In this document: piece after piece, positions 1-64,000 of the stretch
How positions within the stretch are numbered: position 1 is the stretch's first letter
How the letters are laid out: each line of letters opens with the position of its first letter
IMG/VR virus record: IMGVR_UViG_3300045988_087184
Origin: a virus
DNA: 64,000 nucleotides
Direction: 5' to 3' (one strand)
Position numbers and translations under genes: made by a program
The notes under the pieces: generated by a model
The model's input: the letters and a program-made list of their open reading frames with translations, nothing else
What the model was told of the DNA's origin: nothing
Database searches by the model: none

Positions 1-27
1 GTTGATAATTGGAGGCGTAGCAAATAA

Positions 28-192
28 CTACGCCGGGTCTGGTCTAAAGCTGTACGTTAGAAGCCACTCACAATTTAAGGCACTTTGGAATTCCATTGCG
101 GCTCTCTCTCCCCATCCTTGTGGTTTGTACGCGTCTTCTTTCAAATACTTCTCTACAAGCTTCTCTAGCTGAGTCTTTTCTTCTGCTGTCAT
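28..192 (-). CDS. hypothetical small protein (54 aa)
   Basis: Track ORF 28..282 trimmed to the internal ATG at 192. That ATG is preceded by the conserved ATTAACCAAAA...ATTATG start context shared by neighbouring leftward genes. Confidence 0.5.
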   Translation of the reverse strand: MTAEEKTQLEKLVEKYLKEDAYKPQGWGERAAMEFQSALNCEWLLTYSFRPDPA

Positions 193-250
193 AATATATT
201 CTGTTTTGGTTAATAGCAGGCAGCACATTATCGTACTGCCAAGTTCTGGC

Positions 251-520
251 TCAGAGATTGTACAACGGACTTTCGGAAGCATTCAGGATAGAACTGCCGG
301 TGAGAATGGAGAATGCACAGGGATCAAAATCATCGAAATTCTTCATCCTCTCAATTTTCTGCCGTATCGCAGCACGTATCGACGGCATATTCCATCTGCC
401 GTCGATACGCATGACAGAATCCATGCCAACCATCTCTACGGTTTCTTCTTCATCCGTAAATCTCATGTTCACAAGGTCAAACTTGTTAATCTTGTGGTAA
501 AATTGTACCCATTTACTCAT
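251..520 (-). CDS. hypothetical protein (89 aa)
   Basis: Track ORF. Its start is preceded by GC hairpin 546-565 and an AACCAAAAATGTAGAATT box. Confidence 0.55.
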   Translation of the reverse strand: MSKWVQFYHKINKFDLVNMRFTDEEETVEMVGMDSVMRIDGRWNMPSIRAAIRQKIERMKNFDDFDPCAFSILTGSSILNASESPLYNL

Positions 521-595
521 AATTCTACATTTTTGGTTTGTAGGAGAGGGAGATGAAACTCCCTCATTTTTCAGGCTGTGTGATCAGCGTAAAAG

Positions 596-886
596 CTATG
601 AGGCCTGGTATAAGACGAGAAAATTCAAAAGCTTCCCGTACTCGAAATCTATATTCTCACGGCTGTCGTATACGCACAAATGTACAAAAATGTTGTCCTG
701 CATCTCGCCACCCTTCATAATAGCGGCATACGCCGTGACGTATTCCCCATTTGGACCGACGCTTACATTTATTGTCAAATACTCGTCACCGAACAAATCA
801 CGCTGCATCCCCTGCAATTTAGGCAGGATTACGTTACGCAGATAATTTCTCTTTTCTTCCCATTTAGTATTCTCTAGTTTCTTCAT
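596..886 (-). CDS. hypothetical protein (96 aa)
   Basis: Track ORF with the same CACCAAAAATTATAGATTATG start context. Confidence 0.55.
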   Translation of the reverse strand: MKKLENTKWEEKRNYLRNVILPKLQGMQRDLFGDEYLTINVSVGPNGEYVTAYAAIMKGGEMQDNIFVHLCVYDSRENIDFEYGKLLNFLVLYQAS

Positions 887-937
887 AATCTATAATTTTT
901 GGTGAATAGCATGCGTGACAATATCGCCACGCACATT

Positions 938-1246
938 TTAGCTCATGCACAGCACCGCTATCTCAGAGAAGCTCTTGGAGATAGCCTCCTTGCTACGATA
1001 ATCTCTGTAGCCCTTAGTATTGTTGTTGTGCCACTGGCGTGCAGCAATTTTAATTTTCTCCATCTCATGGAGCAACGCACGCTCAAAGTTTTTCTGTGAT
1101 TTTCTGTCTTGCATAATTCTTCCGTTTAAATGGTTTAACATAGTATGCCCAGGAAAATGCCTGAGCACATTTTTGGCTAGCCCTGCTCGTATTTGTTCAG
1201 CAGGAAAATCAGAATACAGCCGTCTCCGTTCATGAGCATCTGACAT
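938..1246 (-). CDS. hypothetical protein (102 aa)
   Basis: Track ORF. It overlaps the 3' end of the upstream gene by about 70 nt, so the start is uncertain. Confidence 0.4.
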   Translation of the reverse strand: MSDAHERRRLYSDFPAEQIRAGLAKNVLRHFPGHTMLNHLNGRIMQDRKSQKNFERALLHEMEKIKIAARQWHNNNTKGYRDYRSKEAISKSFSEIAVLCMS

Positions 1247-1515
1247 TTGTCCTCATCTGTAATGATGTGGGCGCAATTCTTTGCAAACATAGGAAACGGC
1301 TCATCCTCCATCTCGTCATGATATACAGCCAGGTATGTTCCCGGCAGCAGAGGACGTGAATCCTCAGGATCGCCGCCGAACTCATCGCACGCCTGTATAG
1401 GACATAGAACTCTTTGGATAGATGTGTGTGTACACATATCTTCCTCGCAGTCCATGCCCATCATGATATCAATTAACTCACACTTGCTTAATTCCTTTGT
1501 AATTGTCTTGTACAT
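1177..1515 (-). CDS. hypothetical acidic Cys-rich protein (~112 aa)
   Basis: Track ORF 1177..1629 trimmed to ATG 1515 (MYKTITKE), because hairpin 1542-1563 plus the ATTAACCAAAAAT box lie immediately upstream. Confidence 0.5.
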   Translation of the reverse strand: MYKTITKELSKCELIDIMMGMDCEEDMCTHTSIQRVLCPIQACDEFGGDPEDSRPLLPGTYLAVYHDEMEDEPFPMFAKNCAHIITDEDKCQMLMNGDGCILIFLLNKYEQG

Positions 1516-1655
1516 ATTCTCAATATTTTTGGTTAATAGAAGAGAGGAGCGGAAACTCCTCTCAGATTTGGCATAATTCAAAAATTTTGGTTTAAGAGGG
1601 GCAATGTTTTTTCGTTCCGTATTGGGCATGTGGCGCCATCACCACGCTAGATTAA

Positions 1656-1853
1656 TTACTTCTTAAGACCTACGTACATTATCGTACTCTCGGTGCGTGG
1701 ATTGTTACCAAGCTCTGAAATCTCATTAGCCTGGTTTATAACCGTCTTTCTCAGCATCACGTTTGCTCTGTGACAATTATACAGAGTAACAGATACTACA
1801 CACAATGCAACACACACTACGGCAAATAATGCCACGAAAATTCTCTGTTTCAT
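1656..1853 (-). CDS. small membrane protein (65 aa)
   Basis: N-terminal hydrophobic helix FVALFAVVCVALCVVSVTLY and the conserved start context. Confidence 0.55.
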   Translation of the reverse strand: MKQRIFVALFAVVCVALCVVSVTLYNCHRANVMLRKTVINQANEISELGNNPRTESTIMYVGLKK

Positions 1854-1874
1854 AATTCTGTAATTTAATTGGTT

Positions 1875-2245
1875 ATATTATCGTACTGCCTGGATTTCTC
1901 CAAGCAGAATTTAGCTAAATGTTTCCAAGCACAATTTTCGTACTTTCTAGATTTACGAAACTCCAGGCAGTATGAAATTCTCCAAGCGGAGTGTAGATCG
2001 CCACAGCTCGCGGAAATACCACTTGCCAATTATCGTACTGCTCCAGAATATTCCAAGCACAATTCCCCAAAATATTCCAAGCAGAATTACGATAATATTC
2101 GTACTTGCTAGCATAACAAATGCCGGCACACTCTGAATAAATCCCAGCACAATTATCGTACTTGAATAAATAATCTGTCTTGCTTTCATATCTATATTTT
2201 ATTGGTAATTGCTCCGTAGCCACGCACGACAATTATCGTACTGGC
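1875..2245. repeat. iteron-like array of two short motifs in an ORF-poor segment
   Basis: AATTATCGTACTG occurs at 1877, 2028, 2151 and 2231, with degenerate copies at 1933 and 2092 and an outlier at 227. TCCAAGC(A/G)(C/G)A(A/G)TT occurs at 1899, 1924, 1981, 2052 and 2076. Only mutually overlapping track ORFs cover the segment. Confidence 0.7.
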
Positions 2246-2253
2246 TACGGATT

Positions 2254-2382
2254 TTAGGCTAGGAAGAGACTGAGAATATCATTTTTCCATGAGATAAACT
2301 CCACACGGGCGTATATGGTTTGCCTGTCGGCAATGATACGCTCCATCATTCTCTGTCCCCTGCAATCGAAATTGTATATCAT
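2254..2382 (-). CDS. hypothetical small protein (42 aa)
   Basis: Hand-translated ORF below the track cutoff. Its ATG follows hairpin 2409-2424 and an AACCAAAATTATTAGAATT box. Confidence 0.35.
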   Translation of the reverse strand: MIYNFDCRGQRMMERIIADRQTIYARVEFISWKNDILSLFLA

Positions 2383-2436
2383 AATTCTAATAATTTTGGT
2401 TATTCGTTCCCTACAAGCGTAGGGATTTTTTAGGCG

Positions 2437-2616
2437 TTAAAACCATCTGTCACGAATATACAGAATGGTATTCTTAATCACTCCCATGTAAGGCTCTCTT
2501 GCATCGAAGCACATGTTAGCAAACTCAGCACGGGTAATCCAACCCATGTTGTACTGATTAACTGCGTTGTCCAACTCTGAGCGCATAGCCCACAAATTTA
2601 CATTAATTCCGTTCAT
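2437..2616 (-). CDS. hypothetical small protein (59 aa)
   Basis: Hand-translated ORF (MNGINVNLWAMRSELD...). Its ATG follows hairpin 2651-2668 and a TTTTAGATTATG context. Confidence 0.4.
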   Translation of the reverse strand: MNGINVNLWAMRSELDNAVNQYNMGWITRAEFANMCFDAREPYMGVIKNTILYIRDRWF

Positions 2617-3348
2617 AATCTAAAATATTTAAATGGTTGATAATTGTAGAGCGGTGAGTAATCACCGCCCCGTTAGCCAGGATGTGCATCTTTGCACCAC
2701 GTTTTATCATTATTGTCTTAACTACGTGGCTCACACCCTACAGATTTTATGCTTCTGCCAGCAGCTTGTTTATTTCTGAGGAGATAAATCTCGCACGGAT
2801 GACAAGCAACCGATTCCAGAAAGTGTGTTTTATATTCGCCAGCCCACACTTTAAAAACTCTGGGCGAATATGATGTGTAGGAAAATCCCTACAACGGAAA
2901 CCACTCCACGTGCCATCCAACACGCAGCCTTTCAGGATATCTCGTATCCCTTAACCCGCAGCCAACGGGATAGAATATGAATTATGATTTCTTTCTAAAA
3001 CTCTCATCTCGCTAGATGATACAAATTCCCTAGCCGTCGTGCCGTCTCATCTCATTCGACGCTCACGCCAGGAATTTTTGCGTATCTCTCGGATGGATGT
3101 CTCTGAGTAACACGTTACTCTCTCCCATCTCGGTGTGCCTCTCGCACTCTCGATTTGCCGAGATACTTCTCTTGAATTTTGGCAATTAGTCCCCTGAGGG
3201 AGAATAAATTCTCTCTCTAAGGTTAAGCCCACACACCACGACAAGGTTTCCAAAATCGTGTGGGAAAAATAAGGATACAGTGACCCGCTCCAAGTTGAAA
3301 AACCTGGAGTAAAATTTCCCACTGGCTACCGGTCAGATAGTCAGCGGG

Positions 3349-3387
3349 AAAATAGATAGCTAGACCTTTTTTCTAGCTACCTATTTT
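3349..3387. terminator. bidirectional stem-loop terminator
   Basis: The arms AAAATAGATAGCTAG and CTAGCTACCTATTTT pair at 14 of 15 positions around a 9-nt loop. The element lies directly after the stop of gene 3395..3922. Confidence 0.6.
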
Positions 3388-3394
3388 GTGTTAC

Positions 3395-3922
3395 TTACTT
3401 TTGCGCTGCTGCTAACTTTGCTTGCAACTCTGCAATTTGTTTCTGCAAATCAGAGATAGACTCCGTCTTCTTCTTTGCTACCTTTGCGCCGTCCGTAAAT
3501 TTGTGGTGCAAATCTGATAACTTACTACCTAAACGCTGCAAACTATCAATAATGCTAGTTTGCTTGTCTTTGCCGTTGTCATCAAACCACGAAAAGAAAT
3601 TCGGTAAATTGTGGTTTCGTGAAAACTCGCTAACCGCAGTGCGTACGCACTCAGTTTGCAAATTGCAGTACGAACTATCAGATAGCACATAATTTGTTGC
3701 TAACTTGTTGTACTTTGCACGTGCATTCTCAAGTTCTTTCTTTGCATTTACTAGCTCATTGTCTGTAGCTTCTGCAAGTAATTTCTTGCGATAGCTATTT
3801 AATACGTCTAGACTCTGTGCTAAAACCGCACTTTTCTTGCACTCGTTAACATACGTTGCAACCTTTGTGCTCGTGTGGTCGTAGCCCTGTGCACCTTTGG
3901 TTTCTAAATCTTCTTTCTTCAT
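3395..3922 (-). CDS. coiled-coil protein (175 aa), function unknown
   Basis: Track ORF with heptad-like K/E/A/L-rich sequence and a clean terminator downstream. Confidence 0.6.
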   Translation of the reverse strand: MKKEDLETKGAQGYDHTSTKVATYVNECKKSAVLAQSLDVLNSYRKKLLAEATDNELVNAKKELENARAKYNKLATNYVLSDSSYCNLQTECVRTAVSEFSRNHNLPNFFSWFDDNGKDKQTSIIDSLQRLGSKLSDLHHKFTDGAKVAKKKTESISDLQKQIAELQAKLAAAQK

Positions 3923-4801
3923 AACGTAATTCTGTTTAAATGTTACTTAATCTAAAAATACTTTGTGGTGTGCTAGAAAAGCACTACCTTTGCAAAGTCC
4001 TATCTTCATAACATAGGACTCTGTTTAAAAATTAGATAGTTATTGCTTGCGATAAGTAGTAACTATCTTTCTTTTTATCTACTGCAAAGGTACGAAATTT
4101 TTCCGATATAGCCAAATTTATTATGTTAAATCTTAGCTTTCTAAAGTGCTATAAAGTATTGATAATCAGTATTTTGTAACTTTAACATATCGTATTAAAG
4201 TAAAATATATGTAGCTTTTAGCTTTATATATGTAATTATAGCTATATTATATGTTAAATTTTTAACATATAACCAGTTAGAAAATATGTAAGTTTTTATT
4301 GAGTCAAGTAATATGTAATAATCTTTTGTGTTCCACGACGTATATTTATGCAAAAAGAATGAATTAAAATACGTTGTAAGTGGTTGATATTCAAATGGTT
4401 ATAATAATTTAGTTTATAACATAAACCAACATTCTTAAAAAGTGTTAAAATTGATGTTTCACGTTCGTTTATACTATATAAACCAACGGATAATGTAATA
4501 TATTTTGAACGTACACCCCCACACCCCCTTTGCAGCCCCAAATCAGCGTGGTAGTCACCTCTTCTAAAAATTTTTTCTTCCGATTTTTCAGCATTCTTGT
4601 AAAGTAAACTTACTTCGTCTTCAGAAAATATATTTATGCATATTCATACAATGATGTATTTTTAACATTTGGCAACATTAACTCCCATATTGGTGAGCAA
4701 AACCATAAATGTATATCTATTATTCATCAAATGTACTCCTATAATGTATATTTATATCCTTTATTTACTATGGTTATGGGATATATTCATGATATTTTTC
4801 G

Positions 4802-4809
4802 TATCTTTG
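4802..4809 (+). promoter_or_regulatory. candidate -7 box (TATCTTTG) upstream of the primase gene
   Basis: Matches Bacteroidota TAnnTTTG about 130 nt upstream of ATG 4940. No good -33 TTTG is present. Confidence 0.35.
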
Positions 4810-4939
4810 TATTGTCGTATTATTATAGAGTCGACTTGTTGTAAGGGTTATCAGAGACGTGTATATCTTTCTGAAAGCCCCTGTTTATCGGGGTTAACCC
4901 TACACAATGACGGAAAATTAATGTTATTATTGTGCATAA

Positions 4940-6499
4940 ATGGAAAATGGTATAGCTATAGATACGTTACACGCCCAGCTTCTGGAGCTTTCGAGGCGTG
5001 AAGAGTACGGCTTCGACATGCTGAGGTGCCAGGACTGGGGCAAGGCGAATTCGGAGAAGTACAACAAGATGAAGTCTTTCTTCATTAGGTCGATGAGGAT
5101 GCTTGCGAAGAAGGCTCCGGTGAAGTACTACAACGGTGCTTACTATATGTTCAACGGAAAGATATACGAGGCGGTTCCGAAGATAGTCCTGGAGCAGGCT
5201 TACCAGCTGCTGCTTCTCGACCTGGCCATGGCTCCTATGCTCGGCATCAGCACGGTGATGAACAAGTCTTTCATTGACGTGATAGAGTGCTACAACATAC
5301 TGAGGCCTACATTCGACATCGTTGCATTCGCCAACGGAGTGGTTGACTTCGGAAGCGGATTGCAGTATCCGAGGGTAATGCCATTCTCTCCCGAGTACCA
5401 CGTCACGTACTACCATCCCTACGACTACAATCCGAAGGCAAGGTGCGACAGGTGGCTGAACTTCATTCACGAGGTTCTTCCTGACAGTACGTCAAGGATG
5501 GTTCTTCAGATGTTCCTCGGCCTTGGACTGACACAGAGAGGTACGGCGTACAACCCCTACGAGGGAAGGAAGTCATCGAAGATCGAGCTGTGCCTCCTTC
5601 TGGTGGGAACGGGAGCAAACGGAAAGAGCGTCATCTTCGACGTTGCCTGCAATATATTCGGTAAGGACAGGATAAGCAAGATGGACTACGCAGACCTCAC
5701 TGCCGACGGAGACGAGGGAATGAGGGGAAGGTATCCTATCAGGAACGCCATCTTCAACTGGTCTTCCGATTCAGATCCGAAGAAGTTCGGAAAGAAGAAT
5801 ACGGGTATGTTCAAGAGGCTCGTGAGCGGTGAGCCTGTACCGATGAGAAAGCTGGGCAGGGATATTCTTGAAGGAAACTCAATCCCCTACCTCATCTTCA
5901 GTCTCAACGAATCCCCGAACGCTGAAGACGCATCACTCGGTTTCGTCAGGCGCCTCCAGTACATCAACTTCGACGTGACCATCTCCAAGGACAGGCAGGA
6001 TCCGGAGCTTGCGAGCAAGATTATCCGTGAGGAGCTGAGCGGAGTGTTCAACTGGATATTCCGTGGCGCGATGGAGCTGAGGAAGAGAAAGTACCGCTTC
6101 CCTGATACCAGCGGAGGCCTCAGGCAGAAGATCATCTCGCTTCTCGACAAGCATCCTATCGGTGCGTGGATAATGGCCTACAGCATGAGGAGCAGCCCAG
6201 AGGCGAAAAACGAGATTTCATCGTGGATGCTCTCGAAGGACCTGTATGAGAGATTCGCCGAGTTCTGTAGGCTTAACGATATCGACGAAAGGGACATCCC
6301 TAGCATACAGAAGTTCGGAAGGGACATGTGGGACCAGTACGGATTCTTCAAGAAGAGAACTCAGGAAGGCAATATGTATCAGGTGTACGGCGCCCTGATG
6401 GATGACCTGAAGGAGAAGGTGCTCATCAACGACATCAAGTCTCCTGTCGGTGAGGAGGACGCCAAGCAGCCGGAGAGCTTCATTCAGCCTGATGATTAA
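4940..6499 (+). CDS. DNA primase/helicase, P4/D5 family (SF3 NTPase)
   Basis: 519 aa with Walker A LLVGTGANGKS. The overall pattern is typical of the phage/plasmid primase P4-family C-terminal domain. Confidence 0.8.
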   Translation: MENGIAIDTLHAQLLELSRREEYGFDMLRCQDWGKANSEKYNKMKSFFIRSMRMLAKKAPVKYYNGAYYMFNGKIYEAVPKIVLEQAYQLLLLDLAMAPMLGISTVMNKSFIDVIECYNILRPTFDIVAFANGVVDFGSGLQYPRVMPFSPEYHVTYYHPYDYNPKARCDRWLNFIHEVLPDSTSRMVLQMFLGLGLTQRGTAYNPYEGRKSSKIELCLLLVGTGANGKSVIFDVACNIFGKDRISKMDYADLTADGDEGMRGRYPIRNAIFNWSSDSDPKKFGKKNTGMFKRLVSGEPVPMRKLGRDILEGNSIPYLIFSLNESPNAEDASLGFVRRLQYINFDVTISKDRQDPELASKIIREELSGVFNWIFRGAMELRKRKYRFPDTSGGLRQKIISLLDKHPIGAWIMAYSMRSSPEAKNEISSWMLSKDLYERFAEFCRLNDIDERDIPSIQKFGRDMWDQYGFFKKRTQEGNMYQVYGALMDDLKEKVLINDIKSPVGEEDAKQPESFIQPDD

Positions 6500-6506
6500 C
6501 GATACC

Positions 6507-6593
6507 GGTGGCCGTAGGGCGGTGGGACATGCCTTCGGGCATAAGTCCGGGCAGACGGGAGGTTCGAGTCCCTCCCACGGTCGGCGGCCACCA
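6507..6593 (+). ncRNA. GC-rich tRNA-like or cloverleaf element (not a canonical tRNA)
   Basis: An 8-bp terminal helix (GGTGGCCG/CGGCCACC) is followed by an unpaired A. Inside are a UUCG-capped hairpin (6529-6542) and a GGTTCGAGTCC T-loop-like hairpin. No 7-nt anticodon loop can be drawn. Confidence 0.35.
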
Positions 6594-6608
6594 TTAAAAC
6601 AGATTTCT

Positions 6609-6815
6609 ATGATAGACAAGGAATATATCAAGGAGATTATCTCCTGTATCACGAAGAAGAAGGCTGACGGGAATATTGTTCCGGCCACCGCTTCGATGAG
6701 CGAGATTATGACTGCTGTCCGCGAGGATGCCCTGGAATGCATGAGGACCATGTGCAACGAGAGTGAGATTGCGGTGAACAGAACGTTGAACAGTGTTTCA
6801 TTCAAGTGCCTATGA
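6609..6815 (+). CDS. hypothetical protein (68 aa)
   Basis: Track ORF 6450..6815 trimmed to ATG 6609, because the upstream part runs through the structured element. Confidence 0.5.
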   Translation: MIDKEYIKEIISCITKKKADGNIVPATASMSEIMTAVREDALECMRTMCNESEIAVNRTLNSVSFKCL

Positions 6816-7030
6816 GAAGACATCACAATCCTAATAAAGTACCTCCGTTTAAGCCGGACCCTGAGCATTGGACTAAGAAGGTTCATTCCTGGAAGGCGAA
6901 GGTCGCATACGAGACTGAGGATGATGCTTGGGAGTTCCTGAATCAGAATCCGAAGTTAAAGGCACTTGGTTGGCATCCTTACTTATGCAAGGTTTGTTCA
7001 AAGTGGCATATTAGTAGATTACATAATTAA
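6806..7030 (+). CDS. hypothetical protein (74 aa) with C-terminal CxxC
   Basis: Track ORF that overlaps its neighbours by a few nt (coupled). Confidence 0.5.
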   Translation: MPMRRHHNPNKVPPFKPDPEHWTKKVHSWKAKVAYETEDDAWEFLNQNPKLKALGWHPYLCKVCSKWHISRLHN

Positions 7031-7422
7031 TGATTATGAAAAAAGAAGATAGACTTAAAATATATCGCAAATACGATGGGCATTGTGCTTATTGCGGCAA
7101 GAGCATAGAGTATAAGGATATGCAGGTTGACCATCTTGTTCCGAAGAATCGAGGTTGTTACTCTCGGTGGAGCAACAAGGAGGGAAAGTTTGTCGTATCC
7201 CATGGCGATGATTGCATGGAGAACTATATGCCATCTTGCAGGTCTTGCAATCTTCGTAAGCGTGATATGAGTTTGGAACAATTTCGCTCAGAGATTACAA
7301 GACAGGCGAAAGGTCTGCTTAATGGCAAAGCTTCTTTTCAGGTAAAGATGTCGCTAGCTTATGGTTTAATTGAAGAGCACTTTGATAGACCTATTGAGTT
7401 CTATTTCGAGAAATTTAAATAG
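7030..7422 (+). CDS. HNH endonuclease
   Basis: CAYCG...DHLVPK...CRSCNLRK motif set in 130 aa. Confidence 0.8.
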   Translation: MIMKKEDRLKIYRKYDGHCAYCGKSIEYKDMQVDHLVPKNRGCYSRWSNKEGKFVVSHGDDCMENYMPSCRSCNLRKRDMSLEQFRSEITRQAKGLLNGKASFQVKMSLAYGLIEEHFDRPIEFYFEKFK

Positions 7423-7430
7423 TTGAGAAT

Positions 7431-7823
7431 ATGAAGAAGAAAGGATATTACGAATACGAAAACGGAATCTACCCTTTGAAACTTTGGGTACACATCGGTA
7501 AAGACTTGAAAGAACTGATAGATTCCTGCTTTGACGGGTGTGAGGCTCCAGATAGGGACTACGGCGGCGTTACGTATGATAATGCCGTAAGAAAGAAAGA
7601 TAAGCGTCGAGGTGTTCTCGTCTCTTATATGTGCTCGAAGGATATGTCGATGGATTATTGCTGCCATGAAGCTTCTCACGCCTGCGATGCCATCGAGGAT
7701 GCTATTGGTATGGAACACGGAGGCGAGCCTTCTGCTTACTTGATAGGTTGGATTGCGTCTTGCATCAACAAGGCTCGTTTGGGCATTGGAGATTTCGTTG
7801 AACTAAAAGATAAGGAGGAATAG
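7431..7823 (+). CDS. hypothetical protein with HExxH motif
   Basis: 130 aa containing CCHEASHACD. A metallopeptidase-like motif alone does not establish the function. Confidence 0.5.
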   Translation: MKKKGYYEYENGIYPLKLWVHIGKDLKELIDSCFDGCEAPDRDYGGVTYDNAVRKKDKRRGVLVSYMCSKDMSMDYCCHEASHACDAIEDAIGMEHGGEPSAYLIGWIASCINKARLGIGDFVELKDKEE

Positions 7824-7826
7824 CTT

Positions 7827-8339
7827 ATGATTAAGAAAGAAGATATTAAGGTTGGGCTGCGATTTTACATCACACGAAAGGATTGCTTAAAATGCAATTT
7901 TGACCCGATAGGTATTCAAGGCGGCAGCACCCCTATTCTGTTCAATGCTGAGAAAAAGGATGCTGATGTTTATATATGTACATCTGTTAGCACAGATTAC
8001 AAGTATTTCGCTCGTTTTCGCGAGGAAGATATTATGATGTTTGGTACAAAGTTCGATATAGTAACGAAAGGTGAAGGAGAAGCCGCAAACGGAAAGGCAG
8101 AGCAAGTATCTCACCCATCCCATTACGCGTGGTTGAAAGATTTGTGCGGTGTTGAACCCTTGGATATTTGCAGACACCTTGACTTCAATACAGGGAACGC
8201 TATCAAGTATCTCTTGCGCAAGGATAAGGTGGATGGCAACAAGACCAAGACTGAGAAGCGCATCGAGGACTTGCGTAAGGCAATTTTTTATATTAATGAC
8301 GAAATAAATAAATTAAATGGAAGAAATATGGAAAAATAG
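7827..8339 (+). CDS. DUF3310-like protein
   Basis: The C-terminal HPSHY...GNAIKYLLRKDK...EDLRKAIFY pattern is typical of DUF3310. Confidence 0.6.
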   Translation: MIKKEDIKVGLRFYITRKDCLKCNFDPIGIQGGSTPILFNAEKKDADVYICTSVSTDYKYFARFREEDIMMFGTKFDIVTKGEGEAANGKAEQVSHPSHYAWLKDLCGVEPLDICRHLDFNTGNAIKYLLRKDKVDGNKTKTEKRIEDLRKAIFYINDEINKLNGRNMEK

Positions 8340-8925
8340 AATAGATGACACTCTTCCATACGAACAATGGAAGTTGATAAATGGATGCAGTAACTATTAC
8401 GTTTCTTCTCTAGGAAGAGTAAGAACATCGGATAGATATTCTTCGCGTAAGAGAAAAAATAGAAAGGATGATGTCGTGTTTGTGAAGGGAAAAATCCTAA
8501 AGCAATCGGAAAATAAAAACGGATATTTAAGATGCTGCATCATTTATGATAACGGTGAAAAGAAGAGCGTATATGTCCATCGTCTTGTGATTAAGACGTT
8601 CTTAGGGGATAGCACATTACCCCAAATAAACCATATTGACGAAAATAAGCACAATAATAGTGTTGAAAATCTCGAATGGTGCGATGTTAAATATAACGCA
8701 AACTATGGTAACAGAAATACAAAAATATCTGATTACCAACATCGTCACCCCAAAAAAGGGAAATGTGTGAAAATGTTTTCTCTTGATGGTAAAGAAATAG
8801 AAACGTTCTGTAGCGTGCATGATGCGGCTAGAAGAACAGGTTTCAGTATGGGAAACATTAGCGGAATGTGTAATGGCTCTAATAAGTATTCTCATGTAGG
8901 TGGTTATATATTTAAGTTTGGATAA
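8317..8925 (+). CDS. HNH homing endonuclease (NUMOD4 + HNH_3 type)
   Basis: WKLINGCSNYYVSSLGRVR (NUMOD4-like), NGYLRC...VHRLV...INHIDENKHNNSVENLEW (HNH_3) and a C-terminal HTH-like segment. Confidence 0.75.
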   Translation: MEEIWKNRIDDTLPYEQWKLINGCSNYYVSSLGRVRTSDRYSSRKRKNRKDDVVFVKGKILKQSENKNGYLRCCIIYDNGEKKSVYVHRLVIKTFLGDSTLPQINHIDENKHNNSVENLEWCDVKYNANYGNRNTKISDYQHRHPKKGKCVKMFSLDGKEIETFCSVHDAARRTGFSMGNISGMCNGSNKYSHVGGYIFKFG

Positions 8926-8938
8926 AAACGTAAGGAAC

Positions 8939-9082
8939 ATGGAGCAGACTGATTACACTTGCAAGGATTGTTTCTTCTTTGATAACGGGACGTGTAAAGA
9001 AGAACGCTTCTGGAGAGACGTTTCGGGAGATGATTATGCTTGCACAGATTTCGAGTATAAGGAAATAAAAGTTGAACTTTAA
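8939..9082 (+). CDS. small Cys-rich protein (47 aa)
   Basis: Track ORF trimmed to ATG 8939. It carries a CKDCFFFD...C...C pattern. Confidence 0.45.
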   Translation: MEQTDYTCKDCFFFDNGTCKEERFWRDVSGDDYACTDFEYKEIKVEL

Positions 9083-9094
9083 AATATTGTTATC

Positions 9095-9649
9095 ATGGCA
9101 TTACCATTTGGAAAGACTATCAAGACAAGACACTTCACCGTGCTGAAGTTCAGCAAGAGCTTGTCTAAGAAAGAAGTTGCTTCACTCAGAGAGGGTATCC
9201 CTGCTGAGATCAAGAAGCATTTACAGAGAGGATCGTTGCCTTTCATCAAGATTGCGAACATTGCCGGCACATGGGGAATCGAGTACTCTATCGGTACATC
9301 AATGTACGCTGCGCTCGATGAATGTGTTCCTGTGGCTGTAGGAGACCATTATGAGTTCTCCAAGGATGATGGAAACATCATCGAGGCATTCGCTCAGCTT
9401 ATGTACGCGGATACGTCATTGCCTGGCGATGCAGAATACACGGCAGGTAAGTTGAAGCTTCGTGACGAATACCTTGCCCGTGAGTCTGCGAGACTGAATG
9501 CTGCTGCTGACAAGGGCAAGACTGAAGAGCAGCTTCGCAAGGAGAGCGATGAGGCCGTACAGGAAGTCATCGACCGCGATAAGCACGCCGAGACTATTCT
9601 TGAGATGGCAGAACAGATTAAGAAGGAAGGAGGTAAGAATGAGCGATAA
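9095..9649 (+). CDS. hypothetical protein (184 aa)
   Basis: Track ORF with no recognisable domain. Confidence 0.55.
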   Translation: MALPFGKTIKTRHFTVLKFSKSLSKKEVASLREGIPAEIKKHLQRGSLPFIKIANIAGTWGIEYSIGTSMYAALDECVPVAVGDHYEFSKDDGNIIEAFAQLMYADTSLPGDAEYTAGKLKLRDEYLARESARLNAAADKGKTEEQLRKESDEAVQEVIDRDKHAETILEMAEQIKKEGGKNER

Positions 9650-9830
9650 ATTGCTTGAGGTCGTTCAAGACCATACTTCCCTAGTACATGCGCTCCAGTT
9701 CATTTTGGAGGCCGCAGAGACGAAGAAACTGCCATCATACGGCGTTCTTCCTACGTTTAACGACGATATGCTTGAAGAACAGGTGCGAATTGCGCTTGAA
9801 CTCATCACCGGAGAGAAGTATCCTGATTGA
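9639..9830 (+). CDS. hypothetical protein (63 aa)
   Basis: ATG 9639 (MSDKLLEVV) lies within track ORF 9498..9830 and overlaps the previous stop. Confidence 0.5.
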   Translation: MSDKLLEVVQDHTSLVHALQFILEAAETKKLPSYGVLPTFNDDMLEEQVRIALELITGEKYPD

Positions 9831-9866
9831 ATTTATATTTTTCTTCTACTTTATATATATAAAAAT

Positions 9867-9898
9867 GAGGGGTGATATCTGTGAAGACACCACCCCTC
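9867..9898. terminator. bidirectional terminator between convergent gene blocks
   Basis: 8-bp stem GAGGGGTG/CACCCCTC flanked by an A-run and a T-run. Confidence 0.6.
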
Positions 9899-10018
9899 TA
9901 ACCAAAAAATTTTTGAATTATGATTCGCAGAAAGAATCTGTGAACATTTATTCGCCTGCAAAGGTACTTGGTTTTGCTGAAATTCTAGTAAAACAAAGTT
10001 ACTTTAACACGAATTTAA

Positions 10019-10564
10019 CTATTTCTTCTTCTTTTGAAAGGTCGCCTGACCATTTTTGAAGATAATGCAGTCATCGCAGCATCGAGGCATTGATAGAGGA
10101 ATGTAGTAGTGGACCACATTATTTTCCGTATCAATCTCATCCTGCTTAATCTTAGAATAGTCTGCTATCATGGCTGTCGTCTTTTGCCACTCTGGAGAGC
10201 CGAATTTCTGCTTTCGCTGAGCGATAACGAGGTTTCTCAGAATCTCTTCCTTTGATGTAGCCTTAATAAGTTCCTCCTGGGTGAGTTCATCGCTATTCTC
10301 GTTCTTCGCTTTCTTGCCCTGCACCTCTGCGATTCTCTTCTGAACGGACTCCTGGGCTTCTAGCTTATTCATCTCTCCTTCAAGGAAGGATTTCTCCCAG
10401 TTGAGACCTTCTCCCTGAAAGGCGATGGCCCAACAGTCCCTCGTTGGCATACCTGAGCCACGGAGACTAGCATAGATGTAATAGCGAGGGTCCTTCATTT
10501 TGAGAGCCTTCGCCTTCTTGTACGTATCGACGGATAACGTGTATCCTTTTGTTTCTTCAATCAT
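10019..10564 (-). CDS. hypothetical protein (possible small terminase by position only)
   Basis: Track ORF trimmed to MIEETKG (ATG 10564), 11 nt after the upstream stop. It has a coiled-coil centre and a C-terminal CC..C. Confidence 0.45.
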   Translation of the reverse strand: MIEETKGYTLSVDTYKKAKALKMKDPRYYIYASLRGSGMPTRDCWAIAFQGEGLNWEKSFLEGEMNKLEAQESVQKRIAEVQGKKAKNENSDELTQEELIKATSKEEILRNLVIAQRKQKFGSPEWQKTTAMIADYSKIKQDEIDTENNVVHYYIPLSMPRCCDDCIIFKNGQATFQKKKK

Positions 10565-10575
10565 AATCTTGATAT

Positions 10576-11337
10576 TTAAAAGTTCAACGTTTGCTGCCTG
10601 CGGTGTTCCCTCCATACATTGATAGACTTGCCGTATATCCAATAGTCGAACACCTCTTCTGGCGACAATCCTTCGTCTATCATCCTTCCGCTAGCCTGGA
10701 TATCCTTGATGGCCTTAATCCAACTATTATAGATATGCGGATATCGTTTGCAGTCGGCGAGTTTCTGCTTATAGTTGTGCATAGGGCAGCACAGGCAGCC
10801 AATCCTATAGTAGCCCTCGTCGTACAGCTTGCAATGCTTAATACCGAGTGTATTCAAGAATAGCCATACATCATCATCTGTCCACTCTATGATTGGAGAG
10901 ATGAGAAGCGATTCGTAGCCTCGGATACAGCCGATGGTACGTTCGTCACTGGCATTGGTGATGTTAATCTCGTGAATGCCCCACCGGGTTGGACGGCCAC
11001 GCTTCTGACTGTTCCTCTTATCACGGAACTCGTCAAGACCTTCTAGGGAGCCTCTATACTTATGGTTGGTAATCTCAACCTCACTTCTACCCGAACGCTG
11101 TCTGCTTTCTGCGTGGCGGATGCCTATGAGAACCACGTTACCTGCGCCAATACCTTCTTTATAGACTCGACAGCACCATCGTATCAGTCTTGTCGGAAGC
11201 ACGCCTTCCTTACGGGCCTGGTTATAGATGCTGATTTTAGGCTTTATCATATCTACGTCCGGATACTGCTCACGGCCAAACTTGATTACCTCGGGAGGGT
11301 CAACAGACGTAAGACCCATGTGAGCCTTGAACTTCAC
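10576..11337 (-). CDS. PAPS reductase / PP-loop ATPase family protein (start unresolved)
   Basis: LIGIRHAESRQRS and a C-terminal GCLCCP match the family. The reading frame stays open upstream to 11484 and encodes the PP-loop SFSLGKDS (see findings). Confidence 0.7.
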   Translation of the reverse strand: MKFKAHMGLTSVDPPEVIKFGREQYPDVDMIKPKISIYNQARKEGVLPTRLIRWCCRVYKEGIGAGNVVLIGIRHAESRQRSGRSEVEITNHKYRGSLEGLDEFRDKRNSQKRGRPTRWGIHEINITNASDERTIGCIRGYESLLISPIIEWTDDDVWLFLNTLGIKHCKLYDEGYYRIGCLCCPMHNYKQKLADCKRYPHIYNSWIKAIKDIQASGRMIDEGLSPEEVFDYWIYGKSINVWREHRRQQTLNF

Positions 11338-11545
11338 ACCTGCAATCTTGGCAATATGATACAGGCACTGGCTATCCTTGCCTAAACTGAACGATAGATA
11401 AAAGCCTTCGTTCGGTGAGTATGCCAGTGCAAGCTTTTCAGCCTTTCTCAGCAGCTCTACAGAGTGCTTTATCTTCTTCTGGAATCATTTAGGGAATTTC
11501 GGAAGAATTTCTTCTAAAGTGAAATTTAATTCAGAATTTATCATA

Positions 11546-12322
11546 TCATTTCTTTTTATTATCCTTGAATACAAATAAAGTGTAACAACAACACGAAACG
11601 TGAAATGGTGGATATGGATCTCTGAAAGAATGAATACCGGCATCAGCTTCGCTTTGACAAATCTCGCACGGATAACTGCTTCCTCTCTTGACGTAGAATC
11701 CGATAGCTTTGTTATCCTGCCCGTACTCCTGCTCCGCCCGTCCCCATGCCAAAGCAATCACCTGAGAAGCGTTTCTTACGATGTTCTGATAGGCGTTCTT
11801 GTAGTAGCCCTTTCCGTAAGAAGGAACATCGATGTTGATATCCTTTCTCTTCGCCTTGGTGATGACTGATGTGTGATATGGGTCTTTATAGCCTGTGCGG
11901 ATGGAAGACAGGAGCTGCTGGTCTGAATATCCCATCAAGGTTCCTGCCTTGACCATCCTTACAATATCTTCAGCAAAGTTTCCGAGATAGACGGCGTTTC
12001 TTTCGGATGTCGTCTTTCCGTAGATGTCGCTGACGAGAAACGATTCGATGTTCTCGCTGTCAATCCCGAGAATCTTGCATGAAGCCTTTGAGTAGGCAGA
12101 GATATAGCTGTTGATACTCTCCTCTGCCTCCCCGGCGATACTCTTGGCCTCTCTGAGCAGGGAAGCCTCATTTCTGAGATTCTTCCCTGTTCTGTATTTC
12201 TTTGACCTTGAGATTATTTTATTCGCAGCCGACCAGAGGGTGCTTGCAATGTGGGACTCGCAGTTTCGGATTGCCTGCAAGCGCTTCCTGCTGTAATCGA
12301 CTGAGCGTTTTAACTCATCCAT
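11546..12322 (-). CDS. head morphogenesis protein (Mu F / SPP1 gp7-like)
   Basis: 258 aa, positioned after the portal gene. The C-terminal PFHVSCCCY resembles the HPNCRC end of the family. Confidence 0.6.
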   Translation of the reverse strand: MDELKRSVDYSRKRLQAIRNCESHIASTLWSAANKIISRSKKYRTGKNLRNEASLLREAKSIAGEAEESINSYISAYSKASCKILGIDSENIESFLVSDIYGKTTSERNAVYLGNFAEDIVRMVKAGTLMGYSDQQLLSSIRTGYKDPYHTSVITKAKRKDINIDVPSYGKGYYKNAYQNIVRNASQVIALAWGRAEQEYGQDNKAIGFYVKRGSSYPCEICQSEADAGIHSFRDPYPPFHVSCCCYTLFVFKDNKKK

Positions 12323-12328
12323 AAGCTA

Positions 12329-14047
12329 TTAATGGGTTTTATTGTACTTTGTCCAATTATTTTCATTTGGTTGGTTACCCCATTTATCGGTATTCTTACC
12401 CTCGCTAGGTCTTCCAGCCTTTCTGCCATTACCCGTACGAACGTTACCGCCATTACCGCCGTTAATCTGAGCCGCCGCCTTTTGCTCCTCAATAGCATTC
12501 TCGGTTTCATTGTCCGCACGCTGCATATCCATAAGGAGGTCCTGCTGGTCCTCTTCCTTCTTCTCGCGCATGATACGCTCGTACTCGGCAGTCTTCGGGA
12601 AGTCGGGACAACGTTCAGAAGCCGTCTGCTTAGAGAGGAATCCGTTCTGAACTGCGGTGGCGAGGTTGGTCAGCACCTCAGATTTGTTCTGGTGAATATA
12701 TGGATCTATCCACGCATTAATCGGAAGTCCAGACATCGTAGCGACACAGTTTTCATCAGTACCGATACCGAACTGGCAGATTCGGAGAATCTTATCCAGG
12801 AACGGCTGTAACTCCTGTGCATCGTTCATTGCAACCTCCAGTGCAGGAGAATAGAGAAGCTTGATGGCTACACCTGGGAGGTCACCGGACTTCAACTCAG
12901 GCGGCTTCACGGTGAACGACAGCTCATAGATGAGGTCATACGACTTGTTGAGCTGTGTTGCGAAGGCATCAGAGGCATCCGTGCCATTCAAGAATTCAGC
13001 CTTGCCATTAGTGTCGGTAATCATGATGGTCTTCGCAGAGCCGGTCATATCGTCTCCAGTTATAGAAATATCCTCGCCATCACCTGTGAGTGTAAGAATA
13101 GGGAAAGCGTACGCCTTATTATTCTCGCAGAGATATGAGAATGCCTCCTCGTAGTCCTCGATGTTCTTCTGGACCATAAACCAGCAAGGTCCGTTGTCGT
13201 TACGTGCGTAGGCTACCGGCACGAACTGGAAGCCGTGGTCCTTCTCTTCAATGAGTGTGTAGTCATCAATTCCGAAAATCCTTGCAATCTTCGTCATTAC
13301 CTCTTTCACCTTTCCAGACTTGACAGCCTTCTTGAAGCGGTAGAACTTCCGGTTATCCCAAGCCTCGACATATTCGGTCTTCTCGTTGCCCTCATCGTCG
13401 TAGTCGTAGTACTTCCTGGCAAAGCACAGGAGATCGCCAGTGAGCGAATCGACGTGAGGGTACAGGATATCTCCTCGATCATAAGAGAGTGTTCGTGTGC
13501 AGAATTTCTTCTTTTCATCGAAGAAACCGACGATTGCACATTCTGCAACCTTCAGATACGCACTTACAGCTTCAAAGAAGCGAATTTCCATATCGTGCAT
13601 AAGCCAGCCCTTCTTGAATACATCGAGGGTCTTCTGATTCTCCTCTACCTTCTTCTCGTTCTCGTAGTCATCACCATCAGCAAGCTCGAACTGAACATCG
13701 TTGCCAGTCAAGTGCAGCAGATGCTTTGTGTGGATGAGCTGCTGGAACGCAAAGGCTGTGCGCTGAATCTTCTGGCAGTACCACCTGTTATTCTCAGGGT
13801 TCAACTTCCAGATGTCCGGGTATTCCTTCTCGTCCATTATTCTGTGTGCAGATGGATAGTACTCACGCAAGAAGTCTGCCTGCGTCTTGATGCGGCGATA
13901 CATGGTGTCGTCTGGCATCGTTCCGTCATAATAGTCAGGAACAACGTCGCTTACAGCCGAGTGCTTCATGTATCCCGTAGGAGTAAGCTCGTAGAATGGC
14001 TTCCTTACGAGCAGCTCCCTTACATTATTTACCTTGATAGCATCCAT
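12329..14047 (-). CDS. portal protein
   Basis: 572 aa, immediately downstream of and overlapping TerL, with an acidic or Gly-rich C-terminus. Confidence 0.7.
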   Translation of the reverse strand: MDAIKVNNVRELLVRKPFYELTPTGYMKHSAVSDVVPDYYDGTMPDDTMYRRIKTQADFLREYYPSAHRIMDEKEYPDIWKLNPENNRWYCQKIQRTAFAFQQLIHTKHLLHLTGNDVQFELADGDDYENEKKVEENQKTLDVFKKGWLMHDMEIRFFEAVSAYLKVAECAIVGFFDEKKKFCTRTLSYDRGDILYPHVDSLTGDLLCFARKYYDYDDEGNEKTEYVEAWDNRKFYRFKKAVKSGKVKEVMTKIARIFGIDDYTLIEEKDHGFQFVPVAYARNDNGPCWFMVQKNIEDYEEAFSYLCENNKAYAFPILTLTGDGEDISITGDDMTGSAKTIMITDTNGKAEFLNGTDASDAFATQLNKSYDLIYELSFTVKPPELKSGDLPGVAIKLLYSPALEVAMNDAQELQPFLDKILRICQFGIGTDENCVATMSGLPINAWIDPYIHQNKSEVLTNLATAVQNGFLSKQTASERCPDFPKTAEYERIMREKKEEDQQDLLMDMQRADNETENAIEEQKAAAQINGGNGGNVRTGNGRKAGRPSEGKNTDKWGNQPNENNWTKYNKTH

Positions 14048-16323
14048 AATCCTTTTACCTTTTTATTTTTCTTTTTTGTTAAACTGAATATCATTACATA
14101 GAACCAAGATTCAAAGAAGTCAGGCGAGTGCCCGACATATTTCTTGGCAATCTTCTTAGGTAACAGCTTGAATCCCCTATCATCGCTATTCTCGTCACGT
14201 CTGAGCATCTTACGCTCCTTCTGAAGAATCTGTCTGAGAGGAACCTTGTCAAATCCGTTTCCTGAATACTTTCTTTCAAGCAGGGCCGAGTCGATGGAAA
14301 TCTGCTTCTCTTTTATCATCTTATAGAATAACCATGCGCACTGAGACTTCAAATCCTTATATAGGTATTTGATTCCTTCTTCTTCCTGATGATTCCTCGC
14401 GATAGGTGCTGCCTGGTTGTTGAATGGGACGGCATCCTTGAAGAATCCCTTAAAGTACTGCCCTATACCCTGCATATCGTAAGTGAAGTTACATTCCTCA
14501 ACGCCCCACTCTCTCAGCTTGGCCTCAACTACAGAAACGAGCGTCTTAGGGTCCAGCCTCAGAACAACCAAGTCTTTGCAGTGCCATCCTTCCCAGAGCC
14601 ACATCACGAAGTTATCGCCGCCGGTGAAAGCAATATCGGCAGAAGCTCTGCGTTTTCCATCTCCTATCTGTTCTGCATTGTCGTAGATTTCATCAAGGTC
14701 TTCCATCTTGATCATGTCATCGCCGGCAGCTTTCCAGTTCCAGTTAGCCTCCAGGTCTCGCATACGCTGTTCCTCATCCTGCTGGGCAAGGTTGGCGATA
14801 TATGATGCATCGGTGGAGATAAGCTTAATGTTCTCTGATACGTCTGCACGGATGAACGTTGCTGACTTAATGAACATTTCGAGCTTCGTGTATCCAAGCT
14901 CCTCGTAGCTGTCCTTCCAAAGACTATCGATGATACCCTTGCACTGCTCGTACACCTCTTCCCTTGTGTCACCCCAGTAGATTGAGTCCGGTGTATCTCC
15001 ATCCATGAAGCAGTATCGAATAACTCCGTCTCGCTCCGGTATGATGTATCCGTTCTCGTCAACCCACCAGTCGATGAACTTTCGTACCCAAGATTCCGGG
15101 TCAGGGTTACATGTAATCCAGAAGCGGTTTCGGATATGTGCTGCGTTTCGGTTGTTGGTCAAGAGGTACTTGAACTTCTTGTATGGACACTGAGTACCCT
15201 CATCGATGCAGACATAGGCATACTGGCGACCCTGGAATCGTGTCTTGAAGTCCTGATAGGCTCCAGCATAGTACGAGAATTTGAGCCATCCTCCGTTATT
15301 GAAGTTCCAGGTCATATCATTTTGAGACTTATTGTAAGTTCCAAATTGGGAGAAAAGTTTATAAGAGTCGGTTACAAGCGACTGCAAGTCATCTTTCTCG
15401 TTTCGCAGGATGGTCGCATGAAAGTCCGGGTTCTTGATATCCTTCAGAACTTCCATTAGGGAAGAGAAGGACTTGGAGTTGTGGGTGACGATAAAGTCCT
15501 CGACAACGAATAGTGAGTCCGGATTCTCAACGGCGATGCAACAGCAGTTTCGCTTGCCGACCGGTTTACAGCTGACAATCCTCCTCTTTAATTCCTTCTT
15601 TCTGTAATCGAATCTAACCTCCCATTTCTTGTTTGACTTCCTCTTTACGTAGCAAACAGAACCGAGACTGTCAACCAGATACTTGAAATCGAATGCTTTC
15701 TTCCTTGTCTTGAAAGTCTTCTTCCAGTATTTTCCAGAAAACCTACCAGATGTTTCGATGATATGTCTTAAAGATTCCGTTCTCTCAGCGACAGAGGCTA
15801 AGCCGAACCTTTCATCAAACTCAACAGGCTTTACGCAAGGGATAGCGATATGGTAGCCTTCATTGATATAACTGGCTATCTCACAGGCAAGATGCGGCAT
15901 AAGCCTCCTGTCGCCATCGATATACACATTCCATATATGGTCATCCGAGCATACTACACTTGATCCGTCAGATAGTTCGATTTCATAGCAATCTCTATCC
16001 GGATAATCAATTCGGCCTAATACCCTGTGCCCCTTACCGTCATCTCCTATTACGGTGTCACCATATTTAAGATTCTTGATTTTAATGAACCCTCTAGTAG
16101 TCAACACTCTAGTGTCTTCATCAAGCGGACCACCTCGCGAGCCGCCAACTATCTTAATATCAGCGTCTATAGACAGCATACGCTCCTGTCCGCCACGCTG
16201 AGCTATAATCTTCAGCTTGTCGGGATGCTTCTTGTCGGTGTCTCGTAGAGACTGAATATACTCTTGCGTATATACAGGTTCTCCGTTATCCAATTTTAAT
16301 CCTGAATAAATATCTTTCTGCAT
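14029..16323 (-). CDS. terL: terminase large subunit, interrupted by an intein
   Basis: The P-loop GGSRGG/SKS is split by a Hint domain. A Walker B-like VCIDEG and a C-terminal nuclease-like region are present. Start taken at ATG 16323 rather than the TTG at 16344. Confidence 0.85.
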   Translation of the reverse strand: MQKDIYSGLKLDNGEPVYTQEYIQSLRDTDKKHPDKLKIIAQRGGQERMLSIDADIKIVGGSRGGPLDEDTRVLTTRGFIKIKNLKYGDTVIGDDGKGHRVLGRIDYPDRDCYEIELSDGSSVVCSDDHIWNVYIDGDRRLMPHLACEIASYINEGYHIAIPCVKPVEFDERFGLASVAERTESLRHIIETSGRFSGKYWKKTFKTRKKAFDFKYLVDSLGSVCYVKRKSNKKWEVRFDYRKKELKRRIVSCKPVGKRNCCCIAVENPDSLFVVEDFIVTHNSKSFSSLMEVLKDIKNPDFHATILRNEKDDLQSLVTDSYKLFSQFGTYNKSQNDMTWNFNNGGWLKFSYYAGAYQDFKTRFQGRQYAYVCIDEGTQCPYKKFKYLLTNNRNAAHIRNRFWITCNPDPESWVRKFIDWWVDENGYIIPERDGVIRYCFMDGDTPDSIYWGDTREEVYEQCKGIIDSLWKDSYEELGYTKLEMFIKSATFIRADVSENIKLISTDASYIANLAQQDEEQRMRDLEANWNWKAAGDDMIKMEDLDEIYDNAEQIGDGKRRASADIAFTGGDNFVMWLWEGWHCKDLVVLRLDPKTLVSVVEAKLREWGVEECNFTYDMQGIGQYFKGFFKDAVPFNNQAAPIARNHQEEEGIKYLYKDLKSQCAWLFYKMIKEKQISIDSALLERKYSGNGFDKVPLRQILQKERKMLRRDENSDDRGFKLLPKKIAKKYVGHSPDFFESWFYVMIFSLTKKKNKKVKGLWMLSR
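15478..16128 (-). mobile_element. intein (217 aa) in the TerL P-loop, class-3-like
   Basis: Block A PLDEDTRVL, block B SDDHIW, block F CCCIAVENP and block G FIVTHN followed by +1 Ser. Confidence 0.75.
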
Positions 16324-16341
16324 AAAAATACATTTTATACG

Positions 16342-16349
16342 CAAAAATA
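16342..16349 (-). promoter_or_regulatory. candidate -7 box (TATTTTTG) for the leftward packaging operon
   Basis: A TAnnTTTG match lies 19 nt upstream of TerL ATG 16323. No clear -33 element. Confidence 0.4.
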
Positions 16350-16358
16350 CACAATATT

Positions 16359-16390
16359 TTTGTATAATTGCATAATTATTTGTATATTTG
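16359..16390 (+). promoter_or_regulatory. Bacteroidota-type promoter for the head operon
   Basis: TTTG (16359-62), N20, then TATATTTG (16383-90). It shares TTGCATAATTAT...TTGTATATTTGC with the promoter at 29344. Confidence 0.65.
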
Positions 16391-16468
16391 CGGTATTAAA
16401 ACGTATATTTATACATTTTCGAAGTGGAAGAACTACTTCAAGGATAACATTTTTAATAAAACAACAAC

Positions 16469-17170
16469 ATGACAAGAGAAGAACTCTTAGCATTAGTGAA
16501 CAAGGAGGCTGATACCACCAAGTTCAAATCACTTAGCCAGAAGACCATCAATGAAGAACTTGATGATGTTTTGGAAGATTTCGGTGACGATGAGGCTGCA
16601 AATGCCAAGTTGGTTACCAAGTTAGCAAACCGCCTTAAGCGCATGGACGGAAACCTGCACAAGAATGTCTCTGACGAGATTAAGAAGAGCAAGGAGGAAG
16701 CTGAGCGCAAGAAGAAGGAAGAGGAAGAGGAGCGCAAGCGCAAGGAGGAAGAGGAGGGTAAAACCGGTTCTGACGACAAGTACAATGAGCTTCTCAAAGA
16801 AATCAAAGCCCTCAAGGAAGCTAACGCAGAACGAGACAAGAAGGCTGCAAGGAAGGCAACCATCGAGTCAGTAAAGGCAGGTTTGAAGGATAAGTTCGAC
16901 AAGGCAAACCTTGAAATGAAGAACTACTTCCTCAATGCTGCAATCGCAAAGCTGGAGATTCCGGACGAAGATGCCGACATCGACGACCTGGTTTCTAAGG
17001 CTGAGAAGATCTACACCGCAGAGTACAAGGAGGCTACCGGTGAAAACGGTATTCCTGCAAAGGGACAGCGATCATCTGGTGGCGGAAGCACTACTGACGA
17101 CGACAAGTTCATGGATGAGGTTGCCGAGCGTCGCAAGAAGAGATACGGCGGCGGTGAAGACAAGAAGTAA
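16469..17170 (+). CDS. scaffolding protein (putative)
   Basis: 233 aa, extremely K/E-rich coiled coil, directly upstream of the capsid genes. Confidence 0.6.
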   Translation: MTREELLALVNKEADTTKFKSLSQKTINEELDDVLEDFGDDEAANAKLVTKLANRLKRMDGNLHKNVSDEIKKSKEEAERKKKEEEEERKRKEEEEGKTGSDDKYNELLKEIKALKEANAERDKKAARKATIESVKAGLKDKFDKANLEMKNYFLNAAIAKLEIPDEDADIDDLVSKAEKIYTAEYKEATGENGIPAKGQRSSGGGSTTDDDKFMDEVAERRKKRYGGGEDKK

Positions 17171-17205
17171 TTTCAGGATAACAATTTAAAAAAGGTAAAA
17201 AGATT

Positions 17206-17979
17206 ATGGACAACACTTCTATTTCCTACATGGAACAGATGGGTACTCGTGGTATGCTGAACCACGGTGCAACCATTGTTCAGACAGAAGGTAAGGTCGG
17301 TGGAACCCGATACGTGTTTGCAGGCCTTGAGGCACTCATCAAGAATGCCTTCGTTCACCCACCTATTGGTGGTAAGCTTGTCAACCCATTCAAGGGGCAG
17401 GCTAAGATTTATGCCGGTGACTTGATCGAGCACGACCTTGGCTTTACAGCAGGCAACGAAGGTCCTGGTGCTACCATTAAGATTCTGAAGGCATACGGTG
17501 TAGCAAAGGCTACTACTGCGGCTACAGACACAGACATCTATATCGTTCGTAACGGATTCGTTCACATTCCGTTCCCTGGCGATACCATCATGATCGGTCA
17601 GAAGGACTTTAAGACAAAAGCAAAGGGTGTGACTGTTTCTGCCGTTGAGGCTACGACTGACGACACCGCAGGTGATGTTTGGAAGGTTACTCTTTCTGCC
17701 GCTCTCGGCACATTGAAGGTAGGTGACGTATTGGTTGAGGCTGCAAGTGCAGGCGAATCCGTATTGCCTATGGTGACCAACCCTAACTGCTTTGCTCCGA
17801 ACGACAATGACTTCCCTTATTTCGATGCCGGCGGCGACAAGTACCACAAGCCTCGTACAAACATCAACTTCTGTATGTTGAATCCAGACTGCGTTATGTG
17901 GCTTGACCGTATGGGTCCTGTTCCTCCTGCTGTCAAGGCGATGAACAAGTCACTCTACCCAGAGTTCTGGCATATTTAA
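17206..17979 (+). CDS. head structural protein (function unknown)
   Basis: 257 aa, located between the scaffold and the putative major capsid gene. Confidence 0.5.
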   Translation: MDNTSISYMEQMGTRGMLNHGATIVQTEGKVGGTRYVFAGLEALIKNAFVHPPIGGKLVNPFKGQAKIYAGDLIEHDLGFTAGNEGPGATIKILKAYGVAKATTAATDTDIYIVRNGFVHIPFPGDTIMIGQKDFKTKAKGVTVSAVEATTDDTAGDVWKVTLSAALGTLKVGDVLVEAASAGESVLPMVTNPNCFAPNDNDFPYFDAGGDKYHKPRTNINFCMLNPDCVMWLDRMGPVPPAVKAMNKSLYPEFWHI

Positions 17980-18014
17980 CCTATTGTATAACGTAAAAAG
18001 ATTGATTCAGGATT

Positions 18015-19196
18015 ATGGCAAAAATTGATATTGGTGTCGAGCAGCTTGCGAAGTTCTTCACTGGTAAGGGCAACAACACTTACCTTCAGAAGTTCATCAA
18101 TCGCGACGGCGTACTTCGCTGTAACAACGGCTGGTATCTGACACAGGGTGACATCGATCCAAACCTCACCCCTACATCTAATAATGGCGACGCAACCTTC
18201 AAGGTTCGTCTTCGCAAATTGAACCCTGCAACCTTGATGAGCCTCCGTGCTCCTCTCGGCGAGGGCTATCAGAACGACCACGAGGGTATTGAGTGGTATA
18301 CCGCTTCAATCCCAGACTTCGCTGCTGACGGCTTCCGTGAGACTGCGACAGAGCGTTACCACAAGATGCAGCTTCTCCGGGATGAGTTCGGCAACGATGC
18401 AGACCTGGTTGATGCTTATCTCGACAAGGTTCAGATATTGTATGACTCTCTTGACATGACTATGAACTACATGTCAGCCCAGTTGAGTTCTAAGGGTATC
18501 ATCGACTACGACAAGATTGGTCGCGGTATCCAGGAGTCTCTGTATGACGCAAAGGTTCCTGCAAAGAACTTCAAGAAGGCAGGCAAGCTTGCCTGGAGCG
18601 ACGCAAACTGCGACTTGCTTGAACAGATGCGTAAGTTTGAGGAGGATTGGCGCAATGAGAATATCGAGTACCGCAGTGTACCTCTCGTATGGCAGATGAC
18701 CAAGAACGACTACAACAACGTATTCTTGAAGAACAAGCAGATTGCCGAGCTGTACAAGAGCTGGGCGAACGCTAACTTTGTGGCAGTATTGCAGAACTAC
18801 GGTCCGAACAACGCAATGTTCCTGAAGTCTGTTGTTGACCTCAATGGTCTTTCTCCTATCGAGATTGTCGATGAGGTTGAGCACAACAAGCGCTTCGATG
18901 GAACCGTTACCGAGATTCGTGGTTGGGCAGACGGAACAGTCGTTCTTCGCCCTGCTGGCAAGCCATTGCGTTTCATGCGCAAGGAGATTCTCGACAAGCG
19001 AATCTTCGATGCCCTCGGCAACAAGCTCGTAGATGTAGCATGGGCACAGACCAACAACGGTCTCGGTCTTCTCCGTAACATGGTTACCGCTAACGGTATG
19101 TTCCAGGAGTTCAAGACAGACTTGTTCCTTGCTTCCGTTCCTGCTATGCTCGATTCTCCTTACCGTTGGATTATCGACATCACCCAGAAGGGTTAA
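18015..19196 (+). CDS. major capsid protein (putative)
   Basis: 393 aa. The call rests on size and position in the head module only. Confidence 0.55.
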   Translation: MAKIDIGVEQLAKFFTGKGNNTYLQKFINRDGVLRCNNGWYLTQGDIDPNLTPTSNNGDATFKVRLRKLNPATLMSLRAPLGEGYQNDHEGIEWYTASIPDFAADGFRETATERYHKMQLLRDEFGNDADLVDAYLDKVQILYDSLDMTMNYMSAQLSSKGIIDYDKIGRGIQESLYDAKVPAKNFKKAGKLAWSDANCDLLEQMRKFEEDWRNENIEYRSVPLVWQMTKNDYNNVFLKNKQIAELYKSWANANFVAVLQNYGPNNAMFLKSVVDLNGLSPIEIVDEVEHNKRFDGTVTEIRGWADGTVVLRPAGKPLRFMRKEILDKRIFDALGNKLVDVAWAQTNNGLGLLRNMVTANGMFQEFKTDLFLASVPAMLDSPYRWIIDITQKG

Positions 19197-19218
19197 TTCT
19201 TTAACGTAACTAGATTGT

Positions 19219-19653
19219 ATGACTATGGATTCGGAGATGAACATTTACACTGTGAACGACTACCTTATTAATAAGGTGAAGTTCGAGATGCCGATGAAGG
19301 CACTGCTGGGCATCATGCACGACAGGGAGCTTGAAAATGGCATCGACCTCGAAGCCTGCGACAAGGACAAGGTAAGACTTGCCTATGCCGACATGCTGAA
19401 ATGGTTTGTTCTTGGTCCGAGCAAGGTGAACAACACCTCCGATTCCGATAACGGATGGACTCATTCGGGAGGTGGCTACGATATGTCGGACAACGACAGG
19501 AGCGAGATGAAGGCAGAGGCTAACGCTATCTATGCAGAGCTGGAGCCTGATTCGATGCTCAAGAAGAAGTCCACCTTCCGGTTGACCTCCCACGGAGTAA
19601 AGAGGGCGAATTATTCTCCTTGGGGAGAACCTCTCCCTCACATCATCAAATAA
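19219..19653 (+). CDS. head-tail joining module protein (144 aa)
   Basis: Track ORF, placed by position only. Confidence 0.5.
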   Translation: MTMDSEMNIYTVNDYLINKVKFEMPMKALLGIMHDRELENGIDLEACDKDKVRLAYADMLKWFVLGPSKVNNTSDSDNGWTHSGGGYDMSDNDRSEMKAEANAIYAELEPDSMLKKKSTFRLTSHGVKRANYSPWGEPLPHIIK

Positions 19654-19658
19654 GGCGT

Positions 19659-20036
19659 ATGGAAAAGGAAAACATCAGAAACCCAAGATACCCTCACATC
19701 ATCAAGATCGTGAGGAAGGTCGTCGGAAAAGCCGACCCTGATGACCCGTTTGCCGATGATGATGCTCCAGTTGGTGAGGACAAGGAAATCATTCTCTACT
19801 ATGGCGAAGGCCGCAGCTACACCGATACCACAACAGAGGGAGACAAAAATGTCGACCAGAACAAGAGGAAGGCATCGATTCCGGTCAGATATGACGAATG
19901 GGATGCTGAAAGATGTCCTCTTGACGGCGACACCATCTACTCCACTGTCGGCAACAATACCGAGGTAGGTATGGTCAAGGACTGCGAGCCGGATAATAAC
20001 AGGACTGTCGTTTACTGGAATCTCACTAGGGTTTAG
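19659..20036 (+). CDS. head-tail joining module protein (125 aa)
   Basis: ATG 19659 (MEKENIRN) within track ORF 19620..20036. Confidence 0.5.
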   Translation: MEKENIRNPRYPHIIKIVRKVVGKADPDDPFADDDAPVGEDKEIILYYGEGRSYTDTTTEGDKNVDQNKRKASIPVRYDEWDAERCPLDGDTIYSTVGNNTEVGMVKDCEPDNNRTVVYWNLTRV

Positions 20037-20039
20037 GTT

Positions 20040-20612
20040 ATGGTAAAATACTTTAGCGGAAAGCGTCTGTCTCTTGGAGCGCAGTTCGAGCATCAGATTA
20101 AGCCAAGGGTCGAAAAGCTGGCGTATGACAAGATGCTTGCGATTATGCAGGAACTTGCTCACAGAACCGTCAACTATTTCAAAGAGAACAGGACGTTCTA
20201 CAATATCACCGGTAACGCATATACTTCGTTCTATGCAGCAGTGTATTACAAAGGAAAGCTCATTTACATGGTGCGTGCCTCGAAGGGTGAAAAAGCACCA
20301 ACGCGAGTAACCCTGGCAGAAGGAGAGAAATACAATCTCCCATTCTACTACGACGGAGGAGAAAACAAAGGCTACACCGGTTCAGTCGGTGGCGGTCACC
20401 AGTGGGGTCCAAACCTTCTATACGGACGTATCGGAAAGGTGAAATCTACCGGGAAAGACTGGGCACTCGTTGCGATATGTCCTGTTGAATATGCAGTATT
20501 CGATAAGGAGAACCGCATTTTCGAGACAGTTTACAACACATACGAGTCTCTTCCGGATATGTTCGATGCCTGCGTAGTGTACGCCAATAGTTCAACTTTT
20601 AACAAACTGTAA
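20040..20612 (+). CDS. head-tail joining module protein (190 aa)
   Basis: Track ORF, placed by position only. Confidence 0.5.
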   Translation: MVKYFSGKRLSLGAQFEHQIKPRVEKLAYDKMLAIMQELAHRTVNYFKENRTFYNITGNAYTSFYAAVYYKGKLIYMVRASKGEKAPTRVTLAEGEKYNLPFYYDGGENKGYTGSVGGGHQWGPNLLYGRIGKVKSTGKDWALVAICPVEYAVFDKENRIFETVYNTYESLPDMFDACVVYANSSTFNKL

Positions 20613-20615
20613 GCT

Positions 20616-21023
20616 ATGGTAGATATCAAGCAGATATATTTCGACTTAGGAAACGCCGTAAAGGGTATATGCGACAAGGTGTACCCTAGGAATCGTCCTA
20701 AGGCCGTGGATACCAAAATAGGTAGCTACATCGTCGTAAGTGCTCCGTACACAATCAGGAACAACGAGATGAACTATGATGGCTCCTACAACGACTATAC
20801 TACCACTATCCAGATAGAGGTGTATGTAAGAGATAAGGCCTCCTCGGCGAATCCTAATGGTTTCAGTCCTGCGGAAATGGATAAGAAAGTCAAGGCGGTC
20901 CTCGAAAGATTCCCGATTTCTACAGACAACATCATCGTTACTAGACCGAACGTTGCTATCCAGGCTGACGACGGCGCAGGTTTTTCCGTGACAATCATAC
21001 AGGGAAGGTTACGTACTAGATAA
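20616..21023 (+). CDS. tail completion or terminator-position protein (135 aa)
   Basis: Track ORF, placed by position only. Confidence 0.45.
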   Translation: MVDIKQIYFDLGNAVKGICDKVYPRNRPKAVDTKIGSYIVVSAPYTIRNNEMNYDGSYNDYTTTIQIEVYVRDKASSANPNGFSPAEMDKKVKAVLERFPISTDNIIVTRPNVAIQADDGAGFSVTIIQGRLRTR

Positions 21024-21058
21024 GTATTCAGGTATAACAATTTAAAATATTTTAGATT

Positions 21059-21661
21059 ATGGCTATGACAACTATTGACAAGATGAAGGACATTTTCAAT
21101 GGTCCTAAAACTCTGCTCTACTCAAAGGCTATTACCGATTTGAGCAAGGCTACAGTTGACATCACCCCAGAGGTCGAGCTTCCGGTTACCGTTGACTCGC
21201 TGAAGGCGACTATGGATGACCCAACCATCAACCACTACAAGGTTATCGGTCTTGCTGGTGACTGGGCAACTACCGCAGAGCTCGGCGACTTCAACGTAGA
21301 GTTCGTTGTTCCTTCAAAGGCAAAGGACTTGCTGACAATTATGTTCGGCGAGGATGCTATCACCGAGCTGACAAAAGTTACTCTGAAGGGTACAGGTGAT
21401 GCTACTCTCGACGCTACTACCGGCTTTACAGGTATCGCTGTTGAGCCTAAGAAGTTCAAGATCAAGGGCACTATCGTTATCGTTGACGACGAGAAGGAGA
21501 ACCTCATGGTTATTACCAACATCGCTCTCTACGCTACATTGCAGTGGGATAACTCCGGTACTGAGCCTGTTGCGTTTAAGTTCTCAGGTTCTATCGAGGG
21601 TGCAGGTAAGCGCAGCATCGCTTGGCTTACTAAGGCTCCAGCTCCCGGTATTGGCGGTTAA
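21059..21661 (+). CDS. major tail protein (putative)
   Basis: 200 aa, the last gene before the chaperone and tape-measure genes, followed by a strong terminator. Confidence 0.55.
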   Translation: MAMTTIDKMKDIFNGPKTLLYSKAITDLSKATVDITPEVELPVTVDSLKATMDDPTINHYKVIGLAGDWATTAELGDFNVEFVVPSKAKDLLTIMFGEDAITELTKVTLKGTGDATLDATTGFTGIAVEPKKFKIKGTIVIVDDEKENLMVITNIALYATLQWDNSGTEPVAFKFSGSIEGAGKRSIAWLTKAPAPGIGG

Positions 21662-21706
21662 TCAAGTAAGGCTTCTTTAGGTAATTAGATTCAGGATAAC
21701 AAACCG

Positions 21707-21753
21707 TAGGGCGGCAGGCTAGTCGACAGCCGTGCCGCCCTATCTCATTTTTT
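21707..21753 (+). terminator. rho-independent terminator or attenuator after the major tail gene
   Basis: 10-bp GC-rich stem TAGGGCGGCA/TGCCGCCCTA followed by TCTCATTTTTT. Confidence 0.7.
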
Positions 21754-21767
21754 AATAGCATACAATC

Positions 21768-22226
21768 ATGGCAGAAGAAAAGAAAATTGAGCAGCCTTCG
21801 GTGGACTTGCAGAAGTTGCTCGACAGCGTACTGCACGACGAGCCTACCGAGTTCGTGTTCCGTGGAAAGAAGCACAAGCTCGGCTGGCTTCGCAAGGGAA
21901 CCATGAGCAGGTGTTCTCATATCAGGGCTAAGGAGAAGAACGAATGGAAGCGCAACGTCAAGATTTGCGTCTGCATCCTTCTCAACAACATCTGGAAGAT
22001 TCGGTTCCTGTATTGGATCTACTGGCGTTGGCTCTACTACATCAAGGATGTGGATGTGGCCGAGGTTCTGAGAGTTCTCGATGTTTCTAAAAAAAAAATT
22101 CCATCGAACGCATTCTCACTGGCTACCATATTAGCGACCGGGATGACGGACGTGATGATGACGATGACGAGGAGCGAAGCAAAAGCTATCCAAGCAGAAC
22201 AAGCTGGGGAGCAGCCTTCTCACTAG
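21768..22226 (+). CDS. tail assembly chaperone (gpG-like)
   Basis: 152 aa, immediately upstream of the tape measure gene, containing an A10 slippery run. Confidence 0.65.
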   Translation: MAEEKKIEQPSVDLQKLLDSVLHDEPTEFVFRGKKHKLGWLRKGTMSRCSHIRAKEKNEWKRNVKICVCILLNNIWKIRFLYWIYWRWLYYIKDVDVAEVLRVLDVSKKKIPSNAFSLATILATGMTDVMMTMTRSEAKAIQAEQAGEQPSH

Positions 22227-22495
22227 CGGAGAAGTTCGGCTTCCTCTTTCAGCGCAAGTACTTCATCGCAGCATACGACTACTGGTGGGGCTATTCATCG
22301 GCGCAGATTGACCTCATGGTTGCAGACCAGCCTCTTGTCGTCTATCCAAAGACCAAGAAGGAAGGCGGTCCGAAGAAGCACACCAAGAAGGAGATGGATG
22401 ACCTCTACGACAGGTGGATGGAGAAAAAGAAGAATGAGGGAAGCCTCATCGGCAAGAAGATTAGTCTTGCTGATTACTTAAACAATAAACTCTAA
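21768..22495 (+). CDS. tail assembly chaperone -1 frameshift product (gpGT-like)
   Basis: The -1 frame is closed by TAA at 22088-90. It is open from 22091, inside the A10 run, to TAA at 22493-95. Confidence 0.6.
22089..22098 (+). promoter_or_regulatory. slippery A10 tract (A AAA AAA type -1 frameshift site)
   Basis: Ten consecutive A residues, read in frame as AAA AAA AAA. Confidence 0.6.
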
Positions 22496-22513
22496 TTTTA
22501 AAATATTCAGGAT

Positions 22514-25500
22514 ATGGCAGGTGGAAATTTAGGTGACTTGTGGTTTGACTTAAACATTAAAGACAGCAATGTGAGGTCAAAACTGAAAGAAATTTCAGAA
22601 GGACTTTCGGAGTTGGATCTAAAAACTGAGTCTGGAAGAAAGTCTGCTGAGAAGTTATTTAAGAACTTTAACAGAGAGAATAGCAAAGAAATCGCTGAGG
22701 ATTTTAAAAATATAGCGGCCCAAATGGGCATTCAGGCTCAGGAAACTGCAAATCTCAGCAAAAGACTGAAGGAGTTATCGGAACTAAAAACAGACATTCT
22801 TCGTAGAGACAAGGAACAATCCGAGCACGGTAACTTTGTTGCGATGAAAAATGAAGCGCAGGCTGCACTTGATTTAACAAATAGATACAAAGAACTTGCC
22901 AAGTTAAAAGAAGATATCTTAAGACGCGACAAGGAAATGGATGCTCAAGGGGCTTTCGTGACGCTTGTTAACGAATCGAAACAGGCGCAGGAACTTAATG
23001 AGCGTTACAGGGAAATGCAGCAACTGAAATCCGCGATTTTGGAGCGAGACAGACAGTCAACCGAGCACGGCAACTTTGTTGCGATGAAAAATGAAGCGCA
23101 GGCTGCACAGGAGTTAGCTGTCAGGGAAAGAGAACTCGCTGAGTTGCGAAATGCTATCGTACGCCGTAATGAAGAAATGATTGCTGCCGAAAATAGGCTA
23201 AGAGAAGCGACGGAGCGAACTAACCAGGCTAGAAGAGAAGCAATTTCTGTATCTAGGAAACAGGCAGAATCCCTTGTACGTGATAGAGCTAAGGAACTTG
23301 AAGCACAAAGACAACAGATTCAAGGTTTATTTGGAAGTGGAAAGAATGTATTAAGTACGCAAGAGTTAATGCAACTTCAACAGGCATTCTCGCAAATTAC
23401 GAAAGAGCTTAATACATCGCGCAGTGCGATGAATAATCTTGGTAGTTATTCTATCAAAGATTTATTCTCTATAGGCAGAGGAACAAGCGAATATACTCCA
23501 CTGATAAACAGTATGCGAACTGTAATTGATCAAAAACAGGAAGCGATAAACCTTGAGCGAAAACATCAAGAAGAGATAACGAGAACGGCTGCAAAGGCAC
23601 GAAACGACCTTGCAGCAGCATTCGCCGGAGCAAACGCTGAAGCGAAGAAGATGCAATCCATAGTCGGAGACATCAAGTCTCTCTTCTTACAGGGAGGTAT
23701 TGTCTTTGGCGCGCAGCAATTCTTTAATTCAATCGTACAGACCGGTGGTGAGATTGTTCAGCAGCATGTTGCGTTACGCTCCATCCTTGGTGATGTACAG
23801 AAGGCTGACGAGCTGTTCGCTCAGACTCAGCAGCTTGCGTTGCAGTCTCCATTCAAGTTTGGAGAGCTGAACCGAGATGTAAAGCAGCTGGCTGCATTCG
23901 GAGTTGAGGCGAATGACTTGTATGATACCACAAAGCGACTTGCTGATATCGCATCAGGTCTTGGCGTGTCTTTCGAACGACTTGGCTTGGCTTATGGTCA
24001 GGTTAAGGCCCGTTCTTGGCTTGACGGTAAGGAATTACGCCAGTTTGCTTACGCTGGACTTCCACTCTTACAGAGAATTACGGAGCTTTACAATTCAGAA
24101 GGAAAGAACGGAAGGAACAATTATACACAGGCAGATGTCAAGAAGATGATTACTGCTAGACAAGTAAGCTTTGAGGATGTCCAGAAAGTGCTTTGGAAGA
24201 TGACGGATGAAGGCGGTCAGTTCTACAATATGCAGTTCGTCTTATCAGAGACATTACTTGGTCGCTGGAACAAGCTCATTGATGCCTGGGATATTATGCT
24301 AGGAAAGTTCGCAGAAGGCAAGAATATCGTCGGAGGTACTTTCTCGTTCATCATAAATAGAGTAACCGACCTTGTGTTAGCTTTGGACAAGCTGTCTCCT
24401 GCCCTTCTTTCATTCGGAGCGGTGTTTGCTGCAAGGAAGCTCGGCGGTATGGCTTATTCTAAGATGGGTATTGGATCACTTGCTAAGAGTTATACTCAGC
24501 AGATGAATGCCCAGTTAAAGTCTTATGCTATCGAACAGCAGCAACTTGTTGTGGAAGGAGAGATTACGCAGAAGATTGCCCAGCAGAATGTATTCAAGAA
24601 AGCTGCTATTCTGTCGGAAAAGCAATCGCTTGTCGCGAGTTACAATAGGGCTGCACTCGAAGGAAGAATGTCCGTATTGCAGATGCAACGAGCAGTCAAG
24701 GAAGGCTTGGTTTCTAAGGAGATAATTAGTCAGCTCGCATTGATGGGACAAATAACCGCCAAACAAGAGCAAATCATCTTGAATGGAGGCAGAATGTCTG
24801 CCGTATGGAGCATGACAACTTCAAAGATTGGAGGATTTGTCAACGCCATCGGTGGCTGGTGGGGAATCGGCATTACGACTATCACTTCATTGTTGATGGG
24901 GTACAATCAATGGTCAAGTCGAGTAAAGGAAGAAGAAAAGACGTTGATTGATGGAGCTAAGCAGAAATCCAAAAGTTACGGAGATTTTCTGTCTGGATTA
25001 GGTCCAAAAGATGCGTCCAACCTTTCTTCGCAAGTTGACTCGATGAAGGAGATTCTGAAAAGTTCAGATGACTACACGGATTCTATCAAGCAGCAGGTTG
25101 AAAGCGCAGGAAGCCTGTCAAAACAATACGACATACTCAAAGAAAAAATTGAGGATGCGAAAAAAGCGAATGATGGCTTAGCTGATAAATATGGAGTTAT
25201 AACGAATAACGCAACTTCAGCAACAGGTCTTGTTAGCGACAACCTATTCGATATGATCGGAGCTGATACTCCACAATGGTTACAGTGGTTGAATGGACTC
25301 ACGAACGATGATATTGCAAAGAATGTGGAGCAAGCACAAGAATCTCTATCTAAGTTCCAGGTGATGTTCGACGAGCTCGACTCTAGTACAAAGGCCAAAA
25401 TGGAGGATTTTATCCGGTCTTTGATGGAAAGCAACGAAGAGCTAGCAAACCAAATCAAGGGTCTGCCCCTTACTGAGCAGATTAGAATGCTTGCGGCTAT

Positions 25501-28500
25501 TGGCGGAGATGATTGGGAAAAATTTGTCGACAAGTTTGCAAATGGAAGCAAGGAGACAGAAAACTGGTTAAAGGAACTTGCGGAAAGAGCGAAGGATTCT
25601 AGCGATGATGTGTCCGAAATAATGTATGACGACGTGCCGAGAGGACTTGAGTCCGTCAGAAAACAGCTCGGATTGTCTCAAGATCAATTCCGAACGTGGG
25701 CAAAACGAAACCCTGAGATTTTCGCCAGTATGATGGATAAGATGGCACAGAAGGCAAATATTACAAGTAAAACCATCTTGTATTATTTTCATTCGGCTAT
25801 CAGTAAGCTCATGGATATGAACTTTTGGCCAGGCGACAGTGGTAACGGAAAGAAAGGAAAGCCTTCTTACAACTCTGGCGTGAACACTCCTTTCTCTGAG
25901 ATTATAAGGCAAAGACTTCATAAGAACGGAACTTTCACTGGAAACAAAAAGAAAGGTAAGTTTTGGACGAGAGAGGTTGATAATGCGTTAAGACAAGTGC
26001 AAGACCAGTCTTTCGAGACCACAGGTGAGAATATTCGTAAGGAGCTCAAGGCTGCGAGAAACGAACTTGACACGATAGTCAATGGAAAAGTAAGCAAGAA
26101 TTCTTCTGAGTACAAGAATGCTAAACACAAGTACGATTTGTGGAAAGCTATCGCTGACGCAGGTTACATATCTGACGATCTTGGAAAGAACAAGGTTACG
26201 GGTAACTTTGGGAAAGGCAAAAACAAGAATGGTCGCGAAGAAGACGCTGAGCTCAAGCGTTTACAGGAGCGTCTAAGCAGTCTTAAGTCTGCAAGACAGA
26301 TGTACCAGAAGTACAAGAGCATCATGCCGAACGAAGAGGCAAAGAAGAAGACTTACAATCTCTTCCCAGAGGTTACCGGTCTTAATCTTGACGACTATCA
26401 GAAGGCTGTTCATTCTCTCCTTGAAGGATTCAGCATAAATACCACAGAGAGAAAGAAGTTCCAGACATCCATCTATCGCGAGGTCGCAGAGTGGCTCTTC
26501 GATGAGAAGGATAAAAAGGAGTATGAAAAGAAGGCGGCTGATTTCAGCGAGTCTATGAACAAACTGTCTGAGCGATGGGATTTGTATAAGAGTCTTCTTG
26601 AAAAAACTGGTAGCAAATTCTTTGCTGAGTCGGCATGGGTTGACGCATTCCAGATGGATGACAAGGTACAATCTCTTATGGACGAGTATTACGCTCACTA
26701 CCATGAGATATTCAATCTTCAGGATTCTCTAAGCATGACTGACGGAGAAGCTAAGGAAAAGCTTAAGCTACCAAATCAGTACGAAGAGTGGAAAAAGATT
26801 ACACAACTCCTCCGTGGTAATTATGTTAAGTCTTTGCAAGATGCCGCCGATATCATCGAGAAGACAGAAGATTACGAGGACAAGATTCTTAAGATTCGAC
26901 AGGATTACGATAAACTTATCAAGAAGACGAATGATCCTGGTATCAAGGCGAGATATGAGATTCAGAGAGACAAGGAGATTGGTCAGGTTAAACTCGACAA
27001 GTTCAAGAACTCTTCTGATTATCTCAATTTCTACGGAGCCATCGTCTCTCTCGGCATGGATAAGGCTCAGACTATCGGGGCTAGAATCAGGCAGAATATC
27101 AACGAGGCTCTGCAAAACGGAGCTATCGATGCGAGAGAGTACGCCAAGGAAATCAAGCAGCTTGATGAGCAGTTATCGAAGCTGACGAGTCCAAAGAAGA
27201 CTTTCCTCAATGGAGGTCTGAAGGGAATGGCTGAGCAGAAGATTTCTGATGCCAGCGAGCAGATGACCATCGCAGCAAGTAAAATTGCTGAAGGCAAGAA
27301 GGTTCGCGAACTTGGCCTCAAAATGGGAGACGAAAACTTCATCAAGCGTGGGGGCAGCATGATTGCCAGCGGAAAGGCTATGATGAAGGCTGCTGAGATT
27401 CTGTTTAAGGACGGAACAAAAGCAAAAGAGTCTCTTGATAAGTTTGCTAACGTAGTAAGCATTATCGACCAGAATGTCCAGGGAATGAGTGAAGCATTCA
27501 ATGACATCAAAGAGACTGCTTCCCTTCTCGGAGCTGACACTGAGTCTGATGGATGGCAGGACGCTTCTGCGTTCTTCGAGACATTCTCCGGCATGTCAAG
27601 TTCACTGTCAAAGGTGGTAACAAGCGCGGAGTCCGGCAACGTTGGTGGAATCCTTGCCGGTGTAACTGGTATATTTACCTCACCTATAAAGGCGTTTGCA
27701 AAGGCTCATGATGCCAAGCTCGACCGACAGATAAAGCTTGCAGAGAGACAGCTGAATGAGTTAAAGAACTTATCTAGTAATATTAGTTCTGTCATCGAGA
27801 AGACCCTTGGAGGAATCTATTCTTACGAAAGGTCTTCTGATACAACTAAAAAGCTCAACGATGTAAAGAATGACTATAAGGCTTGGGAGGCTTATTCCAA
27901 GACCGATACGGGCAAGGCTTTCTTCGGTGGCAAGAACTTAAGCCGCTACAGCAAGGAGACCTATGATACTGTGATGAAGACAGAGACGAATCCTTCCGCA
28001 TACGCAGACCAGCTCGCCCTACTCCACGCTCAGGAAGACGAGTTGAGAAAGCAGAGGCAAGCCGAGGAGGACAAGAAAAAGACGGATAAGGATAAACTCG
28101 CCGACTACGACCAGCAATTCAAGGAGATGCAGTTGCAGATTAAGACGTTCGCACAGGACTTTCTGAAAGACGTTTACTCCATCGATATGAAGAGCTGGGC
28201 AAGTACTCTTACAGATACTATCGTAAGCGCATGGGCTAAAGGCGAGGATGCGGTAGATGCCTACAGGGAGAAGGTGAAGGATATGGTTCGCGATGTTACG
28301 AAGAATATCGTAACTCAGAAAATCATGGAAAAGGCGCTCGAAAAACCTCTAGAATGGCTTACGTCCGTTCTTGACAAGAAGGGTCAGCTCGATGAGACCG
28401 ACATGGATAAGTTTGCAAAGCTCCTTAATGAAGTTGGAGAAAAGGTAGCTCCTCAAATAACCGGACTCTTTGATGCAATGAAGAATAATGGATTTGATAT

Positions 28501-28804
28501 GAGAGAGGACGGAAGTTCATCTGCTACCAACTCTGTTAAGAGTATCACAGAGGAAACTGCTGATCTCCTAGTCAGTTATGTAAACAGCATACGTCTTGAT
28601 TTGTCTGTTGTTCGTGAGATTCAAGGGAAATTCTTACCTGAGATGAGTGAGATTGCAAAGTCCCAGTTGACTCAGCTTAACCTGATTGCTCAAAACACCT
28701 TGCGCAATGCTGATGCAGCAGAGAGAATCGACAAGACTGTATCGGAGTTGAACGATAACTTCAACAGAGTTATCAATGGTACGAAATCTTTAAAAATGAA
28801 ATAA
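22514..28804 (+). CDS. tape measure protein
   Basis: 2096 aa, mostly coiled coil with a hydrophobic central segment, in the canonical position after G/GT. Confidence 0.9.
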   Translation: MAGGNLGDLWFDLNIKDSNVRSKLKEISEGLSELDLKTESGRKSAEKLFKNFNRENSKEIAEDFKNIAAQMGIQAQETANLSKRLKELSELKTDILRRDKEQSEHGNFVAMKNEAQAALDLTNRYKELAKLKEDILRRDKEMDAQGAFVTLVNESKQAQELNERYREMQQLKSAILERDRQSTEHGNFVAMKNEAQAAQELAVRERELAELRNAIVRRNEEMIAAENRLREATERTNQARREAISVSRKQAESLVRDRAKELEAQRQQIQGLFGSGKNVLSTQELMQLQQAFSQITKELNTSRSAMNNLGSYSIKDLFSIGRGTSEYTPLINSMRTVIDQKQEAINLERKHQEEITRTAAKARNDLAAAFAGANAEAKKMQSIVGDIKSLFLQGGIVFGAQQFFNSIVQTGGEIVQQHVALRSILGDVQKADELFAQTQQLALQSPFKFGELNRDVKQLAAFGVEANDLYDTTKRLADIASGLGVSFERLGLAYGQVKARSWLDGKELRQFAYAGLPLLQRITELYNSEGKNGRNNYTQADVKKMITARQVSFEDVQKVLWKMTDEGGQFYNMQFVLSETLLGRWNKLIDAWDIMLGKFAEGKNIVGGTFSFIINRVTDLVLALDKLSPALLSFGAVFAARKLGGMAYSKMGIGSLAKSYTQQMNAQLKSYAIEQQQLVVEGEITQKIAQQNVFKKAAILSEKQSLVASYNRAALEGRMSVLQMQRAVKEGLVSKEIISQLALMGQITAKQEQIILNGGRMSAVWSMTTSKIGGFVNAIGGWWGIGITTITSLLMGYNQWSSRVKEEEKTLIDGAKQKSKSYGDFLSGLGPKDASNLSSQVDSMKEILKSSDDYTDSIKQQVESAGSLSKQYDILKEKIEDAKKANDGLADKYGVITNNATSATGLVSDNLFDMIGADTPQWLQWLNGLTNDDIAKNVEQAQESLSKFQVMFDELDSSTKAKMEDFIRSLMESNEELANQIKGLPLTEQIRMLAAIGGDDWEKFVDKFANGSKETENWLKELAERAKDSSDDVSEIMYDDVPRGLESVRKQLGLSQDQFRTWAKRNPEIFASMMDKMAQKANITSKTILYYFHSAISKLMDMNFWPGDSGNGKKGKPSYNSGVNTPFSEIIRQRLHKNGTFTGNKKKGKFWTREVDNALRQVQDQSFETTGENIRKELKAARNELDTIVNGKVSKNSSEYKNAKHKYDLWKAIADAGYISDDLGKNKVTGNFGKGKNKNGREEDAELKRLQERLSSLKSARQMYQKYKSIMPNEEAKKKTYNLFPEVTGLNLDDYQKAVHSLLEGFSINTTERKKFQTSIYREVAEWLFDEKDKKEYEKKAADFSESMNKLSERWDLYKSLLEKTGSKFFAESAWVDAFQMDDKVQSLMDEYYAHYHEIFNLQDSLSMTDGEAKEKLKLPNQYEEWKKITQLLRGNYVKSLQDAADIIEKTEDYEDKILKIRQDYDKLIKKTNDPGIKARYEIQRDKEIGQVKLDKFKNSSDYLNFYGAIVSLGMDKAQTIGARIRQNINEALQNGAIDAREYAKEIKQLDEQLSKLTSPKKTFLNGGLKGMAEQKISDASEQMTIAASKIAEGKKVRELGLKMGDENFIKRGGSMIASGKAMMKAAEILFKDGTKAKESLDKFANVVSIIDQNVQGMSEAFNDIKETASLLGADTESDGWQDASAFFETFSGMSSSLSKVVTSAESGNVGGILAGVTGIFTSPIKAFAKAHDAKLDRQIKLAERQLNELKNLSSNISSVIEKTLGGIYSYERSSDTTKKLNDVKNDYKAWEAYSKTDTGKAFFGGKNLSRYSKETYDTVMKTETNPSAYADQLALLHAQEDELRKQRQAEEDKKKTDKDKLADYDQQFKEMQLQIKTFAQDFLKDVYSIDMKSWASTLTDTIVSAWAKGEDAVDAYREKVKDMVRDVTKNIVTQKIMEKALEKPLEWLTSVLDKKGQLDETDMDKFAKLLNEVGEKVAPQITGLFDAMKNNGFDMREDGSSSATNSVKSITEETADLLVSYVNSIRLDLSVVREIQGKFLPEMSEIAKSQLTQLNLIAQNTLRNADAAERIDKTVSELNDNFNRVINGTKSLKMK
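22765..23245 (+). repeat. four tandem ~40-aa repeats inside the tape measure gene
   Basis: Units of the form R(L/Y)KEL..LK..IL(R/E)RD...(G)(N/A)FV...NE(A/S)..A. At DNA level, 22821-22868 and 23061-23108 differ at 1 of 48 nt. Confidence 0.7.
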
Positions 28805-28806
28805 TT

Positions 28807-29322
28807 ATGTTTGAAAAAAGAACTTTATCAGACAGAATGAAGAACGAGGCGGTTTCACTGGGTCTTTGCGCTCAGTGGACCGCCGAGTGGCACGACAACT
28901 CATCCAAGCATGAGATGGTCGAGAAGTTTGTTAAGGGTATTGACTTCTGTATCGGAAAGAACTGGCCTTCGACCAAGGATATGAAGAAGTACTTTGGTGA
29001 TGTCATTCACGATCATGGTGTGTATGTTGACGAGAACGTTGACCTGCAAAACCCAAAGATTGTCATCCTCAATGGAGAGTGTGTAGCAAATATCAGCTAT
29101 GACTGGATGGACAGTGGAGAGATATACGTAAGGCACAACTCTTCACTTTACCTGAAGGTTAAGGGATTCTCCAGGGTGTTTGTTAATCTGTTAGATGGTG
29201 CAGAGCTTCATGTTGAATGTGAAGATACCGCAAAATGCTTCGTCTACCAATATGGAGGAACTGTCGTGAAAACTACCGGATCAGTTAATATCAGGGATAG
29301 ACACGACTTTAAATTCAATTAA
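28807..29322 (+). CDS. hypothetical protein (171 aa)
   Basis: Track ORF located between the tape measure gene and an internal promoter. Confidence 0.5.
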   Translation: MFEKRTLSDRMKNEAVSLGLCAQWTAEWHDNSSKHEMVEKFVKGIDFCIGKNWPSTKDMKKYFGDVIHDHGVYVDENVDLQNPKIVILNGECVANISYDWMDSGEIYVRHNSSLYLKVKGFSRVFVNLLDGAELHVECEDTAKCFVYQYGGTVVKTTGSVNIRDRHDFKFN

Positions 29323-29343
29323 CGCATATTTATGCGTATATTT

Positions 29344-29375
29344 CTTGCATAATTATGTATTATTTTGTATATTTG
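29344..29375 (+). promoter_or_regulatory. Bacteroidota-type promoter for the distal tail and fibre genes
   Basis: CTTG (29344-47), N20, then TATATTTG (29368-75). The sequence is related to the promoter at 16359. Confidence 0.55.
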
Positions 29376-29400
29376 CAGATATAAAAAGTTGAATTAAGGT

Positions 29401-29889
29401 ATGAAAGATTATTTCAGGATATACATGCAGAAGGAAGGCGATGGGAACGAGGTGAAGGACTCCATCGCCGACTTCGGCATGTATGTTTCCGAGAACCCGT
29501 TCAAGCCTTGCGATGCCGTCAAGGAGCCTGCGAAAAGGGAATGGCACGACGAGCATGGTGACGACGAGTATATCGGAAAGGATGGTCTCTATATGGCGGC
29601 CTACGAGAATAAGGTTAAGTTTATGTTCCACGGCGAGGCTTTCGGCGCTAACGAGAAATGTAAGGCTTTTATTGATTACATCCGCAAGTCAGGCATGATG
29701 AAGATGTATTGCGGCTTCAATAGAATCGGAAGACAGCATGTAAGACTTAAGGATATTGATCCAAACCTATATAGAGATCCAGATAACGAGGACTTGCTAG
29801 TTCTCTCTATCACTTTCAAGTTTAACGACCCTGTTACTGATATAAAGCCAATCATGGACGCACAGGGCAGTATTTCAAATTTAGGATAA
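29401..29889 (+). CDS. distal-tail-position protein (start may be ATG 29425)
   Basis: Track ORF. The TTCAGGATA box at 29413-21 lies just before the second ATG. Confidence 0.5.
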   Translation: MKDYFRIYMQKEGDGNEVKDSIADFGMYVSENPFKPCDAVKEPAKREWHDEHGDDEYIGKDGLYMAAYENKVKFMFHGEAFGANEKCKAFIDYIRKSGMMKMYCGFNRIGRQHVRLKDIDPNLYRDPDNEDLLVLSITFKFNDPVTDIKPIMDAQGSISNLG

Positions 29890-29895
29890 AGACAC

Positions 29896-32800
29896 ATGAG
29901 TACTTGGAATATTTGTCATAAGGATGGCTCGAAGCTGACAGGCGTTAACGGAGAGCAAATAACCGTTCATGGATTGGAATACTCCGATTCTTGGATGGGC
30001 GAGTGCTTCGTGACTATCAATTTCAAGCATGAAGTGCCTATCAACTTTCAGATAGGCGACTATATTGTCTATCGTGGCGAGCGATTCGAGCTCAACTACG
30101 AGCCGGGTAAGGATAAGCAGGCCAGGCCCGACACATACGGAGAGGGCTTCGTGTATGACAGCGTAAAGTTCAATGCATTGCAGGATGAGCTAGCTAGGGC
30201 TGAGTTCCTTGATGTGGTTTTGAACGACAACGAACTCCACTACACTGCCCTGCCGAAATTTCCGTTCTACGTACAGACCTTGGATGATTTACTCGACAGA
30301 ATTCAGGCGAACCTCGACGAGCAGATTGGTGCAGGTCTCTGGAAGATTTACTCACGAAACAAGGAGCGTTCCGTGCAGCGTGGATGCCTTGTGAGCGAAT
30401 GGTTGTCAATGTACGGCGAAGGGACAAGCGATAACGTCATCGAATCAATGTCCATCACTATTGACTCGAAGACATGCTGGGAGGCTCTTGCGCTCGTGAA
30501 TGAGAAGTGGAACGTAAACTTCATAGTCAGAGGAAGAAACATCTATGTCGGTACTACCGGAATAGAAGCCGGACACATCTTCTCCTATGGTCTCGGCAAG
30601 GGGCTCTACGAGATTGTGCAGAACGCAGATTCTGATCAGAGTGTCATTACGAGACTGAGAGCTTATGGTTCGGAGAAGAATCTTCCTTCTCATTACTATG
30701 CGGACCTCGGTGTCAAGTACGTGGCGAATATCACGAAAGTGGTTACAGCTAGCACAAATGTCGAGCTTGAACTGGATGTCGACTATATCGAGACATATTT
30801 CAAGAATAAGAGAAAGTACGTCGTTTCCGGAGAGTCTCAGGAACAGTCTTTCGGATGGGTCCTTCAGGTAACGTTCGATTTTCAGACTACAATTACCGGT
30901 TATGTAACACAGTCTGGCAGCTCTGGCAAATGCAGGTTCTACTCCGAGTTAAAGGGAACACAGACTGACACCGGAGATGAGGAATCAAAGGAGAAGCTTG
31001 ATACATTCATTTCGCAGGTTAAGGCAGGGAACACCAAGATGTACATTATGTCCGGTCTCAATAAGAAGGTCGTTCCTTCGTCCATGAAGGAGTACGCAAA
31101 GAATCTTCCGAATAATATGTCCATCAACAGGCTTATGCTGCCAGGATTTCCTCACGTATCTCTGAGTGATTTCTACGACTCGCTTACTGAACAGGAAAAG
31201 AAGTATGTGAATCCAACCGGGAAACTGCATAAATTCTCTACTGATCCATATAGACCATACATCGATTCTCTCAATATAGAGGAGATTGGACTCCGTTCGG
31301 CATCGCAGTTCTTTGATACTGATGATAAGACGAATGGAGTTATTGAAATCTACCCTACTATCGAGGAAATGGAAATCGGTGGCGTGCGTGTGGATGAGAT
31401 TGATGAGGGTGTTGCTCCTGATGACGACGGAAGGTTTGGCGACAACGAAACAGTAAAGAATGTTGATATATACCTCAATAAGGCTATCGACTTCGATATC
31501 AACGACCTTAAGGATGATGACTTCTCTATCTCTATGAAGGATGGTATGTGCGGCGGACGAACATTCAAAGTGGCATCCTCAACCAAGGTTGATGGTAGAT
31601 GGAGACTTACTATTGAGAGGAGCAAGGATGATGCTCTTGAGCTGTGGTTCCCATACAAAGACTACCCTATCAAGAATGGCGACCATTTCGTTCTTTCCGG
31701 AATCACTCTTCCTGATTCGTATGTGAAAGCCGCATCATTGAAGCTCCTTAAGTATGCTATTGCGCTCCTTGACAAGAATGACTACACAAGGTATGTCTAT
31801 CAGCCTAAGGTTGACGAGCTTTTTATGGCGAGACAGCACGATAAAGCGCAGGCAGACGAAACCGGAACTATCAAGAGTCTGCACGATACACTGAAGGCCG
31901 GCGACCTGATGAACTTCAATGATACAGACCTCAATATCGAAGGAATCATCTCTATCGACCAGCTCACGATCAAGGAAGAAGATGGCAAGATTCCGACATA
32001 CGACATAACACTTCGCGAGGACAAGGAGGTTGGAACCATTCAGAAGATTCAGCAGCAGATCTCGTCTCTTCAAAACGGAAATGGTGGAACAGGTGCAGGA
32101 TTAACAACTACACAGGTTAAGAATCAGGTCGCAACAGAGGGAAGCAAGCACTTCATCTCAAAGATAAACGATAACACCGCCAAGGGCACCATCACTTTTG
32201 AGAAGGTACAGAAGTTCATCAAAGGATTGTTCCTTGGCAACGGAAACAACTATAGCATAGACGGCAACGGCAACGCTATCCTCTCTAGTGTGTTGGTGAA
32301 TCTCTTGAAGTCTCTCGATTTCAATGAATCTGAGCAGAGTGGATTTGCAATCAAGCAGAGAAGCGATGGAAAGTATCAGATGTTGCTCACGGATTTAATC
32401 GTGTGGGGTAAGGCAGTATTCAACACGCTATCCATTCGGGAACTCAGCTACGTTGGAGGTAACATCGTCCTCTCCCCTGCTGCTGGCAAGATAAGCTACA
32501 TCAAGGATGTATATAGCGAGACAACGAATGAGCTGATTGGTTGGAAATGCTATCTCTTAGCTGATGATGGAACAACCGCCACAATCAATTCATTCAAGGT
32601 GGACGACCAAGTGCGCTGCAAGACGTTCAACATCAAGGCTGGTGTCTATGAGAACGTTTCCAATAAAGACTACTGGAGACTTGTCACAAAGGTATCAACT
32701 GAGAATGAGGTAATCACAGATGCCGAAGGTCACGAACTCTATGACGGCAAGAAATTCGCTTGGATTCAGATAGCAAAGGACAACTGCATGGAAGGCTCGG

Positions 32801-33537
32801 ACAACCCTGCCGCAGGTGATACCATCGTCCTCATGGGTAACAGAAGCGACAGAAGCCGACAGCACCTTCTGATGATGGAGACCGAAGGAGATTCTGCACC
32901 TAGGTTCACTATGTATAGGGGTATCAATACATACTCGCTGAAGGACAAGTCTATCTTTGACGTTTCCTTCGATGGCATCAACATCGTGTCGAAATACTAC
33001 CACTTGACCACCGTTGACGGAGAGAAGATTTGGACACCTATCTATCGTGGCGATTGGAAGGAAGGTACGGAATACGACTACTACGATGAGGTTACATGGA
33101 TGGGAACACGCTGGCTCTGCATCGTCTCAGAAGGACAGACTACAACTGCTGAACCTAGCGAGGACTCGCCTTATTGGAAGGCAACGACCGCAATACAACG
33201 GAATAAGCTACTGATTGATTTGCGTGGGCAAGACACACTTGATTGGGGAGAAACGATTGATGTCGTATGCTCTGTTGTCCGTGGTGATTCTATCGTTGAC
33301 ACATCGAGCGGTTGGGATTGGAGCGTGGAAAGAGATAGCGGCAACAAGCAGGAAGATTCGGCATGGAACGCCACATCTAAGGCTCAGAACTTTAGAGGTG
33401 TAATCAATATCGCATTTACCGAGAAAGAAAATGACCTTGGAGCTGAGAATAAGAACACTTTCGGTGTCGTGTTTACATTCAAGGCTTGGCAAATCGGCAA
33501 CAAAACCAATGAAGTTTCTGCAACACTGAGTGTATGA
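29896..33537 (+). CDS. large tail tip or baseplate-hub-position protein (1213 aa)
   Basis: Size and position after the tape measure and distal tail genes. No domain was recognised by eye. Confidence 0.55.
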   Translation: MSTWNICHKDGSKLTGVNGEQITVHGLEYSDSWMGECFVTINFKHEVPINFQIGDYIVYRGERFELNYEPGKDKQARPDTYGEGFVYDSVKFNALQDELARAEFLDVVLNDNELHYTALPKFPFYVQTLDDLLDRIQANLDEQIGAGLWKIYSRNKERSVQRGCLVSEWLSMYGEGTSDNVIESMSITIDSKTCWEALALVNEKWNVNFIVRGRNIYVGTTGIEAGHIFSYGLGKGLYEIVQNADSDQSVITRLRAYGSEKNLPSHYYADLGVKYVANITKVVTASTNVELELDVDYIETYFKNKRKYVVSGESQEQSFGWVLQVTFDFQTTITGYVTQSGSSGKCRFYSELKGTQTDTGDEESKEKLDTFISQVKAGNTKMYIMSGLNKKVVPSSMKEYAKNLPNNMSINRLMLPGFPHVSLSDFYDSLTEQEKKYVNPTGKLHKFSTDPYRPYIDSLNIEEIGLRSASQFFDTDDKTNGVIEIYPTIEEMEIGGVRVDEIDEGVAPDDDGRFGDNETVKNVDIYLNKAIDFDINDLKDDDFSISMKDGMCGGRTFKVASSTKVDGRWRLTIERSKDDALELWFPYKDYPIKNGDHFVLSGITLPDSYVKAASLKLLKYAIALLDKNDYTRYVYQPKVDELFMARQHDKAQADETGTIKSLHDTLKAGDLMNFNDTDLNIEGIISIDQLTIKEEDGKIPTYDITLREDKEVGTIQKIQQQISSLQNGNGGTGAGLTTTQVKNQVATEGSKHFISKINDNTAKGTITFEKVQKFIKGLFLGNGNNYSIDGNGNAILSSVLVNLLKSLDFNESEQSGFAIKQRSDGKYQMLLTDLIVWGKAVFNTLSIRELSYVGGNIVLSPAAGKISYIKDVYSETTNELIGWKCYLLADDGTTATINSFKVDDQVRCKTFNIKAGVYENVSNKDYWRLVTKVSTENEVITDAEGHELYDGKKFAWIQIAKDNCMEGSDNPAAGDTIVLMGNRSDRSRQHLLMMETEGDSAPRFTMYRGINTYSLKDKSIFDVSFDGINIVSKYYHLTTVDGEKIWTPIYRGDWKEGTEYDYYDEVTWMGTRWLCIVSEGQTTTAEPSEDSPYWKATTAIQRNKLLIDLRGQDTLDWGETIDVVCSVVRGDSIVDTSSGWDWSVERDSGNKQEDSAWNATSKAQNFRGVINIAFTEKENDLGAENKNTFGVVFTFKAWQIGNKTNEVSATLSV

Positions 33538-33573
33538 TAAAATGATTTACGAATTTTAAAATAATTGGAAGTT

Positions 33574-34884
33574 ATGAATAAGAATTTAGGAACGGCAGAT
33601 GTTGCATCATCCGTACAGCAGACGGATAGTGTACTTGCAGAAATTGGTGGTGCTATGAGAAGAGTAAAGGTGAAGGATTTATCAAGAAGCCTTAACCTTT
33701 CCATTACATCACCAGAGGTATACGCATACGGCATTGAGTTCGATGTAACCGTAAGCTCTACGGCTGCAACGAGAATCGGCAACATGAGCATGCACAGAAC
33801 CTTACCAGTACAGACTTTGATGAAGGGATGCTTGCTCGATGATGATGGTAACGTGGTTGACTATCTCGACCCACAGGACTGGACTAAGGCTACACGTGAT
33901 GGAAGCCGAGGTCAGGTTATGGTTGAGCTGCCAGAGTATTACGAGAAGTTTGAGACGGATGGTAACAAGCGTAGGGCATGGATGAGCCTTGAACCTTTGG
34001 CAGGTTTCCGTAAAGTTCCGAAGCGTTACGTGAGTGCCTATCAAGCCTACGTAAAGAATAACAAGCTCTGCTCTATCGCTAGCGTGTTGGCATCAGCCAA
34101 TATCAGCCGTACAGGATTCCGCAATGCGGCAAGAGCGAGAAAGACGGGTAGCGCAGAATGGAACTGCCATGTATATGACATTCAGAGAGAACTCTATTGG
34201 CTCTTTGCTATTGAATATGCCCAGTTGTCTTGTCAGACTAATTACAATGCCGCTCTGACTACCGAAGGTTATCATCAGGGCGGTCTTGGTAGTGGTGTTA
34301 TTTGTGATGGAAATAAGTGGAATACCTATAACGGATATTACCCATTTGTTCCTTGCGGCATGACTGATAGCCTTGGCAACCGAAGCGGTGTTGTTACCTA
34401 CGACACTGGTACGAAGAATGGTGTTACTCTCGGTAAGGTAAGCGTTAACAGATACCGTGGTATCGAGTGCCCATTTGCTCATGTATGGCAGTGGACTGAT
34501 GGAATCAATGTAGAGGTGCAGCCAGGCGATAGTGGCGTTAGCAAGGTATATGTATGCCGTGACCCTAAGAAATTCTCTGATACAGGATATAACGGATATA
34601 CCTATGTCGGCAACGAAGCAAGAACGGAAGGTTTTGTTACACAGATTACCTTTGGCGAATATGGTGACATCACGGCGAAGGCTGTTGGCGGTAGCGATAG
34701 TAGCTATCATGGTGACTATCATTACACTAACATACCTACAGCTACTACTCTACGTGGCGTTCGCTTTGGCGGTCCTGCGAATTTCGGTTCGATCTGCGGC
34801 TTCGTTTTCTCGACTTCGACTTACGTTCCCTCGGCTACGTCTGCGGCTATCGCCTCTCGCCTTTGCTTCCTTCCTGCTGCATAG
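33574..34884 (+). CDS. DGR variable (target) protein with C-type-lectin/FGE-like C-terminal domain
   Basis: ATG 33574 within track ORF 33565..34884. It contains RGIECPFAHVWQWTDG, and the last 44 codons are the VR. Confidence 0.85.
   Translation: MNKNLGTADVASSVQQTDSVLAEIGGAMRRVKVKDLSRSLNLSITSPEVYAYGIEFDVTVSSTAATRIGNMSMHRTLPVQTLMKGCLLDDDGNVVDYLDPQDWTKATRDGSRGQVMVELPEYYEKFETDGNKRRAWMSLEPLAGFRKVPKRYVSAYQAYVKNNKLCSIASVLASANISRTGFRNAARARKTGSAEWNCHVYDIQRELYWLFAIEYAQLSCQTNYNAALTTEGYHQGGLGSGVICDGNKWNTYNGYYPFVPCGMTDSLGNRSGVVTYDTGTKNGVTLGKVSVNRYRGIECPFAHVWQWTDGINVEVQPGDSGVSKVYVCRDPKKFSDTGYNGYTYVGNEARTEGFVTQITFGEYGDITAKAVGGSDSSYHGDYHYTNIPTATTLRGVRFGGPANFGSICGFVFSTSTYVPSATSAAIASRLCFLPAA
34751..34869 (+). 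repeat. DGR variable region (VR)
   Basis: Gap-free 119-nt alignment to TR at a constant offset of 614 nt. There are 21 differences, 20 of them at TR adenines. Confidence 0.9.
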
Positions 34885-34909
34885 TCGAAGCGACACGGCT
34901 CGTCTCACG

Positions 34910-34944
34910 CCCTATGCCGCCCGCCATTTATTGGCGGCATAGGG
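34910..34944 (+). terminator. perfect 12-bp GC-rich hairpin downstream of VR
   Basis: CCCTATGCCGCC, an 11-nt loop, then GGCGGCATAGGG, starting 26 nt after the target stop codon. Confidence 0.6.
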
Positions 34945-34983
34945 TGGATTAAAAATTAGGTTTAACATTAAAATAATAGAAAT

Positions 34984-35340
34984 ATGGCAGACAATACAAA
35001 ACAAGACGACGGAAGTCTTGCATTCTTGAACATTCCTCGCAATGAGAACAGCCGTTCATTCAACTGCAAGGAAGTAAGTCAGAGCAAATTGGTGAATACA
35101 TCATTTTGGCTGATTGATTTCATGGAGGATATTCCGACAAGATTCTCTAAGCAGAAAGGCACGAAAGGTCAGACCTTGGTGCTTGTGAAGCGAAATCTTG
35201 AAGACCCAGAGAGTGAAGCAATGAAGTTCTTCACTGGCTCACAGGATATTCTCTACATCTTGCAGGAGATAAAGAAACGGAATGCCTTTCCTCGCAAGGT
35301 GACAATGCGAGGTAACGGAAACCGATATTTCGTAGAATAA
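34984..35340 (+). CDS. DGR accessory-position protein (118 aa, not obviously Avd-like)
   Basis: It occupies the slot between target and TR where Avd normally lies. The sequence does not resemble a basic four-helix bundle by eye. Confidence 0.6.
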   Translation: MADNTKQDDGSLAFLNIPRNENSRSFNCKEVSQSKLVNTSFWLIDFMEDIPTRFSKQKGTKGQTLVLVKRNLEDPESEAMKFFTGSQDILYILQEIKKRNAFPRKVTMRGNGNRYFVE

Positions 35341-35364
35341 AAGATATTAAGGTTGATGATTCCT

Positions 35365-35483
35365 AACGTGGCGTTCACTTTGGCGGTAATGCGAATAACG
35401 ATTCGAACTGCGGCTTCGTTTACTCGAATTCGAATAACGTTCCCTCGGACACGAATGCGAATATCGCCTCTCACCTATACTTC
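35365..35483 (+). repeat. DGR template region (TR)
   Basis: Intergenic copy of VR, rich in AAC/AAT codons in the VR frame (RGVHFGGNANNDSNCGFVYSNSNNVPSDTNANIASHLYF). Confidence 0.9.
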
Positions 35484-35620
35484 TAAGGTTAAAAATTATG
35501 TATGGGAATCATAACCGCACCTCTTGGTGAAAAATTTAGGAACTCAGAAACGTGTTGGTAGGTATCAGAAATATCGCTGATAGTCGAAGACTCGGAGTAA
35601 GGAAGCAAAATAGCAAAAAG

Positions 35621-36661
35621 ATGAAAAGGATTGGTTATCTCTACGAGAAAATCATATCAATGGATAATCTCAGATTAGCTGACGAAAAGGCTAGGAAGGG
35701 AAAGAGAAATACCTATGGTGTGCGAGTGTTCGATAAGAATAGAGAGGAAAATCTGTTGAAGCTGCATGAGATGCTGAAAAATAAGACGTTCAGAACATCA
35801 AAGTATGACGTATTCACCATCTATGAACCGAAGGAGAGAGTGATATACAGATTACCATACTTTCCCGACAGAATCGTTCACCATGCGATACTGAATATCC
35901 TTGAACCTATATGGCGCAGCGTATTTACGTACAACACATATAGCTGCATCAAGGGCAGAGGAATAGAAGGATGCGCAAGAAGGGTTGGTGAGATTATAAG
36001 AAGGCATCCTATTGACAGACCTCTGTATTGCTTGAAGATAGACATCGTAAAGTACTACCCTAGCATCGACCATGAGGTTATGAAGAGAATTATCAGACGG
36101 AAGATAAAGGACGCTGATGTGCTGAATCTTCTTGACGAGATTATAGATTCTACAGATGGATTGCCGATAGGTAACTATTCAAGTCAGTATTTGGCTAATC
36201 TTTATCTTGCTTACTTCATGCACTGGGTGAACGAAGTGCTGAAAGTCGAGAGTACAGAATATGCAGATGATATAACATTCTTTGCGGAAAATAAAGAAGT
36301 ATTGCATAAAGTTCGCAAAGCTATCAAATGCAAGCTCGAAGGAGAATTGAAGCTAAAGATTAAAGAAAATTGGCAGATATTCAAAATCGGTATAAACAGA
36401 TACGATAAGAGCGGTCGTGCATTGGACTATGTAGGCTATCAGTTCTTCCGCAAGCAGAAACTTATGCGTAAGAGGACGAAGCAGAACCTATGTAGGGAAA
36501 TGAAAGCCGCAAGAAAGAAAGGAATCAAGGAGGATGCACTGAAGATGAGGATAAGCCCTTGGCTAGGGTGGACGGCTCACAGCGATAGCAGACATCTGTT
36601 GGAGAAGATAGGTGCGTTCCACGATATACATAATTATAATTTTAAAAAGATTGCGATATGA
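35621..36661 (+). CDS. DGR reverse transcriptase
   Basis: ATG 35621 (MKRIGYLYEKI) with the DGR-type motif LPIGNYSSQ, plus YADD, in 346 aa. Confidence 0.9.
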   Translation: MKRIGYLYEKIISMDNLRLADEKARKGKRNTYGVRVFDKNREENLLKLHEMLKNKTFRTSKYDVFTIYEPKERVIYRLPYFPDRIVHHAILNILEPIWRSVFTYNTYSCIKGRGIEGCARRVGEIIRRHPIDRPLYCLKIDIVKYYPSIDHEVMKRIIRRKIKDADVLNLLDEIIDSTDGLPIGNYSSQYLANLYLAYFMHWVNEVLKVESTEYADDITFFAENKEVLHKVRKAIKCKLEGELKLKIKENWQIFKIGINRYDKSGRALDYVGYQFFRKQKLMRKRTKQNLCREMKAARKKGIKEDALKMRISPWLGWTAHSDSRHLLEKIGAFHDIHNYNFKKIAI

Positions 36662-37044
36662 AAGTAATTTACGACAATGAGCCTTCTGTATTGGAGGCAG
36701 TAGGAAACGGAAGTCACCGTTATCACTACGACATCAAGGCGGTGAAGGCAGAATCAACAGAGAAGTCTTCGGGTGCGGAATCAAGAACTCAGTACGAGTG
36801 CCAGGAAGTGATTGTATGGGAACCCATCACGTCTAATAAGATTACCGAAGCGGTCATTGCTGATAAGTGGGATGGTAATCAGGAACAGAAGCTCATCAAC
36901 GAGTATAATGCTATTCAGCTTGGCATCACTACTGATAAGGCAGAGATAGCCATCAAGACTGCTGCTTATAAGGAGTTCCTTTCAGAGCGAGTAAGATTGA
37001 AGGCTATCGTTGATGACGACTGCAAGACACTCGGAATCGAGTAA
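36658..37044 (+). CDS. hypothetical protein (128 aa)
   Basis: Track ORF, coupled to the RT stop by an ATGA overlap. Confidence 0.55.
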   Translation: MKVIYDNEPSVLEAVGNGSHRYHYDIKAVKAESTEKSSGAESRTQYECQEVIVWEPITSNKITEAVIADKWDGNQEQKLINEYNAIQLGITTDKAEIAIKTAAYKEFLSERVRLKAIVDDDCKTLGIE

Positions 37045-37077
37045 CGTGATTGTTCTACACTTATAAACAGATAAGAT

Positions 37078-38283
37078 ATGAGAACGGAAAAGAAATTCAT
37101 GCGACGCAGATATGCGCCATTGGTTACTGGATGCTCGCTGACATGCACCACCCCAGAATCGCCACTTACGCAGCTCTATAGCGGTGGTGAATGGCAGCCT
37201 AACCGAGAGGGTACGGCAGCAGTTCCTTGCGGTATCTGCCCTGTCGTCAGCGCATCAGCAAGGGATGGCAGTTGGCAGGGCAATACCCGAAGTAACGCCC
37301 ATCTGTCACAGATGCAATGGTATGTGGACGGACAGAGGATTGAGAGCGTAACAAGCTGGAATGGGAAGTACTCTATCATTACGAGTGGAGACAATAAGGG
37401 AATGCTTATTATCAAGCGCAATATCGGTCTGAACGAGCGTGTAAAGTTGCGTTTTGAGGGGCAGTTGCTCGACTTCCGTAATAATGAGCTTGTGCCAGTA
37501 AAGAGTGACGAGAAAACGCTATATACGGTTCAAGCCGCACAGGATTCATGGAGTGTGGAAACGGATTATCCGCTTAACCTCATGTATTCCTGCATTGATG
37601 ATAATATGCTATTACATGACTATCAGGTAAGTCACGGAATTGCATCATTACTCTCTGAGCAGCAGATTAATGACGGAGAGCAGTATCTTCGCACGGCAGC
37701 AATACGAGTTCGCAAGGGAAAAGATATTCAGACAAGCGGCTATACATTGGAACTCTACCGCACAGATAGCGGAACTGAGGTGAAGATGAGCGTCGGTTAT
37801 GAGGTACAAGCATTATCCCTTACAAGTATGACCCTTGATTTGCGTCTTGTACCTAATGCAGCCACTTATCTCCTTAAAGTGCTTGTTGGCGGTAAGGTGG
37901 TTTGCTTGAAGACTATCTGCACAGTCAACAGATTGCATAAGGCAATATCAGTAAAGCCGAGCGTTGAGAGCGATATTTATCCAGATACAGATATTATGTA
38001 TCAGGAAGCTATCGTAAAATGTAAAGACCATGATGTACCTTGCGCTGAGAACGTGATTAAGATGGTGCTGCTTGGTACAACTGCTTATGAATCTGATGTG
38101 AATCTCGGAGAAGGAAGAGGGGTATTTTTTCGTTTGTCTGACCTTACCATGGGCGACACGCAGAAGGATAACTATGTTGAAACCTGCTTCGACTACGACT
38201 ACAAGGAGGAGTATAAGGTTGCTACTGATGCAAGCGGCAACGTATACACAGATGAGAACGGCAATCCGTTTATCTTTAACTAA
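37078..38283 (+). CDS. tail fibre module protein (401 aa)
   Basis: Track ORF with beta-rich composition, placed by position. Confidence 0.5.
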   Translation: MRTEKKFMRRRYAPLVTGCSLTCTTPESPLTQLYSGGEWQPNREGTAAVPCGICPVVSASARDGSWQGNTRSNAHLSQMQWYVDGQRIESVTSWNGKYSIITSGDNKGMLIIKRNIGLNERVKLRFEGQLLDFRNNELVPVKSDEKTLYTVQAAQDSWSVETDYPLNLMYSCIDDNMLLHDYQVSHGIASLLSEQQINDGEQYLRTAAIRVRKGKDIQTSGYTLELYRTDSGTEVKMSVGYEVQALSLTSMTLDLRLVPNAATYLLKVLVGGKVVCLKTICTVNRLHKAISVKPSVESDIYPDTDIMYQEAIVKCKDHDVPCAENVIKMVLLGTTAYESDVNLGEGRGVFFRLSDLTMGDTQKDNYVETCFDYDYKEEYKVATDASGNVYTDENGNPFIFN

Positions 38284-38291
38284 GATTTGAT

Positions 38292-38522
38292 ATGAGATAC
38301 GTGTTAGCAGATAAGGAAAAAGCTATCTTGGCTGGATTTGATGTGATAACGCACAACGTCATTGATATCGAAGGAGAAAGTAAGATGGTTATCACGGAGA
38401 AGGGAATGATGGACACATCGTTGCTTGTCGGTGATGAGAGTGAGAGATTAAAGCAACTCAAAGGCACTATGTTCGATAGTGCAAGAGGGTTGGAAGAGTA
38501 TTTAATGAACTTTAAAGATTAA
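38292..38522 (+). CDS. hypothetical protein (76 aa)
   Basis: Track ORF. Confidence 0.45.
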   Translation: MRYVLADKEKAILAGFDVITHNVIDIEGESKMVITEKGMMDTSLLVGDESERLKQLKGTMFDSARGLEEYLMNFKD

Positions 38523-38527
38523 ATTAT

Positions 38528-39559
38528 ATGGAAGGAACATTATCAGGAAGTATCACACTTAAGCGATTAAAAAAGGGTGTGAACGTAATATTGAGCATTG
38601 AGACTGAGAATGCGGCTCTCTATCAAGGTTGGAACGATAAGACTTCAACCCCAGCCCCTAACTTTCAGACACCAGCAAATCAGCCTATCCTCGTTCCAAA
38701 GGCTGTCGCTACAAACGGACAGACTGCAAGCATTACAAACGGAACATGGTATTACAATAACACCATGTTGGTAGTTACAACTACGGCTACATCAGAAGGA
38801 TTCTATAAGTGCAGCGATACTAGATTTGCTATCAATCCGTCTAACTACAAGCTGAGAATCATTGATAATATTGCATCGGCTAGCAATACTAGCAACGATA
38901 TGTTTACTTTTAAGTGTTCGGGCGAAGCCGCTAGCACAAGTTACGAATCAGAGGCTACCGCAGAGCTTCACTTGCAGATAGTTGGTAGTAGTGCGGCAGC
39001 TCTGTATATTGAGGGCGGTTGTACTCTCTCCAAGGCAAATCCTTCGACTAAGCTTAAAGCTCGTTTCTTCATTGATGGCGGAGAGATTACAAGTGGATAT
39101 TCATACCTCTTCTTTGACGAGAAGGGAACCTCATTACAAGATAGTACATCAAAGGAGTTTACTGCAACACGTGACATGGTTGATGGCATCGGTGGTATCT
39201 ACTGTTCTGCATACAAGACTGGAGATAGTAAAAAGACCGCTCTTGCGACAGACTTTCACAAGATTACCGATATTGGCGATGAATATGAACTTACACCATC
39301 AGTTGACAAAGACTGGGACGGAACGAACAATCAGACTGTAACGGCTAAGGTATACCGACTTGTGGCAGGAAAAGCAGGAGATGATATTACAAAAGAATGG
39401 GCGGCTAAAGGTACTTTCACTCATACCTTCGTCAGTTCTCTCAACAAGACACCGCTCGGAACTCTGAAAGGAGTATCAGTAGAAGTTGGTACGGATATTT
39501 GGGGCAAGATAGCAAACGATAACGAGGACGTGATAGACTTTGTTAGTTATCAGGTATAA
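38528..39559 (+). CDS. tail fibre module protein (343 aa)
   Basis: Track ORF, S/T/G-rich and beta-type in composition. Confidence 0.5.
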   Translation: MEGTLSGSITLKRLKKGVNVILSIETENAALYQGWNDKTSTPAPNFQTPANQPILVPKAVATNGQTASITNGTWYYNNTMLVVTTTATSEGFYKCSDTRFAINPSNYKLRIIDNIASASNTSNDMFTFKCSGEAASTSYESEATAELHLQIVGSSAAALYIEGGCTLSKANPSTKLKARFFIDGGEITSGYSYLFFDEKGTSLQDSTSKEFTATRDMVDGIGGIYCSAYKTGDSKKTALATDFHKITDIGDEYELTPSVDKDWDGTNNQTVTAKVYRLVAGKAGDDITKEWAAKGTFTHTFVSSLNKTPLGTLKGVSVEVGTDIWGKIANDNEDVIDFVSYQV

Positions 39560-39576
39560 CTTAAAACTATGTGCTT

Positions 39577-41790
39577 ATGTTGACAGCATCAATAACATTA
39601 CATAGGAAACCAAAAGACGGCACTGATGGTGTAGGCATCACCAGTGCCGACGTGGTGTTTGCTATTGGCGAAAGTAAAACGACCGCACCAACTACAGGTT
39701 GGATTACCAACTTCAGTGGGCTGACGCTTGAAAGTGGCAAGTATGTATGGACTTGCACGAAGACTACTCTGACTAAAGGCACATCATACTATACAGGCGC
39801 ATACTGCCTTGGCGAGTGCTATGACTTTGCGCAGGTTGTGGAATTGTACGCACTGGGTGACAGCTCTACCAATCCGCCAAAAGATACAAATTTCAACTCG
39901 TCCTATACGGCTGTCAAAGGCAAGTATCTTTGGAGTTGCGTAAAGGTGACTTATAATGATACTAACATCAGTTTTCTCAACAAAAAATGCGTGAGCTACT
40001 TCCCTAACGATGGAACGAACGGAACAAAGTTCACACCGAAGGGTACTGCCTACGCTCATTACTCTAAGGCAAGTGAGCTGCCAAGCCCATCGGTAGCAAC
40101 AGTCAACCGCAAGTATCTTGTCGATATAGATGATAAGTCAACACCGCCAAGGAATACCCCTTGCGTATGCTACTACAAGAACACGACAACGTTCGTTTCT
40201 GACGTTGCAGCAGAGGGAGATGCCTACAATATCGGTGGCACACTCTGGGTGCATGATGGGAAGATGTGGCATGACTTCGGAAGCGTGCAGGGACCGAAAG
40301 GTGATGATGGTGAGGATGCTTTGAATATCGAGTTATCAGTTGAGAAGATTCTTTTCAGCTACTATGAAGGTAATTTTGAACAAAAGAATAAAACTATCAC
40401 ACTCATTGTTAGACAAGGTGGAAACGTTATCAAATCATCAGATTATAACGTAAAAATAGTAGCTGCTCAGAACTTTGACATTAGTACAGGCGACAAGCTT
40501 ACGATAACAAAACAAGATAATTATTGTACGCTGAACTGCTTTTCAAGTGGCGTTATTATGTATGACTATACTTACGATAATAAAGTATCTTATGTAAGAT
40601 ATCCTGCAAGTAGTTGCTCTATTAAAATTGCCGTAGAATACAATGGAATCACTTATTTCAAGGAGCTATCAATAGAGGTGTCTTTCGTCAGGATGTACGG
40701 AGGATTGGCTTATGACCTAGAATCACTATCATCTACATACGGAGAACTTGTTGGTGACAATGGTCGATTGAAGCAAATGGAGACTCAAATCTATCAGAAT
40801 GCAAGAAATATAACATTGACTGCAAAAAGAACCGATGGGTTAGAGAATCAGTACTCTGAAATAAAGGTTCAATATGATAGCATAAATATCAGCGTAGGAA
40901 AAATCAATGATGGATTGGCACGTACGGGAATCAATATCACCGATGGTAGTATTACCATGACTGCCAACAAATTCAAACTCTATAATAATAACGGAGACAA
41001 AACCTTTAGCACAGACGCTGATGGCAATGGAATATTCAAGGGAACTATCACGGCAACAGGTGGAAGTTTTGGATCTTTTCAAATCACATCATATACTGAT
41101 GGTACAGACTTTAAATTCTACGGAATGTCTGCACATACAGATGGCACAACCGCGATAGCATCGTCAACATTCACCGTTGATTATTATGGTCTGTATATAG
41201 GCTCTGGCTCGCAAGATAATGGTGGTTCTGTCTGGATAGGAAATAATGGCAGGAAGACTGGTAACGATTTTAGCTGGGATGATGGTGTAATCAAAGTAGA
41301 TGCAGACAATTCCGCAGTTAACAACGCTGATATTAGCGGTATCGGTGTTAACGTAGTTGGCAATTCTAGTCATAGTGCAATCGGCATGAAGGTATCTGCT
41401 ACAGGCGGCAAGAATAACTATGCGGTTTATGCTAAGAATGGTGACTTTAGAGCTGAGAATGGTGCGTTTATCGGTGCTTTCTGTGGCAACGTAAATAAAG
41501 GCAACAATAGCAATAATGTTACAGATAGCTATACATTGCAACCTACTGATAGCATCATCGTATGCAATAATACCAAGGAAATCTCGATAAGATTTCCTCA
41601 CGAAGGCATAAAGGTAGGTCAGATGTTCATCGTTATTGCCGGCACTGGAAACAAAATTAATTTTGGCGGAGAAGTTGGACATGTAACATCTATTCTGTGT
41701 CAAGGAGAACTATATTGCGGCACAAGAGGGCAATGGAACTTCATCATCTTCGACGGCAAGACTTGGCATATCCGTATGGTGTGGAACTAA
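39577..41790 (+). CDS. tail fibre-like protein (737 aa)
   Basis: ATG 39577 within track ORF 39571..41790. The protein is long and G/T/N-rich, and the gene is followed by a terminator. Confidence 0.55.
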   Translation: MLTASITLHRKPKDGTDGVGITSADVVFAIGESKTTAPTTGWITNFSGLTLESGKYVWTCTKTTLTKGTSYYTGAYCLGECYDFAQVVELYALGDSSTNPPKDTNFNSSYTAVKGKYLWSCVKVTYNDTNISFLNKKCVSYFPNDGTNGTKFTPKGTAYAHYSKASELPSPSVATVNRKYLVDIDDKSTPPRNTPCVCYYKNTTTFVSDVAAEGDAYNIGGTLWVHDGKMWHDFGSVQGPKGDDGEDALNIELSVEKILFSYYEGNFEQKNKTITLIVRQGGNVIKSSDYNVKIVAAQNFDISTGDKLTITKQDNYCTLNCFSSGVIMYDYTYDNKVSYVRYPASSCSIKIAVEYNGITYFKELSIEVSFVRMYGGLAYDLESLSSTYGELVGDNGRLKQMETQIYQNARNITLTAKRTDGLENQYSEIKVQYDSINISVGKINDGLARTGINITDGSITMTANKFKLYNNNGDKTFSTDADGNGIFKGTITATGGSFGSFQITSYTDGTDFKFYGMSAHTDGTTAIASSTFTVDYYGLYIGSGSQDNGGSVWIGNNGRKTGNDFSWDDGVIKVDADNSAVNNADISGIGVNVVGNSSHSAIGMKVSATGGKNNYAVYAKNGDFRAENGAFIGAFCGNVNKGNNSNNVTDSYTLQPTDSIIVCNNTKEISIRFPHEGIKVGQMFIVIAGTGNKINFGGEVGHVTSILCQGELYCGTRGQWNFIIFDGKTWHIRMVWN

Positions 41791-41796
41791 CAAATA

Positions 41797-41833
41797 TGGC
41801 GGCTACTCTACGTGGGTAGCCGCCAATATTTTG
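41797..41833. terminator. bidirectional terminator
   Basis: 10-bp stem TGGCGGCTAC/GTAGCCGCCA followed by ATATTTTG. It lies between convergent genes. Confidence 0.7.
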
Positions 41834-41870
41834 TTGTATGGATTTTATAAAGGTAGGCTTTACTCGTCAA

Positions 41871-42194
41871 TCAGGGAAGTGTGCTGTACTCTGTTATCTT
41901 GTTAGCAAAATATGGAGCATCAGAGCCACGAAAAGATGGTATTAAATCACTAAGATAGCCATATCTACCTTTTCTTCGTTCCTCTTCTGCTTGCGTTACT
42001 AGACCTTTCGACATTCTAACAGTAAATGGAAGTTTGTTAAAATTAGAATGGTTAATATCGTTTCCCCAACTATCAGTTATAGGAATGATACTTTCCTTGC
42101 CAATTTCTAGAGCTTCCTTAACTGACAAAGGGTTAGCTATTTTCTCCTTCATCGTCATTTGACTTCTGCCTTTAAATGGTATCTTTATCTTCAT
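41871..42194 (-). CDS. hypothetical protein (107 aa)
   Basis: Track ORF trimmed to MKIKIPFKG (ATG 42194). A -7 box TATCTTTG lies on the minus strand at 42219-26. Confidence 0.5.
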   Translation of the reverse strand: MKIKIPFKGRSQMTMKEKIANPLSVKEALEIGKESIIPITDSWGNDINHSNFNKLPFTVRMSKGLVTQAEEERRKGRYGYLSDLIPSFRGSDAPYFANKITEYSTLP

Positions 42195-42218
42195 AATTTT
42201 AATGTTTTGGTTGATGTG

Positions 42219-42329
42219 CAAAGATACGAAAATTAAGCTACATAGAACTTTCAGATTGTTACTTTTTATAAAGTTTAACACAAAAATATTCTCATTTTCG
42301 TTGAATTTGTGCAAAAAAGTGTATCTTTG
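42219..42329. promoter_or_regulatory. pair of divergent candidate -7 boxes sharing GTATCTTTGCAC
   Basis: A minus-strand copy at 42219-26 and a plus-strand copy at 42322-29 each face a gene start (42194 and 42395). Confidence 0.45.
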
Positions 42330-42394
42330 CACCATCATTTAATTTAAATCAACGAATTATGAACAATTAACTATAGACAAAAGGAGGTTTTTCA

Positions 42395-42667
42395 ATGACA
42401 CAAGAACAAGAAGCCGAAGTCCAACGGTTGATAAAGGACATTGATGTGATGGAGCTGATGGGGATGCTCATGAAGTATGGTAACGTCCAACGGTTGATAA
42501 AGGACATTGATGTGACGGAGCTGATGGGGATGCTCATGAAGTATGGTAACCGATATTCCAGAAGAATCTTGAAGTTCTTCCGATGGTTCTGTAAGTACGT
42601 ACTTGCACTCGACTTGTTGAAAGACAAGGATGGTGTGTACGACATCAGAGAGTATTTCTTGAAGTAA
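42395..42667 (+). CDS. hypothetical protein with an internal 22-aa tandem duplication
   Basis: VQRLIKDIDV(M/T)ELMGMLMKYGN occurs twice in tandem. The gene has a rare AAGGAGG box 8 nt upstream. Confidence 0.55.
   Translation: MTQEQEAEVQRLIKDIDVMELMGMLMKYGNVQRLIKDIDVTELMGMLMKYGNRYSRRILKFFRWFCKYVLALDLLKDKDGVYDIREYFLK
42419..42550 (+). repeat. 2 x 66-bp tandem direct repeat (1 mismatch)
   Basis: Units 42419-42484 and 42485-42550 differ only by ATG versus ACG. Confidence 0.9.
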
Positions 42668-42685
42668 CATTAAAAACATACGGTT

Positions 42686-43114
42686 ATGAAAAAGGTATTC
42701 GAAGACATTATAGCTAGCAATGACATGCAGGCTATCAAGAACTGTGTTACGATCATAGCAGATTGTTGCGAAGTCGGAATGAACGACAGCGTAATGCTTG
42801 ATATGATGAAGCAGGTCAAGGGAGAGATTGGTGCGTGTCATTATGACGAAGAAATGGCAGATATGCACCTTTGTCTCATTGAGCAGCTTCATACTAAAGA
42901 TGTTGCAAAAGACTATTGGCATGAGGTCAAGAATGACAACATTACTATTAATGATTGGTGTGCTCTCTGGGGCGAAATGGTAAGGCGCAACGACGCAAAG
43001 ATAAAGAAATGGTTCCCGAAAATCAATACGCTCGACTACGAAAGAAAGATTTTCGACGAATGCATTTCTTTCCTGGAGAACGGAGGACTGCCGTATTATG
43101 ATCTGAATATCTGA
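42686..43114 (+). CDS. hypothetical protein (142 aa)
   Basis: Track ORF. Confidence 0.5.
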   Translation: MKKVFEDIIASNDMQAIKNCVTIIADCCEVGMNDSVMLDMMKQVKGEIGACHYDEEMADMHLCLIEQLHTKDVAKDYWHEVKNDNITINDWCALWGEMVRRNDAKIKKWFPKINTLDYERKIFDECISFLENGGLPYYDLNI

Positions 43115-43154
43115 TTTTTTTCGTTATTCTGAATGAAGTCTCGACTTTTTTTGC

Positions 43155-43162
43155 TATCTTTG
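43155..43162 (+). promoter_or_regulatory. candidate -7 box (TATCTTTG) for the lysis cassette
   Basis: A TAnnTTTG match lies 53 nt upstream of ATG 43215. Confidence 0.4.
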
Positions 43163-43214
43163 CAGAAAGAGACCGGGACTTTATTTTTTAATATATTATT
43201 CAGGATAACAGATT

Positions 43215-43730
43215 ATGACAGATTTATTAGATTCTTCACAGATCCGGCAGATAGGGGTTACTATTTTCTCCGCTATACTTGCCTTTGCAACGCCAACGGA
43301 AGGTTTTATTTTGGCGTTGGTTATTGCCTTTGGCTTCAATATCTTCTGTGGTATGCGAGCTGACGGCGTGAGTGTTGTACGATGCAAGAACTTTTCTGCA
43401 TCGAAGTTCAAGAACGCAATTTTGGAAATGCTGCTTTATGTATCTATTGTTTATGTGATATACGGCATCATGCTAGGTTGTAATGACGGTACGGAAGCTC
43501 TATTTGTAATCAAGATGCTTACGTATATATTCTGCTATGTGTATATCTGCAATGCGTTCAAAAATCTCATTAAGGCGTACCCCAAGAACATCTCATTCAG
43601 GGTTATTTATTACATTCTGAGGTTTGAGTTTGCGAAGGCCTTACCGAGCTATTGGAAGCCTATCTTGGAGAGATTGAATCAGGAGTTTGATAAAAAAGAG
43701 GAGGAAAACAAAAATGGAAGTATTAATTGA
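43215..43730 (+). CDS. holin-like multi-pass membrane protein
   Basis: At least three hydrophobic helices, directly upstream of and overlapping the putative endolysin. Confidence 0.5.
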   Translation: MTDLLDSSQIRQIGVTIFSAILAFATPTEGFILALVIAFGFNIFCGMRADGVSVVRCKNFSASKFKNAILEMLLYVSIVYVIYGIMLGCNDGTEALFVIKMLTYIFCYVYICNAFKNLIKAYPKNISFRVIYYILRFEFAKALPSYWKPILERLNQEFDKKEEENKNGSIN

Positions 43731-44148
43731 TCGAGCTTGGAAAAAAGATGGCTATACTATTAGTCGTCTGTGCGTGAATGGCAAATTGTTCGGATGCAAC
43801 ACTTTAGAGGACACAGACAGAGGATTGAGACAAGATATGTCTCCAGAAGAGATTAAGAGAGTTAAGGTGTACGGAGAGACCGCAATACCAGTTGGAAGCT
43901 ACGAGTGCGTCTATACATACTCCAACCGATTCAAGAAGATGTTGCCATTGCTTCTGAATGTTAAAGGATTTGAGGGAATACGCATACATAGCGGTAACTC
44001 TGCAAAAGACACGTTAGGTTGCATTCTTGTCGGTAAAAATGACAAGAAAGGTTGGGTTAGCGATTCCCGATTCTGGACAAACAAGCTCATTCAGACAATG
44101 AAAACGGCTTGGAATAAAAAGGAAAAAGTAACGATTGTAATTCAGTAG
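43714..44148 (+). CDS. putative endolysin or cell-wall hydrolase (DUF5675-like)
   Basis: ATG 43714. The pattern TLED...ETAIPVGSY...NVKGFEGIRIHSGNSAKDTLGCILVG resembles DUF5675. Confidence 0.5.
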   Translation: MEVLIDRAWKKDGYTISRLCVNGKLFGCNTLEDTDRGLRQDMSPEEIKRVKVYGETAIPVGSYECVYTYSNRFKKMLPLLLNVKGFEGIRIHSGNSAKDTLGCILVGKNDKKGWVSDSRFWTNKLIQTMKTAWNKKEKVTIVIQ

Positions 44149-44151
44149 CTT

Positions 44152-44748
44152 ATGAAACTTATTGACAAGATAACAAGGATAATGATCATCGCTGCTGTGG
44201 CAATGCTGGTTCTATCAATGTTCTGTAGATGTAAGACTAAAGAACGCGTGATAGAGAAGCAGACGTATGTCACAGACAAGCGTAACGAGGCTAAGTGGGA
44301 TTCTCTTTTCAATGTCAGACTTATCAAGGAATTGGAATCGTATAAGGCTTCGCACAAGGAGTCTGTGAAGTCAACAACGAAAGAGAAGACCCATATAAGG
44401 GATAGTACAGCTTCGAAATACGATGCGAACGGAAACAAAGTCGGCGAAGACAGATTCCACTACGAATTTCACGAGATATCACAGGAAGATGTACAGATAC
44501 TGAGAGATAGTATTTCGAGCCTTAAGGAATACAAGGATAGTGCTGCGATATATCATAGTAAGTGTGACTCCTTAATCTCAGTGATAAGTAAAATATCGAA
44601 AGATAAAGTATATGTCGAGAAACAACTATCAAAGACAGATAGGGTATTCCTGAACATCGGAAAGGTATCATCTGTCTGTTTATTCATAGGTATCCTCGCC
44701 ATCTTGGGCTGGATATGCTGGAGGTTGAAATTACACAAACGTTCTTAG
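44152..44748 (+). CDS. spanin-position membrane protein
   Basis: An N-terminal signal or lipobox-like LSMFC, a coiled-coil middle and a C-terminal TM helix. Confidence 0.45.
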   Translation: MKLIDKITRIMIIAAVAMLVLSMFCRCKTKERVIEKQTYVTDKRNEAKWDSLFNVRLIKELESYKASHKESVKSTTKEKTHIRDSTASKYDANGNKVGEDRFHYEFHEISQEDVQILRDSISSLKEYKDSAAIYHSKCDSLISVISKISKDKVYVEKQLSKTDRVFLNIGKVSSVCLFIGILAILGWICWRLKLHKRS

Positions 44749-44802
44749 TTTTTTCTCATTTTAACTTAATGGATTTTGTTTATATTTATTATTTGGTTAA
44801 AA

Positions 44803-44842
44803 CAAAAAAAGAGGCGACCGTCCGTGATGGATAGTCGCCTCT
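44803..44842. terminator. bidirectional terminator
   Basis: A7 run followed by the 9-bp stem AGAGGCGAC/GTCGCCTCT. It lies between convergent genes. Confidence 0.7.
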
Positions 44843-44855
44843 TGACATTTGTGTA

Positions 44856-45488
44856 TCAATCTTCTTCAGCTTGCAGAAACTTGATGCTATACTCCGTTTC
44901 GTAGTGTTTCTTCTGCTCGTCGGTCAGCAATCTAGTTTCGCTGTCGAAGAACAAAGTGAGCAGCTCTCCGTAATCCTTGTCGTAGAAGTAGTTGTACTTG
45001 CGGCAGAGATAGTTCCTGGCATTCATGCACTTGTCCGGAACTGTCTTGAACTTTCGCTTTGTCTTCTGTGACAAACCGCTAGCAACTCTCAGTTTCTCGA
45101 CGGCAAGAACCTTTCTCAGCGTTTCCTGTCTCTTTCTGTTAGCGTCATCGGTGCGAGTACGAGCAGCACTCTCCTTCTGTATTCGTTTCGTAGTCTCATC
45201 TGTATGCTTGACCCCCAGTCTCTTTGCAAGTTCGTTGACCGAAGCTTTTGTTATACCAAGCCTCTTTCCTACCTCTGTGGCCGAATGAGTCGGATAGAGC
45301 TCACGGATAACCCGATTCCTTTCCTCCTTCGCCTCCTTCTTACTTTGGATAAAGGAATCTCCGTGCAGCTTATGTAGCCACCAGTAGATGGTCTGTACGG
45401 TGCATCCGAATGACTTTGCCAATTTGCTTGGTGACTCACACGGATGCTCCTTTATGTAATTTTTCTGTTCGTCTGTAAGTACGTTCAT
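44856..45488 (-). CDS. DNA-binding protein with two HTH-like segments
   Basis: SPSKLAKSFGCTVQTIYWW and ATEVGKRLGITKASVNELAKRLG. Confidence 0.55.
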   Translation of the reverse strand: MNVLTDEQKNYIKEHPCESPSKLAKSFGCTVQTIYWWLHKLHGDSFIQSKKEAKEERNRVIRELYPTHSATEVGKRLGITKASVNELAKRLGVKHTDETTKRIQKESAARTRTDDANRKRQETLRKVLAVEKLRVASGLSQKTKRKFKTVPDKCMNARNYLCRKYNYFYDKDYGELLTLFFDSETRLLTDEQKKHYETEYSIKFLQAEED

Positions 45489-45491
45489 AGG

Positions 45492-46136
45492 CTACTTCTT
45501 ATCAGAAGAGCCGTAGCCGTTATCGCCACGCTCTGTTTTGTTTAACTCATCCGTCTCTATAAACATGATGTTGTCACAAGTTTCAAGATGAAATTGTACC
45601 ACTTTGTCACCAACCTTATATCGCGGCATTTTTGGAAATACGTGATAGAAGACAGCAGAAATCTCGCCTGTATAATTGTCTATTGTACCAATACCATTAC
45701 TAAGAATCATTCCTGTATTACATATAGAAGAACGTGAACGAAATGTAAAACATCTTGAAATGTCAACAGGTTTCTTTTGGTCTTCAATCTGTAAAGCGAA
45801 TCCTAGACCATACTTCCATACATTAGGGTAAATCTCTATTTCTGATACAGCATAGCAGTCGTAGCAGAAATCATCATCGTGCGCCTTAGTTGGCATAATA
45901 GCATTCTCGTCCGTTTTCTTAAACAAGACTGGTTCACCAACAACTTCGGTAAACCGGTTCATTATTACACCTCCAACATTAACTTTACCGTAGAAAATAT
46001 CAGCAGGGCGAGTCCAAACCTTGCGCTCCCCATAGAGAGCCTGATAAACAACTTCTTTCTCCTGAGTTTCACTATTTGTAACCTCAGTGATAAATCTGTA
46101 ATAACCTCCTTTGAAATGTCTAAAAATCTTTTCCAT
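45492..46136 (-). CDS. dut: DUF1653-dUTPase fusion protein
   Basis: The N-terminal HFKGGYYRF...VVYQALYGERKVWTRP is DUF1653-like. The C-terminal GIGTIDNYTGEISAVFYH is a dUTPase motif. Confidence 0.65.
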   Translation of the reverse strand: MEKIFRHFKGGYYRFITEVTNSETQEKEVVYQALYGERKVWTRPADIFYGKVNVGGVIMNRFTEVVGEPVLFKKTDENAIMPTKAHDDDFCYDCYAVSEIEIYPNVWKYGLGFALQIEDQKKPVDISRCFTFRSRSSICNTGMILSNGIGTIDNYTGEISAVFYHVFPKMPRYKVGDKVVQFHLETCDNIMFIETDELNKTERGDNGYGSSDKK

Positions 46137-46151
46137 TTAAATATTTAAAGT

Positions 46152-46280
46152 TTAAAATTCATGTTCATCACATACTTGGTCGCAAGATGATTCGTGCTCG
46201 TTATTACCGCACCATCCTACGCCGTAAACGTCTTCGTTGTCAAACCAATGGCAGTTGCCGCAACATCTTTTTTTTTCCAT
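46152..46280 (-). CDS. small Cys-rich protein (42 aa)
   Basis: Hand-translated ORF MEKKRCCGNCHWFDNED...CDQVCDEHEF. Confidence 0.4.
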   Translation of the reverse strand: MEKKRCCGNCHWFDNEDVYGVGWCGNNEHESSCDQVCDEHEF

Positions 46281-46371
46281 ATTACTGATGTTTTATCACT
46301 TCCAAATACTTCCACTTTGCGAATCGGTATGAATTGTATATTTTTACTATCACAAACGTTTTTATCCATAA

Positions 46372-46767
46372 CTATTCCTCCACATTTACGCAAAATGGAG
46401 TGCCATCAGCAAATGTACAGTATTTAAATGTTGAATTAAAATCATCGCCTTCATTTACATGAAAAATTTGTTCATACCCCTCTTCTGTTTTAACCCACCC
46501 AAAAGGTTGGTGTTTCAACATCTCCTGCCAGCACTCATTTGCATCCTTGAATGGACTGTACTTTGGCTCTGGCTTGATTCGGTAATCCACGTTTACCCAA
46601 TATTCCAGTTCCTTCATTTCAGTCCAATCATTGAACTCAAACCAACCATCTTTTGTTACTCCGTTGTTGTCTGCGGTTGGTTTTCTTCTTGTTTCTATTA
46701 TCTTTCCTTCTGCAAAAGCTTGCAGAATAGGATAAAACGCTTTAGCTTCTTCTCTTGTCATACTCAA
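46372..46767 (-). CDS. hypothetical protein (131 aa)
   Basis: Track ORF in the packed leftward array. Confidence 0.55.
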   Translation of the reverse strand: MSMTREEAKAFYPILQAFAEGKIIETRRKPTADNNGVTKDGWFEFNDWTEMKELEYWVNVDYRIKPEPKYSPFKDANECWQEMLKHQPFGWVKTEEGYEQIFHVNEGDDFNSTFKYCTFADGTPFCVNVEE

Positions 46768-47111
46768 TCCTCCAATTTATCAATTTTACGAAAATGGGTG
46801 ATAGGAAAGCAATTTAATGGTTTTGTAAAACCATTCTTATCCGTCTCAACCCAGCTTTCTTTTGTTCTATACGAGAACCAAATTTCATCAGGCTCATTTT
46901 TATTGCACACAAGTACGTCCTCTTCATAAGGAGGAAGCTCATCCGCAACAGATACCCAGTCTGACTTATTTACTTCTACGCCAATCAGCGCAATTTTGCT
47001 TGCTATATTCGCTAAAGTTAGGCTTAAAAGGACATCATCAGTTCTGCTTATAGCTTCTTTGATATTGGTTAGCACATCAAGTGATAACTCTTTAACTTTC
47101 TTCTTATTCAT
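46764..47111 (-). CDS. DUF551-like protein
   Basis: WVSVADELPPYEEDVLV pattern. Confidence 0.5.
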   Translation of the reverse strand: MNKKKVKELSLDVLTNIKEAISRTDDVLLSLTLANIASKIALIGVEVNKSDWVSVADELPPYEEDVLVCNKNEPDEIWFSYRTKESWVETDKNGFTKPLNCFPITHFRKIDKLED

Positions 47112-47236
47112 CTTCCAACTCTTTAAGTGCCATTACTAGACCAATAGTAACAATTACAAGAAAGATTCCTAATTTTAATAAAATTATCATATTCTCTTCT
47201 TTTTACCCTCTCCTGTAAAAGGGAGAGGGTGGTTAG

Positions 47237-47440
47237 TTACTCAACATCTTCAAACTCAGAGGTAATTTCCTCGTCTGACTTCTTTTTGAAATCAAAGTAA
47301 GATTCCGTTTCATCGTCATACTCGCAACTAAGGCTAACATCATAGCCATCCCAGTTGTCAACTCCACCTGCTTCCAACAAGTCTAACTTGTATTCAGCTT
47401 TAAGAAGCTCTGCCAAACGTTCTGTACTAATCTTCTTCAT
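47237..47440 (-). CDS. hypothetical acidic protein (67 aa)
   Basis: Track ORF. Confidence 0.5.
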   Translation of the reverse strand: MKKISTERLAELLKAEYKLDLLEAGGVDNWDGYDVSLSCEYDDETESYFDFKKKSDEEITSEFEDVE

Positions 47441-47472
47441 TATTACGTATATTTGTATCCTTTGCAGGATGG

Positions 47473-47628
47473 TTAATCATAAAGTATAACACAATCATCA
47501 TATACTGATACACTATCAACATTCATGGGTTGCCCATTTTCTTGTGTACCATGAGAATAAGGGAAGTTGACTTCCATAGTCTTATCCTCTACCTTTGATA
47601 ATTCGTTAATCAATTCTTCTACTGTCAT
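47473..47628 (-). CDS. small paralog family member (51 aa)
   Basis: Hand-translated ORF MTVEELINELSKVEDK... with a conserved junction element upstream. Confidence 0.45.
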   Translation of the reverse strand: MTVEELINELSKVEDKTMEVNFPYSHGTQENGQPMNVDSVSVYDDCVILYD

Positions 47629-47655
47629 ATTCTATCTATTTATGCCCAAAAGCGA

Positions 47656-47811
47656 TTAGGATTTAACTATATAAAGTTGTTCATAAACAGTAGATTTCAC
47701 AACGACAGGTTCAGAACCTAAGTCGTTATCATCTATCTTGATGGCAATTTCCATATCACCCTCTTCATCATAAATATCTTGAAGCTGTTGTATAAACTTA
47801 CTTATTGTCAT
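47656..47811 (-). CDS. small paralog family member (51 aa)
   Basis: Hand-translated ORF MTISKFIQQLQDIYDEEGDMEIAIKIDDND... Confidence 0.45.
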   Translation of the reverse strand: MTISKFIQQLQDIYDEEGDMEIAIKIDDNDLGSEPVVVKSTVYEQLYIVKS

Positions 47812-47836
47812 ACGCTTTATTTTATGCCAGAAGGCG

Positions 47837-48061
47837 TTAACCTAACATATTATTAATGTTTAGATACTCCACATTCTCACCTAATTTTTCAACGTTAAAG
47901 AAGCCAGAGTTTGAAACAGTTCCATCATCGTCATATATCTTTGTGACGTGTATTGTATCTATATGACAACAATCATCATCGCTTATCTCAAAAGCAATAG
48001 GTAAGTCTCCGTGTTTTGCCTTTATTTTCTCTAAGCTTTTGACCAAATCACTTATTTTCAT
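47837..48061 (-). CDS. small paralog family member (74 aa)
   Basis: Track ORF MKISDLVKSLEKIKAKHGDLPIAFEISDDD... Confidence 0.55.
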   Translation of the reverse strand: MKISDLVKSLEKIKAKHGDLPIAFEISDDDCCHIDTIHVTKIYDDDGTVSNSGFFNVEKLGENVEYLNINNMLG

Positions 48062-48088
48062 ACTAATATCTTTTATTGCCCGAAGGCG

Positions 48089-48322
48089 TTAAACACTATT
48101 TTCCTTGATTATAAACTGACTTAAATCCACCTCCTTGTGAATAAGGACGTTTACAGCCTTTAAACCATCTATGAGAAGTTCCAACTGTTCTTTGTCGATA
48201 AAGAACAATCTTCTTGCTATCTTCCCATCTTCGTAAGCACCGAGAAGAACTCTATCGTCTATAACTTCTATGTTCATAAATGGATTGTTCTTTGACGTTA
48301 TATCCAAGCTATATTTGCTCAT
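48089..48322 (-). CDS. hypothetical protein (77 aa)
   Basis: Track ORF. Confidence 0.5.
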   Translation of the reverse strand: MSKYSLDITSKNNPFMNIEVIDDRVLLGAYEDGKIARRLFFIDKEQLELLIDGLKAVNVLIHKEVDLSQFIIKENSV

Positions 48323-48337
48323 ACCCTACACCTCCAT

Positions 48338-48724
48338 TTATGAGTTGATTTTTAAGCCAAATAGAAGGTGCTGGAGTTCGTGAATATACTTTATTGTAAA
48401 AAGCATGGTATTTTCATTTATGTAAGTGTATATACCATCTTCTGTAAATTCAAGTACTACATAATTTGCATTTTTTATCTTTAAAGCATACTTACCATTT
48501 ACAGACCTCCATCTATTCTTCTCTAGAATCTCAGGAGTGATAGGAATTGGATGAACAGCATTATTACTAATAGAGTATGTTGTACTACTATCATTTAACA
48601 TGACTACCTTAACAAAGCCACCACTCAATGAAGATATTACTTTAAATATTTTATCTTTAGCAAATTGAAGTGCTGACTTCTTTACCATTACCAAATCTCC
48701 TGGAATGTATTCTAACTCATCCAT
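48338..48724 (-). CDS. hypothetical protein (128 aa)
   Basis: Track ORF. Confidence 0.5.
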   Translation of the reverse strand: MDELEYIPGDLVMVKKSALQFAKDKIFKVISSLSGGFVKVVMLNDSSTTYSISNNAVHPIPITPEILEKNRWRSVNGKYALKIKNANYVVLEFTEDGIYTYINENTMLFTIKYIHELQHLLFGLKINS

Positions 48725-48729
48725 ACGCT

Positions 48730-48897
48730 TTACTTAACTTCTTTAAAAATTACATCCTTACCATCAGAACGCATATCCTTAAAACATTGATAAGGGCATC
48801 CTTCTTTGTCAGTAAAGAAACAACCTTCACATGTATCACCTTGCTCAACAACTTCAAGAGTAACGGTTACTCTTTCACCAACTTTAAGCTCTTTCAT
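48730..48897 (-). CDS. small Cys-rich protein (55 aa)
   Basis: Hand-translated ORF MKELKVGERV...CEGCFFTDKEGCPYQCF. Confidence 0.4.
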   Translation of the reverse strand: MKELKVGERVTVTLEVVEQGDTCEGCFFTDKEGCPYQCFKDMRSDGKDVIFKEVK

Positions 48898-48898
48898 A

Positions 48899-49228
48899 CT
48901 AATTTCCTCCTAATTCAATATAAACTTTTTCCAACACTTCTAACGGATAGTCATTCAGATTGAGATTATGTATTCTATGAATGATAATTCGTTTACGGTA
49001 TTCTAATTCTATTGCCTTTATCTGCTCCTCATATTTAGGTATTTCAATTCTATGAGAGCAGATATAAGATGATACTCCGTATTCAAATCCGTTAGACTTC
49101 ATATATATAATATTGTTTACAACGACAAAAGTTTTTGTTATTCTTTCAACAATAGCAATTCTTCTGTTGTTACATTCGTCGTAAACAACAACCTTATCAC
49201 CAGCCACCAAATCTTTAAGTTCTTTCAT
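48899..49228 (-). CDS. hypothetical protein (109 aa)
   Basis: Track ORF. Confidence 0.5.
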   Translation of the reverse strand: MKELKDLVAGDKVVVYDECNNRRIAIVERITKTFVVVNNIIYMKSNGFEYGVSSYICSHRIEIPKYEEQIKAIELEYRKRIIIHRIHNLNLNDYPLEVLEKVYIELGGN

Positions 49229-49605
49229 TGCTCACCTCCTTCTTTTGGCAGTATGTCAGATAAATAAGCCCACTTGATGATTTGGCATCTGCTAATAGAA
49301 TGTCTCCAAGATTCCTCATTCCAAAGAATGGATTCTTTAAATTGTAAATAAGCATCGTTATCAAAACCAAGGGTAATAATATCGCTCTTGCTCTTATCTG
49401 GCTCTTCTGTATTTGGATGCCACAAGTCCTTAATAAATTCATTGATAGCCCACTTAGCACCTAGTCCAATAGCTTCTTTGATGTCCCCCTCATAGAACAT
49501 TTCTTCCTTTTCATCATTGTTGAAGACTATCTCTTCGCCATTTAACAGAAATCTATCTTCATAGATTTCTTCCTTGGCAGCTTCTATTTTCTTATCGTCT
49601 ATCAT
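49225..49605 (-). CDS. hypothetical protein (126 aa)
   Basis: Track ORF with a 4-nt overlap to its neighbour. Confidence 0.5.
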   Translation of the reverse strand: MIDDKKIEAAKEEIYEDRFLLNGEEIVFNNDEKEEMFYEGDIKEAIGLGAKWAINEFIKDLWHPNTEEPDKSKSDIITLGFDNDAYLQFKESILWNEESWRHSISRCQIIKWAYLSDILPKEGGEQ

Positions 49606-49608
49606 AAC

Positions 49609-49869
49609 TTACTTCTCCTTTAAACGTTCTATTAGTTTATCTGCGATTTTGATGGCAGAATTAACAACACTGTCATACGTAGAGTTAGGACGTTGTACAA
49701 GACCTGCTGCAACATCTTTTGCTATCTCATATCTTCTCTGCTCCCAAATGTTTTCTTCGTTATCATTATTCTGGGTAAAGCTTGAACAAAGTATTACATC
49801 CTCCTCATTTTGATTGGGTCTTTTGCTACAAAAAAAATATCTGGAGCAGTAACTACATAATCCTTTCAT
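49609..49869 (-). CDS. hypothetical protein (86 aa)
   Basis: Track ORF. Confidence 0.5.
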   Translation of the reverse strand: MKGLCSYCSRYFFCSKRPNQNEEDVILCSSFTQNNDNEENIWEQRRYEIAKDVAAGLVQRPNSTYDSVVNSAIKIADKLIERLKEK

Positions 49870-50900
49870 CCCTCACCTCCTTTCCACTCATCAGTCGTTC
49901 CTAGTAGATGTGCTGTCTCTTCGTTGTAAGGAATACAATACTTACGACTAAATCCGATACAACGAAAAGGATATTGTGATTCTTCTCTATAATGAGAAAA
50001 GAGTTCAGCTTCCCATACATCATCTTTCTCATTTCGCCCCAACACTTTATCGAATGGCTTAAACTTGCACTTAGGCTTCAAGTCCACCATAGTTTTCTTC
50101 TCAGCATCCCAAGTCTTGCCTTTCTTTGCGAGAGCATCAAAGAGTTGCTGCTTCTCGGAGTCTGTTGCTGAGCGGAGGCTATAATGAACTTTTGTATTAC
50201 CATATTCAGCTTCAGTAAATTTATTGTCAGCATTATAGAAAGCATAGTAAAAGGCTCTTTCGTCTCCATCTTTATATTCACCTTTTAAGATGAAAATACA
50301 ATTTGCAAAAAGTTTACTTTTAATTCCTTTCATAAACACTATATCTCCATCCTTGAACTCTGGTTGATTATTCTCAATCTCCAAAGTGGTGAGGTTTAGC
50401 TTACCACCATTATCCTCCTCAATATCGCGGATATATTGCCTGATGCACGCCTCATTTGTAACCTTGTGCCAATCCTCTACTTCGAAGGTAGTACCTCTAC
50501 TCTTAGGGATTACAAACTTTGCATCAAACCTAGTATAATCGTCATTTGCCCACTTATCGAAGATGCATAATGCGCCAAAAGCGCCAGCTAGCACATCACC
50601 CTTCTTCCAGGAGAACACAGACCAGTCACGCATTCCTTTTGAAGGAAGGAGAATCTGTAAACCATCAAGCCAACCTCCTTCTGTACCTAATTTTGAATAA
50701 TCAAACTTAATAGTACTGCCTACTTCATTAGTTGATATGCATTCAATATAATTCCCAACGTCTGTTATATGAACTTTATCTAACTCAACATCTATATTGC
50801 GTAATAAGTCATATAGCTTAGTCCCTTGCGGCTTATCTTTAAGGATCCACGCTATGTCTATTTTTGTTTCCATATTATTATACTCTTTTGAATTGAACAT
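49866..50900 (-). CDS. hypothetical protein (344 aa)
   Basis: Track ORF with no recognisable domain. Confidence 0.55.
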   Translation of the reverse strand: MFNSKEYNNMETKIDIAWILKDKPQGTKLYDLLRNIDVELDKVHITDVGNYIECISTNEVGSTIKFDYSKLGTEGGWLDGLQILLPSKGMRDWSVFSWKKGDVLAGAFGALCIFDKWANDDYTRFDAKFVIPKSRGTTFEVEDWHKVTNEACIRQYIRDIEEDNGGKLNLTTLEIENNQPEFKDGDIVFMKGIKSKLFANCIFILKGEYKDGDERAFYYAFYNADNKFTEAEYGNTKVHYSLRSATDSEKQQLFDALAKKGKTWDAEKKTMVDLKPKCKFKPFDKVLGRNEKDDVWEAELFSHYREESQYPFRCIGFSRKYCIPYNEETAHLLGTTDEWKGGEG

Positions 50901-50936
50901 TCTTTCCGTCTTTTCTAATGCTTGCGCTACAGTTAG

Positions 50937-51344
50937 TTACACCTCATCATTGTATTTATAGACAAGTCCGACAACCAACTTGACAAGCTCATTGTTCGTC
51001 ATAACTCTTGTGTCAGTATTACCAAGTCTCAGCTCATCAATGATACGTTCTGCAACCTTCTGAATGTGCCCCATCTTAGACAGAGGGAAACGCTCAATGT
51101 CGGCAGCCTTGTCAAGATGGAAGCTCTCACGAAGATAAGTGCCACGGATAACACCACAAATTGACGGGCGTTTTGTTACTACCCATACACCTTCATCTAA
51201 CTCGTGACATATACGCATACACACAGGCTCGTATCTGCCATTTACCTTACCATACAAGGTATTTGATATGTCGTTCTCAGGAATCTTGTATTCCTGATAG
51301 CGACCTTTACTGTTCTTTGTGTACAGCGTTGGAATCTTTTTCAT
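50937..51344 (-). CDS. hypothetical protein (135 aa)
   Basis: Track ORF. Confidence 0.5.
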   Translation of the reverse strand: MKKIPTLYTKNSKGRYQEYKIPENDISNTLYGKVNGRYEPVCMRICHELDEGVWVVTKRPSICGVIRGTYLRESFHLDKAADIERFPLSKMGHIQKVAERIIDELRLGNTDTRVMTNNELVKLVVGLVYKYNDEV

Positions 51345-52299
51345 TTTTCTTACGTTTTAAGTTAGCTATTCTAGTTTCTCTAAGATACTCCTCAGATTTC
51401 TTCAATCCGAGTTTATTAGCTTGCTTAGTAACCTCATAAACGCTTCTGCCGAGGATCCTGGCAATCTGTTTATTCGAAGTGTTAGAATAAGCGACCCTCA
51501 ATGCCCTTACGTGAGTCTCGTTCCAAGGAGTACCGGTATTATCCTGCTCATTCTCCAGAAATTCGCCGTCAGCATTAAGGTTGAAGCCGTTGAGGATACA
51601 GGCATTCGCCAGAGCTTTCTCGGCACGTTTCAAGTCGAGTACCTTCTGACCGATAATCTCGAAGCCGAGGTTGAACTTGTCCGGGCATTCAGAGAAGACT
51701 TCCTTGTCAACCTTGACCGGGTAGAGAATTTCCATAGCATTGCGCATGCGAGCATGAACTCCACGAATAGGATTCGTGAAGCGTTCTGCGATGTTGACGG
51801 CATGAATACCGTTATACTTATCCATCATCTCAGCAAAGCGTTCTACTGAGCTTACAAGCATACTGCTCATCAGTTCAGACATCAGAAGCATTGTGTACAT
51901 TTTATGCTCTTTGACGTGATGCTTGTGGAACTGATTATCGATGGCATAGAAGCATTTCTGCACGTCCAGTTTCAAGTCATCCTCGATGTTATCAGTCATA
52001 TCCAGCCAGAGTTCGGACATACCGCATTCCTTCATATAGTACATAAAGACATCGATGAGTTCGTCAGAGCACTCCTTTGCCTCTGTAATTCTCTTCTTTG
52101 CCTCGAAGCGGAAGATTTTCTTGTTCTCCTTGATGAGGTTGTATGTGTCTGTAATCTGGGTCTGAACGATTGTGGCGAAACCACCGACCATGGAATAGAA
52201 GAGCATATAGAAGCGATTCACCTGCTCTTCGGTTGGTACTTTGACCGGAATTCTAGCCAATACCGGTCTAGAGAAGTTTGGATCCCATCCTGTCTGCAT
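51307..52299 (-). CDS. hypothetical protein with C-terminal HTH (330 aa)
   Basis: The C-terminal SNKQIARILGRSVYEVTKQANKLG resembles a sigma region-4 or Myb-type HTH. Confidence 0.5.
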   Translation of the reverse strand: MQTGWDPNFSRPVLARIPVKVPTEEQVNRFYMLFYSMVGGFATIVQTQITDTYNLIKENKKIFRFEAKKRITEAKECSDELIDVFMYYMKECGMSELWLDMTDNIEDDLKLDVQKCFYAIDNQFHKHHVKEHKMYTMLLMSELMSSMLVSSVERFAEMMDKYNGIHAVNIAERFTNPIRGVHARMRNAMEILYPVKVDKEVFSECPDKFNLGFEIIGQKVLDLKRAEKALANACILNGFNLNADGEFLENEQDNTGTPWNETHVRALRVAYSNTSNKQIARILGRSVYEVTKQANKLGLKKSEEYLRETRIANLKRKKNEKDSNAVHKEQ

Positions 52300-52300
52300 G

Positions 52301-52459
52301 CTACACCTCCCTCTCTACTGCCAATGCGCAACTGATACAGAAGACCATCAGGAGCGAAAGGAAAACGTGTTCAACCATAAAACAGATGAATCCGTAACCT
52401 GCGATGAATGCTGCGATAACGAGCAGGATCATTACTATTGTATGTTTGTATTTCTTCAT
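52301..52459 (-). CDS. small membrane protein (52 aa)
   Basis: Hand-translated ORF with two hydrophobic helices. Confidence 0.4.
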   Translation of the reverse strand: MKKYKHTIVMILLVIAAFIAGYGFICFMVEHVFLSLLMVFCISCALAVEREV

Positions 52460-52460
52460 A

Positions 52461-52748
52461 TTACTTTGATTTAATGTTTCCGTATGCAGCCATATAGCTA
52501 TCGAGCTGCTGTGTTGCGCGTACCAGTTTCTGATTGTAGCTATCTCGCTCTGCCCTAGCCTTAGAGATAAAAACGAAGCTAACGATGATTGATATTACTA
52601 CCGTTATCACGATGAACAACCAGGGCAGCTTGTGAACCGCCTTATTGATTGCTCTTCCTAGGTTTCTCACAATAACCCAGGAGTATATCCAGATGAACAC
52701 GACCGCCTGCTTTGTGGTTGCGTTCTCAATACGTTCTTTCTGTGTCAT
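52461..52748 (-). CDS. membrane protein (95 aa)
   Basis: Track ORF with two hydrophobic helices. Confidence 0.5.
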   Translation of the reverse strand: MTQKERIENATTKQAVVFIWIYSWVIVRNLGRAINKAVHKLPWLFIVITVVISIIVSFVFISKARAERDSYNQKLVRATQQLDSYMAAYGNIKSK

Positions 52749-52866
52749 AATTCTAAAAAATTACTTGGTTCGGTTGCACTAGTTATCGGTAGATTGCCAA
52801 TAACCGGCCATCCATATTTCTTTCTTTGTCGCATCAGGGTGCTCGTTAAGCCAATCCTCTGCCTGC

Positions 52867-53532
52867 TTACTTACGTCCGCCATCTTTATTACGTTTTGAT
52901 TCTCTTTCAAGCTTCTTGTTCAAAACCTCAAGAGGAGATTTCTTAATATCAATACCTTTCAGTCGGCAGTACTCTTCATAAGATACGGCGTTTCTCCTAG
53001 CTTCTTCGTCCGCTTCCTTCTGACGTAATACATTCTTTTGGCTCTCAATCTCGGCTCTCTTCTCGTACACCTTACACATGTACCTTTCGAGAGCGATGAA
53101 TAACTTCTGTGGATTTACAGTCCTGCCGACATAAATCTCACCGTACTCACCCATGGAGAATTCATAGAAGAATCGTGTAAGCTCTCCTGGAGATACATGG
53201 TAATATTCCTGTCTGATACGCTGTGCAATCGCCTTGAACTGATAAGGAGTAGTAGCATCGAATGCACCTATAACCATAAACAGGTCAATAACCATTGTTT
53301 TGATCCACCATTCGCTTGCTCCTTCCTTGAAATACTTGTCGATTTCCACAAACGAAAGTCCGCCGTTCTTTACAGAGTCATACACCGTAGGAACGCTGCT
53401 GATTCTCTTTTGAAGAGTCGGGTATTTATTCAAGAACAAAGCGTATTGCGCGCCAAATTCCTCGATTGCCTTTTTGTACTCATCCGGCAAGGATTGAGTT
53501 GATTTTGTTGAAAGTTCGTTGCTGCTGTTCAT
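52867..53532 (-). CDS. hypothetical protein (221 aa)
   Basis: Track ORF. Confidence 0.5.
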   Translation of the reverse strand: MNSSNELSTKSTQSLPDEYKKAIEEFGAQYALFLNKYPTLQKRISSVPTVYDSVKNGGLSFVEIDKYFKEGASEWWIKTMVIDLFMVIGAFDATTPYQFKAIAQRIRQEYYHVSPGELTRFFYEFSMGEYGEIYVGRTVNPQKLFIALERYMCKVYEKRAEIESQKNVLRQKEADEEARRNAVSYEEYCRLKGIDIKKSPLEVLNKKLERESKRNKDGGRK

Positions 53533-53893
53533 AACTATTTACACTATTATTTTTAGGAGCAAACAACCCAGTGTAGTTGTTGCCCATTGAGTACTCCACG
53601 ATTACCTTAGCGTATTCGGGATTTCCGTTTGACAACTGTAAAAGCTTTTTTTTGAGAGCTGCAAGCCCACGAGGCTTGTAAGTCTGATGCTTCTCTTTCT
53701 TATATGCAAGCCACATATCAAGAGCCTCACGGCAAGGATAGCTTTCCTCTTGCTTTTGCTCTGTAGTAATCTCGAAATCCTTTAGGTCATTTCCTAATGA
53801 GAATGCTGCACCCATTAAAAATATTCTCTGTTTTTCCATATCATTTGGAAACAACTCACTCGACTTCAGTCTAATTTCTTTAGATAACATCAT
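53480..53893 (-). CDS. DnaD/replisome-organizer-like domain protein
   Basis: ALDMWLAYKKEKHQTYKPRGLAAL...VEYSMGNNYTGLF resembles the DnaD C-terminal domain pattern. Confidence 0.4.
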   Translation of the reverse strand: MMLSKEIRLKSSELFPNDMEKQRIFLMGAAFSLGNDLKDFEITTEQKQEESYPCREALDMWLAYKKEKHQTYKPRGLAALKKKLLQLSNGNPEYAKVIVEYSMGNNYTGLFAPKNNSVNSYEQQQRTFNKINSILAG

Positions 53894-53896
53894 TGT

Positions 53897-54334
53897 TTAT
53901 AAATATTGTTTGGAATTCAGAATATCATGTTCGATGTGCAGAAGAGCTATATACTCTTCAGAAGAGGGAATATAAATACCGGCTACGTTGCTAGCCCAGT
54001 TTCTGAAACGTTCGATAGCCTCAGACAACTCTTCTTTCGTAAGCTTTGCGGTCGATATTACGTATTCCCTATCTGTTCCGAGCAGATCATCGTGCTTCTT
54101 CCGCACGAACAAGTCTCTATTGACAATCCTCTTGAAGTAACAGGTCTTGACTTCATCTAGAGTGTTGCCGGTCTGTAAGCCGAAGTAAGCGAGGATTGTA
54201 TGAAGGTACTTCAACTGCTGAAGTGCTTTTGCCTTCTTTTCCACGACCTCTACCATACTCTGCTTTTCAATCAGCTTCTCTATCTTCAGTCTGAGATTCT
54301 GTACTTCAAGAGGATTCTTGGTATTATACATCAT
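53897..54334 (-). CDS. hypothetical protein (145 aa)
   Basis: Track ORF. Confidence 0.5.
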   Translation of the reverse strand: MMYNTKNPLEVQNLRLKIEKLIEKQSMVEVVEKKAKALQQLKYLHTILAYFGLQTGNTLDEVKTCYFKRIVNRDLFVRKKHDDLLGTDREYVISTAKLTKEELSEAIERFRNWASNVAGIYIPSSEEYIALLHIEHDILNSKQYL

Positions 54335-54385
54335 ACTATTTCTGCGTTGAATGTATCTTTAATCAGTTTCAGCTTGACCGCCAGA

Positions 54386-54838
54386 TCAGAAGGGTAAATT
54401 ATCAGCTTGCCCTGCCGGTGCTCCTGGCTGCTGTGCCGGTGGAAACGGATTGTTTGGATTCATCGGGTTTGGTGCTCCAGCCATAGCTGCCTGTTGTGCT
54501 GCTTGTGCCGCCTGTGCGCCAGCCTGAGGATTCATATTGTAGCCACCCTGCATAGGAGCCTGCTGACCGCCCTGGCGAACGACCCTCCAAGCATTTACCG
54601 AGTTCCACCATTTTCCATTAAACTCACGGGCATTGATGTCAAATAATACTGTCACTTCCTCACCAACCTGCAAGTTAAACTCTGTGATTTTGTCGCCAAG
54701 AACATCAAAAGCGACCCTCTTTGGGTACTGCTCGTGTGTTTCGATGACCGCAGTTTGTGAACTCCATTGTGTTCCTCGTGCAGATGTTCCGCTTTTTGTC
54801 GGCAACACTGCGATAATTTTTCCTGTTATGTCTGCCAT
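54386..54838 (-). CDS. ssb: single-stranded DNA-binding protein-like (DUF3127-type OB fold)
   Basis: The N-terminal ITGKIIAVLP...QYPKRVAFDV...FNGKWWN, a Q/P/G-rich linker and the SSB-type acidic tip DNLPF. Confidence 0.7.
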   Translation of the reverse strand: MADITGKIIAVLPTKSGTSARGTQWSSQTAVIETHEQYPKRVAFDVLGDKITEFNLQVGEEVTVLFDINAREFNGKWWNSVNAWRVVRQGGQQAPMQGGYNMNPQAGAQAAQAAQQAAMAGAPNPMNPNNPFPPAQQPGAPAGQADNLPF

Positions 54839-55531
54839 TTAATTATTAATAATTTCGTTAATAAAATCGTTTGCGAGGATTACTCTATCTTCCATAAGCT
54901 TGATATCATCCTCCACTCTGTCAATCTCGGCCCAATGAATAGGCTTCGACAGCCAAGGACAATATACGATGAAGATTCCGCCTTTAGCGCCGGTACAACT
55001 CATCTCAGCCATCATCTGCCAGTAGTACTTCGGCTCGGTTTCTTTGAGCGAGGCAGCATCATGGATGAGAGTTCGGTACTTCATATACGTATTGATGTTC
55101 GGGCATTTGACCTCTATAATTTTGAGTTCTTCGCCGTCACGGCCATAGATTGCGCCGTCAGGACTTGCGGCGAAGTAAGGAATAGTATCGTGCTTGCAAG
55201 AAGAAAGCTCAACAATCTCGCCTTCCGGGAAGTTCATCTGCATGTAGAGAGACTTGGCCGCATCCTCCTGATCAGCTCCCCACTGCATTGCCTTGGTGTT
55301 TACGGATACTTGGTCGATGTAATCCTGGAAGATTCCATCATCATTCAAGAAAGTAGGATTGAACAGACGTTCTCCGGCAACCTGAAACAGATACGCTTTA
55401 GCTGTCTCGGAGAAAATCTCATCTTTCTTGCGGCCAGACTTCATGATGTCGGCGATTTTAGAACCTGTCAAAAAACCGACGCGACTACGGAACCACGAAA
55501 TCGAACGCTGTTCTATGCCATCGGTAATCAT
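54839..55531 (-). CDS. YqaJ-like viral exonuclease
   Basis: GIEQRSISWFRSRVGFLTGSKIADIM and a downstream PD-(D/E)xK-like E..K pattern. Confidence 0.7.
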   Translation of the reverse strand: MITDGIEQRSISWFRSRVGFLTGSKIADIMKSGRKKDEIFSETAKAYLFQVAGERLFNPTFLNDDGIFQDYIDQVSVNTKAMQWGADQEDAAKSLYMQMNFPEGEIVELSSCKHDTIPYFAASPDGAIYGRDGEELKIIEVKCPNINTYMKYRTLIHDAASLKETEPKYYWQMMAEMSCTGAKGGIFIVYCPWLSKPIHWAEIDRVEDDIKLMEDRVILANDFINEIINN

Positions 55532-56373
55532 TTCTTTTCCTCCTTCTTGGCTGCGTCAGTCTTTGCAGCATCAGCGGCCATAGCGGTGATACTCTTCTTG
55601 TTCTCTTCCTTTCGGTACGGCTTCATCAGTTCGTCGACTGTTGTGTCACCATCAGTGAGAGACTGAGTAATACCGAGAAGCAGGGCAATTTGATCTGCCT
55701 TAATCTGGTTGACCGTCTGCTTGCCACAGAGCATAACAACCTCCTGCTCGGTGATACCATACTCATCCTTAAAGAAGTCGATACACTTCTTGCGTCTTGC
55801 AACAAGCTTCTCTTCATCGGACAAATCACCCGTAATGAAGTGTTGAGCAGCTTGATATACCTTATCGGTAATTGCCTTTGGGATGACAGAGAACACCGCA
55901 TTACGATAAGCGATAGCATTTGCAGCATTACCGGTAACTGTAATCATATCATCAGTGAAGCGCTTTCCACCCTTACCGACAATAGAGCGACGCACCTCAA
56001 ATGCTGTAGCTACATTATTCTCCAAATCCCAACAAGTACCACGACTGATAACTTGCTTGTCCGTGATCTGAACAACCTTTGCTTCCGCTCTCATATTTCC
56101 CCAATTTGAAACGAGAAGTTTGGCAAGATGAACGCTCGGGCCAGTAATAGGCTTGCCGCCACGGGGAAGAGCATAACCACAGCTCTGTGCGGTCGCATAG
56201 TCCATTGTAGCCATAGCGATTGAATTGTTTACACTTCTTGCAAGGTCTCTAGGATACTGCTTGGCCGTTGCAACCTGAGAATCGACGTTAGCTCGTTCTA
56301 CAGCATCCACCTGAATGATACCCTGGTCATGGCTAACCTGCATGACCTCGTATCCTGGATTTTCATTTTCCAT
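55528..56373 (-). CDS. single-strand annealing protein (RecT/Red-beta-like, by context)
   Basis: 281 aa, directly upstream of and overlapping the YqaJ exonuclease gene. Confidence 0.5.
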   Translation of the reverse strand: MENENPGYEVMQVSHDQGIIQVDAVERANVDSQVATAKQYPRDLARSVNNSIAMATMDYATAQSCGYALPRGGKPITGPSVHLAKLLVSNWGNMRAEAKVVQITDKQVISRGTCWDLENNVATAFEVRRSIVGKGGKRFTDDMITVTGNAANAIAYRNAVFSVIPKAITDKVYQAAQHFITGDLSDEEKLVARRKKCIDFFKDEYGITEQEVVMLCGKQTVNQIKADQIALLLGITQSLTDGDTTVDELMKPYRKEENKKSITAMAADAAKTDAAKKEEKK

Positions 56374-56395
56374 TATGTTTTGTTTTAAAAATTAA

Positions 56396-56530
56396 TCACT
56401 CGTACCTCCAATCCCAATGTCTGCAAACGTAGTCCCCCGAGTTACTTGCCTTGGGGTCATCACACAACCCTAGCAAGATGCAATCGTGACAGCTCCTCTT
56501 ATAGTATGTAGCGACTTTACTGTTTGCCAT
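56396..56530 (-). CDS. small Cys-rich protein (44 aa)
   Basis: Hand-translated ORF MANSKVATYYKRSCHDCILLGLCDD...VCRHWDW. Confidence 0.35.
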   Translation of the reverse strand: MANSKVATYYKRSCHDCILLGLCDDPKASNSGDYVCRHWDWRYE

Positions 56531-56541
56531 AGCTTTGAAAT

Positions 56542-56805
56542 TTAATGTACTCTATCAATATAACTGAAGTAAGTTTCCACGGTCACCTTTACTCCGTCAG
56601 GATTGATTCTTTCGTAGTGTCGTGGAATCTTACCGAGCTTTCTGCCCTCGCCTTCCATATAGTCGAGGTAGATAGCTCTAGCCGCCAGGGCTCTAGCGTG
56701 ATTTGTGTCGAGGTCCATCAGACAGGCGTGAACCTCTCTCAGATGGACCACGGCAGCAGCTTCGCCAGGCGGCATAGATGCGATGATTTCGTTGATTCTA
56801 CTCAT
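56542..56805 (-). CDS. hypothetical protein (~87 aa)
   Basis: Track ORF trimmed to MSRINEII (ATG 56805) to avoid a 59-nt overlap. Confidence 0.45.
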   Translation of the reverse strand: MSRINEIIASMPPGEAAAVVHLREVHACLMDLDTNHARALAARAIYLDYMEGEGRKLGKIPRHYERINPDGVKVTVETYFSYIDRVH

Positions 56806-57280
56806 TCTGATTCTCTTTGTTTTCCGGAGAGGAAGCTGACTTATATTCGAAGACATCCATCAGCTTTGTCTCGTTAAGTCCTACGACATCGTAATCAATC
56901 ATGGTCTTGCCCATCACCTCGTCGATATAACGCAAGGCACGAGCCAACGACTTAGACTGAACCAGATAAACCACGTTAGAACGCTTCTCCTTCTCACTCT
57001 TCTCGTCAATGGTGATAAACTGAAGCTTTGCCGAGAACCACTTGTCGTCATCATCCTTATCGGAGAAGAAAATCTCACTAAAGTTGGCCTTCTTTGTACT
57101 AGGAACCTTGGTCTCTCCGTGACTATAAAGAGCCATCTCCTTGATGATAGATGCTTCTGCCTCTGTGCAAGACAGAGCCTCCACGATGTACGACTCGGTA
57201 ACGACCTTCTCAGAGCCGTCTTCCATACATTTCTGATACTTAATCTTGGTTTCGAACCAAGAACTTGAATGGCTTCTCAT
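56798..57280 (-). CDS. DUF4494-like protein
   Basis: WFETKIKYQKCMEDGSEKVVTESYIVEALSCTEAEASIIKEM pattern. Confidence 0.5.
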   Translation of the reverse strand: MRSHSSSWFETKIKYQKCMEDGSEKVVTESYIVEALSCTEAEASIIKEMALYSHGETKVPSTKKANFSEIFFSDKDDDDKWFSAKLQFITIDEKSEKEKRSNVVYLVQSKSLARALRYIDEVMGKTMIDYDVVGLNETKLMDVFEYKSASSPENKENQNE

Positions 57281-57675
57281 TACTCACCCTCCTCAATTAT
57301 TTTCAACAACATACGGAGACCTTCAACACCTGGCATCTCTCCGCTTTTTACTTTCTCATTGAGCTCATCAAGCTTCTTAAGCTTGTCAAGGTAAGCATTC
57401 TTCTTGTCATCAAGCGATTTGAGACGCTTGGTGATTTTCAGTTCCTGGTTGTCACTAATGATGGTGTCCAATGCGATACCGGCGAAAAGGTTCGTATTAT
57501 TCTCCTTCTTGCCTTCATCATCAATCTCGTCGATATCACGAGTAAACTGGTTTTTGCCGTCGATAACCTTCTTAAGCTCATTGAACTCATAAGGAGTCTT
57601 CGAGATGTCGAATGCTCTGTCAATAAGAGCCAGCTTGTCAATTACTACACTGACGATAATTTTGTCTTTGTCCAT
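57280..57675 (-). CDS. hypothetical coiled-coil protein (131 aa)
   Basis: Track ORF. Confidence 0.5.
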   Translation of the reverse strand: MDKDKIIVSVVIDKLALIDRAFDISKTPYEFNELKKVIDGKNQFTRDIDEIDDEGKKENNTNLFAGIALDTIISDNQELKITKRLKSLDDKKNAYLDKLKKLDELNEKVKSGEMPGVEGLRMLLKIIEEGE

Positions 57676-57931
57676 AATTTAAAATATTTATAATTAAACT
57701 ACTAGTCTTCCTTATCCCAACCAAGGGATTTTGTGATAAACGCACCTGCTGCGAACATAAGTACAGTCAGCAGAAAACTATTGATAATGATACTCATAGC
57801 TGAAACTTTTTGATTGGTTTCTTGCCGAACAACAAGTGGCAGCAGAGATTGATAATCTCCGCCACCACGACAATGATCAGCATAAAGAATAGATATACAA
57901 CAACAGAATATTTTTTCATTTTTACACCTTA

Positions 57932-58396
57932 TTATAATATAGTACAGTCAGAAGGAGGGTAATCAACGATTTTCCACTCATCCTTCTTCACCTTGATAGC
58001 CTTTCGGAATATCACGACGGATTCGCCGTTGTGACGTTTCCTGTTGTGGGCGATAAGCCTTGCCACGACAGCCTTTGTAGTTATCGAGAACTCCCTGAGC
58101 TTTGATGTGTAGATGCTCTTGACATCGCATATCACAACCTTGTCTCCTTCCCGGTAAATGAAGTCAGCAGTATAGTTATGCCCGTAAAGCAGTGACCTTC
58201 TCTCGTACTTGACCTTAGTCTTAAGCTGCTTTGGTTTCATCATCCATACCGGATTGATTGCCGTGATGGTTACCTGTCTGTGTATGCAGCTTATGTCAGG
58301 ATCATCAAGGATGGTCTGCAAGTACAGGTACTCTTCCCTGGAATCGTATTCGTTCCCGTCAGGAGCATTGTATTTCTTCGACCCTACTCGTCCCAT
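57932..58396 (-). CDS. DUF1064-like nuclease (putative junction resolvase family)
   Basis: Trimmed to MGRVGSKKYN. It contains YDSREEYLYLQ...YTADFIY...VICDVKS. Confidence 0.55.
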   Translation of the reverse strand: MGRVGSKKYNAPDGNEYDSREEYLYLQTILDDPDISCIHRQVTITAINPVWMMKPKQLKTKVKYERRSLLYGHNYTADFIYREGDKVVICDVKSIYTSKLREFSITTKAVVARLIAHNRKRHNGESVVIFRKAIKVKKDEWKIVDYPPSDCTIL

Positions 58397-58650
58397 GCTG
58401 CTCCTGCCTCCTTTCCGGGATTCTTCAGCAGCTTCTGGAACGCCTCGGCTCCAAACCTCTGCCATTTACCACTATTGAACTGCACGAGGTATTCACCCTT
58501 GCATAGTTCAGGTTTCCCGTCCGTGTAGCCAGGAAGCAGCTTGACGACGATATTGCCATCATGCCACAGCTCGACACGTTCGACGCATTCCTGCTTAAGG
58601 AGTTCATTAACCGTCTCCTTGCGCACTCTTATAGTCTTTTTCACTTTCAT
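58384..58650 (-). CDS. hypothetical protein (88 aa)
   Basis: Track ORF, the first gene after the tRNA cluster. Confidence 0.5.
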   Translation of the reverse strand: MKVKKTIRVRKETVNELLKQECVERVELWHDGNIVVKLLPGYTDGKPELCKGEYLVQFNSGKWQRFGAEAFQKLLKNPGKEAGAAWDE

Positions 58651-58829
58651 CTACAAGAACCTCTCCGGTTAGCCCACCACGCAAGGCAGGAGAGGTGATG
58701 CACGTGGTGATACAATATGAATACATTACTAAATAGCCTACGTCAAGAATCGGGAGGAGGATGACTTAACAACCTCGCTCCCTTCTTCCAACTAATAAAA
58801 AATTTAAAAAACGTTTGGCAAACACATTG

Positions 58830-58903
58830 AGCTACATGCAGGACTCGAACCTGCGACCCCTTGGGTACAAATCAAGTGCTCTGACCAACTGAGCTAATGT
58901 AGC
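58830..58903 (-). tRNA. tRNA-Thr(UGU) (hand-folded)
   Basis: Canonical cloverleaf with GG in the D-loop, a TTCGAGT T-loop and anticodon loop UUUGUAC. Positions 31-39 form an A-C mismatch. Confidence 0.6.
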
Positions 58904-59039
58904 GGATACCTCCTACTTTCACAAGCAAGAGGAAAATCTAAGAATGTTTTCATTTTCATCTAATCATCATAATGGAATACACTCTGAACGCTTTCAGAGG
59001 AACAATGATAAAATAAATACAAAAATTTACCTACTTGTG

Positions 59040-59111
59040 AAGCCCAAGGGAGACTCAAACTCCCAACCTCGCGGTTCGTTCCACGGCTCTATTCAGTTGA
59101 GCTACTGGGCT
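59040..59111 (-). tRNA. non-canonical tRNA-like gene (6-nt anticodon loop AACGAA)
   Basis: The acceptor, D, anticodon and T stems all pair. The D-loop lacks GG, the T-loop is TTTGAGT, and the anticodon stem CGTGG/CCGCG encloses only 6 nt. Confidence 0.45.
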
Positions 59112-59160
59112 TACCATTTCAACCAATTAAATTTCACGAAAAACGAAAAGAAGCTTATAG

Positions 59161-59233
59161 GGGTGGAGGATGGACTCGCACCATCGACCTCCTGCATTTA
59201 TAACAGGCGCTCTTGCTACTGAGCTACTCCACT
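59161..59233 (-). tRNA. non-canonical tRNA-like gene (anticodon loop UAUAAAU)
   Basis: A cloverleaf can be drawn, but positions 1-72 form an A-C mismatch, the D-loop lacks GG, the T-loop is TGCGAGT and position 33 is A. Confidence 0.45.
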
Positions 59234-59354
59234 CGATTTAGAACGAATATAATCTATTACACTAAAGCTCTTTTAAAAGCAGCCTACCCTCACGGGCGAG
59301 CTGCCTACATGTATCAATCTTTTTCACCTTATTTTAGTTTGAAGAAAACTGTTG

Positions 59355-59428
59355 TTGCAGGTGCAGAACTCGAATCTGCGACCTTTGGCTCATGAGGCCA
59401 ACGAGCTAGCCAACTGCTCCAACCTGCG
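59355..59428 (-). tRNA. initiator-type tRNA-Met(CAU)
   Basis: CGCAGGTTGGAGCAG...CTCATGA... closely parallels bacterial tRNA-fMet. It has a C1-A72 mismatch and three G-C pairs closing the anticodon stem. Confidence 0.8.
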
Positions 59429-59523
59429 ATATGGCAGTCTATTCTCCCGAACCGGCTGCGAAGGAAACAATTCAATAAAGTCATTTATATCAAAATAAAT
59501 GAAACGAAACAAGTTAATCATTT

Positions 59524-59614
59524 GGAGGTAATGGAGGACTCGAACCTCCATCTCACGACGATAAGAACGGTATCATCTAGTTGTCGCTGTGCTTCCGATT
59601 ACACCAATCACCTC
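59524..59614 (-). tRNA. tRNA-like gene with a ~16-nt insertion in the anticodon loop
   Basis: The acceptor (7-8 bp), D and T arms are normal. The anticodon stem GCGAC/GTCGT encloses 23 nt beginning AACTAGA. Confidence 0.45.
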
Positions 59615-60152
59615 TTTTATCTGAATTAGCAAGAACCTCAAGTCTATGTATTCTACACCTTTTATATATAATATAAGAGGCTTGCCAACGCCAACCATTC
59701 TCGATGGTGGACTTGCATGGCCATAGGGTTCTTTGACTCTCCGGTGCCGGGGTTATAGATCCAGGCACCTTCGGCCAGAGATTTACATCTTCTTCTCATT
59801 GATCCGCCGCTTACCACGACAATTCTTCGTTCCGTGGCAGTTCGGCGGATGGGAAATTTATGAAAGAGTAAATCCTGTCTAACTGGTCTTCCGTGCTACG
59901 TGCGTTCCTTCTGGGCATCTTCGCTATAGGTTCCCGACCTGAGATAATTAAATCCGCTCTACCCGTACTATCTTACACGTACACTAACGCTATAATGCGC
60001 TATATGTCCAATATGTCAAAGAACTACTTCTCCTATCCTTTTAGAACCTCTACTGATGCAAGATTGTAGCTGCACGGACTACCTACTTTATAAGGTAAGG
60101 GCTTACCTTTGCACCGTTCGAGATACATACGAAACGGGATTGTAAGAGAGTG

Positions 60153-60226
60153 CGACTGAGGTGAGGTTCGAACTCACGCCCCGGTGATTAGGAATCAACC
60201 TGCTCTATCCACTGAGCTACTCAGCC
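60153..60226 (-). tRNA. tRNA-Arg(CCU) (hand-folded)
   Basis: The D-arm (GG) and T-arm (TTCGAAC) are canonical and the anticodon loop is UUCCUAA. The anticodon stem has one U-C mismatch. Confidence 0.55.
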
Positions 60227-60394
60227 AAAATGGGGCGCGAACGAAATAGTTAAAGCCCGCCCCATCACTCATCGCTATGAGTCTATCAACATAAAACTAA
60301 CCTATCACCCTCACGGGCAAAGTCATTAAACATAATAACTAAAACTTACTATTATTAACTAACAACCTTATTCTTCTCTATCATCTTGCGGACA

Positions 60395-60598
60395 TCAGCA
60401 CACCTTGTGTCCTTCGATGAGCTCATCTATATCTGACTTCTTGAAGAATGCGGTGTTGCCAATCATGTAGTGATGGATCTGACCGCTCTTTCTCAAGTCG
60501 TGTATGTAACCAGTGCTCATACCAATATATTTGGCGAACTCTTTTGTGGAGAGCCATATCTTTTCGACAGGCTCTACTGAAACTTTCTTACGAGGCAT
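60395..60598 (-). CDS. excisionase-family HTH protein
   Basis: Trimmed to MPRKKV. WLSTKEFAKYIGMSTGYIHDLRKSGQIHHY is MerR/Xis-type. Confidence 0.6.
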   Translation of the reverse strand: MPRKKVSVEPVEKIWLSTKEFAKYIGMSTGYIHDLRKSGQIHHYMIGNTAFFKKSDIDELIEGHKVC

Positions 60599-60602
60599 AG
60601 GC

Positions 60603-60989
60603 TTAATCTTTAGTTTGCATATCAAGAATCTTCTCGAAAAGAGAAACGCATTTTTGAAGAGTAGTTATTGTTTCATCCTTCATCTCCAGCATTTCTCTTA
60701 GGAAATCATTTTCCTGCTTGAGGAAGTCATCTTGAACCACCGTAACCTTTCTAGTCTCTTCGTTCCGGTCATACATATCACCTTCTCCGCTTACGAGCCA
60801 ATCTTTCCTAATACCCAACGAACTGCATATTTTAAATATGTCAGGATTCGTGAATGGTGTTTCACCTTTCATTTTACGGCTAAAATTCGACGAACCTATG
60901 CCAACAACTACCGAGAAGTGATTTCTCGACTTAAAGCCAAGCTTATCAATAAGAAAAGAAATTCTTTCTATAATTTCCTTGCTGCTCAT
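60603..60989 (-). CDS. CI-type HTH regulator without a peptidase domain
   Basis: The N-terminal domain is paralogous to that of 62279..62968 (SNFSRKMKGETP...WLVSGEG). The C-terminus is a coiled coil. Confidence 0.6.
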   Translation of the reverse strand: MSSKEIIERISFLIDKLGFKSRNHFSVVVGIGSSNFSRKMKGETPFTNPDIFKICSSLGIRKDWLVSGEGDMYDRNEETRKVTVVQDDFLKQENDFLREMLEMKDETITTLQKCVSLFEKILDMQTKD

Positions 60990-60996
60990 TATCTTA

Positions 60997-61755
60997 TTAC
61001 ATTTTATCTTTGTTTGTATTAACTACTTTAGAAACAATGTCGAATATCTTCCCAAGGAATCCGTGCTCTTCTGCTACATCAAGATAGCTTTGTCCCTTTT
61101 TCCTATTATAACGGGTGATACCTATATTGTAAGCATAAAGAAGATTGTCGTAGACAAGATGCCAAATGTCTCTCTGTGACGTATTGGTTGCAGCTGCATA
61201 TTGGTTAACCAACCTACGAATCTTGTTGCGCATCGAAATCTCTGGAACATTATTCTCCGATACTTCCGCTTCAAGGAGTAGCTTTCCATTCTCAATACGC
61301 TCTTGCTTCATTTCGGCAATCTCCTTCTTTGTCTCTGCAACATCACGTTCAACACTTGATAGGCGATGTTCTTGCTCTACAAGCTGATTGATGGACATCT
61401 GGAGAATTTCAAGCTGAGACTTTGGTTTTTGTGAAGCCTTTATCTGCGCTTCCATACTATTGAAAGCCTTGATGTATTCGAGCTTGAATTGCATTGCCTT
61501 CTTGCCTGTAAACCCCATCGCCAACAACGTAAAACCATCACGATTCATTAAGAACATTGGTTGCTCCTTGTTTTGTTCGTTCAAATACCTTGATTCTGAG
61601 AACATTTCCGCGATGGCTGAATTTTCAGCAGTCCCACCAATAAGGTTTCTGATAGACTGCATAACATTCTTATGCTCCTTGCCAAACTTTTCAGCAATCA
61701 ACAAGCTACTTGTTACTGCCTGGTCGTTTGCACCACGAAATACGATTTCATTCAT
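60997..61755 (-). CDS. Rha-family phage regulatory protein
   Basis: VTSSLLIAEKFGKEHKNVMQSIRNLI is a Phage_pRha-type N-terminus. Confidence 0.75.
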   Translation of the reverse strand: MNEIVFRGANDQAVTSSLLIAEKFGKEHKNVMQSIRNLIGGTAENSAIAEMFSESRYLNEQNKEQPMFLMNRDGFTLLAMGFTGKKAMQFKLEYIKAFNSMEAQIKASQKPKSQLEILQMSINQLVEQEHRLSSVERDVAETKKEIAEMKQERIENGKLLLEAEVSENNVPEISMRNKIRRLVNQYAAATNTSQRDIWHLVYDNLLYAYNIGITRYNRKKGQSYLDVAEEHGFLGKIFDIVSKVVNTNKDKM

Positions 61756-61776
61756 ACTCCAATTATTTAAAGTTTA

Positions 61777-62016
61777 CTACTCAACGACCCTCTTCCTTCG
61801 ATTGACCTTTTCCGCTTCCGCCACTCCGATTGTAATCGTGCTACCATTGATTCTGCAATAGTAAGTGCAGCCATCAGTTCTAGGGTAAGCCTTCTTGACG
61901 TAGCCGACCGTATTTTTGGCAGAGACGCAAGCAAGGTAACTAGGAAGCTCGACGGTAATAGAACCGCCTACTCCGATACTTCGGATATCACTAACTTGTA
62001 TTTTACTTGCTTTCAT
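61777..62016 (-). CDS. hypothetical protein (79 aa), first gene of the leftward switch operon
   Basis: Track ORF. Confidence 0.5.
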   Translation of the reverse strand: MKASKIQVSDIRSIGVGGSITVELPSYLACVSAKNTVGYVKKAYPRTDGCTYYCRINGSTITIGVAEAEKVNRRKRVVE

Positions 62017-62057
62017 CGCTTAAACTTTATTATTTTTACTCATATTAACTAAAAATA

Positions 62058-62089
62058 TTTGGAGAAACCAAGAAAAACCCGTATCTTTG
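62058..62089 (+). promoter_or_regulatory. Bacteroidota-type promoter reading rightward toward the CI-like gene
   Basis: TTTG (62058-61), N20, then TATCTTTG (62082-89). Confidence 0.6.
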
Positions 62090-62168
62090 CAGTGTAGAGT
62101 TGCTTGGAATGGGATAAATCTCAGTCCCTCCGCATTTCGTCTTTCTGTTTTTACCAGTTTGACGATTG

Positions 62169-62200
62169 CAAAGGTATGGAAAAATCCCGAAACTTCCAAA
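62169..62200 (-). promoter_or_regulatory. Bacteroidota-type promoter reading leftward
   Basis: On the minus strand, TTTG (62200-62197), N20, then TACCTTTG (62176-62169). Confidence 0.6.
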
Positions 62201-62223
62201 GAAATCCCGATATTTTTCGGGAT
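62184..62223. promoter_or_regulatory. candidate operator repeats (ATCCCGA x2 direct, x1 inverted)
   Basis: ATCCCGA at 62184-90 and 62204-10 and TCGGGAT at 62217-23. The repeats flank the -33 element of the leftward promoter. Confidence 0.45.
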
Positions 62224-62278
62224 AATAAATATTTATTAACATTTTGTGGCTTTTTAGTTGCATATATAAAACTTAATT

Positions 62279-62968
62279 ATGGAAAAAGAAGGAATTATCG
62301 GGAGAATTAAGGTTCTCATGTCGGAAGGAGCTGATAACGCCAATTCTTTCTCTAAGAAGGTTGGGATTGATCCGTCAGGGTTCCGTAAGAAGATGAAAGG
62401 AGAATCTCCAGTTATGCCTAGAGATATCAAATTAATCTGTGATACCCTAGGCGTAAACAGGGAATGGCTCGAAACCGGCGAAGGCGAGAAACGAACCTAT
62501 TCGTTAGGATTCGATAAAGATTCGCTTAACCGGTCAATCGACAAGGCCTTCGCTCAGTGCGCACACGGGAATGACGCAAAGCCTTTCTACGACGTAGACT
62601 TTGCATTGGGTTTTAGTGAGATGTTTAACGACTCTCCCAACGTGCCTATGAAGTACATCTCAGTGCCAGGTTACGAGAAGACTGATTTCTGGTGTCGAAC
62701 ATCAGGTGACAGCATGAAGCCTCTTATAAGTAACGGAGACATTATAGCTCTGAAGCAGGTTCTTGATTGGAAGGAGTTCTTGCCGATGAACGAGGTATAC
62801 GCAATCATGACAACAAACGACCTCAGGACAGTGAAGATTATCCGCAAGGGTTCGGATGATTTCCACTTCACTCTTCACGCATACAACGAGGAGTACGAGG
62901 ATCAGGAGATACCAAAGGAGGCTATAACGAAAGTGTTCAAGGTTCTTGGGGCATTAAAGGCAATATAA
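62279..62968 (+). CDS. CI/LexA-like repressor (HTH + S24 peptidase domain)
   Basis: An N-terminal CI-type HTH and a C-terminal SGDSMKPLISNGDIIALK motif typical of S24 peptidases. Confidence 0.8.
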   Translation: MEKEGIIGRIKVLMSEGADNANSFSKKVGIDPSGFRKKMKGESPVMPRDIKLICDTLGVNREWLETGEGEKRTYSLGFDKDSLNRSIDKAFAQCAHGNDAKPFYDVDFALGFSEMFNDSPNVPMKYISVPGYEKTDFWCRTSGDSMKPLISNGDIIALKQVLDWKEFLPMNEVYAIMTTNDLRTVKIIRKGSDDFHFTLHAYNEEYEDQEIPKEAITKVFKVLGALKAI

Positions 62969-62989
62969 TTAATTATAAATGTTGATATT

Positions 62990-63505
62990 ATGAAGAGAAT
63001 ATTAATCATATTAACAGCAGCATTATTCTCCAGTGCTTCTTATTCGCAAGTAGTAATGGGAAGAGACATAACTACGACCAGCAAGAAATACGCTGCATTC
63101 CTTGTGACCAAGGGATACAGGCCATACGAAACGGTTTCTGGAGTAAAAAAGTTCAAGGTAAAATTTGCGGGTTTTACTAACGTAAGAGAAGAAGTGCATT
63201 ACGACACTAGCAACGACTCTATCACGCAAGTAAAGTTCATTTTCGAAAATAGGACTCAAAGCGAACTGGAGGACGCATACTTCACACTTCTCAAGCAATA
63301 CAAACAGAAGTACCCTGAAGGGGAAAACGGGGACATGAAATGGGAAGGAATTGATATGTATATGTGGCACTACAACCCATCAAAAGGCTCGAAGAGGTCT
63401 ATATATCTAAGCATAGACAACATCAAGCATGAGATGCAGGTGCAATACTTCTCAAACTACGAAGAGAAAGAAAACAAGAAAATAGAAATAAGTAGTGATA
63501 TATGA
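62990..63505 (+). CDS. secreted or lipoprotein-like protein (171 aa)
   Basis: Signal peptide MKRILIILTAALFSSASYSQ, directly downstream of the repressor gene (moron-like position). Confidence 0.55.
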   Translation: MKRILIILTAALFSSASYSQVVMGRDITTTSKKYAAFLVTKGYRPYETVSGVKKFKVKFAGFTNVREEVHYDTSNDSITQVKFIFENRTQSELEDAYFTLLKQYKQKYPEGENGDMKWEGIDMYMWHYNPSKGSKRSIYLSIDNIKHEMQVQYFSNYEEKENKKIEISSDI

Positions 63506-63873
63506 AAACAGCAAAAGAAATCCTTGACGGGAAAATCTACAATAGATTCGATCTAGCAAGAGCTTGCGAAGATGTAGCGCGCTTTTTCGAAGAATCGGAA
63601 GCGAGTTCCAAGTTAATAATCAGCGGGAAACAATTTGATGACATAAGACCAGACGCAGACTTCTACGGATACTTTATGTACCAAGGTGACGAGGCCGTAA
63701 ACAAACTTGTAAACTCTAGAATTGCAACAGAAAAGATGGGGTATATCGGCTTAGGCTTTGCCTTAATAGAAACAGAAAACTCTTGCGTCAGAAAACTTGT
63801 TGATGAGCTTAGAAAGAATAAATTCTACGCAGAAAGAGTTTGCGCAGGGATTTATGTTGTGACAATAATATAA
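63502..63873 (+). CDS. hypothetical protein (123 aa)
   Basis: Track ORF with a 4-nt overlap to the previous gene. Confidence 0.5.
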   Translation: MKTAKEILDGKIYNRFDLARACEDVARFFEESEASSKLIISGKQFDDIRPDADFYGYFMYQGDEAVNKLVNSRIATEKMGYIGLGFALIETENSCVRKLVDELRKNKFYAERVCAGIYVVTII

Positions 63874-64000
63874 TTTTTGTGAGTAATATGTGAGTAAGTA
63901 ACCGGTGATTACACCAAATACTATCAGTACTAGAGACTTACCGAGATACACGAGAGTCTTCCCAAGCCTGTGAGGCGGGTTCGACTCCCGTATCTCGCTC

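Follow-up and report, generated by a model that had tools for sequence, protein, structure and literature searches.

The window analysed here is a 64,000-nt stretch of DNA from the virus record IMGVR_UViG_3300045988_087184, in whose tail module a diversity-generating retroelement (DGR) had been proposed by a first-pass annotation. The proposed target gene lies downstream of a gene for a 2096-aa tape measure protein and, as that annotation had described, between the gene for a 1213-aa protein and fibre-like ORFs. The carrier appears to be an uncultured phage of siphovirus type that infects gut Bacteroidales, possibly Prevotella. The genes and repeats of the locus are as follows.

33574-34884, + strand: target gene, encoding a tail-module protein of 436 aa with the VR at its C-terminus (phrog_5302 'tail protein', E 5.8e-115)
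34752-34849, + strand: mutagenised tract of the VR, codons ~393-426, a gap-free match to TR 35366-35463
34850-34872, + strand: IMH-type 3' end of the VR, TCGCCTCTCGCCTTTGCTTC plus the flank CTT, encoding ...ASRLCF and invariant in nine related VRs
34908-34946, unstranded: 14-bp G+C-rich inverted repeat located ~40 nt 3' of the VR (folding as DNA at -19.7 kcal/mol, z -3.1)
34984-35340, + strand: gene for a 118-aa basic protein (pI 9.3; phrog_19665 'unknown function')
35366-35483, + strand: template repeat (TR), A-rich and untranslated, its last ~20 nt being IMH*
35621-36661, + strand: gene for a 346-aa DGR reverse transcriptase (RT; RVT_1, E 4.9e-14; phrog_1423)
36658-37044, + strand: 128-aa acidic ORF overlapping the RT stop (ATGA) and following the RT in nearly all loci

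A repeat search of the window revealed a single direct repeat of 118 nt (VR 34752-34869, TR 35366-35483), and no further VR-like copy was found on either strand when the window was scanned for additional VRs as had been proposed. Re-alignment confirmed that the two copies are offset by 614 without gaps. The length of 119 nt given earlier was one column too long, since 35365 (A) and 34751 (T) are the same in all nine related genomes described below and thus fall outside the repeat. In the 119-nt coordinates TR and VR differ at 21 positions, 20 of which are among the 29 adenines of TR (hypergeometric P = 7.8e-15 for at least 20 of 21 differences on A); the changes comprise eight A>T, seven A>C and five A>G, and almost all fall on codon positions 1 or 2. 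The sole non-A difference, a C>T at TR 35450 / VR 34836, was present on re-comparison, and the translations quoted earlier were found in the sequence.

The count of 20 of 29 adenines, correct in itself, includes four positions that are not products of mutagenesis. One is the first column; the others are TR 35473, 35477 and 35479, which had been read as mutagenised adenines. At these positions TR has A, A and A, and all nine related VRs have G, T and G, so that they represent fixed differences between IMH and IMH*, and the mutagenised tract is therefore TR 35366-35463. This tract holds 25 adenines, 16 of which (64%) are substituted in the VR of the window, along with the one C>T. The ends of the two copies (TCGCCTCTCGCCTTTGCTTC in VR, TCGCCTCTCACCTATACTTC in TR) follow an A-free, G+C-rich tract and are non-identical, two of their three differences being fixed family-wide (RT identity 48-100%) and one fixed difference being synonymous (CTT against CTA).

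Comparison of nine related genomes (the window and eight near-identical phage contigs, with RTs 90-100% identical) showed that all 25 internal adenine columns of TR vary among the VRs. Each VR differs from its own TR at 14-23 sites, at adenines only apart from rare C or G exceptions, and identity among the nine is 93-99% for TR and 79-87% for VR. At seven columns a non-A substitution in a TR recurs in the VR belonging to it, and information is transferred from TR to VR. Between genomes with 96-99% identical RTs the VRs are different, and the differences are confined to A sites. Beyond these genomes, the same adenine signature was found in 59 of 81 RT-seeded loci (counting the window, and with RTs as little as 48% identical) and in 19 of 23 genome loci seeded with the 118-aa accessory-position protein. 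Heterogeneity at A-templated sites was thus seen between samples, in the nine genomes and in 2108 variants within one 90% cluster. Whether VR variation would fall away from A sites had been posed by the first-pass annotation as the question that could undo its reading; across independent samples, it sits on A-templated positions.

DGR-clade RTs carry [LIV]GxxxSQ in place of the retroviral QGxxxSP, together with YxDD. The motifs IGNYSSQ and YADD, noted previously, are both present in the RT ORF, which starts with the ATG at 35621. Its best PDB relative was 8ub7_A (328-aa chain, E 1.6e-34), which we identify with bRT because the length is the same and the alignment matches; bRT from the BPP-1 genome record (328 aa) is 31% identical over the full length (E 2e-41). 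Group II intron and retron RTs, the families against which the assignment was to be checked, score far lower (1e-11 and worse), and the only NCBIfam matches, to models for group II introns and retrons, fell below threshold. The nearest annotated RTs belong to DGRs of crAss-like phages (40-48% identity; LMMB 41.8%).

The VR spans codons 393-432 of the 436 codons of the target gene, in support of the earlier core reading of a diversified C-terminus on a tail-module protein. Homologs of the target are annotated as tail proteins of crAss-like and Bacteroides phages (up to 43.5% identity), and they also occur without an RT. Clustering at 90% identity places the target in P0121, which comprises 2108 distinct sequences, with protein variability peaking at the A-templated codons (aa 397-426). 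The FGE/C-type-lectin-like signature previously ascribed to this protein was not detected: neither the protein nor its profile matched Pfam or PDB sequences, and the C-terminal half of the AF2 model cannot be used, pLDDT being below 50 at residues 236-311 and 395-436, which renders a fold search meaningless. At its end the VR carries SRLC, a motif of the 'CLec3' class, to which a fold could be assigned by Wu et al. with Phyre2 only (PMC5758913). Gene context and family annotation suggest a receptor-binding role for the target.

Avd proteins (bAvd-like, PF22296) are basic four-helix bundles of ~110-130 aa. The order of target, accessory gene, TR and RT had been called canonical; the order stands, and the accessory ORF is not an Avd. 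No bAvd match to the 118-aa protein was obtained even at E <= 10 (BPP-1 Avd control, 7.3e-36), the hhalign probability against Avd was 0.3%, and AF2 predicted a mixed alpha/beta fold of five strands and one long helix (pLDDT 76), leaving a likeness to Avd in size and charge. An Avd domain was absent from all 83 small ORFs of the window. Searches with the 118-aa protein gave no Pfam match (MutS-like and HRDC domains included) or NCBIfam match, no PDB match by sequence or fold and no homolog in 50,697 annotated phage records, and returned about 600 unnamed homologs. Small non-Avd ORFs conserved in DGR cassettes have been described as CH1, MSL and HRDC by Wu et al. (2018, PMC5758913), with CH1 restricted to avd-less lineage-3a DGRs of Bacteroides relatives; by its description CH1 (160-169 aa, acidic, pI 4.7) is set apart from the window ORF (118 aa, basic, pI 9.3), which may be one of the 'PAG' candidates (PAG1-4) of the same authors.

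Linkage, size and charge tip the balance slightly towards a lineage-specific RT/RNA cofactor as the role of the 118-aa protein. It accompanies TR and RT whatever the target in the loci examined, and every locus seeded with it and having enough sequence also has an RT and an A-biased TR/VR pair. Short of even odds, though with a considerable chance, the ORF could instead be an unrelated phage gene, such as one for a tail-assembly or virion protein, travelling by synteny, with no accessory protein needed or a host factor used. This would fit the failure to find any functional or structural assignment, the absence of a homolog from crAss-like DGRs with related RTs (40-48% identity), the position of a 28-31% identical homolog downstream of the 128-aa ORF rather than beside TR in loci L014, L031, L035, L042 and L046, and the warning of Wu et al. 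that nested ORFs can be phage genes common to related phages (PMC5758913). Against it, distant members (profile E 3e-14 to 1e-5) keep the order of the same accessory gene, a gap of ~275-285 nt and an ORF in the RT position, and the genes upstream of them differ (460 aa, or 1128 aa in L114). Moreover, with 120 clusters out of 1.84 billion representatives the family is very small, and none of its members was seen without an RT, unlike target homologs and those of the 128-aa ORF; the protein is also basic and Avd-sized. Homologs of the 128-aa ORF follow target-family tail proteins without an adjacent RT in Porphyromonas phage 005b, cr111_1 and cr50_1, and this ORF is probably the target's partner in the tail module rather than a DGR component. 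If the 118-aa protein is the cofactor, the locus is a candidate for a DGR lineage that replaces the usual Avd by an undescribed small basic protein and keeps BPP-1-type RNA elements.

The regions flanking TR contain the following elements.

35351-35363, + strand: upstream strand of a TR-bracketing, cPRT-Stop-like duplex, pairing with 35505-35516
35505-35534, + strand: spacer strand of the duplex (35505-35516), P1 and A-run, including the 5' part of the RT-17 match
35518-35521 / 35526-35529, + strand: P1 hairpin with loop UCUU, the A-run (35530-35534) directly after
35551-35594, + strand: P2 stem-loop domain, outer stem 35551-35555 / 35590-35594, with covarying pairs in the RT-17 alignment
about 35563-35582, + strand: inner hairpin of P2, within the spacer RNA
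35599-35609, + strand: AAGGAAGCAAA, complementary to the IMH of the VR and a candidate for both primer strand and homing guide

The 137-nt spacer (35484-35620), where a priming element had been expected, indeed contains a structured RNA and a priming-type element. Its segment 35513-35620 matches the full Rfam model RF03020 (RT-17; positions 1-95 of 95) with 55.1 bits against a gathering score of 40.4. The threshold was also passed in five relatives, and there was no match at the two crAss-like loci tested. Rfam scans gave no intron RNA domains and no retron msr/msd. The TR-bracketing duplex has 11 pairs, nine of them with compensatory changes (26 lineages). Across the 21 pairs of the RNA helices, 98.9% of cells are paired, compared with 33-52% for slid partners; 16 pairs have changed on both sides, and the covariation score is 0.60 against 0.08-0.21, values that none of 500 shuffles reached. 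Every helix is intact in the window. The Rfam entry lists RT-17 as an sRNA-type motif only, its model excludes the 5' partner strand of the duplex, which lies upstream of TR, and the GGAAGCA element of the window is treated as an insertion relative to it. The covariation analysis suggests that RT-17 here is the 3' half of the DGR RNA, with its partner strand upstream of TR.

The element at 35599-35609 complements VR 34862-34872 at 11 of 11 positions and the 3' end of TR at seven of 11, including one G-U wobble. The equivalent element complements the VR end and not the TR end, with the longer complement to VR, in 32 of 33 lineages, and the mean perfect complement is 8.7 nt for the VR end, 5.3 for the TR end and 5.2 for shuffles; because the lineages are related and the element is conserved, these amount to only about five independent covariation events. 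The element stands immediately before the start codon of the RT gene and may in part be a translation leader.

A part in priming and docking is the probable function of 35599-35609. The assignment is made by analogy; the stop-duplex strand and the stem-loops precede the element here, unlike in BPP-1. The primer strand that experiments have defined in BPP-1, Sp47-56, likewise complements the VR end better than the TR end. It is rather unlikely that the element (AAAGCAAAG in most lineages) is instead an A-rich RT translation leader or another RT-17 feature that matches VR incidentally, priming taking place elsewhere, for example 5' of the stop-duplex strand as in BPP-1. Its location 8-20 nt before the RT AUG would suit a leader, and because both the element and the VR end encoding SRLCF are conserved, most lineages provide no independent test. 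Primer then stop strand is, in addition, the order in BPP-1 (10.1101/2023.10.23.563531) from which the present order differs, and immediately 5' of the stop strand there is a conserved motif resembling AUAUAA. That segment, judged by eye, has no conserved complementarity to the TR end, however, and the complementarity of 35599-35609 follows sequence changes in the pairs TTTGCTTCC/GGAAGCAAA and CTCTGCTA/UAGCAGAG, and in TTTGCTTTATTGC/GCAAUAAAGCAAA, where 5 nt of VR-only flank are included; the excess of the perfect run over shuffles and of VR over TR also speaks for priming and docking.

By a strict criterion, 15 of 29 lineages have a perfect stem of at least 6 bp at +20 to +46 downstream of VR. 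The stem sequences differ among lineages, with compensatory changes, and the inverted repeat at 34908-34946 is a candidate target-site stem-loop or terminator.

Taken together, we consider the locus a working DGR of the BPP-1 type, with a probability of about 0.9; the DGR is evidently real and active, rewriting the tip of a gut-phage tail protein. That the cassette is a fossil, in which repeats and RT gene have survived the loss of mutagenic retrohoming from the window genome, is improbable. The variation was seen between samples only; both the C>T at 35450 and a further TR change within IMH* (TGC>TAC) are signs of ordinary drift, and the TRs of relatives L021, L032 and L048 have lost adenines. 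The RT ORF is nevertheless intact with its catalytic motifs, as are all RNA helices, TR retains its 25 mutable adenines, and both the A-site-only differences among VRs of genomes with 96-99% identical RTs and the 2108 variants of the target cluster argue for activity. An ordinary diverged duplication beside a retron or group II intron RT, to which the sub-threshold NCBIfam matches might point, is refuted by the adenine bias (P 7.8e-15), the DGR-type IGNYSSQ motif and the closest structural relative of the RT, the Rfam results (RT-17, with neither intron domains nor msr/msd) and the copying of TR changes into VR in the nine-genome comparison.

The published mechanism of BPP-1 (10.1101/2023.10.23.563531, PMC6182149, PMC5703328) provides the closest model. 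Like the BPP-1 cassette (mtd-avd-TR-brt), the locus has the order target, small basic protein, TR, spacer and RT, a tail protein gene with the VR at its 3' end, transfer from TR to VR that is specific to adenines, an A-free G+C-rich tract before the IMH/IMH* differences at the repeat ends, a G+C-rich inverted repeat downstream of VR, and an RT of 31% full-length identity. A segment upstream of TR likewise pairs with the spacer beside a short hairpin and adenosines, the duplex, hairpin and A-run layout of the BPP-1 cPRT Stop (10.1101/2023.10.23.563531), and a spacer element is perfectly complementary to the VR IMH and imperfectly to the TR IMH*. The differences are that the window lacks Avd, its small protein being predicted alpha/beta instead of a four-helix bundle and without sequence similarity; that the IMH-complementary element is at the 3' end of the spacer, whereas the BPP-1 primer strand lies 2 nt 5' of the stop strand (10.1101/2023.10.23.563531); that the upstream duplex strand is intergenic rather than inside avd; that the linker after TR is short, without a stem-loop of the Avd-binding type; that the inverted repeat is ~40 nt and not ~4 nt from VR; and that no similarity between the target and Mtd could be detected.

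DGRs of 'Lineage 3', which lack Avd and have VRs of the CLec3 class, were described by Wu et al. (2018, PMC5758913), and the crAssphage LMMB DGR was placed in this lineage (Morozova et al. 2020, PMC7290462). The locus resembles them in its nearest RTs (40-48%), its homologous 'tail protein' targets, the lack of avd, Bacteroidales hosts and the SRLC motif ending the VR, as described for CLec3. Those DGRs were described as target-TR-RT without an accessory gene, in contrast to the 118-aa ORF here; the carrier is siphovirus-type with a tape measure protein and not a crAss-like podovirus; and RT-17 occurs throughout the family of the window but not in the two crAss-like loci. Judged by nearest neighbours, the RT may belong to lineage 3.

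In the proposed mechanism, a transcript would span the short segment upstream of TR, TR and the 137-nt spacer. The upstream segment would pair with the spacer, forming with the hairpin and A-run a cPRT-Stop-like structure followed by P2. Synthesis, probably primed by AAGGAAGCAAA (35599-35609), would yield cDNA from TR, with RT misincorporating opposite adenines, and the 118-aa basic alpha/beta protein encoded beside TR would be the likely RT/RNA cofactor in place of Avd. Since AAGGAAGCAAA is imperfect with the TR IMH* and perfect with the VR IMH, primer-RNA-linked cDNA could dock only at VR, and transfer would consequently be one-way. The cDNA would replace VR from 34752 to about 34849 in the tail-protein gene, recoding up to 16 near-C-terminal codons and changing receptor specificity. 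In kind the system is an ordinary DGR of a well-known type, and what sets it apart is the non-Avd small basic protein; as such a member, it may provide a handle on Avd-independent retrohoming.

The cassette under study lies in the tail module of the phage genome, and the elements referred to below are as follows.

33574-34884, target gene, assigned to phrog_5302 "tail protein"
34908-34946, G+C-rich inverted repeat of 14 bp, about 40 nt beyond the variable repeat
34984-35340, ORF of 118 aa, in the position of avd in BPP-1
35351-35363, upstream strand of an RNA duplex, 13 nt directly 5' of the template repeat (GGTTGATGATTCC), pairing with spacer 35505-35516
35518-35529, P1 hairpin with loop UCUU, directly after strand 35505-35516
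35530-35534, A-run after P1
35599-35609, spacer element AAGGAAGCAAA
35621-36661, reverse transcriptase (RT) gene with an RVT_1 match
36658-37044, acidic ORF of 128 aa, overlapping the RT stop codon (ATGA)
58829-60226, minus strand, tRNA cluster

A repeat search within 33000-37500 returned a single long direct repeat, 34752-34869 / 35366-35483 (118 nt, spacing 614, gap-free), consisting of the variable repeat (VR) and the template repeat (TR) of a diversity-generating retroelement (DGR). The first-pass annotation had described a repeat of 119 nt; its gap-free alignment and offset of 614 stood, but the first column (35365 A / 34751 T) was unchanged in all nine genomes compared below and is therefore not part of the repeat. 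A recount over the 119-nt coordinates agreed with the earlier figure of 21 differences, 20 of them on the 29 TR adenines, and the chance probability of at least 20 of 21 falling on adenines is 7.8e-15. The sole non-adenine difference in the window is C>T at TR 35450. Adenines were replaced by T, C and G at similar frequencies (8, 7 and 5), and codon positions 1 and 2 took nearly all of the substitutions. Not all of the 20 adenine differences can be ascribed to mutagenesis as first proposed, as TR 35473, 35477 and 35479 (G, T and G in VR) were fixed in all nine VRs. These three positions and their VR counterparts are the IMH*/IMH pair, the non-identical 3' ends of TR and VR, which read family-wide ...CTCTCGCCTTTGCT in VR versus ...CTCTCACCTATGCT in TR, and which, as in the Bordetella phage prototype BPP-1, follow an A-free G+C-rich tract (PMC5703328). 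One fixed IMH/IMH* difference is synonymous (CTA vs CTT, both Leu), and protein-level selection is thus no explanation for it. With the first column outside the repeat and the last three adenine differences belonging to the IMH/IMH* pair, the mutagenised tract is TR 35366-35463, in which 16 of 25 adenines (64%) were substituted in the window. No further copy matching the non-A positions of TR was present on either strand of the window. Inspection of the sequence confirmed the annotated ORFs, the IGNYSSQ and YADD motifs and the RT start codon (ATG at 35621).

Eighty loci were recovered from IMG/VR with the RT as query. Eight of these (L001-L006, L034 and L044) carry RTs 90-99% identical to that of the window, and were therefore treated with it as independent samples of one phage lineage. 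Between 14 and 23 positions differed between TR and its own VR in each of the nine genomes, all at adenines but for five events in three genomes, and all 25 internal TR adenines were variable across the nine VRs. Identity to the window was 93-99% for the TRs, 79-87% for the VRs and 89-94% for the 300 nt 5' of VR. Non-A substitutions in TR occurred at seven columns, mostly in L006, and each was matched by the identical base in the cognate VR, which indicates information flow from TR to VR. At the protein level, among targets at least 86% identical, variability was concentrated at the A-templated codons (aa 397-426), and one 90%-identity cluster held 2108 distinct target sequences; 2,458 target homologs were available. 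The adenine-specific signature was detected in 59 of the 81 RT-seeded loci (window counted), at RT identities down to 48%; those without a detected TR/VR pair mostly had too little upstream sequence. Variation at A-templated sites, on which the first-pass annotation had beforehand staked its case, was borne out between samples (not within one). The comparison supports a working DGR, and with it the main interpretation that the element diversifies a phage tail protein.

In three related loci (L021:5732-5851, L032:5735-5851 and L048:5734-5849), TR adenines had been lost where sister TRs have A, and the bases found there were those of the locus's own VR. Just 8 TR/VR differences remained in L032, and 6 of 16 differences were at A in L021. 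These TRs look like the product of occasional VR-to-TR conversion or retrohoming into TR, either of which would erode diversifying capacity.

Annotated tail proteins from crAss-like and Bacteroides phages shared up to 43.5% identity with the target. The VR-encoded end of the target, ...ASRLCF, contains SRLC, the motif of "CLec3"-class VRs. Neither the protein nor a profile of 36 sequences gave a match for the target fold in Pfam, NCBIfam or PDB sequences. An AF2 model built from the 36-sequence alignment had a pLDDT of 56 (<50 over residues 236-311 and 395-436), leaving the C-terminal half unusable, and Foldseek matches obtained with it were noise. CLec3 VRs have been recognised through Phyre2 only (Wu et al., PMC5758913), and the null fold searches are therefore no refutation of the C-type-lectin/FGE assignment made earlier. 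Among targets at least 86% identical, short, highly variable patches were also seen outside VR, at aa 243-256 (window 34300-34341; for example VI-CDGNKWNTYNGYY vs VIGADWTKWTTYNRNN), 304-307, 351-352 and 384-386, and no TR matching them was found. The patches may be loops beside the VR-encoded surface that co-evolve with VR, or recombination tracts. The segment previously taken as an FGE signature, RGIECPFAHVWQWTDG, includes one of them (HVWQW).

The window encodes a siphovirus-type phage, with primase, portal, large terminase, major head protein and a 2096-aa tape measure. It lacks close relatives among cultured phages: its major capsid protein shares 24.6% identity with the one from a Bacteroides uniformis phage. 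The cassette had no megablast match in 50,697 phage records. One target homolog was labelled Prevotella sp. Related contigs of 75-88 kb imply that 10-25 kb of genome lie beyond the window. Five tRNAs were called by ARAGORN in the tRNA cluster (Thr-TGT, Leu-TAA, Met-CAT, a 90-nt 'Ser' ACT and Arg-CCT), just three of which pass the Rfam tRNA model; Ser-ACT and Leu-TAA may be false calls, or tRNAs of unusual form.

The RT aligned over its full length with the 328-aa RT of BPP-1 (bRT, from the genome record; 31% identity, E 2e-41). Its best solved relative was 8ub7_A, a 328-aa "Reverse transcriptase" (E 1.6e-34), and group II intron and retron RTs matched at 1e-11 or worse. The closest annotated phage RTs, at 40-48% identity, were DGR RTs of crAss-like phages, among them that of crAssphage LMMB, assigned to "lineage 3" of Wu et al. 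by Morozova et al. (PMC7290462).

In BPP-1, the parts of the cPRT Stop are, in order, a segment 5' of TR paired with the spacer, a short stem-loop and adenosines left unpaired (cryo-EM preprint 10.1101/2023.10.23.563531). The same order is found here in the bracketing duplex, P1 and the A-run. Across 26 lineages the sequence of the bracketing duplex varies and its complementarity is kept. For the duplex together with P1 and a second spacer hairpin, P2, 98.9% of cells were paired, against 33-52% with partners slid by 1-3 columns; changes on both sides were seen in 16 of 21 pairs, the covariation score was 0.60 against 0.08-0.21 for slid partners, and none of 500 shuffles attained the observed pairing and covariation values. 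When the entire TR-spacer region was folded as a single RNA, its stability did not exceed that of shuffled sequences (z -0.4), and the informative result comes from the comparative analysis only. Such RNA elements have been surveyed only in DGRs with homologs of Avd, the accessory protein of BPP-1 (10.1101/2023.10.23.563531); the strong covariation supports a cPRT-Stop-like layout in an Avd-less lineage. Within the 137-nt spacer, the full model of Rfam RF03020, "RT-17 RNA", matched 35513-35620 with 55.1 bits (gathering score 40.4); five relatives passed this threshold and two crAss-like loci failed it. No literature linking RT-17 with DGRs was found. In many lineages (e.g. L022, L085 and L095) the linker after TR carries a hairpin capped by a UUCG or GCAA tetraloop, at the site occupied in BPP-1 by the Avd-binding stem-loop; the 19-nt linker of the window lineage (35484-35503) has no hairpin. 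Beyond VR, perfect stems comparable to the 34908-34946 repeat occurred at +20 to +46 in 15 of 29 lineages, and no short hairpin directly after VR, as in BPP-1, was consistent across lineages. The 34908-34946 repeat may correspond to the target stem-loop of BPP-1, or may just be a terminator.

In almost all lineages the spacer carries, close to its 3' end, AAAGCAAAG, the exact complement of the main type of VR end, CTTTGCTTT. In the window, the exactly complementary VR end TTTGCTTCCTT (34862-34872) reaches 3 nt beyond the repeat. Pairing of the spacer element with the TR end is mismatched, the mismatches lying opposite TR adenines. Over 33 distinct lineages the mean longest perfect complement to the spacer was 8.7 nt for the VR end, 5.3 for the TR end and 5.2 for shuffled spacers, and in 32 of them the run was longer for the VR end than for the TR end. 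Element and VR end covary, as listed here.

VR 3' ends and the corresponding spacer elements in the window and related loci
Main type: VR end CTTTGCTTT, spacer element AAAGCAAAG
Window, L007 and L109: VR end TTTGCTTCC, spacer element GGAAGCAAA
L110: VR end CTCTGCTA, spacer element UAGCAGAG
L113: VR end TTTGCTTTATTGC (5 nt of it VR-only flank), spacer element GCAAUAAAGCAAA

In the 56%-identity group and in L110 the element matches the TR-specific flank as well, which fits pairing with both partners. BPP-1 was used for calibration: its primer strand Sp47-56, as defined by experiment, has the reverse complement TGACCACCTA, which agrees with the VR IMH TGACCACCT at 9 of 9 positions and imperfectly with the TR IMH* TGCCCATCAC. 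The same complementarity was reported by Naorem et al., who proposed for BPP-1 that pairing of primer RNA with IMH directs cDNA integration (PMC5703328). The docking idea is thus already published, and what is new here is the conservation and covariation of the complementarity in a distant lineage. By analogy with BPP-1, 35599-35609 is taken as a candidate primer strand. Caution is called for on two counts: unlike in BPP-1, it is placed after the stop strand and stem-loops, and it closely precedes the RT start codon. On visual inspection, the stretch just 5' of the stop strand, the BPP-1-like position, showed no conserved potential to pair with the TR end, and a primer strand at that position is not supported.

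The 118-aa ORF encodes a basic protein (pI 9.3) that is not Avd: the bAvd profile gave no match at E <= 10 (BPP-1 Avd control, 7.3e-36), hhalign to Avd returned a probability of 0.3%, and the AF2 model (pLDDT 76) has five strands and a single long helix instead of the Avd helical bundle. No Avd domain was detected among the 83 small ORFs of the window. The protein had no PDB relative by sequence or fold and no tblastn match in 50,697 phage records, and it belongs to a small, unnamed family (about 600 clusters at 90% identity).

Linkage of this ORF to the DGR core is strict. A homolog was present in nearly all of the 80 RT-seeded loci, directly downstream of the cassette in five. Conversely, 23 genome loci were found via the 118-aa protein alone, including Phocaeicola coprocola DSM 17136, Mediterranea massiliensis and a complete Muribaculaceae chromosome; an RT was present in every one with enough sequence, and a TR/VR pair with adenine bias was seen in 19, while the remaining four are cut short or without upstream sequence. 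In distant family members (profile E 3e-14 to 1e-5) the layout is the same behind other genes (460 aa; 1128 aa in L114), with the accessory ORF followed by a gap of about 275-285 nt and an ORF in the RT position. This last is a 335-344-aa RVT_1 protein in the five loci with a complete ORF, and is incomplete at the contig end in L111, L114 and L115. All seven gaps contained a TR matching the upstream VR. In six, all or almost all differences were at adenines; L115 was less clean (16 of 21).

One sub-lineage (L031, L035, L042, L046 and L014) has VR about 214-240 nt 5' of TR with no intervening ORF, and an accessory copy, 28-31% identical, downstream of the 128-aa ORF. These loci still have the RNA elements, namely the upstream strand and RT-17, so the accessory gene can change place within the cassette.

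The top BFVD Foldseek matches of the 118-aa model were viral 'reverse transcriptase domain-containing' proteins (E 5.5e-7, TM 0.62, 95 columns), including a 493-aa RT-annotated protein (25% identity) and the 'retron-type' RT of cr7_1; they may reflect a domain fused to RTs elsewhere, or likeness to part of the RT fold. A family profile search yielded 120 representatives among 1.84 billion proteins, none longer than 257 aa, and hhalign against the window RT and a small cr50_1 ORF was negative. At the sequence level, a fusion of accessory protein and RT was rejected.

We infer a role in the DGR for the 118-aa protein. The furthest-reaching reading, which we hold at about even odds (probability near 0.5), is that this alpha/beta protein represents an undescribed class of DGR accessory, replacing Avd in a Bacteroidales-phage DGR lineage and working with an RT-17 RNA in which the BPP-1 logic (cPRT-Stop-like duplex, IMH-complementary primer) is retained in altered order.

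The 128-aa ORF beyond the RT was considered as a further DGR component and rejected, since tail proteins of the target family have it as their next gene even where an RT is not adjacent. Homologs of the ORF come after the target homolog in Porphyromonas phage 005b and cr111_1, where the RT is not adjacent, and still do so in cr50_1, where the RT is upstream of the target. Nor does it correspond to CH1 of Wu et al., which it does not resemble in size. The ORF travels with the target family rather than with the RT, and probably serves the target as a tail-module partner or chaperone; the accessory-TR-RT segment appears to be a unit inserted between the tail protein and its usual downstream partner.

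DGRs acting on phage tail proteins are common and catalogued in gut Bacteroidales phages (PMC7290462, PMC5758913, PMC8143477), and a DGR on a gut-phage tail protein is expected biology. The findings of moderate specialist interest are the linked non-Avd protein, the cPRT-Stop-like RNA without Avd and the comparative support for IMH docking. The comparison shows a sub-lineage of at least 100 public loci in which Avd is absent and a small basic protein of unassigned fold lies beside TR-RT in nearly all. Wu et al. inferred an 'Avd-independent variation of mutagenic retrohoming' (PMC5758913), for which the 118-aa protein is a concrete candidate. The spacer-IMH covariation is independent comparative support for the guidance of cDNA to VR by primer RNA put forward by Naorem et al. 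If the new accessory class is real, it would offer a compact natural system in which to ask what Avd contributes, and to test whether primer RNA-IMH pairing directs cDNA integration, a key question for DGRs as a whole.
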